Positions 1 through 37,666 are shown, numbered from the stretch's first letter. The stretch is DNA of 37,666 nucleotides from Candidatus Faecenecus gallistercoris (GCA_018713065.1 DVFU01000064.1:1-37666); one strand, 5' to 3'. Program-made: numbers and translations. Notes: generated by a model from the letters alone, not told the origin.

Positions 1-693
1 TGGAAATCTTTGGAACAGTATTTAAATCATCCATCTACAGATAATATCTTAGTATTGGTTGTAACAAAACTCGATAAACGTAAGAAAAGTAACGATGTTC
101 TTGTAAAACTTACAAAGGCACTTGCTACTAAAATCGACATTAAGGATTTAGTTCGTAAGTCTTGTGAAGAGTATCAAATTACGCCTAGAACGATTTCTTA
201 TCTCATCGATTATTGTCTTGGTGACAATGAAAAAATTATGACAGAACTAGAAAAATTAAAACTTTATTGTTATGATTCCAAAGAAATTACGACGAACGAT
301 ATCGATGAGATTGTAACGAAGTCTTTAGATGATGATATTTTTACATTGGTAGATGCCATTATGACTAATAAAAAAGCCAAAGCCATCGAACTTTATCAAG
401 ATATGCTTTTGCATGGTGGAGATGCCAAACAAATTTTATCCCTTGTGGCAAATCAATTTACATTGTATTATCAGACTCGTGTTTTAAGGCAAGATGGATA
501 CTCTAGTCCTGATATTGCGAAAGAATTAGGGATTCATCCTTACCGTGTTCAATTGGCATTAGAGAAGACGTATCGGTATACGGATTCTGAACTTTTGAAA
601 AAGATTTCAAAACTAGCTGAACTCGATTATGAATCGAAAATTGGAAAACAAAATGTCGAAGATGGGTTCCTTTTGTTTTTCTTGGCACTATAG
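1..693 (+). CDS. holA: DNA polymerase III delta subunit, C-terminal ~230 aa (5' end lies outside the window)
   Basis: Frame 1 is open from nt 1 to TAG at 691-693. The length and helical-domain pattern (ILVLVVTKLDKRKK, DDDIFTLVDAI, AIELYQDML..G.....ILSLVANQF) fit HolA domains II-III. In Bacillus holA lies next to rpsT-gpr, and both are in this window. Confidence 0.7.
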   Translation, partial: WKSLEQYLNHPSTDNILVLVVTKLDKRKKSNDVLVKLTKALATKIDIKDLVRKSCEEYQITPRTISYLIDYCLGDNEKIMTELEKLKLYCYDSKEITTNDIDEIVTKSLDDDIFTLVDAIMTNKKAKAIELYQDMLLHGGDAKQILSLVANQFTLYYQTRVLRQDGYSSPDIAKELGIHPYRVQLALEKTYRYTDSELLKKISKLAELDYESKIGKQNVEDGFLLFFLAL

Positions 694-702
694 AGGTGTG
701 TT

Positions 703-1104
703 ATGATTGTTTTGATTATCGTGCTGTACATCGTTTTTAAAATAGGACTTGCTAAAGTTTTTCAAAAAGCTGGAAAAAAGTGGTTTTGGGCCTTCATCCC
801 AATTGCAGATCTGTGGGTGTGGATTGAACTTTCCGATAGTAGTGGGGCAGTGATATTCGGTCCAGTTTTTCTAGTATGGTTGTATTCCTGTATTATATCT
901 TTTCCGTTTCTTGGTATTTTTTTGATTATTCTCGCGTTGTTTATAGGAGTTATGTTGTTAGGGCATTGGTTTAAAATTCATTTTATCATTGCTAGAAAAT
1001 TTGGTGGTGGAACTCTTCTGGGTTTAGGACTTATATTTCTACCGTTTATCGTGATTCCGATTTTAGGATTTAGCTCACAACCGTTCGTTTCATCTTTACA
1101 ATAA
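703..1104 (+). CDS. Small polytopic membrane protein, DUF5684-like
   Basis: ATG at 703 sits 6 nt after AGAGGTG. The N-terminal motif KVFQKAGKKWFWAFIPIADLWVWIEL resembles the DUF5684 signature. There are 3-4 hydrophobic helices. Confidence 0.5.
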   Translation: MIVLIIVLYIVFKIGLAKVFQKAGKKWFWAFIPIADLWVWIELSDSSGAVIFGPVFLVWLYSCIISFPFLGIFLIILALFIGVMLLGHWFKIHFIIARKFGGGTLLGLGLIFLPFIVIPILGFSSQPFVSSLQ

Positions 1105-1105
1105 A

Positions 1106-1131
1106 AAAGACACTAGAAAATTAGTGTCTTT
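1106..1131. terminator. Bidirectional rho-independent hairpin at the DUF5684-like gene / rnhC convergent junction
   Basis: AAAGACACTA-GAAAAT-TAGTGTCTTT. The T-run on the minus strand (TTTTTTAT) is better than the one on the plus strand. The hairpin overlaps the last rnhC codons. Confidence 0.6.
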
Positions 1132-2015
1132 AATATTCTTTGGGTATTTAAGAAATTTAATTTGGCAACGTGTTTTAATTTTTCTTCGCCGTATTTTTCT
1201 ACGATTTCTTCGCCAATTTTATCGACTTCTTTGCCGGCACCTTTTGGCAGAGGAATGTGCAATTCGTCACTTAGACGATCGAACTCTTTTAAAAATACAT
1301 AACGGGCTAGGATAGAGGATGCTGCTACAGCTAGGTTTTTATCTTCTGCTTTCGGCATGAACGTAATGCCTCGTTGGATATTTGATGCATCTTTGATGTA
1401 ATCGTAGTATCTTGCTTCTTTGGCAAATTCATCGACGATGATGTAATCGACATCACTTACTTCTTGCATCATTTGATATAGTACTTTGTTGTGCATGATG
1501 GCTTTAATTTTATTCATGTTGACGTCTTTCGAATATTTTTCGTTATATTCGTCGTTTTTTAAGATTAGACATTTATATTTGATTTTTTTAGCAATTTGGG
1601 GAGCGATTTTTAACATTGCATCGTCCGTTAGTTTTTTAGAATCCTTAACACCTAGACTTTCTAGAAAGGGAATATCTTCCTTGGTAACGTAACTAGCGCA
1701 GACGACGATTGGACCAAAATAATCGCCTGTTCCTACTTCGTCGCTACCGACAGAAGTGACGTTATAGTATTGATTGTTTTCCGGTTTTACTTTCTTTTCT
1801 TCTTTACTAGCGCCCATCTCTTGCCACATGGCAGCATCGACATCGGCACTTGTGCCTTGAAACATAACTTTTCCAGATGTGTACATTGTGATTACCGTAT
1901 CGTTATCTTCTGCTTGAAAGACGACGTATGGAATTTCTTTGTCACGTCTTTTATCTTTGTAGTATTCGATCATTTTCTGTTTTACTTCTTCGTTTACACG
2001 AATTACAACGTTCAT
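1113..2015 (-). CDS. rnhC: Ribonuclease HIII
   Basis: Contains GSDEVGTGDYFGPIVV (catalytic DE), DSKKL, and an N-terminal TBP-like domain. I prefer the internal ATG at 2015 (MNVVIRV) because AAGGAG lies 8 nt upstream. The ORF-track start at 2084 has no SD. Confidence 0.85.
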   Translation of the reverse strand: MNVVIRVNEEVKQKMIEYYKDKRRDKEIPYVVFQAEDNDTVITMYTSGKVMFQGTSADVDAAMWQEMGASKEEKKVKPENNQYYNVTSVGSDEVGTGDYFGPIVVCASYVTKEDIPFLESLGVKDSKKLTDDAMLKIAPQIAKKIKYKCLILKNDEYNEKYSKDVNMNKIKAIMHNKVLYQMMQEVSDVDYIIVDEFAKEARYYDYIKDASNIQRGITFMPKAEDKNLAVAASSILARYVFLKEFDRLSDELHIPLPKGAGKEVDKIGEEIVEKYGEEKLKHVAKLNFLNTQRILKTLIF

Positions 2016-2157
2016 AATACCAGACTCCTTATCTCTTTTACTATTATACCGGAAAGATTCAGAAATTGCTATTTGATTTGACAAGAAAGTGTCTTTTTTG
2101 TGTTAAAAGTTTCTAAAATAAGGTATAATGGTAATAGATAGGAAAGTAGGAGTTAGT

Positions 2158-2862
2158 ATGAATATTATCGATGCACTTATTATTTTGTTAATTTTAATGT
2201 TTGGAGTCATTGGATTTCAACGTGGTTTTTTTAAACAGACAGTCGTATTTGTAGGCGAAATCGTTGCCATCGTCGTGGCATTTTTCTTAAAGAATCCAAT
2301 TGCCGATTTCTTGTGTCTCAACTTACCGTTCTTTCATTTCGGTGGACTATTCAAAGGTGTGCAAGCAATCAACATATTCATGTATCAAGTCATTGCTTTT
2401 ATCTTTGTGCTTGCTATTTTGTACATCATCTTAAATGTGTTGATTCGCATTTCTGGTATCGTCGAAAAGATTTTGAAATTCACGATTATCTTAGGTATTC
2501 CTTCTAAAATTTTAGGTGGAATCTTTGGATTAATCGAAGGAATTTTAGTTACATATATCGCTTTGTTTGTATTAAAGCAACCGATGTTTCAAGTTCCGTT
2601 TATCGATGATTCGAAATTGACACCATTCATTTTAGAAAATGTACCGTTTTTATCGGATGCGTTAGATCCAACGGTTCATGCCATTACAAAAATTTACGAT
2701 TTGGTTCGCAATGACGAGTTAGATAGTAACGGTTATAATCGCGAAGCCATTCGAATTATGTTAGAATATCATGTTGTCAGTCCCGAGTTGATCGAAGGAT
2801 TAGACAACAAAGGAAAAGTAAGCATTCCAGATTTGGACAGTTTACTAGAACAATATCAATAG
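2158..2862 (+). CDS. cvpA: CvpA-family (colicin V production) membrane protein
   Basis: The N-terminus MNIIDALIILLILMFGVIGFQRGF is the typical CvpA start, and there are 4 TM helices. ATG at 2158 sits 5 nt after GTAGGAG. The upstream ATG at 2128 lies inside a TATAAT box. The position next to a divergent rnhC matches Bacillus. Confidence 0.7.
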   Translation: MNIIDALIILLILMFGVIGFQRGFFKQTVVFVGEIVAIVVAFFLKNPIADFLCLNLPFFHFGGLFKGVQAINIFMYQVIAFIFVLAILYIILNVLIRISGIVEKILKFTIILGIPSKILGGIFGLIEGILVTYIALFVLKQPMFQVPFIDDSKLTPFILENVPFLSDALDPTVHAITKIYDLVRNDELDSNGYNREAIRIMLEYHVVSPELIEGLDNKGKVSIPDLDSLLEQYQ

Positions 2863-2872
2863 GAGGGTAATT

Positions 2873-3166
2873 ATGATTAAACATTTAGAAAAAGAAGATT
2901 TTCATAAAGAAATAGAAAAAGGGGCAGTCTTAGTAGATTTTTATGCCACTTGGTGTGGTCCATGTAAGATGATGGAACCAATTCTTGAAAAACTATCCAA
3001 AGAAAAAGACATCAAAGTAATTAAAGTTGACGTCGATCAACACGAAGATTTAGCAAGGGAATACGGAGTTATGTCGATTCCAAATTTATTCTTGTTTAAA
3101 GATGGCAAAGAAGCAAAGAATCAAGTTGGGTATTTACCTTACGAACAACTTGAAAAATGGTTTTAA
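2873..3166 (+). CDS. trxA: Thioredoxin
   Basis: WCGPC active site, MSIPNLFLFKDG, 97 aa, and AGGAGGG SD. Confidence 0.9.
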   Translation: MIKHLEKEDFHKEIEKGAVLVDFYATWCGPCKMMEPILEKLSKEKDIKVIKVDVDQHEDLAREYGVMSIPNLFLFKDGKEAKNQVGYLPYEQLEKWF

Positions 3167-3175
3167 TGAATTCCT

Positions 3176-3646
3176 ATGAAAGCAACTAAGAAAAAGAAAC
3201 CTATCGTTACCATTCAAAAAGGGAACTTTCAAGAATTTCAATTTTATTATGGCGAGTATGCTAAATATTCTGTTTTAGGAAGTGCTATTCAAGAGGGAAC
3301 GGCCACGTTTTATCTCGTTTTAGAAGATGGTCTTTATATGAAAGACTTTTGGACTTACGATATGCCAGATGGAGTGTTAGAACTAGGAATTCCAAATGGA
3401 CCAATCAAACAGACGATATTGGATAAACGATACTTTCCAGAAGTTCTTTCTTATTTTCAGAAAGAAAAAGTAAAAAGTCTCATCGTGATGCTCGTTTTAC
3501 GGATTCATGATACCGAAACAGAAGATGCTTCCCAAAAACGAGAGTTTTTAGAACATTATGGTTTTATTCCTATCAATAACCTTCAAAATGACGATGTATC
3601 GATGGTTCAGTTACAATATTCAATTTTAAAGAAAAAAGACGTTTAA
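3176..3646 (+). CDS. Hypothetical protein (156 aa)
   Basis: This is the only long ORF in the interval and is tightly packed 9 nt after trxA. No clear SD and no motif I can name. The C-terminal part (REFLEHYGFIPIN) is vaguely GNAT-like. Confidence 0.45.
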   Translation: MKATKKKKPIVTIQKGNFQEFQFYYGEYAKYSVLGSAIQEGTATFYLVLEDGLYMKDFWTYDMPDGVLELGIPNGPIKQTILDKRYFPEVLSYFQKEKVKSLIVMLVLRIHDTETEDASQKREFLEHYGFIPINNLQNDDVSMVQLQYSILKKKDV

Positions 3647-3660
3647 TCCGTCTTTTTTTT
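3632..3660. terminator. Bidirectional hairpin containing both convergent stop codons
   Basis: AAAAAAGACG-TTTAATC-CGTCTTTTTT followed by TT. A/T runs flank it on both sides. Confidence 0.6.
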
Positions 3661-4230
3661 GATGTATGTTTTGCCGATTACTTTGTAATTTACTTTGTTT
3701 TCGTAAAGTTTTTGGATATCCGTTTGATTTCCGTTGGCGATGATTTCGATGGATTCTGCAAACGTCTTTTCTTTGATTTCTAAGTTTTCTAGTAGACGAT
3801 TCATCTGTTTGGAATCTTGATAATCGTATTGTATTTTTATGACGTAACCTGGTTCTAGTTCGATAATCTGGGCTTCCTCAAGGGCGTTTCGTACACTTCC
3901 AGAGTAGGCCCGAACCAATCCACCAGCACCTAGTTTCATGCCACCAAAATAGCGAATGACGATGGCTAAGAGAAAGTGTAAGTCTTGTTTGATTAGGACG
4001 TTTAACATTGGATTTCCAGCTGTACCAGATGGCTCGCCATCATCACTTGCATGCATATCGATATCTAAAACGTAGGCATAGGTATAGTGAGTTGCAGCAG
4101 GGTATTCTTCTTTTGCATCGTTAATCGCTTTTCTTACTTCTTCTTTGTTGTGAACTCGGATTAAAAGGGTAATAAAACGAGATTTTTGAACGATTTGTTC
4201 GCTCTTTAGATTGTGTTCGATCGTTTTCAT
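3643..4230 (-). CDS. yigZ: YigZ / IMPACT-family (UPF0029) protein
   Basis: SDDGEPSGTAGNPML and RYFGGMKLGAGGLVRAY are the family signatures. GGTGATG SD is present. 195 aa. Confidence 0.8.
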   Translation of the reverse strand: MKTIEHNLKSEQIVQKSRFITLLIRVHNKEEVRKAINDAKEEYPAATHYTYAYVLDIDMHASDDGEPSGTAGNPMLNVLIKQDLHFLLAIVIRYFGGMKLGAGGLVRAYSGSVRNALEEAQIIELEPGYVIKIQYDYQDSKQMNRLLENLEIKEKTFAESIEIIANGNQTDIQKLYENKVNYKVIGKTYIKKKTD

Positions 4231-4283
4231 AACATCACCAATTTCTATTATACTAAAAATGAGCCAAAAATTTATAGTTTTTA

Positions 4284-4292
4284 TGATATAAT
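4284..4292 (+). promoter_or_regulatory. Extended -10 element upstream of uvrC
   Basis: TGaTATAAT lies 24 nt upstream of the ATG. No good -35 is present. Confidence 0.4.
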
Positions 4293-4315
4293 AAATAAAA
4301 AAAGGAGGAACTGGT

Positions 4316-6127
4316 ATGGATCAAGAAACAAAAGAATTTATCAAGAAGAAACTTTCCCTGGTACCGGAACTTCCTGGTTCTTATCAAATGAAAGATAAAG
4401 ATGGTGTCATCATCTATGTCGGAAAGGCCAAAAACTTACATCGTCGTGTCAGTTCTTATTTTACGAGAACGGTTACGGGTAAGACGGCGATGTTGGTGGC
4501 AGATATCAAAGATTTCGATTATATCGTCACATCTTCTGAATTAGAGTCATTGATTTTGGAAATTACGTTAATTAAGAAGTACGATCCGAAATACAATATT
4601 TTATTGCGGGATGATAAAACGTATCCGTATATCGAACTTACGACGGAGAAGTATCCTAGAGTACGTGTCATTCGGAATGTAAATAGAAAGAAGAAAACGA
4701 CTCATATGTTTGGTCCTTATCCCAATGTGACGAGTGCTAGACAGACCGTAGAAATCATCAACCGCATTTATCCGTTACGAAAATGTGAAACATTGCAGAA
4801 AGATGTTTGCTTGTATTACCATTTGGGAGAATGTTTGGGATATTGCAAAAAGAATATTGACCCGGCAGAAATTAAACAAATGACGAGCGAGATTACGAGT
4901 TTCTTAAAGGGCGATGCAAGCATAGTTACGAATAAATTGAAAGCAGAGATGGAACAAGCGAGTGCATCATTAAATTTCGAAAAAGCATTAGAGTTAAAAA
5001 ACATGTTAGATAGCATTCATGTAACATTGCGTCATCAAAAAATCGATTTGAACCGCAAATACAATTTTGATTTACTTAGTTTCTATTCGGATAATGGTCT
5101 CGTTGCCGTTGAATGTTTCTTTATTCGCGAAGGATTGTTGTTCGGTCAACATCACGATTTGTTTTCTTTGGTATCAACGCCAGAAGAAGATGTGACCGAG
5201 TACTTCATCAAGTTTTATGCCAAATCTTCCATGAGTCCTAAGATGTTGGTAGTCGATTCGAAACTAGATCAAAAGTTACTTTCTGATTATTTTGGTGTCA
5301 AAGTGTCTTCACCAAGTAGAGGAAACATAAAAAAATTAATCGATTTGGCAAGAGAAAATGCAAAAATCAATTTAAAGAACAAAGAGGAAGAAATTAAGAA
5401 GAGTGACTCCTCTCGGTACCGGGCGATTGCTAGTTTAAAGAAAATATTGCATACCGATAAGGTTTCTCGAATTGAATCGTTCGATAACTCCCATTTGTTT
5501 GGAACCTTTTACGTTGCGGGTATGGTTACGTTTGTCGACTTTTTACCTCATCGTAACGATTACCGGAAGTTTCGTATCTCATCATCTGTCAAAGACGATT
5601 TGGGTGCGATGAGAGAAGTTTTATACCGCAGATATTATCACGTTATGATGGAGGAAGAGAAAGGGCCTGATTTAATCGTTTTGGACGGTGGAGAAACGCA
5701 AGTGTCGGTCGCAAATGAGGTTCTTGCTTCTTTGAATTTGAAGATTCCTGTCATCGGTTTAAAGAAAAACGATAAACATAGAACAGAATCTTTAGTTTTA
5801 CAAGATTTAACGGAAATTCCCATTAAAGAACATCCGGATTTGTTCGTCTATTTAGGTAGGATTCAAGAAGAAGTTCACCGTTTTGCAATTACGTATCATA
5901 GAAACATCAAAAGCAAAGGAACGTTATCTTCTTTGCTCGACATGGCACCAGGAATTGGGGAAGTACGAAAGAAACAGTTACTTCGTAAATTTGGGTCTTT
6001 GAAGAAGATGAAAGAAGCGTCTTTGGAAGAGTTGGGAGAAGTACTGGGACCAACTTTAGCAGTTCAATTTCAAGAGTTTCTATCCCATCAATTAGAAACG
6101 CAGGAAAGAAGGGAAGAAAATGAGTAA
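4316..6127 (+). CDS. uvrC: Excinuclease ABC subunit C
   Basis: GIY-YIG N-terminus (GSYQMKDKDGVIIYVGKAKNLHRRVSSY), UVR domain (FEKALELKNML), C-terminal HhH2 (APGIGEVRKKQLLRKFGSLKKMKEASLEEL). AGGAGG SD. 603 aa. Confidence 0.95.
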   Translation: MDQETKEFIKKKLSLVPELPGSYQMKDKDGVIIYVGKAKNLHRRVSSYFTRTVTGKTAMLVADIKDFDYIVTSSELESLILEITLIKKYDPKYNILLRDDKTYPYIELTTEKYPRVRVIRNVNRKKKTTHMFGPYPNVTSARQTVEIINRIYPLRKCETLQKDVCLYYHLGECLGYCKKNIDPAEIKQMTSEITSFLKGDASIVTNKLKAEMEQASASLNFEKALELKNMLDSIHVTLRHQKIDLNRKYNFDLLSFYSDNGLVAVECFFIREGLLFGQHHDLFSLVSTPEEDVTEYFIKFYAKSSMSPKMLVVDSKLDQKLLSDYFGVKVSSPSRGNIKKLIDLARENAKINLKNKEEEIKKSDSSRYRAIASLKKILHTDKVSRIESFDNSHLFGTFYVAGMVTFVDFLPHRNDYRKFRISSSVKDDLGAMREVLYRRYYHVMMEEEKGPDLIVLDGGETQVSVANEVLASLNLKIPVIGLKKNDKHRTESLVLQDLTEIPIKEHPDLFVYLGRIQEEVHRFAITYHRNIKSKGTLSSLLDMAPGIGEVRKKQLLRKFGSLKKMKEASLEELGEVLGPTLAVQFQEFLSHQLETQERREENE

Positions 6128-7877
6128 AATTCATGTTATGGACGAAGGTCTTGCCAACAAGATTGCGGCCGGAGAAGTTGTCGAACGTCCGATGAATGTC
6201 GTCAAAGAATTGACAGAGAATGCAGTCGATGCTAAAAGTACCGAAATCAGTATCTTTTTACGGGATGCTGGTGTGAAAGAAGTAAAGGTAGTCGACAATG
6301 GAATCGGTATGGACCGGGAAGATGCGACGTTAGCATTCTCTCGCCATGCGACTTCTAAGTTACGCGATTTAAACGATCTGTTTCACATCATGTCATTAGG
6401 GTTTCGTGGCGAAGCGCTTCCTTCTATCGCTGCCGTTAGTGAAGTAACTTTAAAAACATCGAATGGTGAAGAGGGCACGGAAGTTGTCATCGACGGTGGT
6501 GTCATGCAGAAAGTATCTTCATCCGATATCCGAGTTGGAACTAGTATTTCCGTTCGCAATTTATTTTATAATACGCCTGTTAGATTGAAGTATTTAAAGA
6601 ACTTGTATGCTGAACTTGCAGTCATTACAGAGTACATTAACAAGATGGCTTTGAGTTATCCGAATATCAAATTCACTCTCGTGAACAATGATAAAACTCT
6701 TTTAAAAACGGATGGTTCGGGAAGGTTACTGAAAGTCATCAACGACATCTACGGAATTCAAGTTACCAAGAATATGATTTACGTGGAAGGAGATAGTGAC
6801 GACTATAAAATTCATGGTTACATCTCTAGGCCGGAAGTCGTCAAAGGAACCAGAAACAGTATTACGACTTTAGTAAATGGCCGTGTCATTAAAGATAATG
6901 AATTAAACCGTACGATTTTAGATGCTTATCACACGTATATTGCGGTCGATAAATCGCCGATTGTCGTTATGTCTATCGAAGTAGATCCGAACTTAGTCGA
7001 TATCAATGTTCATCCGACGAAAATGGATATCAAGTTTTCTAAGATTGAAGATTTAAAATATTTAATTACGAAGTTAATTGACGATCAGTTACAGACTAAG
7101 AATTTAATCCAAGTTGGAATTGATAAAGTCGATATGTCTAAAGTGGAAACACACGTCACCAATCACTATGCAAATGTAAACATCAAAGATGAGTTCGATT
7201 CTGAGAAGAAGGATGAAGAGTTCGCTGAATTTGAAAATATGCAACTGGATTTACAAGTCGAAGAAAAGCAAGAAGAATATCATCCGGCAGAGCCTAGAAT
7301 CAAGCCTATGACACCGATCGGAGCCATTCACTGTACTTATATCATTGCCGAAAACGAAGACGGAATGTACGTCATCGATCAGCATGCTGCTGCAGAACGA
7401 GTCAATTACGAAAAATTCATGCGCGAACTTAGTAAAAAAGAAAAAGCAAAGATGGATTTACTCGTGCCGATTAAAATTGAACTGCCAACGAACGATTACC
7501 TAATTTTAAAACAGCATTTGGATGTGTTAGATACGATTGGAATTACGTATGAAGAGTTCGGTTTTAATACGTTACTGATTCGGAGTACACCAGTTTGGTT
7601 TAAAAAAGGAGAAGAGGAAGCATCCATTCATACCGTCATCGATATGATTATTGAGACGAAGACGTTTGAAATTTCAAAATTTATTGAAAAAGTTGCTACT
7701 TCTCTTGCTTGTAAGACGAGTATCAAAGCAAACGATTACATTTCATTAGAAGATATGAAAGTGTTACTAGAACAGTTACGGCATGCCGATAATCCATTTA
7801 CGTGTCCACATGGACGGCCATCGATTATCAAATATACCAATTACGATTTAGAGAGGTTGTTTAAACGCGCAGAATAG
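6120..7877 (+). CDS. mutL: DNA mismatch repair endonuclease MutL
   Basis: IAAGEVVERP, DNGIGM and GFRGEAL form the GHKL ATPase. Endonuclease motifs are DQHAAAERVNYE, ACK and FTCPHGRP. A clamp-like motif MDLLVP is present. The start overlaps the uvrC stop by 8 nt. Confidence 0.95.
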   Translation: MSKIHVMDEGLANKIAAGEVVERPMNVVKELTENAVDAKSTEISIFLRDAGVKEVKVVDNGIGMDREDATLAFSRHATSKLRDLNDLFHIMSLGFRGEALPSIAAVSEVTLKTSNGEEGTEVVIDGGVMQKVSSSDIRVGTSISVRNLFYNTPVRLKYLKNLYAELAVITEYINKMALSYPNIKFTLVNNDKTLLKTDGSGRLLKVINDIYGIQVTKNMIYVEGDSDDYKIHGYISRPEVVKGTRNSITTLVNGRVIKDNELNRTILDAYHTYIAVDKSPIVVMSIEVDPNLVDINVHPTKMDIKFSKIEDLKYLITKLIDDQLQTKNLIQVGIDKVDMSKVETHVTNHYANVNIKDEFDSEKKDEEFAEFENMQLDLQVEEKQEEYHPAEPRIKPMTPIGAIHCTYIIAENEDGMYVIDQHAAAERVNYEKFMRELSKKEKAKMDLLVPIKIELPTNDYLILKQHLDVLDTIGITYEEFGFNTLLIRSTPVWFKKGEEEASIHTVIDMIIETKTFEISKFIEKVATSLACKTSIKANDYISLEDMKVLLEQLRHADNPFTCPHGRPSIIKYTNYDLERLFKRAE

Positions 7878-7887
7878 GGGAGTTTTT

Positions 7888-8430
7888 ATGAATTTACAGG
7901 ATCAAGAATTTAATAACGTGTATTTTGCATCGATGATGCAAAGCTTAGGAGCGGTGAATCCAATAACCAATTGGTATGTCGAACTTTGTGATGCAGAAAG
8001 CATGCCAGTTTGCCATTATTTACCGAAGAGAACTAATGTATCGCATCACGTGTTGCATTGTAATCACAATACGATTTCGTGTAATTTAGATCAGCTGCTT
8101 TTTTTAGCAGAGGATAGATACGTGTTGGCAAATGGTTTTTTTCCGGAGTTACCTTTGCTTATCGATCGATTAGAAGTTTGTGCGAATAATGAGTCATGTT
8201 CTTATGAGTTTTTTGTTGGAGTTTGTGGGGATGCAAAGAGCGATGCTGTTAAGTTAGATATCGAGCAGTACCGTGATTTACGGAACTTTTTGACGGACGA
8301 ATATGGAATCGATACTTCAAATGGTCTATTTGTTTACGAAGAAGAACGGGTCGATATGGGAATTAAATCCTATTTTCTATACTACGATCGACCTGCTACA
8401 TTGCCGCATCGGAAGTGGTATTTATGTTAA
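7888..8430 (+). CDS. Hypothetical Cys/His-rich protein (180 aa)
   Basis: GGGGAG SD lies 6 nt upstream of the ATG. The gene fills the gap between mutL and miaA, and its 3' end overlaps the miaA start. It has 9 Cys, including the cluster CDAESMPVCHYLPKRTNVSHHVLHCNHNTISC. I recognise no family. Confidence 0.55.
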   Translation: MNLQDQEFNNVYFASMMQSLGAVNPITNWYVELCDAESMPVCHYLPKRTNVSHHVLHCNHNTISCNLDQLLFLAEDRYVLANGFFPELPLLIDRLEVCANNESCSYEFFVGVCGDAKSDAVKLDIEQYRDLRNFLTDEYGIDTSNGLFVYEEERVDMGIKSYFLYYDRPATLPHRKWYLC

Positions 8431-9314
8431 AACTGATTGCTATCGTAGGTCCAACTGGTGTCGGGAAAACGAAACTTAGTATCGCTCTTGCCAAACATTA
8501 CGATGCAGAGATCATCAACTGTGATGCCATGCAAGTGTACAAAGGAATGGATATTGGAACGGCTAAAGTGACGACGGAAGAGATGGATGGAATTCCTCAT
8601 CATTTACTTTCTTTTGTTCCCGTTACTAGAAATTATACGGTTTTTGATTATCAGAAAGATGGTAGACAAGTCATCGATGAGATACGAAGTCGTGGCAAAA
8701 ACATCATTTTAGTTGGGGGCACCGGTCTTTATTTAAAAGCACTTTTATATCGTTACGAATTTCACGAAGTACCAAAAATCGAACATATTGAAGATTTGAC
8801 GCTAGAAGAAATGCTTGCTACTTTGCAGAGAGAAGGTGTCTCTTTAGAAAATGTCGACGTTTCCAATCGTCGTCGTGTCGAGCGACTTTATACCAATGTG
8901 ATGGCAGGAGTTTTTCCTACTAAGACAGGAAATGAGTTGTTGTATGACGCAGTATTTATCGGTCTTACGACAGAGCGGGAACATTTGTACTCGATTATCG
9001 ATACGAGAGTTTCTAAAATGATTTCCGATGGATTAGTTGATGAAGTAAAATCCCTTCTTCCTTACGCGAATGATAGCAAAGCCCTTTCTACTGCAATCGG
9101 ATATAAAGAAATTATTTCGTATTTAGAAGGAGATTGTACGTTAGAGGAGGCCATTTCCCTGATTCAAAAAAATTCTCGTCATTATGCGAAGCGTCAATAC
9201 ACGTTCTTTCGTCACCAACTTCCAGTTCACTGGATTTCGGTCTGTTTCGATGACTTCCAAAAGACGATTCAAGAAGCCATCGATTGGATTACAAAAGAAA
9301 ACTCTTCCCGGTAG
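8424..9314 (+). CDS. miaA: tRNA dimethylallyltransferase
   Basis: P-loop IAIVGPTGVGKT, DAMQVYKGMDIGTAK, GGTGLY, YAKRQ.T.F. I prefer ATG at 8424 (MLKLIAIVG) over GTG at 8415. Confidence 0.9.
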   Translation: MLKLIAIVGPTGVGKTKLSIALAKHYDAEIINCDAMQVYKGMDIGTAKVTTEEMDGIPHHLLSFVPVTRNYTVFDYQKDGRQVIDEIRSRGKNIILVGGTGLYLKALLYRYEFHEVPKIEHIEDLTLEEMLATLQREGVSLENVDVSNRRRVERLYTNVMAGVFPTKTGNELLYDAVFIGLTTEREHLYSIIDTRVSKMISDGLVDEVKSLLPYANDSKALSTAIGYKEIISYLEGDCTLEEAISLIQKNSRHYAKRQYTFFRHQLPVHWISVCFDDFQKTIQEAIDWITKENSSR

Positions 9315-9328
9315 GAAAGAGTTTTTTT
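9298..9328. terminator. Bidirectional terminator between miaA and the convergent transglutaminase-like gene
   Basis: AAAACTCTTCC-CGGTA-GGAAAGAGTTTT (one bulged A) followed by a T7 run. The minus strand reads hairpin + TTTTCTTTT. The miaA stop lies in the loop. Confidence 0.6.
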
Positions 9329-9330
9329 GT

Positions 9331-10254
9331 TTAAATGGTTGCTTCTTCGTATACAGTTGGATCAAAATCGTGTTGATGTTGATCGACATCGATTTCGTCT
9401 AATTTACTAGCATCGATTAAGAAGAAACTGTATTCGATGGTATCGATTCCAGAAGTCGTGATAGGATCATCCCAAGTGACATCTAAGTGGTACCATTGTT
9501 GGTTTAACTGGACTAAATTCCAAATGTGGTTTTCACTTGCAACTTTGATGTTCGGTAGACCGAATCTCGTTAAGAATATTGCCATTGCATCGGTGTATCC
9601 ACCACAAATTCCGTATCCTTGAAAGAGAGGGCCGATGGCATTATCTGATTCGTATGTTACAATATTGTGGTCGGTTCTTTCAGAATCGTACCTTGTCGAG
9701 TGAATCAAGTAGTCATGAACTGCTCTGATTTTTTCTTGGGTATCTGTCGTCGGAATCGTCGTTAAAATTTCATCCACTTTGCGATTGATTCTTGCAATGT
9801 CGTCATCACTATAAGTGTGCTCGACGTGAATGACGATTTTTCCTAAGGAATCAAATTCCGTTTCGATATTTTTAAAACTGTTAAACGGATGCACGAAGTT
9901 GTTGATATGCGATAATGTAATTTGATCGTTTGACAAGTCTTTGATGTCTTTTAAACAATCTTTGTAATTATCATCGCAATAGAATGTAAAATCATCTAAT
10001 CCACTATCTAGAACCGTGTAGTAAATATTTTTTAAATCCTGTTTACTTGTCGGTGTAAAGTTATTTGTACTTTGTACATAGAAGTAATTTGCACCGGTAT
10101 AATATTCGTTTCGTTCGCTACTGTCGATACTTGCTTCGCGATTGGGATTTAGGAAAGTATTCATATAGAAAGTTACCAGTTCGGTTCGGTATAAGAATAT
10201 CGCTCCTAAAACAATCATCAAAATACCTACTGCTGTCAACTTTCTTATCTTCAT
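9331..10254 (-). CDS. Membrane-anchored transglutaminase-like cysteine protease-fold protein
   Basis: N-terminal TM (LTAVGILMIVLGAIFLY). Cys-His-Asp triad context: GICGGYTDAMAIF, ENHIWNLVQL, HLDVTWDD. AAGGTGAT SD. Confidence 0.7.
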   Translation of the reverse strand: MKIRKLTAVGILMIVLGAIFLYRTELVTFYMNTFLNPNREASIDSSERNEYYTGANYFYVQSTNNFTPTSKQDLKNIYYTVLDSGLDDFTFYCDDNYKDCLKDIKDLSNDQITLSHINNFVHPFNSFKNIETEFDSLGKIVIHVEHTYSDDDIARINRKVDEILTTIPTTDTQEKIRAVHDYLIHSTRYDSERTDHNIVTYESDNAIGPLFQGYGICGGYTDAMAIFLTRFGLPNIKVASENHIWNLVQLNQQWYHLDVTWDDPITTSGIDTIEYSFFLIDASKLDEIDVDQHQHDFDPTVYEEATI

Positions 10255-10288
10255 TTTATCACCTTAGTATAAGTATAACAAAAATGCA

Positions 10289-10314
10289 TAAAAAAAAGAA
10301 GAAAAATCTTCTTT
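10289..10314 (-). terminator. rpsT terminator
   Basis: The minus strand reads AAGAAGA-TTTT-TCTTCTT followed by T7, starting 4 nt after the rpsT stop. Confidence 0.7.
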
Positions 10315-10317
10315 AAT

Positions 10318-10584
10318 TTATTCTGCATTATTTGCAAGTTTTGCTAGTCTTGATTTATCTCTAGCAGCTTTGTTTTTCTTAATGATTCCCTTGTTTAAGG
10401 CTTTGTCGATTCGTTTTACAGCAACATCTACTGCACTATTTAGTTCTTCTTTTGAAGCGTTGTTATTAGCAGCTTTTTCTACGTTTTTAATTGCTGTTCT
10501 CATGCTTGATCTTACTAAAACGTTTGCATCTTTCTTTTTTGCAGTTACTTTTACACGTTTTTTAGCACTTTTGATAATTGGCAT
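10318..10584 (-). CDS. rpsT: 30S ribosomal protein S20
   Basis: MPIIKSAKKRVKVTAKKK..., 88 aa, GAGGTG SD 7 nt upstream of ATG 10584. The 5' extension to 10710 in the ORF track is read-through of the promoter region. Confidence 0.9.
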   Translation of the reverse strand: MPIIKSAKKRVKVTAKKKDANVLVRSSMRTAIKNVEKAANNNASKEELNSAVDVAVKRIDKALNKGIIKKNKAARDKSRLAKLANNAE

Positions 10585-10688
10585 TTCTTTCACCTCACTT
10601 TTTACGAACATATTAATGATAACAAAAAACTCATAAAAAAGCAAATAAAACTTGCATTTTTCGGGAAAAGTATAATAGGTGATGCTTT

Positions 10689-11642
10689 TTGAAGAAGATT
10701 TGGAATACAAGAACGGACTTAATTACCGAGCAAGAAGATCAAAAGAAAAACGAGAAAACTTATGAAATTGATGGGATTTCTGTAACGAAATCTTTGATGA
10801 ACGGAACGTATTATACGATTCGATTTGAAGATTTGTCGAATGTTTTAGAACGAAAAAATTTAATTCATGCTCTTACAAAGACATTTTCGGAACTGTTTCA
10901 ACAACTGAATTTATCTTTTGAATCATCGTGTTTGGTGGTGGGATTAGGGAATCGTGAGTCGACACCGGATTCTCTTGGTCCAATCGTGCTACAGAATTTG
11001 ATTGTAACCAAGTATTTATTCGATCAAAATACGATTACAATGTTAGATAAATATCGGAACGTTTCATCATTTGCTCCTAATGTGACGGGAGTTACAGGTT
11101 TAGAGACCATCGAGTTAATCAAAAGTGTCATTACGACCTTTCATCCGGATTTTGTCATTGCAATCGATGCTCTGGCATCTTCTAAAATCGAAAATATTTT
11201 AAAAGTAATCCAGATTACAGATACAGGGATTCATCCTGGCTCTGGAGTAGGGAACAATCGTGGCGAATTATCGGGCAATACGTTGGGAATTCCTGTCATT
11301 GCCGTCGGTGTCCCTACTGTCATCGATGGAGTCACTATCGTCTACGATACCATCCGCTATTTGTACCAAAAGATCAGTTATACCAAAAAGAATTTCAAGA
11401 AAGAAAAACTCTCTCTTTTTTCTAACTCTCATCATAAATACCAAGATGAACTTTCAGAGGATGAAAAGAGTAAGTTATTAGGAAGCGTCGGAACTCTCAC
11501 AGAAGGCGATTTAAAGCAATTATTAAAAGAAGTTTTAGTCGATGAAAATCTGATTGTCAGTCCAAAAGAAATCGATTTCGATATTAGTAAATTAGGAAAT
11601 ATCTTGAGCGATGCTCTCAATAAAAGTTTGCACCGGTTATAG
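10689..11642 (+). CDS. gpr: Germination protease (GPR endopeptidase)
   Basis: LVVGLGNRESTPDSLGP, PDFVIAIDALA, TDTGIHPGSGVGNNR and IPVIAVGVPTV match Bacillus Gpr almost motif for motif. TTG start 6 nt after AGGTGA. Confidence 0.9.
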   Translation: MKKIWNTRTDLITEQEDQKKNEKTYEIDGISVTKSLMNGTYYTIRFEDLSNVLERKNLIHALTKTFSELFQQLNLSFESSCLVVGLGNRESTPDSLGPIVLQNLIVTKYLFDQNTITMLDKYRNVSSFAPNVTGVTGLETIELIKSVITTFHPDFVIAIDALASSKIENILKVIQITDTGIHPGSGVGNNRGELSGNTLGIPVIAVGVPTVIDGVTIVYDTIRYLYQKISYTKKNFKKEKLSLFSNSHHKYQDELSEDEKSKLLGSVGTLTEGDLKQLLKEVLVDENLIVSPKEIDFDISKLGNILSDALNKSLHRL

Positions 11643-11696
11643 TTCGACAAAATGATACTACTGTTCCTGCTACAATGTTTGTAGAAAGGAAGTGGT

Positions 11697-12569
11697 ATTA
11701 GGAAAAAGAAACGAATCTATGGCATTTTATTTTTAGGATTACTAGCGACTCTTGTTTTTTATTTTGCAAGACGGAGTGATCGTTCACTCGTAGAGATTAC
11801 TTCTACCTTTGCAACAAAAGGAATCGATTTTTCTTCTGATGCTACTTCTGAGCATTCTTCTTTTGATCCGCTAGAGTCTATTTTAGAAGGAACGTTTCAA
11901 ACATATGTGTTTTCTCCTCCGACGTCAACACCTTCTCCCGATGGTAAATTATTTCAGCCCCTGATCTACTTTTACAATAGTCATCCGGGAGAAGAGTATC
12001 AGGCCGATATGGTGAATGGTTTTGGAGTGGCACCCAACGTGACAGTAACAAACTATATTTTACAAGAAGAATTCAAAAAAAGAGGAATCGATGTCGTCGT
12101 CGAAGAGCGAAGTGCAACGGATGTATTAAATGCCAACGGTTGGAAATATGCTAGGAGTTACGATGCCACTAGAACGTTTTTAGAAAGTGCCATCTTGGAG
12201 TATCCAACTTTAGAGTACTTTGTAGATTTACATCGTGACTCTGTCTCTAGAGGAATTTCTACGGTTACGATTGGAGACACTGATTATGCCAAAGTGATGT
12301 TTTTAATTGGTATGGAAAATACTGGTCATGCGGCGAACGAAGCCTTAACCGTTCAAATTGAACAATACTTAAACAGTCATTACGAAGGGATTTCGAGAGG
12401 AATTTACCGCAAGAGTGGGGCTGGAGTGAACGGCGTTTACAATCAAGATTTTTCTGGTAATACGATTTTGATAGAGATTGGTGGTATGGAAAACACATTA
12501 GAAGAAGTCTATCACACTTGTCTTGCAATCGCAGAAGCACTTTATGCTGTGATGGTAGGTGATGCATGA
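11697..12569 (+). CDS. spoIIP: Stage II sporulation protein P (start codon uncertain, probably ATT)
   Basis: FVDLHRDS, VMFLIGMEN and ILIEIGGMEN are SpoIIP/amidase-like motifs. The frame is open from 11685 and encodes a signal anchor (IRKKKRIYGILFLGLLATLVFYFA) before the first canonical start (GTG 11907). ATT at 11697 lies 6 nt after AAAGGAAG. Confidence 0.7.
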   Translation: MRKKKRIYGILFLGLLATLVFYFARRSDRSLVEITSTFATKGIDFSSDATSEHSSFDPLESILEGTFQTYVFSPPTSTPSPDGKLFQPLIYFYNSHPGEEYQADMVNGFGVAPNVTVTNYILQEEFKKRGIDVVVEERSATDVLNANGWKYARSYDATRTFLESAILEYPTLEYFVDLHRDSVSRGISTVTIGDTDYAKVMFLIGMENTGHAANEALTVQIEQYLNSHYEGISRGIYRKSGAGVNGVYNQDFSGNTILIEIGGMENTLEEVYHTCLAIAEALYAVMVGDA

Positions 12570-12886
12570 AAGTAAAGGATGTATGGCTTGGAATATTCAT
12601 CTTTTTATTGGTCATCTTCTTTGGACTGTATTTTTCTTCTAAAACCGGTTACTACGAAACAGAAGAAAAAAATAAAACAATTTTAACTTTAGAACAAATC
12701 AAAGCATTTGAAACGGATGTCCAAAATGGTGCGGAAATCGATCTCAAAGAATACTTAAAAACATTCGAAAAAGATTACGATAACACGATTTCCTCTTCTT
12801 CTTTACATCTTTCCAATTGGATTGGCAAGACCATTAAAGATGTCCTTACCAACGCCATTAAAAGTTTAGCTAAAATGGTTTCTTAA
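12566..12886 (+). CDS. Small single-TM protein at the yqxA position (DUF3679-like by context)
   Basis: ATGA start/stop overlap with spoIIP. One N-terminal TM helix followed by a charged tail. Size and position match Bacillus yqxA. The call is by position, not by sequence. Confidence 0.5.
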   Translation: MKVKDVWLGIFIFLLVIFFGLYFSSKTGYYETEEKNKTILTLEQIKAFETDVQNGAEIDLKEYLKTFEKDYDNTISSSSLHLSNWIGKTIKDVLTNAIKSLAKMVS

Positions 12887-12916
12887 AAGTCTTCGAAAGA
12901 AGGCTTTTTTCTTTTT
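12886..12916 (+). terminator. Terminator after the spoIIP / yqxA-like genes
   Basis: AAAGTCTTC-GAAA-GAAGGCTTT (one G-T pair) followed by TTTCTTTTTC. Confidence 0.65.
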
Positions 12917-12952
12917 CTATTTTTATTGTATAATAGATGTAGGAGGCTAGTT

Positions 12953-13708
12953 ATGAGAACGACATTTTTAGAAAAACGACTATTTTCCTTTTTTCTTTCT
13001 TTATTTGTATTATTTGGATGTTTCTTTTTCTTTTGGCAAAGGGATCGTTCGATTGGCTTCGATTTTGAATTTTTCTCTTATTCTATTGCGTGTATGATTT
13101 TGTGCTTTTTGTTTTATCGTTTGCTCTTATTTTTATTTTCTTTCTTAAAACGAAGCGAGACTGGTTCTTATTATTCTTCTAAATATGTACATTCTCATGG
13201 TGTACAGGAGGTTTTAAAAACATCTCGAATTTCGTTTCGGACTTGTTTAAAGAAAGATTTGGAAGATTTAGAAAAAAGACGTTACATCACGAAAGAGAAA
13301 GATTCGTATCACGTTACGACAATTTTAAAAAACTACGGTGTATTCGATTCTCACTTGCGTGTCATTACCGATTATCTACAGGGGGGCGATAAGTCGTTCA
13401 AAGACTTTTTTACGCCTGCTTTTAAAAAATGTTATTTAAAACTTTTGACATCGGATATGGAGCAGGCAGGACTTTTAAAAAAACAAGGGATTTTCTTAGA
13501 CTTTTTATCTTACATTATTTTTGTTTTGTATATTGTATTGCTAGCATCTTTTTCGTTACATGGCTTTTATTTACCGGAAATATCGGGACGTTTTGGACAA
13601 CTATTTTTGTTTTTTCTAATTACTTGTTTATTTCAATTTGTTTTCTTTCATTTTGTATTTCGGAATTCTTATCAAGTTACTTCGTTTGGAAAATCTTATA
13701 AAATCTAG
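12953..13708 (+). CDS. Hypothetical polytopic membrane protein with a central soluble (winged-helix-like?) segment
   Basis: ATG at 12953 sits 6 nt after AGGAGG. There are 2 N-terminal and 2-3 C-terminal TM helices flanking a ~110-aa charged region (LEDLEKRRYITKEKDSYHVT). It has its own terminator. Confidence 0.6.
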   Translation: MRTTFLEKRLFSFFLSLFVLFGCFFFFWQRDRSIGFDFEFFSYSIACMILCFLFYRLLLFLFSFLKRSETGSYYSSKYVHSHGVQEVLKTSRISFRTCLKKDLEDLEKRRYITKEKDSYHVTTILKNYGVFDSHLRVITDYLQGGDKSFKDFFTPAFKKCYLKLLTSDMEQAGLLKKQGIFLDFLSYIIFVLYIVLLASFSLHGFYLPEISGRFGQLFLFFLITCLFQFVFFHFVFRNSYQVTSFGKSYKI

Positions 13709-13721
13709 ATTATTTGATTCG

Positions 13722-13752
13722 ATATGGAATGATGATTCGTTCCATATTTTTT
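13722..13752 (+). terminator. Terminator after the 12953-13708 membrane protein gene
   Basis: ATATGGAA-N10-TTCCATAT followed by TTTTTT. Confidence 0.65.
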
Positions 13753-13754
13753 AG

Positions 13755-13783
13755 TTGCTTTTTTTCTTCTTTCTCGTTATACT
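13755..13783 (+). promoter_or_regulatory. Putative promoter of the ThyX-like gene
   Basis: TTGCTT-17 nt-TATACT, between the preceding terminator and the AGGAGG SD. Confidence 0.45.
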
Positions 13784-13829
13784 TTTATTTAGATAAGGGT
13801 AAGAAGCGGGAAATAGTAGGAGGAAATAT

Positions 13830-15062
13830 ATGGGAATTAACAATTTAAAAGTCAATTTACTAGAAAATACACCGTTTTTAAACAGTGATGGTACGTTCGA
13901 TTTAAAAAGAGCCATGACGCATTCTGGTCATATCGCTGGAATTTGTTACAATCAGAATGGTCTTGCAGCGTCTTTTGAGGAGAGCCCTGATAAGACGGAA
14001 CATCGTGTCAATATGAATGCGAACAATGGTCATCAATCCGTATTTGAACATATTGGCTTGACGTTAGATATCGAGAATTCACCTAAGATGTTCAACATGG
14101 TTTTAAATAATGAAGGACAGTACAATGCCAGTGAGAGAAGTTTGCGGTATACGAAGCCTAGTGCCCATGCCGGGTTATCGGATAGGGAAGTAGAACTTTA
14201 CGATAAGTGGTATCACATCTTTTTGGATTTGATCGAACAAAATCTCGGGACTGCTTTACCAGACCGAAAGAAGAGAACGTTGGCGCAAGAAAATGCGAGA
14301 TCGATGACGAGTGTCTTTTATCAAACAGAACTTGTCTATACTGTTCCATTAGCACAACTAAATCGGCTTTTAATGATGATGGAAGTGTATGAAAAAGAAA
14401 GCAAAGGTACATCGTTTGATGAGAGATTAATCGATTCTTTTCATGCTTTCCGTTCTGAATGTGAACGTCTTCATCTAGTGGATGAGCGTCTTCTTACGAA
14501 TTTTAAGAATCGTCATTTGCGTCTTTTTGCTAAGCCGGGAGATGATCTTGATAAAAAGTTCTTCCGCGATGAATTTGGAGAAAGTTATTCTACTACGTAT
14601 ACAGAGTCTTTTGCTGCATTTGCCCAGGCCCAACGACATCGTACGATTTCTTACCAAATTCAAATTCCTGAAGGAGATAAGTACGGTTACTTCGTACCGG
14701 AGTTATTATCCTCTAAGTGCAAGCACGATGGGTATGATGGTCGTGACTTGACGCGGGAGTGGCAACAAGATATTCAGAGCATTCGTTCTGTCTATCCGAA
14801 CGGTATGAAAATTGCTGTTCAAGAACGTGGCACGTTAGAAAATTTCATCGAAAAATTAAAAGAACGGGAATGTACTGCAGCTCAATATGAAATTTGGAAA
14901 GATACCGATGATACTTTGACTGAGTACATGGAAGCGTTAGACCGTACGAAACATCCTGCTGCTGATAGACTGAGACCTTACACCAAGACCATGCGCTGTG
15001 GATTTCCTGGTTTTACTTGTACGAACCCTTGCGGCAATCCGTCTAAAAATAGAATCGTATAA
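13830..15062 (+). CDS. ThyX-like (flavin-dependent thymidylate synthase fold) protein, internally duplicated, 410 aa
   Basis: AGGAGG SD. First half: GHQSVFEH ... SERSLRY ... ENARSM. Second half: AQRHRTISYQ ... ERGTLENFIEKLKER ... AAQYEI. Both halves align by eye to T. maritima ThyX (GHETPFEH, RHRIASYNELSGRY, NARSLMNFLNLR, HAQWEI). Confidence 0.7.
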   Translation: MGINNLKVNLLENTPFLNSDGTFDLKRAMTHSGHIAGICYNQNGLAASFEESPDKTEHRVNMNANNGHQSVFEHIGLTLDIENSPKMFNMVLNNEGQYNASERSLRYTKPSAHAGLSDREVELYDKWYHIFLDLIEQNLGTALPDRKKRTLAQENARSMTSVFYQTELVYTVPLAQLNRLLMMMEVYEKESKGTSFDERLIDSFHAFRSECERLHLVDERLLTNFKNRHLRLFAKPGDDLDKKFFRDEFGESYSTTYTESFAAFAQAQRHRTISYQIQIPEGDKYGYFVPELLSSKCKHDGYDGRDLTREWQQDIQSIRSVYPNGMKIAVQERGTLENFIEKLKERECTAAQYEIWKDTDDTLTEYMEALDRTKHPAADRLRPYTKTMRCGFPGFTCTNPCGNPSKNRIV

Positions 15063-15085
15063 CACAGAATTTCTGTGTTATTTTC
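15061..15085 (+). terminator. Terminator after the ThyX-like gene
   Basis: AACACAG-AATTT-CTGTGTT followed by ATTTTCATTT. It starts inside the stop codon. Confidence 0.65.
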
Positions 15086-15099
15086 ATTTGTTTCCAGAT

Positions 15100-15128
15100 T
15101 TGATTTCTACCTGTTTTTGTGATACAAT
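15100..15128 (+). promoter_or_regulatory. Putative lepA sigma-A promoter
   Basis: TTGATT, a 17-nt spacer ending in TGa, then TACAAT (15123-15128). It lies downstream of the ThyX-like gene terminator. Confidence 0.55.
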
Positions 15129-15166
15129 GTACTAAGTTTTAGAAAAATTGACAAGTAGGTGACGTT

Positions 15167-16966
15167 ATGAAACAATCGAATATCAGAAATTTTTCCATCA
15201 TTGCTCATATCGATCACGGAAAAAGTACGTTAGCGGATCGAATTTTAGAAGTGACAGGTGCCGTTTCTAAACGAGAAGCAAAAGAACAGATGTTAGATAG
15301 TATGGATATCGAACGGGAGCGTGGCATCACGATTAAACTGAATGCCGTCCAACTTTCGTATCATCATAATGGCGAAGATTATTTGTTAAACTTGATTGAT
15401 ACTCCGGGGCACGTCGATTTCTCCTATGAAGTGAGTCGTAGTTTAGCGGCTTGTGAAGGGGCAATTTTAGTGGTCGATGCGGCGCAAGGAATCGAGGCTC
15501 AGACATTAGCCAATTTATATTTAGCGATGGAACACGATCTGACGATTATACCGGTCATCAACAAGATCGACTTACCGAATGCGGATATTCCGAAAGTAAA
15601 GGGAGAACTCATCTCCAATTTAGGATTTTCGGAAGATGAAATTATTTTGACGAGTGCTAAAACGGGTGAAGGAATCGAAAGTTTAGTAGAAGCTGTCATC
15701 GAACGGATTCCCGCGCCAAAAGGAGATGCCAAAGATTCTTTACAAGCATTAATATTCGATAGTTATTTCGATTCTTATCGCGGTGTCGTCGTACTGGCTC
15801 GGTTAATGGCGGGAAGTCTTGCCGTAGGTGATAAAATTTTGTTTATGAAGACTGGTGCCAGTTATGTTGTAACGGAACTATTTACGATGAACCCGAAAGA
15901 AGAGAAAATTTCTTCAGCAGTGGCAGGGGACGTCTGTTACATCGTCGCGTCGATTAAAGATATTCAAGACGTACATGTCGGAGACACCATTACCCATATG
16001 GACCAGCCGGCAACGGATGCGATTACGGGATATCAACCGATGAAACCGATGGTTTACTGTGGACTTTATCCGATTGATTCTACTAAGTTTGACGAGTTAC
16101 GAGAATCGTTAGATAAATTAAAATTAAACGATGCATCTTTATTTTATGAAGCAGAGACATCGAAAGCGTTGGGATTTGGTTTCCGCTGTGGTTTTTTAGG
16201 ACTTTTGCATATGGAAATCACATTAGAGCGAATTGAACGAGAATTTAAAATTCCTTTGATTGCAACGGCTCCATCCGTTATTTATCATGTTACACTGACG
16301 ACTGGCGAGACCATTGAAATCGATTCACCAGTAAAACTTCCGGATCGAACGTTGATTAAAGAAATTGAAGAACCATTTGTCAAAACGAGTATTTTTACAC
16401 CATCCACTTACATTGGTCCAATTATGGAACTATGTCAAGGAAAACGTGGTGTTTATATTGGAATGGATTATATCGATCAGACGCGAGTCGACATTCATTA
16501 CGAATTGCCATTATCTGAAATCATTTACGATTTCTTCGACCGATTGAAGAGTTCTACGAAAGGATATGCCTCTTTCGATTATGAAGTAATCGGTTACCGT
16601 GCTTCTTCTCTCGTACGATTAGATATCTTATTAAATGGAGAAATCGTCGATGCTTTTTCTATTATCGTTCATAAAGATTTTGCTTATGCACGAGGACGAA
16701 GTATCGTATCTAAACTTCGTGAAGTAATTCCTAGACAGTTGTTCGAGGTTCCGATTCAGGCGGCCATTGGTGGTAAAGTAATCGCAAGAGAGACCATCAA
16801 AGCCCTTCGTAAGGACGTTCTTGCTAAATGCTATGGTGGCGATATCACAAGAAAACGAAAACTGTTAGAGAAACAAAAAGAAGGTAAAAAGAGAATGAAA
16901 CAGGTTGGAAACGTAGAAATTCCACAGGAAGCATTCTTATCCGTTCTAACTATGGATGAAAGGTAG
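15167..16966 (+). CDS. lepA: Elongation factor 4
   Basis: [33 protein letters not shown] and the C-terminal LepA domain ([23 protein letters not shown]). 599 aa. Confidence 0.97.
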
Positions 16967-16975
16967 TGTAACAAA

Positions 16976-17644
16976 ATGGAACTTGGGAAAAAGAAAGAAA
17001 TCACAAAGAAGGCGGCAGAACTTGCCATTAAAAATCCTTCTCTCAGTATGAGGGCATTGGCAAGAGAAGTAGGAGGGACTACCTCTACGACTCTCAAAAA
17101 ATTCTTCGATACCATTTTGCCGGAATATTATCCGGATTTGGCTTTGCAAATTAAGGAATCAAAAGAATCATTTCAAAAGAAAAGTGAAGAAGAAAAATAT
17201 CATAAGAGTAGAGCATATCAAAAACGTAGAAGGGAACTCGTTAAAATTGAAGAAGCAAACGAGGTTGCCGAGTACATCATTCGCCATCATGCGACGATGA
17301 AACAAGCATCGTCTGTCTTTGCTAGACCGATTGCCAATTTACAACGAAGTTTAAACCTACTTAGAAAAGAAAATGCTCAGGTACGACAAGATTTAGACCG
17401 GGTGTTTGCTGAGAATAAGAACAATTACTATCAGAAATTAGGGACTCTTACGAAAGAGAGAATTTCGATGATTCGTAAATGTGTCGATTTTATCAATCAT
17501 CATCCGGAATATTCGTCTTTACTGATTAAATCTTTACATATTTTCCCAATCCATTTGTTATCCTTAGATTCATACGTGTTAACATCACGTAGTTTGACGG
17601 GGACTGTTTCCAAGGAACGTAGTTATGAAACAGTTGCCAACTAG
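16976..17644 (+). CDS. Putative DNA-binding protein with two SpoIIID-like HTH repeats
   Basis: aa 10-60 (KKAAELAIKNPSLSMRALAREVGGTTSTTLKKFFDTILPEYYPDLALQIKE) parallels B. subtilis SpoIIID (KIGKYIVETKKTVRVIAKEFGVSKSTVHKDLTERLPEINPDLANEVKE). A second, weaker copy lies at aa ~95-145. The 3' end overlaps hemW by 20 nt. Confidence 0.5.
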   Translation: MELGKKKEITKKAAELAIKNPSLSMRALAREVGGTTSTTLKKFFDTILPEYYPDLALQIKESKESFQKKSEEEKYHKSRAYQKRRRELVKIEEANEVAEYIIRHHATMKQASSVFARPIANLQRSLNLLRKENAQVRQDLDRVFAENKNNYYQKLGTLTKERISMIRKCVDFINHHPEYSSLLIKSLHIFPIHLLSLDSYVLTSRSLTGTVSKERSYETVAN

Positions 17645-18722
17645 TCTCTATATTCATATCCCGTTTTGTAGAACGATCTGTGCTTATTGTGATTTTTGTA
17701 AATATTACAATTATCCTAAACTGATGGAAAGTTACTATCCGGCACTGTTAGAAGAACTCCGTCATGTTCCCGTTCATCCGATGAAGACAATCTATATTGG
17801 TGGTGGGACTCCTTCTTGCATTCCAAATGGGATGTTAGAGGATTTACTCATTCATTTGGAGCCTTATTTTAGTGACGAGATGGAGTTTACCATCGAATGT
17901 AATGTCGAAGATATCGATGAAGAGTTGTTAGTACTTTTAAAACGACATTCTGTCAATCGTCTTTCAATCGGGTTACAAACATTTCAGTATTCTCTTTTAG
18001 AGAAGATTGGACGTTCGGTCGGTCCCGTTGAAGAGAAGATTCGTCTTGCAAAACAGTACTTTCAAAATATCAATGTCGATTTGATGTATGCGTTACCGGG
18101 TGAAACGTTAGATGATTTGCAAGAGGATTTACAAAAGTTTTTGGCTTTGGATGTACCACACATTTCTTGCTACTCTTTGATTTTAGAAGAGAACACAGTA
18201 TTTTCTAATCAACATGTAACGCCAGTCGATGAAGATACGGATTTTGAAATGTATCAGATGATTACTAAGACATTAACAGATGCGGGATATCTTCATTACG
18301 AAGTATCGAATTATGCGAAAGCGGGTTACGAATCTAAACACAATTTGGTCTATTGGCATAATGAAGAATACTACGGTATCGGACTTGGGGCATCTTCTTA
18401 TGTGGATGGTTATCGTATGACAAATACACGTAGTCTCAATCACTATCAAGAAGGGAACATCGTAACAGAGCGAGAATTCGTATCTATCGATGATCAGATG
18501 GACTACGAGATGATTTTAGGATTACGTACTTTAAAAGGGGTATCGATTTCGCACTTTTTTCAAAAATATCATCGCAACATTACAGATATCTATGATATAG
18601 TAGATTTATTAGAGAATCAGTTACTGGTTCAAAAAGGGGATTATCTTGCGATTCCGGAAGATAAGATTTATATTTCGAATACGATTTTAGTACAATTTTT
18701 AAGGAGGGATTCGAGTGGATAA
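17625..18722 (+). CDS. hemW: Radical SAM heme chaperone HemW (HemN-like)
   Basis: LYIHIPFCRTICAYCDF (CxxxCxxC), IGGGTPS. 365 aa. The position after lepA matches Bacillus. Confidence 0.9.
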   Translation: MKQLPTSLYIHIPFCRTICAYCDFCKYYNYPKLMESYYPALLEELRHVPVHPMKTIYIGGGTPSCIPNGMLEDLLIHLEPYFSDEMEFTIECNVEDIDEELLVLLKRHSVNRLSIGLQTFQYSLLEKIGRSVGPVEEKIRLAKQYFQNINVDLMYALPGETLDDLQEDLQKFLALDVPHISCYSLILEENTVFSNQHVTPVDEDTDFEMYQMITKTLTDAGYLHYEVSNYAKAGYESKHNLVYWHNEEYYGIGLGASSYVDGYRMTNTRSLNHYQEGNIVTEREFVSIDDQMDYEMILGLRTLKGVSISHFFQKYHRNITDIYDIVDLLENQLLVQKGDYLAIPEDKIYISNTILVQFLRRDSSG

Positions 18723-19296
18723 AATTAAATGTTTTGAAAAAGAAATGTCCTACATCCAAAATCCAGATTATTTAGTAGATTTTCAATATTTGGTATCGAA
18801 CTTACCAGATTATTTTTTTGAAATTCCAGCATCTTCCACAGGAAAGTATCATCCGCGTTATGCTTTGGGAACTGGCGGATTGTTGAGACACACCAAAGCT
18901 GCTGTTCGGATTGCTTACGAGTTGTTAGCAGATCCAGTCATCGGTGATAAGTATACGAGTGATGAGAAAGATTTGATGTTAATTGCACTTTGTTTACATG
19001 ACGGTTTGAAATCAGGCAAAGATCATAGTAAATACACACAGTTCGACCATCCACTTTTGATGGCGAATTGGATTGAGGAAGAAAAAGAACATCTTCATTT
19101 TAACGACGAGGAGATTGCTTTTTTACAATCCGTTATTGCATCTCATATGGGTTGTTGGACGAAAGACTACGATGGCAATGAAGTATTACCAAAACCGAAG
19201 ACTAAATATCAAAATTTCGTTCATATGTGCGATTATTTAGCAAGTAGAAAGTGTATTTTACTGGAATTTGACGAAAATAATAATGTCATAGGATAA
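18715..19296 (+). CDS. HD-domain metal-dependent phosphohydrolase (193 aa)
   Basis: GTG start 7 nt after AGGAGG, overlapping the hemW stop by 8 nt. The H...HD...H...D pattern is present: SSTGKYHP, LLRHT, CLHDGLK, ASHMG, HMCDYLASRK. Confidence 0.75.
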   Translation: MDKIKCFEKEMSYIQNPDYLVDFQYLVSNLPDYFFEIPASSTGKYHPRYALGTGGLLRHTKAAVRIAYELLADPVIGDKYTSDEKDLMLIALCLHDGLKSGKDHSKYTQFDHPLLMANWIEEEKEHLHFNDEEIAFLQSVIASHMGCWTKDYDGNEVLPKPKTKYQNFVHMCDYLASRKCILLEFDENNNVIG

Positions 19297-19309
19297 ATAG
19301 GGAGGCTTT

Positions 19310-19978
19310 ATGAAAGGAAAATTAATTGTCATTGAGGGTAGCGATTCTTCTGGAAAGCATACGCAAGGAACGATGCTTGTAGAGGCATTAAACAAAAGTG
19401 GGAAAAAGGCGGTTTTGTTATCATTTCCAACATACGATAGCCCGACTGGTCAAATTATTGCTGGGTCCTTGTTAGGAAAAGAAGGGTATGGACCATGTTT
19501 GTTTCCGGAAGGAAGTAGCAACATCGATCCTCATATCGCATGTCTATATTATGCAGCAGACCGAAAGTACAACATTCCTAAAGTGGAATCTTACCTGCAA
19601 GATGGATACGATGTTGTACTCGATCGTTATATCAGTTCTAACATGGCTCATCAGGGTGGTAAGATTTTAGATAAAGACGAGCGCTTCAACATGTTTCAAT
19701 GGATCGATCGTTTAGAGTATTGGCTGTTGGGATTACCGAAAGCAGACAAGACCATTTTTCTTCATATGCCGTATCAAAAATCTTTGGAACTTGCCAAAAA
19801 GAAACCGGCCATCGATCAAGTCGATGACGATGTCGCGTATTTAAAAAATTCAGAACGTGCATACATCGAATTATCCGAGTTATATCATTGGGACCGGGTC
19901 GAGTGTACCAATTTCGATGGTTCTTTAAAATCTCGGGATGAAGTTCACAAAGAAATTTTATCTTTATTAGAGCAATAA
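19310..19978 (+). CDS. Thymidylate kinase-family protein (atypical P-loop/LID)
   Basis: P-loop LIVIEGSDSSGKHTQ, DRY motif VVLDRYISSNMAHQGG. The overall order aligns by eye with human/vaccinia-type TMPK (LIVLEGVDRAGKSTQ ... RFPERSTEIGK ... DRYAFSG). GGGAGG SD. Confidence 0.7.
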   Translation: MKGKLIVIEGSDSSGKHTQGTMLVEALNKSGKKAVLLSFPTYDSPTGQIIAGSLLGKEGYGPCLFPEGSSNIDPHIACLYYAADRKYNIPKVESYLQDGYDVVLDRYISSNMAHQGGKILDKDERFNMFQWIDRLEYWLLGLPKADKTIFLHMPYQKSLELAKKKPAIDQVDDDVAYLKNSERAYIELSELYHWDRVECTNFDGSLKSRDEVHKEILSLLEQ

Positions 19979-20026
19979 AAAAGACTAATCAGTTGGGTTA
20001 CCCTCTTGATTAGTCTTTTCTTTTTC
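19977..20026. terminator. Bidirectional hairpin between the TMPK-family gene and the convergent ATPase gene
   Basis: AAGACTAATCA-N15-TGATTAGTCTT, with an inner GGGTTACCC palindrome, followed by TTTTCTTTTTC. An A-run lies upstream. Almost the whole hairpin lies inside the last ~11 ATPase codons. Confidence 0.65.
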
Positions 20027-21283
20027 ATCATCTTCTTTTATCATCGGCTTATCCGTACCGTTTTCGCCGTATTTGTTGTCTAAGTCAACTTCAATTTCAA
20101 TCAACTTATAAATTTCTTCAAACGTCGTATATCCTTCTAGTACTTTTTCTAAGCCATCTTGTAACATCGTCGTAACATCATCGGTGTAAACCATGTCACG
20201 TAAATCTTCTTTTTTCAAGCTAGTGTTATTTAAGGCGTCTCTGATATGGTCGTTGATTAATAGGACCTCATGAATACCTAAACGACCACGGTAACCATTT
20301 CTACATTTACCACAGACTTTCGATGAATTTTTACAAGCATCGAATACTTCTGGAACATCTTTATTCAAGACTTTTTTAAATACTTCCCGTTCGTAAGGAG
20401 TCGTCCTTCGCAATGTCTTACAATTTTCACATAATGTACGCGCCAGTTTTTGAGAAATGATTCCTTCTAATGCAGTCGATAACAAATATCGCTCAACATC
20501 CATATCCATCAAACGTTCGATGGTAGACAAAGAACTGTTGGTGTGGATGGTCGATAATACTAAGTGTCCAGTGATAGAGGCACGGACGGCGATTTGAGCC
20601 GTTTCAGAGTCACGAATCTCTCCGATTAGAATAACGTTCGGGTCTTGACGTAAGATAGAACGTAATGCAGCTGCGAACGTCATACCGATATCGCTGTTTA
20701 CTTGAACTTGGTTGATTCCTTCTAGGTTCATTTCGATCGGGTCTTCTACAGTGATGATGTTCGTCTCTTCTTTGTTTAATGATTGTAACATGGAGTAGGT
20801 AGTCGTTGATTTACCAGAACCAGTCGCACCGGTTACTAGGATAATTCCGTTCGGTACCGTTAGCATCTTACTGATTTTTTTAAAGTTTTTATGAGAAAAG
20901 TTCAAAGCCTCTAAACCGGCAAGGCTTCGTGTATAATCCAAAATACGAATAACGACTTTTTCGCCCTCGTTGGTCGGAAGTACAGATACACGCATATCTA
21001 GGTCTGTGCCATCGATACGACCTTTGATAGCACCGTCTTGAGGAAGACGAGTTTCGGTAATGTTCATATTGGAAATCAATTTGACACGCGTCGTCAAGTT
21101 TCTTTCATATTCTTTTGGAATTAGTGTGTGGTCTTGCAAATCACCATCGACACGGTAGCGGATTTTAATTCCATTTTCTACTGGGTCCATGTGAATATCG
21201 CTGGCTTTCGCTTTTACTGCGGCCATAATTAATTGGTTTGTCAAATCGACGATAGAAGTATGCTCTAAATCGTATGTTACCAT
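19985..21283 (-). CDS. Type II/IV secretion-family assembly ATPase (GspE/PilB/ComGA-like, short form)
   Basis: Walker A VTGATGSGKST, Asp box ITVEDPIE, Walker B DPNVILIGEIRD, His box TGHLVLSTIHTN, tetracysteine CENC...CGKC. 432 aa, with no long N1 domain. Confidence 0.85.
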   Translation of the reverse strand: MVTYDLEHTSIVDLTNQLIMAAVKAKASDIHMDPVENGIKIRYRVDGDLQDHTLIPKEYERNLTTRVKLISNMNITETRLPQDGAIKGRIDGTDLDMRVSVLPTNEGEKVVIRILDYTRSLAGLEALNFSHKNFKKISKMLTVPNGIILVTGATGSGKSTTTYSMLQSLNKEETNIITVEDPIEMNLEGINQVQVNSDIGMTFAAALRSILRQDPNVILIGEIRDSETAQIAVRASITGHLVLSTIHTNSSLSTIERLMDMDVERYLLSTALEGIISQKLARTLCENCKTLRRTTPYEREVFKKVLNKDVPEVFDACKNSSKVCGKCRNGYRGRLGIHEVLLINDHIRDALNNTSLKKEDLRDMVYTDDVTTMLQDGLEKVLEGYTTFEEIYKLIEIEVDLDNKYGENGTDKPMIKEDDEKEKTNQEGNPTD

Positions 21284-21390
21284 AAAAATCGTCCCTTCCC
21301 CTTTAAAAATATTCTTTTTCCTCTATTATTTTATCATAAATTATTATATAATAAATCTATAAGATAAGCAAGATATGGAGTGAAACTTTT

Positions 21391-21960
21391 ATGCGAAGAA
21401 AAAGTGAAAAAGGTTTTATGTTGTTAGAAACTTTGGTCGTAACCGTTTTCATTGCGACTCTTTTTGCTTTCATTTATCAAAATACAATTCCATTGTTTGG
21501 GGAGTATAAACAACGAATGAAATATGATGATATCGATAGTGTATATGCGGCGGATTTGTTTCGGCAGATGTTACTTGTTGATTACAACTACAATGATTTA
21601 GTAAGCGGTCTTGGAAATGATCCTACTAATATTTATAAAGATATTACAGATTGTAGGAAGAATGTGGCTGGCTTCAACTATGAAAATGATGATTTGTGTG
21701 AAGCACTAGAAGAATCTTTGAATATTTCAGCTGTCTATTTGACACATTATGACACGAACCTGTTAAAACAGATGGAGAAAGATGACCAAATATTCACGGT
21801 CAATACTGATCGCGGTATTAAAACGTATATCGATTATATGCCTTCTTATTCTGCGGATTCGACAACGATTAATCAATATCGCTTGATTATTGTAAGAAAA
21901 GTAGTTGAAAATGGAAAAGAATATACGAGATATGCCAATTTAGAGGTGGTTCAATCATGA
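21391..21960 (+). CDS. Prepilin-type (class III signal peptide) pseudopilin, 189 aa
   Basis: N-terminus MRRKSEKG/FMLLETLVVTVFIATLFAF: a basic leader, then Gly(-1) Phe(+1) Glu(+5) and a hydrophobic helix. GGAG SD. Confidence 0.7.
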   Translation: MRRKSEKGFMLLETLVVTVFIATLFAFIYQNTIPLFGEYKQRMKYDDIDSVYAADLFRQMLLVDYNYNDLVSGLGNDPTNIYKDITDCRKNVAGFNYENDDLCEALEESLNISAVYLTHYDTNLLKQMEKDDQIFTVNTDRGIKTYIDYMPSYSADSTTINQYRLIIVRKVVENGKEYTRYANLEVVQS

Positions 21961-23009
21961 TTCGAAATGAAAAAGGATTTACAATTGTCGAAACGATTGC
22001 AAGTTTTGTACTTGTTATGACGTTATCACTTTCCATGCTTTCTATTTTATTGAAGTACAAGGATACAGCCCAAGTTGAAAATCTAAAAAATACTTTTCAA
22101 ACTTTGAAGGAGACTGTTACCAAAGATATTCAAACAGATGTTAGGAATCGAGGATTGCTCAATATTGAACGAAGTGGATCCAATGCTGTAACGTTCCGTT
22201 TTCAAGATGGGACAAGTACTATTTTTTCTGTTACAAATAATGTTTCTTCATTGGATGCAGATACAATTCGTGATAAGCATTATACCTATAATAATATCAA
22301 CTATCATATTCCGTCTGGAGTTCCGGATGAATTGCCAGCGGGTGCACTAGCAAAAGATTATCAAAGTGTTAATATCGATTTATCTGATTTCTATCGTGTT
22401 TATGATGTTGGAACTTATACCATATATTCTGTTAATGTCAATTTGACGTATGATGATTTAGAAGAAGATTATGGAATTCATTTGACTTTTTTGGTAAATG
22501 ATGAAGCTGGTCTTGTCAGTGTTACTCGAAACATGATGCAAGATAGTAGTTTTGAAAATGAAATCGTATCTGTTACCGAGAAATCTGCTGCCGTTACTTC
22601 CGGCCCAGATGTTGTTACTGGACAATTTGTTGGTAATGTTACTCCATATGATGGAGAAAAAGCTGTTTATTTCACTTGTGATACTGGAACTTGTAACACA
22701 GTATTAGACCGTGAAATTCCGGTAACACCAGGTCGTACCTATACGATTAGCTTCTATTATGCGACTGGTTCTAATGTCACTGGAAGTGCTGCTCAATTTA
22801 AAGATGGCAGTGGCAATGCCATTTCTGGGTTTAACGTCACAGATACCGGCGAATCATGGATGCGTGCTTCTACAACTTGGACAGCGCCAGAAGATGTAAC
22901 TGCTATTTATCCAGGATTCGGAATTGAAACGACCGGTTCTTCTTGGATGGCTATCGATGCCATACAAGTAGAGGAAGGCGAAACAGTGACCTTATACCAC
23001 CGAACATAA
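21957..23009 (+). CDS. Prepilin-type protein fused to a C-terminal CBM4_9-like / galactose-binding-like jelly-roll domain, 350 aa
   Basis: MIRNEKG/FTIVETIASFVLVMTL is a canonical KGFT(I/L)(I/V)E signal. The C-terminal ~160 aa carry NMMQDSSFEN, IPVTPGRTYTISFYY, SWMRASTTWTAPEDV and AIDAIQVEEGETVT, which is typical of CBM/tail-fibre lectin modules. ATGA overlap with the upstream pilin gene. Confidence 0.7.
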   Translation: MIRNEKGFTIVETIASFVLVMTLSLSMLSILLKYKDTAQVENLKNTFQTLKETVTKDIQTDVRNRGLLNIERSGSNAVTFRFQDGTSTIFSVTNNVSSLDADTIRDKHYTYNNINYHIPSGVPDELPAGALAKDYQSVNIDLSDFYRVYDVGTYTIYSVNVNLTYDDLEEDYGIHLTFLVNDEAGLVSVTRNMMQDSSFENEIVSVTEKSAAVTSGPDVVTGQFVGNVTPYDGEKAVYFTCDTGTCNTVLDREIPVTPGRTYTISFYYATGSNVTGSAAQFKDGSGNAISGFNVTDTGESWMRASTTWTAPEDVTAIYPGFGIETTGSSWMAIDAIQVEEGETVTLYHRT

Positions 23010-23948
23010 TATCAATAATGATACAAGTATTGTTTGAAGGATTGTTCCATAGAGACGGCCTTTCAAGAAATACTTGTATTTTAATTTGGATTTTTCTAAG
23101 TAACTGGCTACTTGCAAATGGATGTTGGCACCACCTAGGGAGATGCAGATGGAGGCAAGTAGGAATTTTAGTTCGATAGGTATGGCAACATACGTTAGAC
23201 TAGCGAGTCCAGAAGTGACTTCTAAAATCATTTTGATTCCAATTTGACCATAGTGAGAGGGACTCACCATCGTGATGATTATGTTTTCTGCAATTAAAAA
23301 GAGAGATAGACTTCCTAACATCATGAGTAGGGTCGTAAATGCATTTGAAATGGCACTTCCCAATCTATTTTGAGTTTCGGATTCTAGTGGATGATTGGAA
23401 TGGTGTGACGGTAGTGTTTTCGGTCTCGTTAATCGGGCCAATAAGAAGCTACCTCCTAGTTGCGTGAGATATAGAATGATACCTAGTCGGACGTCGTTTA
23501 AAATACCGATGCCAACGAACGATAAAACGAATGCTGGATTTCCGTAATGAGTGAACAAGAGCAGATGATTGGCCGTTTCTTCGCTGATATATCCTTTCTG
23601 GAACATATCTTCTGTGTATTTAGCCCCTGCTAGGAAACCGCTTAAAATTGACATGACGATTACGAATGCGGCCGGACGCTCTAAATGTAGCCACTTTTCA
23701 GTAATCGGTTTTAATAATTCTCCTAACAAGATAGGTATTTTTAAAGAAATGGCACAATCCGTTAAGACAAAGAAAGGAAATAAGACCGGAAATAAGTTCG
23801 TCATAAACAAATCGACGCTTTCTAAAACCGAACTTCTTACTTGTTCACTTTGCCAAACCAGTAACACAGTAGTTGACAGAAATATTAATAAAATCCAAAA
23901 ATTTCTGCTTTTTTTCCATAGTTTTTTCATATATTTAATCATCCTCAT
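22992..23948 (-). CDS. ylbJ: Sporulation integral membrane protein YlbJ (nucleoside-recognition-domain family)
   Basis: LFPVLFPFFVLTDC, a polytopic profile, and a position divergent from ylbL as in Bacillus. The start is ambiguous: ATG at 23948, 23942 or 23930, with the last one following GAGGA. The 3' end overlaps the convergent pilin gene by 18 nt. Confidence 0.65.
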   Translation of the reverse strand: MRMIKYMKKLWKKSRNFWILLIFLSTTVLLVWQSEQVRSSVLESVDLFMTNLFPVLFPFFVLTDCAISLKIPILLGELLKPITEKWLHLERPAAFVIVMSILSGFLAGAKYTEDMFQKGYISEETANHLLLFTHYGNPAFVLSFVGIGILNDVRLGIILYLTQLGGSFLLARLTRPKTLPSHHSNHPLESETQNRLGSAISNAFTTLLMMLGSLSLFLIAENIIITMVSPSHYGQIGIKMILEVTSGLASLTYVAIPIELKFLLASICISLGGANIHLQVASYLEKSKLKYKYFLKGRLYGTILQTILVSLLILCSVV

Positions 23949-23983
23949 GCTATAATAGAATATATGATTAAGGATTTGATTAC

Positions 23984-25015
23984 ATGTTAAAGAAATTTTT
24001 TAAGAAAATATATCAGGAAACCAAAGCATACATTGTCGATAGTTGGTTCTTTTTATTGACCTTATTGGTCATTTTTGTCGTTATGACATATCAACTTCCA
24101 TATTACATCGATACGGGTGGTGGAACGATAGCAATCGACGACAGAATTCAAATTGAAAATGAGACAGAGTCAGAAGGATCGTTTAATATGGCCTACGTCA
24201 GTGAAGTAAGAGCGACTGTTCCTACGTATTTACTAAGTTATGTATTTAATACTTGGGAACGGGTTAAAATTGCCGATACGAAAATCGATCCAACTGAAAC
24301 ACAAGAGGACGTTGAAATCAGAGATCACTTGTATTTGGATACGGCCAATCAAACGGCGATTCAATTAGCGTATCAGAAAGCTGGGAAAGAGTTCCACATT
24401 ACCGATCAGAAGACTAGAATTGCCTATGTAGCACAAGGAGCCATTACCGATTTACAGGTAGGAGATACGATTCTTTCAATCGATGGCGAAGATGTATCCA
24501 ACTTCGATTCTTTGACTTCAATTGTCAATACGAAGAATGTTGGTGACGTTCTATCTTTACAAGTGTTACGAAATGAAGAGCAAGTTTCTGCAACTGCTAC
24601 CATTCAAGGAACAGAAGAGAATAAAATCATCGGCATTACTTTGATGCAAAAATATGAATATGAGACGAATCCCGAGATTACACTTAGTTTCTTAGCAAGT
24701 GAATCTGGTCCTTCGGGAGGTCTTTTGCTTAGTCTTGCCATCTATGACAAATTAATCGATGAAGATTTGACAAAGGGATACAAAATTGTTGGAACTGGTA
24801 CGATTGGTGCCGATGGTAGTGTCGGTGCCATTGGCGGAGTTACCTATAAACTACGAGGAGCGGTCAATTCGAAAGCAGATTTGTTCATCGTGCCAGCAGG
24901 TGAGAACTACGAGGATGCGATGGCATTCAAAGAAGAAAAAGGATACGATATCGATATTATCGGTGTTCGTACATTCGATGAAGCAGTCGAAGCTTTAAGA
25001 AATTATCAGGGATAA
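23984..25015 (+). CDS. ylbL: YlbL/SepM-type PDZ + Lon-like (S16) serine protease
   Basis: N-terminal TM, PDZ domain (LQVGDTILSIDGEDV), Lon-C-like catalytic region (ESGPSGGLLLSLAIYDKL ... GTGTIGADGSVGAIGGV..K). 343 aa. Confidence 0.8.
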   Translation: MLKKFFKKIYQETKAYIVDSWFFLLTLLVIFVVMTYQLPYYIDTGGGTIAIDDRIQIENETESEGSFNMAYVSEVRATVPTYLLSYVFNTWERVKIADTKIDPTETQEDVEIRDHLYLDTANQTAIQLAYQKAGKEFHITDQKTRIAYVAQGAITDLQVGDTILSIDGEDVSNFDSLTSIVNTKNVGDVLSLQVLRNEEQVSATATIQGTEENKIIGITLMQKYEYETNPEITLSFLASESGPSGGLLLSLAIYDKLIDEDLTKGYKIVGTGTIGADGSVGAIGGVTYKLRGAVNSKADLFIVPAGENYEDAMAFKEEKGYDIDIIGVRTFDEAVEALRNYQG

Positions 25016-25035
25016 GAGTTTAGGGAGTAAGTTTT

Positions 25036-25722
25036 ATGGAAGAAGAAGTACTATTACAAGAAGCACAACTAGTGAATCATCAAGTAAGGCAAAAAGCATT
25101 GTGTTTATCAAAGCAGAGTTTAAGCACGACTTTATATGCTTATACGGCTGCATTATGTGATTTGGGAGCTGTCACTCATTTCATGCACGAATTCTACGAT
25201 CAAAATGGTTGGCCAGAAATCGATGCCTTTCAAAAGGAGACAAGCCCTCTTTATTGGGAAATCGTAGAGGCGTATCAAAATCTTTCTAACTATGCGAAAG
25301 ATGCACGCATTTTTGATTCTTATCATCCAAGATGGCATGATTTGGCTTATCAACAGATTGTAAAATTGTTGAAACAGGTTGAGATTACCAGTCGAACTGG
25401 AGATTATCAAATCACGAGGGACATGACTTTGGTTAAGAAAGCAGTGCTTTGTCATACGATAGGACTATCTTCCGAAATTTTAGAGCGTCAAGAAAGCGAT
25501 TCTTCTTTTCAGAGCGATGATGAATCCAATTGGAATTTGTTGCTAGAAATGTGGAATTTGTATCAAAATAACCATCGCGGTATCGATGTGGCGTTAGATT
25601 CCAATTCGAAAGCCCAGTATACAGAAGAGATTACACCGTTACTTTCTTACATCGATAAAAACTATTCTTATCGGAATGATTATGAAAGAAATCGTTATCA
25701 AGAAAAGATTTTAACGCGTTAA
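25036..25722 (+). CDS. Hypothetical protein (228 aa), paralog A of a tandem pair
   Basis: GGGAG SD, 20 nt after ylbL. It shares FYDQNGWP, GDY...KKAVLCHTIGLS and YIDKNYSY blocks with the next gene. Confidence 0.6.
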   Translation: MEEEVLLQEAQLVNHQVRQKALCLSKQSLSTTLYAYTAALCDLGAVTHFMHEFYDQNGWPEIDAFQKETSPLYWEIVEAYQNLSNYAKDARIFDSYHPRWHDLAYQQIVKLLKQVEITSRTGDYQITRDMTLVKKAVLCHTIGLSSEILERQESDSSFQSDDESNWNLLLEMWNLYQNNHRGIDVALDSNSKAQYTEEITPLLSYIDKNYSYRNDYERNRYQEKILTR

Positions 25723-25742
25723 AGGTTAGAACATCCAGTATT

Positions 25743-25771
25743 TTGACATTTTAATAAAAATATGATATAAT
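25743..25771 (+). promoter_or_regulatory. Perfect consensus sigma-A promoter with extended -10
   Basis: TTGACA (25743-25748), a 17-nt spacer ending in TGa, then TATAAT (25766-25771). The SD GGGGGA lies 14 nt downstream of the -10 box. Confidence 0.75.
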
Positions 25772-25797
25772 TAGGTCATCGATTGGGGGAAATTAAT

Positions 25798-26517
25798 ATG
25801 AAAAATTTAGAGTCAATTACAGCAGAAACAGAAATGTTGACAGCTAATTTAAAAAGAATCAACGATTGGGTAGCACAAAATCCAGATACCGATCCAAATT
25901 ATTATGAGTATATCGAGCAATTAGTTCGCTTTGGAGAACTTGCGGCTGATGTATCGAAATACTTTGATCAAGTGGGTTGGCCAACAGACGAAAAAGGGAA
26001 AGAACTTACTCATTATGATGCTTGGCGTTCTACACCTGAATTAGAAACGTGCCATGCTGAACTTTTGAAACTTGCTCAAGCGAGAAAAATTGGTGAAGAG
26101 GGATTTACCGATCCAAAAACGAATCCAGAAGCAGTTGAATTTTTAAGAGAACTTCGTACGCGTTGTACCATTGGAGAATACTTTACTAGCGATGATCCTG
26201 ACTACAGAAAAATGAAGCAAAAATTGATTTGTATGTCATTCAGTGTTCCGTTTTATATTTGGCAAGTTCAAAGAAAAGAACCTAATTATCAATACGATAA
26301 CAGTAGCGAGTTTGATACAATGAAAAAAATGCGTGACTTAAATGTTTCTTTATATCCAACTCAATATTCTGAATATGATAAAGACGATAATCTAATATAT
26401 GAAGGACCTCAATTTGGAAATTATATCGATGCTATGTTCGATCAAATTGAAAAGTCTTATAAGTATTCTGGTGCTATGGGAGCAAAAGAAGAACCTGTCA
26501 CTTACGTTAAAAAATAA
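25798..26517 (+). CDS. Hypothetical protein (239 aa), paralog B of a tandem pair
   Basis: ATG at 25798 sits 7 nt after GGGGGA and downstream of a perfect consensus promoter. The TTG at 25783 in the ORF track would lie at or upstream of the predicted TSS. It has its own terminator. Blocks YFDQVGWP, GEY...QKLICMSFSV and QIEKSYKY. Confidence 0.65.
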   Translation: MKNLESITAETEMLTANLKRINDWVAQNPDTDPNYYEYIEQLVRFGELAADVSKYFDQVGWPTDEKGKELTHYDAWRSTPELETCHAELLKLAQARKIGEEGFTDPKTNPEAVEFLRELRTRCTIGEYFTSDDPDYRKMKQKLICMSFSVPFYIWQVQRKEPNYQYDNSSEFDTMKKMRDLNVSLYPTQYSEYDKDDNLIYEGPQFGNYIDAMFDQIEKSYKYSGAMGAKEEPVTYVKK

Positions 26518-26534
26518 AAGTTAAAATAGTTGTC

Positions 26535-26564
26535 AAATCGTATCATTCGATACGATTTTCTTTT
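26535..26564 (+). terminator. Terminator after paralog B
   Basis: AAATCGTATC-ATTC-GATACGATTT followed by TCTTTT. Confidence 0.7.
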
Positions 26565-26590
26565 GCCTAAAACTGGATTTGTTGTATAAT
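26563..26590 (+). promoter_or_regulatory. Putative mutS promoter
   Basis: TTGCCT-16 nt-TATAAT (26585-26590), downstream of the preceding terminator. Confidence 0.4.
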
Positions 26591-26619
26591 AATATTTACG
26601 GATTAAAGGATGGGATTAC

Positions 26620-29190
26620 ATGAAACGTAGTGAAGTAGATAAAAGTAAACTGTCTCCAATGATGTTACAGTACTTAAAAATTAAAGAACAGTATGAAGAT
26701 ACAATTTTGTTTTATCGAATTGGTGACTTTTATGAAATGTTTTTTGAAGATGCGATTACTGCCTCACGGGAACTAGAACTTACTTTAACAGGAAAAAGTG
26801 CTGGTTTAGAAGAACGTGTGCCGATGTGTGGTGTACCTCATCATGCTTATCAAGTTTATTTGGATAAACTAATCGATAAGGGATATAAAGTTGCCATTGT
26901 AGAGCAGTTAGAAGACCCGAAAGATGCCAAAGGAATGGTCGATCGAGGAGTTATTCAAGTTGTTACTAAAGGAACACGTTTAGATGATTCTTTAGCATCT
27001 GGCGACAACAATTACGTCGGTAATGTCTACGATTTTGAATATTGTTACGGCATCAGTTATTGTGATGTTTCGACTGGATATTTTTATGCTTTTGTAATCG
27101 ATCACGATTCTAATTTACTTTTGAAAGAGATTGCCAATCGTGGCATTATCGAACTCATCGTCAACAGTCCAGTCGATCGGGGCGTCATTACAACGTTACG
27201 CAATTTGTATAATGTTGTCGTCACCATTCGCGATGACGTTTATGAGAATGATGATTATCATTTTGTATACGATGACGTTTCAGATGTTCGAATTGTAACG
27301 ACGATTAAACACCTTCTTAGTTATCTTTTCGATACCAAAAAAGGAGAACTTCGGCACTTACAACATGTCGAACTGGTTAATGAGCAGAACTTTTTATTGT
27401 TCGATGTTCATACGAAGAAAAACTTGGAACTCACTGAGACGATTCGAACGGGTGACCGAACTTATTCCTTACTATGGTTATTAGATCAAACCAGCAGTGC
27501 GATGGGAAGTAGATTTTTAAAATACAATTTGGAAAATCCACTTACAGATGTCAAACAAATCGAAAGACGATACGATGTCATCGAGAAACTTTTGACCGAA
27601 TTTATCTTAAAGGATGAATTGCGGGAAGAATTGAAAGGTGTCTACGATTTGGAACGATTAAGTAGTAGAATCTGTTATGGTAATTTAAATGCTAGAGACA
27701 TGATTCAATTACGGAATTCGCTATCGCATTTACCGAAAATTGACGAAATTTTAAAAGAATTACAATACGATAAATCATTGGAACCATTAGATAATTTATA
27801 TGATTTATTATCCCGTGCGATTAATGATGACGCACCACAGACACTACGGGAAGGTGGCTTAATTAAGAGTGGTTACAATGCTGAACTGGATGAGTTACGT
27901 TCCGTCAGTACCGGTTCCAAAGATTTTATTTTACAGATGGAACAACAGGAACGAGAGAGAACCGGTATTAAGAATTTGAAAGTCGGTTACAACAAAGTAT
28001 TCGGCTATTACATCGAAGTCTCTAAAGGAAGTGTGCCGTTAATTAAAGAGGAATTTGGCTATGAACGAAAGCAGACTTTGACGACAGGAGAACGGTTCGT
28101 TACCAAATGGTTAAAAGAAAAAGAAAACATTATTTTAGGTGCGGAAGAGAAAATTGTGCAGTTAGAATATCAGTTGTTTATGGATATTCGAGAGAAAACG
28201 AAGCAGTACATCCATACAATTCAAAAGAATGCTAAAACACTCGCTGAAGTCGACATGATGGTAAGTCTTGCTACAGTGGCTAGTGAAAATGGATACGTGC
28301 GACCTGTGATTACCAAAGAACGTGTCGTTAACATTAAGGATTCTAGACATCCGGTCGTCGAAAAAGTCAATCAACAAGATTACGTTCCGAACGACATCAA
28401 TATGGGCAAAGACACCAACATCCTATTGATTACGGGTCCTAATATGGCTGGTAAGAGTACTTACATGCGGCAGTTTGCTATCATCGTCATCATGGCTCAA
28501 ATTGGTTCTTTCGTACCGGCAAAGAGTTGTACGATGCCAATTTTCGATAAGATTTTTACTAGAATTGGAGCGAGTGACGATTTGGTATCGGGTGAATCTA
28601 CCTTCATGGTCGAGATGAAAGAAGCCAACAATGCCATTTCATCTGCTACCCAAAACAGTTTGATTTTGTTCGATGAATTGGGTCGTGGTACGGCAACATA
28701 CGACGGTATGAGTATTGCCCAAGCGATTTTGGAATACATTCACGATAAAATTAAAGCCAAAACGTTGTTCTCTACTCATTATCACGAGTTGACCGCTCTA
28801 GCAGGAGAGTTGAAAAACTTACGCAATGTTCACGTCTCAGCAGTGGAAGAAGACGGTAAAATCACATTCTTGCATAAGATTAAAAACGGGGCTGTCGACA
28901 AGAGTTATGGTATTCACGTCGCAAGTCTTGCCAATCTTCCGAAGACAATCATCGACCGCGCGAACGACATTTTAGATGTCTACGAACATAAAAATAAAGA
29001 TAAACCAACCTTTACTCAGACAAGTTTATTTTTACCGGTAGACGAGGAAGAAGAACCTACTAAGGAAAGTCCAGCTATCGAGAAAATTCGTGAGATTGAT
29101 CCGATTACAATGACCCCGTTAGAGGCTTTGAATTTCTTATACGAGATGAAACAAGAAATTATTAAAAGTGATGAGCAAAAAGGAGATTAG
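26620..29190 (+). CDS. mutS: DNA mismatch repair protein MutS
   Basis: SPMMLQYLKIKEQY, GDFYEMFFEDA, Walker A TGPNMAGKSTYMRQ, DELGRGTATYDG, STHYHEL. 856 aa. Confidence 0.97.
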   Translation: MKRSEVDKSKLSPMMLQYLKIKEQYEDTILFYRIGDFYEMFFEDAITASRELELTLTGKSAGLEERVPMCGVPHHAYQVYLDKLIDKGYKVAIVEQLEDPKDAKGMVDRGVIQVVTKGTRLDDSLASGDNNYVGNVYDFEYCYGISYCDVSTGYFYAFVIDHDSNLLLKEIANRGIIELIVNSPVDRGVITTLRNLYNVVVTIRDDVYENDDYHFVYDDVSDVRIVTTIKHLLSYLFDTKKGELRHLQHVELVNEQNFLLFDVHTKKNLELTETIRTGDRTYSLLWLLDQTSSAMGSRFLKYNLENPLTDVKQIERRYDVIEKLLTEFILKDELREELKGVYDLERLSSRICYGNLNARDMIQLRNSLSHLPKIDEILKELQYDKSLEPLDNLYDLLSRAINDDAPQTLREGGLIKSGYNAELDELRSVSTGSKDFILQMEQQERERTGIKNLKVGYNKVFGYYIEVSKGSVPLIKEEFGYERKQTLTTGERFVTKWLKEKENIILGAEEKIVQLEYQLFMDIREKTKQYIHTIQKNAKTLAEVDMMVSLATVASENGYVRPVITKERVVNIKDSRHPVVEKVNQQDYVPNDINMGKDTNILLITGPNMAGKSTYMRQFAIIVIMAQIGSFVPAKSCTMPIFDKIFTRIGASDDLVSGESTFMVEMKEANNAISSATQNSLILFDELGRGTATYDGMSIAQAILEYIHDKIKAKTLFSTHYHELTALAGELKNLRNVHVSAVEEDGKITFLHKIKNGAVDKSYGIHVASLANLPKTIIDRANDILDVYEHKNKDKPTFTQTSLFLPVDEEEEPTKESPAIEKIREIDPITMTPLEALNFLYEMKQEIIKSDEQKGD

Positions 29191-29214
29191 AAATTTGTAG
29201 TTTCTCCTTTTTTT
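29177..29214 (+). terminator. mutS terminator (large loop)
   Basis: AAAAAGGAGA-N16-TCTCCTTTTT followed by TT. The mutS stop lies in the loop. Confidence 0.5.
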
Positions 29215-29253
29215 CATAGCTAAAATTCGGTATAATGTTTATGGTGATATACT

Positions 29254-30432
29254 ATGGAAAACAAAAAAACGATGCGTTGGTGCGATATTCTAGTCGTCAT
29301 CTTCTTTTTAATTCAACCAATTTTGGATGTTTTGGCTTGTTTTGATGTCGGAATGATTCACACCCTTATTCGTGGGTCATTTTTCTGCTTTATGATCGTC
29401 TATTTATTATGGAATCCAAAGATGCGTAAATGGATGATTCCGTACTTACTCGCCATTGGAATGTATTTGGCATATTATTTGTTCTATTTTCATTTACCAT
29501 TAGTAGATACCATTAGCAATACGATGAAACTGTTTTATTTACCGGTCGTTCTGCTTTTTTTCTATGTATTTACGTCCAAGCGTATGCATCCATCCGTTGC
29601 CATGGCTGATTTAACGATTTATGTTTCTTTATTTGTTCTTTCTTATTTATTTGGTTTCGGTTTTAACAATTACGATCCGACCAATTCAACTAAATTGGGA
29701 TTCCGGGGTGTATTTAATTCGATTAATGAAATCAGTGCTATTTTGATTGCTTTGTTGCCGATAGCTACTAAGTTTTTACTTCGGTATCGGAAGTGGATTT
29801 GGTTGCTTATTCTTTATGGATTAACGATTGCGACGAGTCTTTTGATGGGAACGAAAGTTACATTAGGAGGTATCGTATTGGTTATCTTGTATTTTGTTAT
29901 TCCAAAGTTGTACCGAAAATGGAAACGTTTTAGCGTCGCATCGAAATCGTTATCGATTGCCATTTGCTGTGCTGTTTTGTTACTCGGATGTTACTTATTA
30001 CCGTTTACGACGACTTATCAAAATATGGTCATTCAAGCAGAGTTTTTCCAAGTAGACCAGATCTTTAGTCTCGATTTTATCAATCGCGTATTATTTAATG
30101 ACCGATTATCTTTTTTAGCAATCAATTGGAACGAGTTTTTACTTGCGAATCCAATCGAATGGCTTTTCGGAGTTGGTTTTAATACCGCATATAAGTTAGT
30201 AGAAATCGATTTCTTCGATGTGTTGTTCCGATATGGAATTGTGGGCTGGATTTTACTATTTTTACCAATCGTGCTTGCTTTTTGGAAACTACCAAAGAAA
30301 AGTGTCTATTTCTTTTCTTTGGTGCTTCTTATCCTAATTAGCAGCACTTCTGGACACGTTCTCATCTATCCAGCAGTTGCCATCTATTTTGGATTTCCAA
30401 TTTTATTTTCAAAAAAGAAACAAAAAAATTGA
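29254..30432 (+). CDS. O-antigen ligase/polymerase-like (Wzy_C-type) polytopic membrane protein
   Basis: About 10-12 TM helices, with a central loop FRGVFNSINEISAILIALLPIA resembling the Wzy_C signature. 392 aa. No neighbouring glycosyltransferase genes. Confidence 0.55.
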   Translation: MENKKTMRWCDILVVIFFLIQPILDVLACFDVGMIHTLIRGSFFCFMIVYLLWNPKMRKWMIPYLLAIGMYLAYYLFYFHLPLVDTISNTMKLFYLPVVLLFFYVFTSKRMHPSVAMADLTIYVSLFVLSYLFGFGFNNYDPTNSTKLGFRGVFNSINEISAILIALLPIATKFLLRYRKWIWLLILYGLTIATSLLMGTKVTLGGIVLVILYFVIPKLYRKWKRFSVASKSLSIAICCAVLLLGCYLLPFTTTYQNMVIQAEFFQVDQIFSLDFINRVLFNDRLSFLAINWNEFLLANPIEWLFGVGFNTAYKLVEIDFFDVLFRYGIVGWILLFLPIVLAFWKLPKKSVYFFSLVLLILISSTSGHVLIYPAVAIYFGFPILFSKKKQKN

Positions 30433-30482
30433 TGTTAGAACCACTTTTATGATATGATTATTGCAAATGAGGTGTATGTAGT

Positions 30483-30902
30483 ATGGGAGAATTAATTTAT
30501 TTTCCAAAAGTAAATTATGAACCAGGATCACCTAAACAAGATTCCAAGGTTTGCGAGACGATTCCGTTTCCGATGGAAGACATTAAGGTTCATCGTTATT
30601 TGATACAGTATAATTCCATTTCTTTAAAACGGTATTATCTTTTGCAACAACAAGCGAATTTATTAAATCATTACAATCGATTGGATGGTGCTAAGAATGA
30701 ATTTTACCGAATCGTGGCAGAAGCTGGCAATTGTGCGATGTTGGAACGCGATTTGGAAACGTTAGAAGAGATTGGTTCAGAAGTTTCTTTGCAACTTTCC
30801 AAAATCAATCGTGAAATTCGAAATTTGGATGTTTGCGTTGCACGACTAACTCAAAAGGCACCTGTTCGTGTCAAAACATATTCGCCAAAAATAAATCATT
30901 AG
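30483..30902 (+). CDS. Hypothetical coiled-coil protein (139 aa)
   Basis: GAGGTG SD. It is the only sizeable ORF upstream of nusB. I recognise no motif. Confidence 0.45.
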   Translation: MGELIYFPKVNYEPGSPKQDSKVCETIPFPMEDIKVHRYLIQYNSISLKRYYLLQQQANLLNHYNRLDGAKNEFYRIVAEAGNCAMLERDLETLEEIGSEVSLQLSKINREIRNLDVCVARLTQKAPVRVKTYSPKINH

Positions 30903-30916
30903 AAAGAAGTGTATCT

Positions 30917-31333
30917 ATGAAAAATCGTAGTGAATTAAGAGAAATTATTATGAAAGTGTTGTATCAATCTTACATTTTAGGAGAAACTAAATTAGAGTAC
31001 AACGTCGATGATTTCATCAAAGAGCAATTAGAGGTTCAAAATGATTTCGTTTCTGATACTGTTCACGGTGTCATCGAACATCAAAAACATATCTCAGAAG
31101 TAGCGGATCGATATTTAGAAGAGTCCGGCTGGAAGATGAAGCGATTAAATAAGGTTGACCAAGCCATCATCAGTTTGGGAATTTATGAACTTCTTTATAC
31201 AGAGACTCCTTCTGTTGTTGCAATCAACGAAGCAATTGAACTTTCTAAAAAGTATAGTGATGAGAAAGTTACCGGTTTAATCAATGGGGTATTGGACCGC
31301 ATCTATCACAGTGAGGTTTCCGATGCAAGATAA
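30917..31333 (+). CDS. nusB: Transcription antitermination factor NusB
   Basis: MKNRSELREIIMKVLYQ, VDQAIISLGIYELLY, VAINEAIELSKKY. ATG at 30917. The 5' extension in the ORF track (30833) overlaps the previous gene. Confidence 0.85.
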   Translation: MKNRSELREIIMKVLYQSYILGETKLEYNVDDFIKEQLEVQNDFVSDTVHGVIEHQKHISEVADRYLEESGWKMKRLNKVDQAIISLGIYELLYTETPSVVAINEAIELSKKYSDEKVTGLINGVLDRIYHSEVSDAR

Positions 31334-32624
31334 ATATATTACGGTGACACAACTCACCAGATATATCAAATATAAAATTGATGGCGATGCCAATTTAAAT
31401 GTCGTTTTCTTAAAGGGAGAAATCTCCAATTTTAAGGCTCATACGAGAGGTCACTTTTACTTTACCTTAAAGGATGATAATTCTAGAATCAATGCTGTGA
31501 TGTTTGCATCGCGTGCCTCTAAAATGAAATTTGTGCCACAAGATGGCATGAAAGTCATGGTGACGGGGAAAGTTTCTGTCTACGAAGCGACTGGAGGATA
31601 CCAAATTTACGTCGATGAAATGGTCGAAGATGGCATTGGAAACTTATACATTGCGTTTGAACAACTAAAAGAAAAACTTGCCAAAGAGGGGCTTTTCAAT
31701 CCAGAGTTTAAAAAGCCAATTCCAAAGTATCCGAAAGTAATTGGAATTGTGACGGCACCGACGGGAGCAGCAATTCGCGATATTTTAAGTACGATTCATA
31801 GAAGATGGCCTTTAACCAGTACGATTTTATTTCCGGCTTTGGTCCAAGGAAAAGAAGGAGCACAATCGATTGCAAAACAAATCGAGGTGGCGAGTACCTA
31901 TCCGATCGATGTTTTAATCGTCGGTCGTGGTGGTGGCTCCATTGAAGATTTGTGGTGTTTTAACGAAGAGATTGTGGCACGGGCAATTTTCGATTGTGAC
32001 ATTCCTGTCATCAGTGCGGTCGGTCACGAAGTCGACTTTACGATTGCTGACTTCGTAGCCGATATGAGAGCACCGACTCCTACTGGAGCAGCAGAAATGG
32101 CCGTTCCGAACTTACCGGATGTCGAAGCGTTATTAAAACAAATTACACTTCGTCTTAACAAAGCATTGCTAACCCAAGTTGCATCGAAACAAGAGAAGTT
32201 GGAGCAGCTTCAAAAAAGTTTTATTTTTCAAAATCCAATGGCAATTTATGAAGTGAAAGAGGAGACATTCGACCGTCTATACGATCGTTTAGAACTTGCC
32301 ATGCAACACATCGTAAGTAAGAAAAGAGATCGGTTTTTATATATTATGAAGCATCGTTGTTTTACAAATCCTGAAATTGTTTTTGCAAACCAAGAACGGT
32401 CGTTGGTAACGATGTTATCGAAACTAGAAGCATTAAATCCACTTTTAACCATCAAACGCGGTTATTCGATTGTTAGGAATCAAAACGGATTAGTGTCTAA
32501 AGTATCCGATGCTAAAGTAGATGATTTGTTATCCATTACAGTTACGGATGGAACGATAGAAGCAAAAGTCGTGAAGGAGGAGAAGAAAGATGGAAGAAAA
32601 AAAGAAAAAAACAAAGGAAACTAG
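31323..32624 (+). CDS. xseA: Exodeoxyribonuclease VII large subunit
   Basis: OB-fold N-terminus (ITVTQLTRYIK...GHFYFTLKD), VTAPTGAAIRD, VGRGGGSIEDLWCFN, SAVGHE.D.T. ATG at 31323 follows GTGAGG. Confidence 0.9.
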   Translation: MQDKYITVTQLTRYIKYKIDGDANLNVVFLKGEISNFKAHTRGHFYFTLKDDNSRINAVMFASRASKMKFVPQDGMKVMVTGKVSVYEATGGYQIYVDEMVEDGIGNLYIAFEQLKEKLAKEGLFNPEFKKPIPKYPKVIGIVTAPTGAAIRDILSTIHRRWPLTSTILFPALVQGKEGAQSIAKQIEVASTYPIDVLIVGRGGGSIEDLWCFNEEIVARAIFDCDIPVISAVGHEVDFTIADFVADMRAPTPTGAAEMAVPNLPDVEALLKQITLRLNKALLTQVASKQEKLEQLQKSFIFQNPMAIYEVKEETFDRLYDRLELAMQHIVSKKRDRFLYIMKHRCFTNPEIVFANQERSLVTMLSKLEALNPLLTIKRGYSIVRNQNGLVSKVSDAKVDDLLSITVTDGTIEAKVVKEEKKDGRKKEKNKGN

Positions 32625-32829
32625 TTTTGAAGAAGATTTAGCAGAACTAGAGGTAATTGTCAAAGGACTAGAAAGTGGCAATGTGCCGTTAGATGATGCC
32701 ATCGATCAATTTAATAAAGCTATGAAATTGGCAAATAAATGCAGTAAAAAGTTAAAGAGTGCCGAGGAATCTATCAATAAAATTTTAAATGAAGATGGAA
32801 CATTGTCAGATTTTACTGTTCAAGAATAA
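32590..32829 (+). CDS. xseB: Exodeoxyribonuclease VII small subunit
   Basis: SFEEDLAELEVIVKGLESGNVPLDDAI. 79 aa. Overlaps the xseA 3' end by 35 nt. Confidence 0.85.
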   Translation: MEEKKKKTKETSFEEDLAELEVIVKGLESGNVPLDDAIDQFNKAMKLANKCSKKLKSAEESINKILNEDGTLSDFTVQE

Positions 32830-32894
32830 TCTTAGGTATAAAAACGTAGTAGAATGCAACACTATAAATGTAGTTTAGTTGGGAGATGATTTTT

Positions 32895-33890
32895 ATGAAA
32901 CTCAAACACAAACTACATTTTTTTCTGGCCTTCATCTTGTTTATTCTACCAATTTCTGTTTGGGCAATTCCAGAATACGTCGTTCCGGGTGGCGAAAACA
33001 TCGGTATTAAAGTCAGTAATGAAGGCGTCATCGTCGTCGGATTTTACGAAGTTGACGGTGTAGACGTCGGTAGAGAATCGGGACTCGTTTTAGGCGATGT
33101 CATTAAGAAAGTAAATGGAGAGGCTGTCTCTTCCATCGATGACATGGTCGCTAAAATGGAAACAGGCGATATTGAAAATACGCGAATTACATATGAACGA
33201 AATGGGAAAGAATACGATACGACACTTTCTGTAACGAAAGATGATAATGGTGTTTATAAAACCGGATTGTATGTCAAAGATTCAATCCTCGGAATCGGAA
33301 GCATTACGTACATCGATACGTCCTCTGGTATTGCAACATATGGCGCGTTGGGACATGAAATCGATGAGAAAAATACGGCTTATAAAATCGAAGTTAAAGA
33401 AGGAAAAATCTTTGCGTCCACAGTGACGGGAATTACGAAAGGTACGGCTACGACGCCAGGTAGCAAAAATGCACGCTTTGATTCGTCAAAAATATTAGGA
33501 AATATAAAGGCAAACGAAGCGTCCGGCATTTACGGAACATACTCTGAAGAAGTTACAAAAGAGGCGATGAAAGTTGGTACAAAGGACGATATTCAAATTG
33601 GTCCAGCCACCATCTTAACGGTTTTAAATGGTGACGAAGTAGAGGAGTTCGATATTGAAATATTAAATTTAGACCCGGATCATGAAACCAAAAATATTCT
33701 ATTTCAAGTGACGGATGAAAGATTACTCGAAAGTACAGGCGGAATTGTTCAAGGCATGAGTGGTAGTCCGATTATTCAAAATGATATGATCATTGGTGCT
33801 GTAACTCATGTAGTTGTAAGTGACCCAGCTAAAGGCTACGGAATTTATCTTACGACTATGCTAGATGAAGCAGAAAAACAAGGAACTTAA
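32895..33890 (+). CDS. spoIVB: SpoIVB signalling serine peptidase (S55)
   Basis: Signal anchor, PDZ domain (GLVLGDVIKKVNGEAV), catalytic region (GALGHEI ... GGIVQGMSGSPII). I prefer ATG at 32895 over 32886 because of its spacing from GGGAG. Confidence 0.85.
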   Translation: MKLKHKLHFFLAFILFILPISVWAIPEYVVPGGENIGIKVSNEGVIVVGFYEVDGVDVGRESGLVLGDVIKKVNGEAVSSIDDMVAKMETGDIENTRITYERNGKEYDTTLSVTKDDNGVYKTGLYVKDSILGIGSITYIDTSSGIATYGALGHEIDEKNTAYKIEVKEGKIFASTVTGITKGTATTPGSKNARFDSSKILGNIKANEASGIYGTYSEEVTKEAMKVGTKDDIQIGPATILTVLNGDEVEEFDIEILNLDPDHETKNILFQVTDERLLESTGGIVQGMSGSPIIQNDMIIGAVTHVVVSDPAKGYGIYLTTMLDEAEKQGT

Positions 33891-33906
33891 TGTTCCTTTT
33901 CTTTTT
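33878..33906 (+). terminator. spoIVB terminator
   Basis: AAGGAAC-TTAAT-GTTCCTT followed by TTCTTTTT. The stop codon lies in the loop. Confidence 0.7.
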
Positions 33907-33940
33907 GACTGACAAGTTTTTAAAAATGGTTCGAAAACCG

Positions 33941-33970
33941 TTGACCGATTCTTTTTAAATGGGATATAAT
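33941..33970 (+). promoter_or_regulatory. Putative helD promoter
   Basis: TTGACC-18 nt-TATAAT, about 75 nt upstream of the helD ATG. Confidence 0.5.
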
Positions 33971-34045
33971 TGGTACGTTTGGACCTAATCTACTGATTTG
34001 TGATGTAGATAGGAATCGTTTGAAGGACGAAGGAGGAGTGTTCAA

Positions 34046-36091
34046 ATGGAACTAGATGCAAAAGAGTTGCAAAAAGAGAAAAACTATTTGAAAGAGTGCT
34101 TATCCTATTTGGATCAGGAATTGAGTCATATGGATACCAGTATGGAGAAGAGTTTCCAAGAAGAGAGCGAATTTCGAAAATACATTTGGCAAAATAAGGG
34201 GAATATGGACGCTCAAGAACTTCGTAGTGAGATGCAACAAGCAGATATGGATGCTCAACTTCATAATCAACAAGTTGCATATTATAGGAAGTTATATCGC
34301 ATTAAAGATAATCCTTATTTCGGTCGAATCGATTTTACAGATGAGGATGGGGATCAGTCGGTCGTTTACATCGGTATCACTCATTTGACAAAAGAGTTTC
34401 ATCATTACATTTACGATTGGAGAAGTCCGATTGCTAGTTTGTTCTACGAAGAGAAACTGGGTCCTTCTTCTTATCGTGCGCCATCGGGAACTGTTTCTGG
34501 AACCCTTACTTTAAAACGTCAATATAAAATCGAAAAACGGAAAATGAAGGCCGTTTTCGATAACAATTTAAATGTTACGGATGACTTCTTACAAGAAGTG
34601 TTGGCAAGTGAATCTGGGGAGAAGATGAAAAATATCGTCAATACGATTCAAAAAGAACAGGATCAGATTATCCGTAATACTGACGATAAACATTTGGTTG
34701 TACAGGGAATTGCCGGATCTGGAAAAACTTCGGTAGCATTACACCGAATTGCGTATTTACTTTACCGGATTCCGAAATTGACTTCTAAAAACGTTTTGAT
34801 CTTTTCTCCTAACAACATTTTCGCTGAGTATATTTCAAACGTATTGCCGGAATTAGGGGAAGCAAACGCTTTAGAGACGACGTTCCACGATTTTGCCAAA
34901 GAGTACATCGATGAGTACGAATCCATCGAATCGTTTACTTCGTTTATCGAACGGTATTATCTTCACCAAATCGATGATGTTTCGTTAAGTGAGTTGAAGC
35001 TTTCCGATGACTTTATTCGAGTAATGAATACTTACTATAAAGAAATCGAGTTACATACCTTCTTCTATCGCAGTTTTGAATACGATGAGAAACCACTTTT
35101 AAAAGATGAGTTGAATGTATTACTACATGATCGGTATAGTAAATTACCGTTATTTAACCGAATCGACGCCATTGCAGAACACATTTGTGATATTCGAAAT
35201 TACAAACGTGGAAAACATTTAAAGTCCTTAAAGAAACGACTTTACGAGAATTTGAACTTAAAACACGATTTTAAAACTGTTTATACGCACTTATTTAAAT
35301 CAAAAGTATTTCAAAAAAAGTTCGGTTATAATTTGAGTGATGAAGTCATCAAGAAATTTGTCGATCGCAAAGACTTGTTATTTGAAGATACACTTCCGTT
35401 TATTTACATGAAAGGATTGATGGAAGGATTTCCGTATTCTTCTCAGATTAAACAGATCGTCATCGATGAAGCACAAGATTACAACTTGTTGCAGTACATC
35501 ATTTTACGGAAAATATTCCCGCGAGCAGCGTTTACGATTTTAGGAGACGTCAACCAGACGATTAATCCAGTATATCATTACGACTCATTAGAACGCCTAT
35601 GTCGGGTTTTGGTGAAAGATTACCGCTATGTCGAACTTACGAAAACGTATCGTTCTAGTCCAGAGATTATCGAGTATTCCAACCGTATTTTAGGACTTCG
35701 ATATGCCGTTAGTGTCCGCCGGGAAAACCACGTTCCCGTAACGGAAGTGAAAGTTACAAAAGCAAAAGACTTGAAGCCATATTTGGAAAAACTAGTATCT
35801 TCTTATCATAAAGTGGCAGTCATTACCAAAACAGATGACGAAGCAGAAGACGTCTATCAAAGCTTACATGAAGACTTTGAGGAATTGCGACTTTTACGGG
35901 ATTCTGGAGTTCAATTCATGGGCAATTTGGTCATTGTGCCATCTTATTTAGCAAAGGGATTAGAGTTCGATGCCGTCATTATCTACACAGAAGAAATCGA
36001 TCCTTATCAACAAGAAGAGAAATACTTATATTACGTTGCTGTCACTCGTGCTCAACATTGTTTGGTACTCGTCAATCAACAATCTTGGTAA
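34046..36091 (+). CDS. helD: HelD-type (helicase IV-like) UvrD-family helicase, RNA polymerase recycling factor
   Basis: N-terminal coiled coil followed by NPYFGRIDF. Walker A GIAGSGKTSVALHR, IDEAQDY, TKTYRS, KGLEFD, YVAVTRA. AGGAGG SD. Confidence 0.85.
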   Translation: MELDAKELQKEKNYLKECLSYLDQELSHMDTSMEKSFQEESEFRKYIWQNKGNMDAQELRSEMQQADMDAQLHNQQVAYYRKLYRIKDNPYFGRIDFTDEDGDQSVVYIGITHLTKEFHHYIYDWRSPIASLFYEEKLGPSSYRAPSGTVSGTLTLKRQYKIEKRKMKAVFDNNLNVTDDFLQEVLASESGEKMKNIVNTIQKEQDQIIRNTDDKHLVVQGIAGSGKTSVALHRIAYLLYRIPKLTSKNVLIFSPNNIFAEYISNVLPELGEANALETTFHDFAKEYIDEYESIESFTSFIERYYLHQIDDVSLSELKLSDDFIRVMNTYYKEIELHTFFYRSFEYDEKPLLKDELNVLLHDRYSKLPLFNRIDAIAEHICDIRNYKRGKHLKSLKKRLYENLNLKHDFKTVYTHLFKSKVFQKKFGYNLSDEVIKKFVDRKDLLFEDTLPFIYMKGLMEGFPYSSQIKQIVIDEAQDYNLLQYIILRKIFPRAAFTILGDVNQTINPVYHYDSLERLCRVLVKDYRYVELTKTYRSSPEIIEYSNRILGLRYAVSVRRENHVPVTEVKVTKAKDLKPYLEKLVSSYHKVAVITKTDDEAEDVYQSLHEDFEELRLLRDSGVQFMGNLVIVPSYLAKGLEFDAVIIYTEEIDPYQQEEKYLYYVAVTRAQHCLVLVNQQSW

Positions 36092-36093
36092 AG

Positions 36094-36126
36094 AAAAAAG
36101 ACTAATTTTACTTAGTCTTTTTTTGA
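36094..36126. terminator. Bidirectional terminator shared by helD and the convergent 30-codon ORF
   Basis: AAAAAGACTAA-TTTTAC-TTAGTCTTTTT with flanking A- and T-runs. Confidence 0.75.
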
Positions 36127-36131
36127 TTCTT

Positions 36132-36224
36132 TTACATGAAGTAGGCAACGATCATTGCTACAAATGAAAATACCATGATAAATGTTAAAAATACGGCAAT
36201 TCCTTTGGTTAATTTCTTATTCAT
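36132..36224 (-). CDS. Unannotated small hydrophobic peptide (30 aa): MNKKLTKGIAVFLTFIMVFSFVAMIVAYFM
   Basis: It is below the ORF-track size cutoff. ATG at 36224 sits 9 nt after GGAGGCGGG. A TTTACT-17-TATAAT promoter lies upstream on the minus strand, and the bidirectional terminator lies immediately downstream. The peptide has one predicted TM helix with a Lys-rich N-terminus. Confidence 0.5.
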   Translation of the reverse strand: MNKKLTKGIAVFLTFIMVFSFVAMIVAYFM

Positions 36225-36263
36225 TTTATCCCGCCTCCAAATTGTTTTCCTTTTTCTTTTTCT

Positions 36264-36292
36264 ATTATATCGAATTTTGAACAGAAAGTAAA
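36264..36292 (-). promoter_or_regulatory. Putative promoter of the 30-codon ORF
   Basis: The minus strand reads TTTACT-17 nt-TATAAT, about 40 nt upstream of the ATG at 36224. Confidence 0.55.
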
Positions 36293-36387
36293 ACTTTTTT
36301 GGAAAACGAAAGAATATGTTGAAGAGTACTTGTTGTTTTTTCGCTCAAACATTTCTAAAAATAGTTATCATGGAATTTGGTTTCTTT

Positions 36388-36395
36388 CATATAGT
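36388..36395 (+). promoter_or_regulatory. Sigma-E-like -10 element upstream of spoIIM (speculative)
   Basis: CATATAGT resembles the mother-cell sigma-E -10 consensus CATACA-T and sits 16 nt upstream of the spoIIM ATG. I could not assign a convincing -35. Confidence 0.2.
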
Positions 36396-36411
36396 GAATT
36401 AGGTGATCGAA

Positions 36412-37017
36412 ATGTACAAGTTTCAAAAGGCTAATATTCAAAAGCAGAGCAAACAATATATCTGGTTACTTATCTTGGGTGGTGTTATGATTCTTGCTAG
36501 TCTCATCTATTTATTATGTTTAGATTCTGTCAATAAAAAGATTGTGACCGATAGTATCTATACGTATTTTCATAACTTTCGGAAAGAAGAGTACGATGCG
36601 TTTTCTCTCTTCTTGGGAAGTGGTGGCAGCAATCTTTTATTTACGATTGGAATCTGGGGTTTAGGAATTTCGATGATTGGTATTCCCATTGTATTTTTGC
36701 TTTATATGGCCAAAACCTTTCTTTTTGGTTTCAGTATCTTTGGAATTTTACAAACATTCGGTTTAAAAGGCATTTTAACGGCCTTAATTTACGTGTTTCC
36801 ATTTAAATTATTATTTATACTAGGAATGGTTATTTTGACCTTCCACAGCCTTTATTTTGCGTTCCGATTGTGTTCTAATTTATTTCGTAAGAAATCATAT
36901 CATTTGCAACAATATATGATTCGTTATAGTAAGTTGTTGGGGATTCTTTTAATTTTGTCCGTCATCGATTCTTTATGGGAAGCATACGTTTTACCAAATC
37001 TATTATTTTTGTTTTAA
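36412..37017 (+). CDS. spoIIM: Stage II sporulation protein M
   Basis: IWGLGISMIGIPIVFLLYMAKTFLFGFSIFG and WEAYVLPNLL parallel B. subtilis SpoIIM ([39 protein letters not shown]). ATG at 36412 sits 5 nt after AGGTGA. Confidence 0.8.
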   Translation: MYKFQKANIQKQSKQYIWLLILGGVMILASLIYLLCLDSVNKKIVTDSIYTYFHNFRKEEYDAFSLFLGSGGSNLLFTIGIWGLGISMIGIPIVFLLYMAKTFLFGFSIFGILQTFGLKGILTALIYVFPFKLLFILGMVILTFHSLYFAFRLCSNLFRKKSYHLQQYMIRYSKLLGILLILSVIDSLWEAYVLPNLLFLF

Positions 37018-37057
37018 AATGACGGGTTTTACGGTATAATCTTTTTAGGTGATTTTT

Positions 37058-37666
37058 ATGAAGTCTGTATTGTTGGGAATGAGTGGGGGAGTAGACTCTT
37101 CCGTTGCAGCAGCATTATTAAAACAAGAAGGATACCAGGTTATCGGTATTACGATGGTACTGATTCCTAATAACGAAGAGGAAACTGTGAAAGATGCGAA
37201 AACCGTTGCTGATTTCTTAGGCATTGAACATCGCGTGCTGCATTTGGAAGAAGAATTTCGAAATAAAGTAATCCTTCCTTTTATCGATTCTTATCAAGAG
37301 GGAAGTACTCCCAATCCTTGTATTTTGTGTAATGAGCATTTTAAATTTGGTGCGATGTATCAGTATGCCAAAGAAAATGGTATCGATTATTTAGCAACCG
37401 GTCATTATGTTTCCATGAAGGATGGTTTACTAGAGAAAAACACCTCTTTAAAAGATCAGAGCTATTTTTTATATCGAATTGATCCTGACGTACTTCCAAA
37501 TTTAGTGTTCCCTCTTGCAAGGTTTCAGTCTAAAGAGGAAATCAGAGAAAAAGCAAGAGAGTTAGGTCTTCCTGTTGCCAGTAAGAAAGATAGTGAAGAG
37601 ATTTGCTTTGTACCAAACAAAGATTATGTTTCGTTCTTAAAGAAAAATGGAACCAAAGAGATTCCA
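37058..37666 (+). CDS. mnmA: tRNA 2-thiouridine(34) synthase MnmA, N-terminal 203 aa (3' end outside the window)
   Basis: It is not in the ORF track because there is no stop in the window. MKSVLLGMSGGVDSSVAAALLKQEGYQVIGI (PP-loop), NPCILCN, ATGHY. The frame is open to the window end. Confidence 0.9.
   Translation, partial: MKSVLLGMSGGVDSSVAAALLKQEGYQVIGITMVLIPNNEEETVKDAKTVADFLGIEHRVLHLEEEFRNKVILPFIDSYQEGSTPNPCILCNEHFKFGAMYQYAKENGIDYLATGHYVSMKDGLLEKNTSLKDQSYFLYRIDPDVLPNLVFPLARFQSKEEIREKARELGLPVASKKDSEEICFVPNKDYVSFLKKNGTKEIP

Follow-up and report, generated by a model that had tools for sequence, protein, structure and literature searches.

The window, i.e. the whole 37,666-nucleotide stretch of Candidatus Faecenecus gallistercoris DNA that was analysed, carries on its plus strand an open reading frame (ORF) for a 410-aa protein, which runs from an ATG at position 13830 to a TAA ending at 15062. 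This gene, encoding a relative of the flavin-dependent thymidylate synthase ThyX, and its immediate signals are as follows:

13817-13822, plus strand: Shine-Dalgarno sequence AGGAGG, 7 nt before the ATG (read from the sequence)
13830-15062, plus strand: coding sequence of the two-domain ThyX-like protein, 410 aa (ORF, Pfam, structure model, Foldseek)
15059-15081, plus strand: terminator-like hairpin followed by a T-run (sequence scan)

The strong Shine-Dalgarno sequence and the gene's own terminator, both proposed in the initial annotation, were thus found; no sigma-70-like site was detected in the upstream intergenic region (13749-13829), and the promoter-like element proposed for the gene is not supported. 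Directly 5' of the gene lies an ORF (12926-13708; TTG start, no Pfam match) for a predicted multi-pass membrane protein of 260 aa, followed by a terminator-like hairpin of its own (13721-13748).

The protein is composed of two domains and a linker, which precede a C-terminal tail:

13830-14474, plus strand: N-domain, a complete ThyX fold, aa 1-215 (Pfam Thy1 at aa 35-179; hhalign against a Thermotogae ThyX profile)
14475-14579, plus strand: inter-domain linker, aa 216-250, with conserved K226 and R228 (model secondary structure, conservation)
14580-14984, plus strand: C-domain, a trimmed ThyX fold without the H53 region and SxRY, aa 251-385 (Foldseek of the C-half, Pfam Thy1)

In a search of the whole protein, Pfam Thy1 (PF02511) scored 53.4 bits (cut-off 24.8), with aa 35-179 placed on profile positions 16-160, and the N-half matched the Thermotogae ThyX profile in hhalign with a probability of 96.6% (E=5e-10). 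The C-half alone matched Thy1 just under the cut-off (22.2 bits, E=1.4e-4; aa 260-357 on profile positions 67-176), and the same profile was matched by 12 of 21 C-halves of the family. Of the two partial Thy1 domains that had been expected, one was therefore clearly recovered and the other narrowly missed the threshold. Against the ThyX profile, the C-half gave a weak hhalign match (probability 1.6%), in which RHR was set on RHR and AAQYEI on HAQWEI. The AlphaFold model of the full-length protein (pLDDT 91.9, pTM 0.90), searched against the PDB with Foldseek, retrieved ThyX only among the 50 matches listed; the same was true for the 50 matches listed for a model of the C-half alone (pLDDT 77), with a best E of 2e-4, a TMq of ~0.5 and up to 155 aligned columns. 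Given the Thy1 match and the Foldseek result of the C-half, the RHR and AAQYEI alignment and the full-length model, we conclude that the protein is a fusion of two ThyX-fold domains, i.e. a fused pseudo-dimer. The possibility of one ThyX domain carrying a large insertion was rejected: modelled by itself, the C-half adopts the ThyX fold, and it matches Thy1. The internal duplication claimed initially holds at the level of the fold and fails at the level of sequence: no similarity between the N-half and the C-half was detectable with hhalign (probability 0.3%), and an internal repeat demonstrable from sequence alone was consequently rejected. The distance to known enzymes is considerable. The thyX equivalog TIGR02170 (NCBIfam) scored 35.6 bits, below its curated cut-off of 87.9, no match was obtained in PDB sequence searches either with the single protein or with a profile of the C-half, and the family profile gave weak PDB matches to the N-domain only (best E=0.009).

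Residue equivalences were assigned from hhalign alignments and the sequence of Thermotoga maritima (Tm) ThyX, which was verified against 1kq4 and in which R174 was located via the R174K mutant entry, and conservation was counted among 138 family representatives with pairwise identities of 50% or less. The following motifs were delimited:

14028-14051, plus strand: GHQSVFEH, aa 67-74, with H68 and S70 equivalent to Tm H53 and T55, respectively (hhalign, conservation)
14106-14150, plus strand: N93-N94-E95-G96...E102-R-S104-L-R106-Y107, in which the RHR position is degenerate and the subsequent SxRY intact, with E102, S104, R106 and Y107 equivalent to Tm E86, S88, R90 and Y91 (profile search, hhalign, conservation)
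14289-14300, plus strand: E154-N-A-R157, equivalent to Tm E144 and R147 (hhalign, conservation)
14634-14642, plus strand: R269-H270-R271, the sole RHR in the protein, equivalent to Tm R78-H79-R80 (hhalign, conservation)
14865-14891, plus strand: R346-E-C348-T-A-A-Q352-Y-E354, with R346, C348, Q352 and E354 at the positions of Tm R174, D176, Q180 and E182 (hhalign, conservation)

The motifs quoted in the initial annotation all lie at the residues given there (GHQSVFEH at 67-74, SLRY at 104-107, ENAR at 154-157, AAQYEI at 350-355), as do N94-E95-G96 at the RHR position and the RHR at 269-271 itself. In the N-domain, N94-E95-G96 replaces R78-H79-R80 and M184 replaces R174, while the H53 loop, S88/R90 and SxRY have no equivalents in the C-domain; the contiguous signature RHRxxSxxxxSxRY is found in neither domain alone. 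Each of the retained residues is present in 133-137 of the 138 representatives, and the position of S70 is occupied by S in 126 and by T in 10. When the two domains are pooled, equivalents of H53, R78-80, S88, R90, Y91, R147 and R174 are all present and at least 96% conserved, and the equivalent of R165 is missing, the position of Tm R165 (R190 in Mycobacterium tuberculosis, Mtb) being taken by A175/Q176 in the N-domain and by E337 in the C-domain. Its loss from both domains implies that FAD binding cannot be fully canonical. Two earlier assignments in the C-half had to be given up: IRSVYP had been proposed as the equivalent of AR..LP, and its R318 is not among the conserved columns; R333 is conserved in just 44 of 138 representatives, the true equivalent of R174 being R346.

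In solved ThyX structures, each active site draws on three subunits (PMC6514825). Subunit A provides RHR together with R199 (Mtb) or R174 (Tm) and holds FAD; subunit B provides S71 and R190 (Tm T55 and R165), of which R190/R165 is a FAD phosphate ligand from the third subunit; and subunit C, with S105, R107 and Y108 (Tm S88, R90 and Y91), holds dUMP (PMC6514825). The residues retained in the C-domain are exactly the subunit-A set, and those of the N-domain are the subunit-C set plus the B-type S70. The initial claim of two ThyX domains with complementary motif loss is supported by Thy1 and Foldseek, the pattern is kept across the 138 representatives, and the retained sets map onto this division of labour (PMC6514825). 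By symmetry with the ThyX tetramer, the natural reading is that a dimer of such fused chains would contain two complete and two dead sites, i.e. half the usual number; the dead ones would be those at which the part of subunit A fell to an N-domain.

A further peculiarity of the family is a set of cysteines:

13944-13946, plus strand: C39, a cysteine of the N-domain aligned with Tm S30 and present in 136 of 138 representatives (conservation, hhalign)
14997-15032, plus strand: cysteine tail C390-x6-C397-x3-C401 (conservation)

The Cys-rich C-terminal segment RCGFPGFTCTNPCGNP corresponds to aa 389-404. Besides C39, the cysteines C348 (137 of 138), C390 (132), C397 (138) and C401 (136) were counted among the representatives, and C348 lies two residues after the catalytic R346. 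In T. maritima ThyX, S30 and D176 take the places of C39 and C348, and the Cys tail is lacking. The C-terminal cysteines, which had been described initially as foreign to classical ThyX, are indeed family-specific, being near-invariant here (132-138 of 138) and absent there. In the structure models, pLDDT values for the tail (aa 386-410) were ~90 and 70 in the full-length context, and 59 and 41 when the N-domain was omitted. This suggests that the tail packs across the domains, since without the N-domain its placement is no longer confident. The five nearly invariant cysteines suggest a putative metal centre, either Fe-S or Zn, two residues from R346.

The family comprises 2432 matches at E<=1e-3, almost all of 395-420 aa, and forms 393 clusters at 50% identity (E<=1e-30). 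All of its genome matches come from gut MAGs of uncultured Bacilli, Erysipelotrichaceae, 'Tenericutes' or Mycoplasmatota, and proteins clustering with those encoded nearby in the window bear the names Candidatus Faecenecus gallistercoris or Bacillota MAG; cultured Mollicutes have been reported to be without ThyX (PMC7226160). Some longer members (P0174, P0219, P0236 and P0245; 474-529 aa) bear a charged, helical-looking N-terminal extension of 70-110 aa before the ThyX domains. For the 529-aa member P0236 a chlamydial identity was considered and rejected, as its rpsF-ssb-rpsR context is Firmicute-like. A phage origin was likewise rejected, since a tblastn search against 50,697 phage records was empty even at E<=10.

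Clustering of the neighbours was performed for 80 loci and the window. In 26 of 77 loci, the family gene is directly followed by a thymidylate kinase gene, tmk (Pfam PF02223); it is directly preceded by a serine hydroxymethyltransferase (SHMT) gene, glyA (PF00464), in 7 loci and by a small HD-domain gene in 8. Two of these neighbours are also encoded in the window:

18715-19296, plus strand: 193-aa HD-like protein (orthologues with a weak HD-domain match; the window copy has no Pfam match)
19310-19978, plus strand: thymidylate kinase tmk (Pfam, neighbour clustering)

Both are situated 4 kb downstream of the two-domain thyX, past lepA and hemW, the HD-like gene being immediately 5' of tmk; it is possibly a pathway-linked nucleotide phosphohydrolase. 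The order in the window (13830-19978) is thyX-lepA-(HTH)-hemW-HD-tmk, whereas lepA-...-hemW-HD-thyX-(tmk) is the order in eight other loci (L002, L003, L005, L007, L012, L016, L021 and L028), in the first of which tmk is displaced. The comparison with these relatives indicates that the thyX-like gene was moved upstream of lepA in the lineage of the window. The gene inserted between lepA and hemW (16976-17644) encodes a 222-aa protein with a weak, sub-threshold match to a SpoIIID-like HTH. The remaining genes of the window have housekeeping or sporulation functions (holA, rnhC, uvrC, mutL, miaA, rpsT, gpr, spoIIP, mutS, xseA and spoIVB). The presence of gpr, spoIIP and spoIVB (10689-12569 and 32886-33890), together with a length of ~1.4 Mb for the longest related contigs, suggests a small-genome spore-former. 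Neither thyA nor folA nor a canonical thyX was found in the window or in the 81 loci examined, which represent ~1% of each genome.

Other tandem ThyX proteins were sought by structure. In a Foldseek search of viral models, full-length two-domain matches were obtained with proteins of Microcystis phage LMM01 and of Bacillus phage SP-15 and with two unnamed phage proteins. These include (i) the 'thymidylate synthase' of LMM01 (BAF36111; 491 aa, TMq 0.60 over 479 columns) and (ii) the 'thymidylate synthetase' of SP-15 (BFVD A0A127AWA5; 413 aa, TMq 0.46). In SP-15 DNA, a hypermodified base that is synthesised as a nucleotide takes the place of thymine, and the two-domain ThyX-like enzyme of this phage could be a C5-alkylating variant. 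The LMM01 gene (AB231700, 15717-17192) encodes GAGQERSTRY at ~aa 114 and RHRSIWRY at ~aa 363, and no Cys tail. It has 37 relatives of 460-590 aa; among 16 that were checked, RHR is located at aa 336-433 in 15 and SxRY at aa 89-156 in 11. Relatives of the LMM01 type are known from Microcoleus, Tunturiibacter and Vibrio jumbo phages, and a cellular one of 528 aa was found at locus L084 (4458-8714) in the order dUTPase - DUF1599 - tandem thyX - dCMP deaminase - AAA_17 kinase. At this one locus, the LMM01-type gene thus lies between dut and the dCMP deaminase gene in a compact dTMP-supply cluster.

The LMM01 clade and the Bacilli family share the same split, with SxRY and no RHR in the N-half, and RHR and no SxRY in the C-half. 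Their N-halves are related (hhalign 96.9%), and their C-halves barely align (probability 3%). The A2 profile aligned with the LMM01 protein in the N-domain only (hhalign probability 8%), and tblastn detected no BLAST-level similarity between the two groups. Members of the LMM01 clade are longer, lack the Cys cluster and end in a conserved tail, PDPxSRxEFxDRS, which differs from that of the Bacilli family. A shared duplication event is one possibility; the N-halves are not nearer to each other than to canonical ThyX, and the C-halves give no information on this point. A literature search on tandem ThyX or on the chlamydial architecture returned nothing relevant beyond a remark of Valas & Bourne (2009) on Chloroflexi ThyX with a domain duplication, described as 'not characterized' (PMC3224940); the LMM01-type clade may possibly be this duplicated Chloroflexi ThyX. 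In the comparison with canonical, LMM01-type and PolB-type ThyX and in the literature searched, no characterised two-domain ThyX clade containing the Bacilli family was found. The fused ThyX with a split signature is therefore a recurrent and already noticed, apparently uncharacterised architecture, of which the Bacilli clade is, as judged from its sequences, a distinct version: shorter, with a five-Cys centre and without BLAST-level similarity to the LMM01 clade.

Compared with the canonical homotetrameric ThyX/FDTS (EC 2.1.1.148; T. maritima TM0449, M. tuberculosis Rv2754c), whose fold is common to both domains, the protein has in total equivalents of all of H53, R78-H79-R80, E86, S88, R90, Y91, E144, R147, R174, Q180 and E182, and its pathway context (tmk, glyA) is alike. 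It differs in being one 410-aa chain of two diverged domains with a split signature, so that no more than half of its sites can be complete, and also in the loss of the R165 equivalent, the five family-specific cysteines with the C-terminal tail, and the TIGR02170 score below the cut-off. PolB, a ThyX paralog acting as a UMP C5-methylase in polyoxin biosynthesis, likewise has the ThyX fold and deviates from the canonical sequence model. PolB is a single-domain protein of ~240 aa encoded in an antibiotic gene cluster, whereas two domains and a housekeeping region near dTMP-pathway genes are found here. The chlamydial long ThyX (~529 aa), biochemically characterised as an FDTS, is far longer than canonical ThyX and may also be of the tandem type.

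Considering the above, the gene probably encodes a working flavin-dependent thymidylate synthase (dUMP + CH2-THF -> dTMP + THF) that takes the form of a single-chain pseudo-heterodimer. Such an enzyme would have arisen by duplication and fusion of an ancestral ThyX gene, with the catalytic residues divided between the copies: the C-domain would have kept those needed for holding FAD and for activating uracil (RHR 269-271 and R346), and the N-domain the dUMP clamp (E102, S104, R106, Y107, E154 and R157) along with the H68/S70 loop, which in ThyX normally comes from a third subunit. Two chains would then assemble into a pseudo-tetramer, in which each C-domain would seed one complete site using both N-domains, giving two functional and two degenerate sites. 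The metal centre, presumably formed by the one N-domain cysteine, the one following R346 and the three of the tail, would staple the tail across the domains beside the active site. The dTMP produced would pass to thymidylate kinase, whose gene may often be co-transcribed, and SHMT would recharge THF. Ordinary dTMP synthesis appears to be the likeliest function because the family gene commonly adjoins tmk and sometimes glyA, and the housekeeping surroundings in the window, taken with this tmk/glyA context, point to ordinary dTMP synthesis with CH2-THF.

The changed substrate that had been raised as an option in the initial annotation is disfavoured, given that the uracil-activating R106 and R346 and the phosphate ligands are kept and that adjacency to tmk and glyA is repeated. 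We regard it as improbable that the enzyme modifies UMP, dCMP or CMP at C5 in the manner of PolB, or adds another C5 group. Such a shift in specificity would be in line with the score below the thyX equivalog cut-off, with the conserved N93 at the flavin-binding RHR stretch and the lost R165, with the two-domain ThyX-like protein of Bacillus phage SP-15, and with the existence of ThyX paralogs with altered substrates, e.g. PolB (PMC5954106); however, the tmk and SHMT neighbours indicate dTMP and CH2-THF, the dUMP ligands identified in solved ThyX are all kept, and the gene is chromosomal, in a housekeeping region where neither an antibiotic cluster nor one for DNA modification is close by. It is very improbable that the protein is a catalytically dead ThyX serving as a nucleotide- or flavin-binding regulator or scaffold. 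The residues for one composite site are 96-99% conserved in very divergent members and exactly complementary between the domains, which is the pattern expected of catalysis and not of a relic, even though neither domain alone bears the full signature and similarity to characterised ThyX is low (the best PDB profile match mentioned above).

The active pseudo-heterodimer could be refined further if the cysteines ligated a redox [4Fe-4S] or [2Fe-2S] cluster, through which ferredoxin or flavodoxin electrons would reach FAD. This is a tentative proposal, which we consider somewhat unlikely, and the same holds for the part of it that views the enzyme as an NADPH-independent ThyX fitted to strict anaerobes. 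The irregular spacing (C348...C390-x6-C397-x3-C401, plus C39) is unlike that of CxxC zinc knuckles, C348 is only two residues past R346, all hosts found are gut anaerobes, and the modelling of the tail, confident in the full-length context alone, suggests an inter-domain site. Nevertheless, a structural Zn site accounts for the same conservation, Pfam and NCBIfam scans of the protein gave no Fe-S family or motif, and no Fe-S ThyX was found in the literature searched. The most far-reaching version is doubtful: an Fe-S cluster would bridge the domains beside R346 and relay low-potential electrons from ferredoxin or flavodoxin to FAD in a naturally asymmetric ThyX of one chain, of whose sites two would be live and two repurposed, and this enzyme would be the main source of dTMP in a large group of uncultured gut Bacilli. 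If this were true, it would represent the first thymidylate synthase to depend on an Fe-S cluster and to dispense with NADPH.

ThyX serves as a target for antibiotics, and the sites on which its chemistry relies are each assembled from three identical subunits. A natural split fusion is in effect a ready-made 'heterotetramer' experiment, which can reveal which subunit contributions are separable and which predicts a two-site enzyme. A conserved cysteine centre by the catalytic arginine could bear on the way in which flavin reduction takes place in vivo, above all in anaerobes. It is noteworthy that the family, which comprises thousands of sequences, is labelled 'FAD-dependent thymidylate synthase' by domain match only and fails the equivalog model; confirming or correcting this label affects the metabolic reconstructions of many uncultured gut Bacilli.
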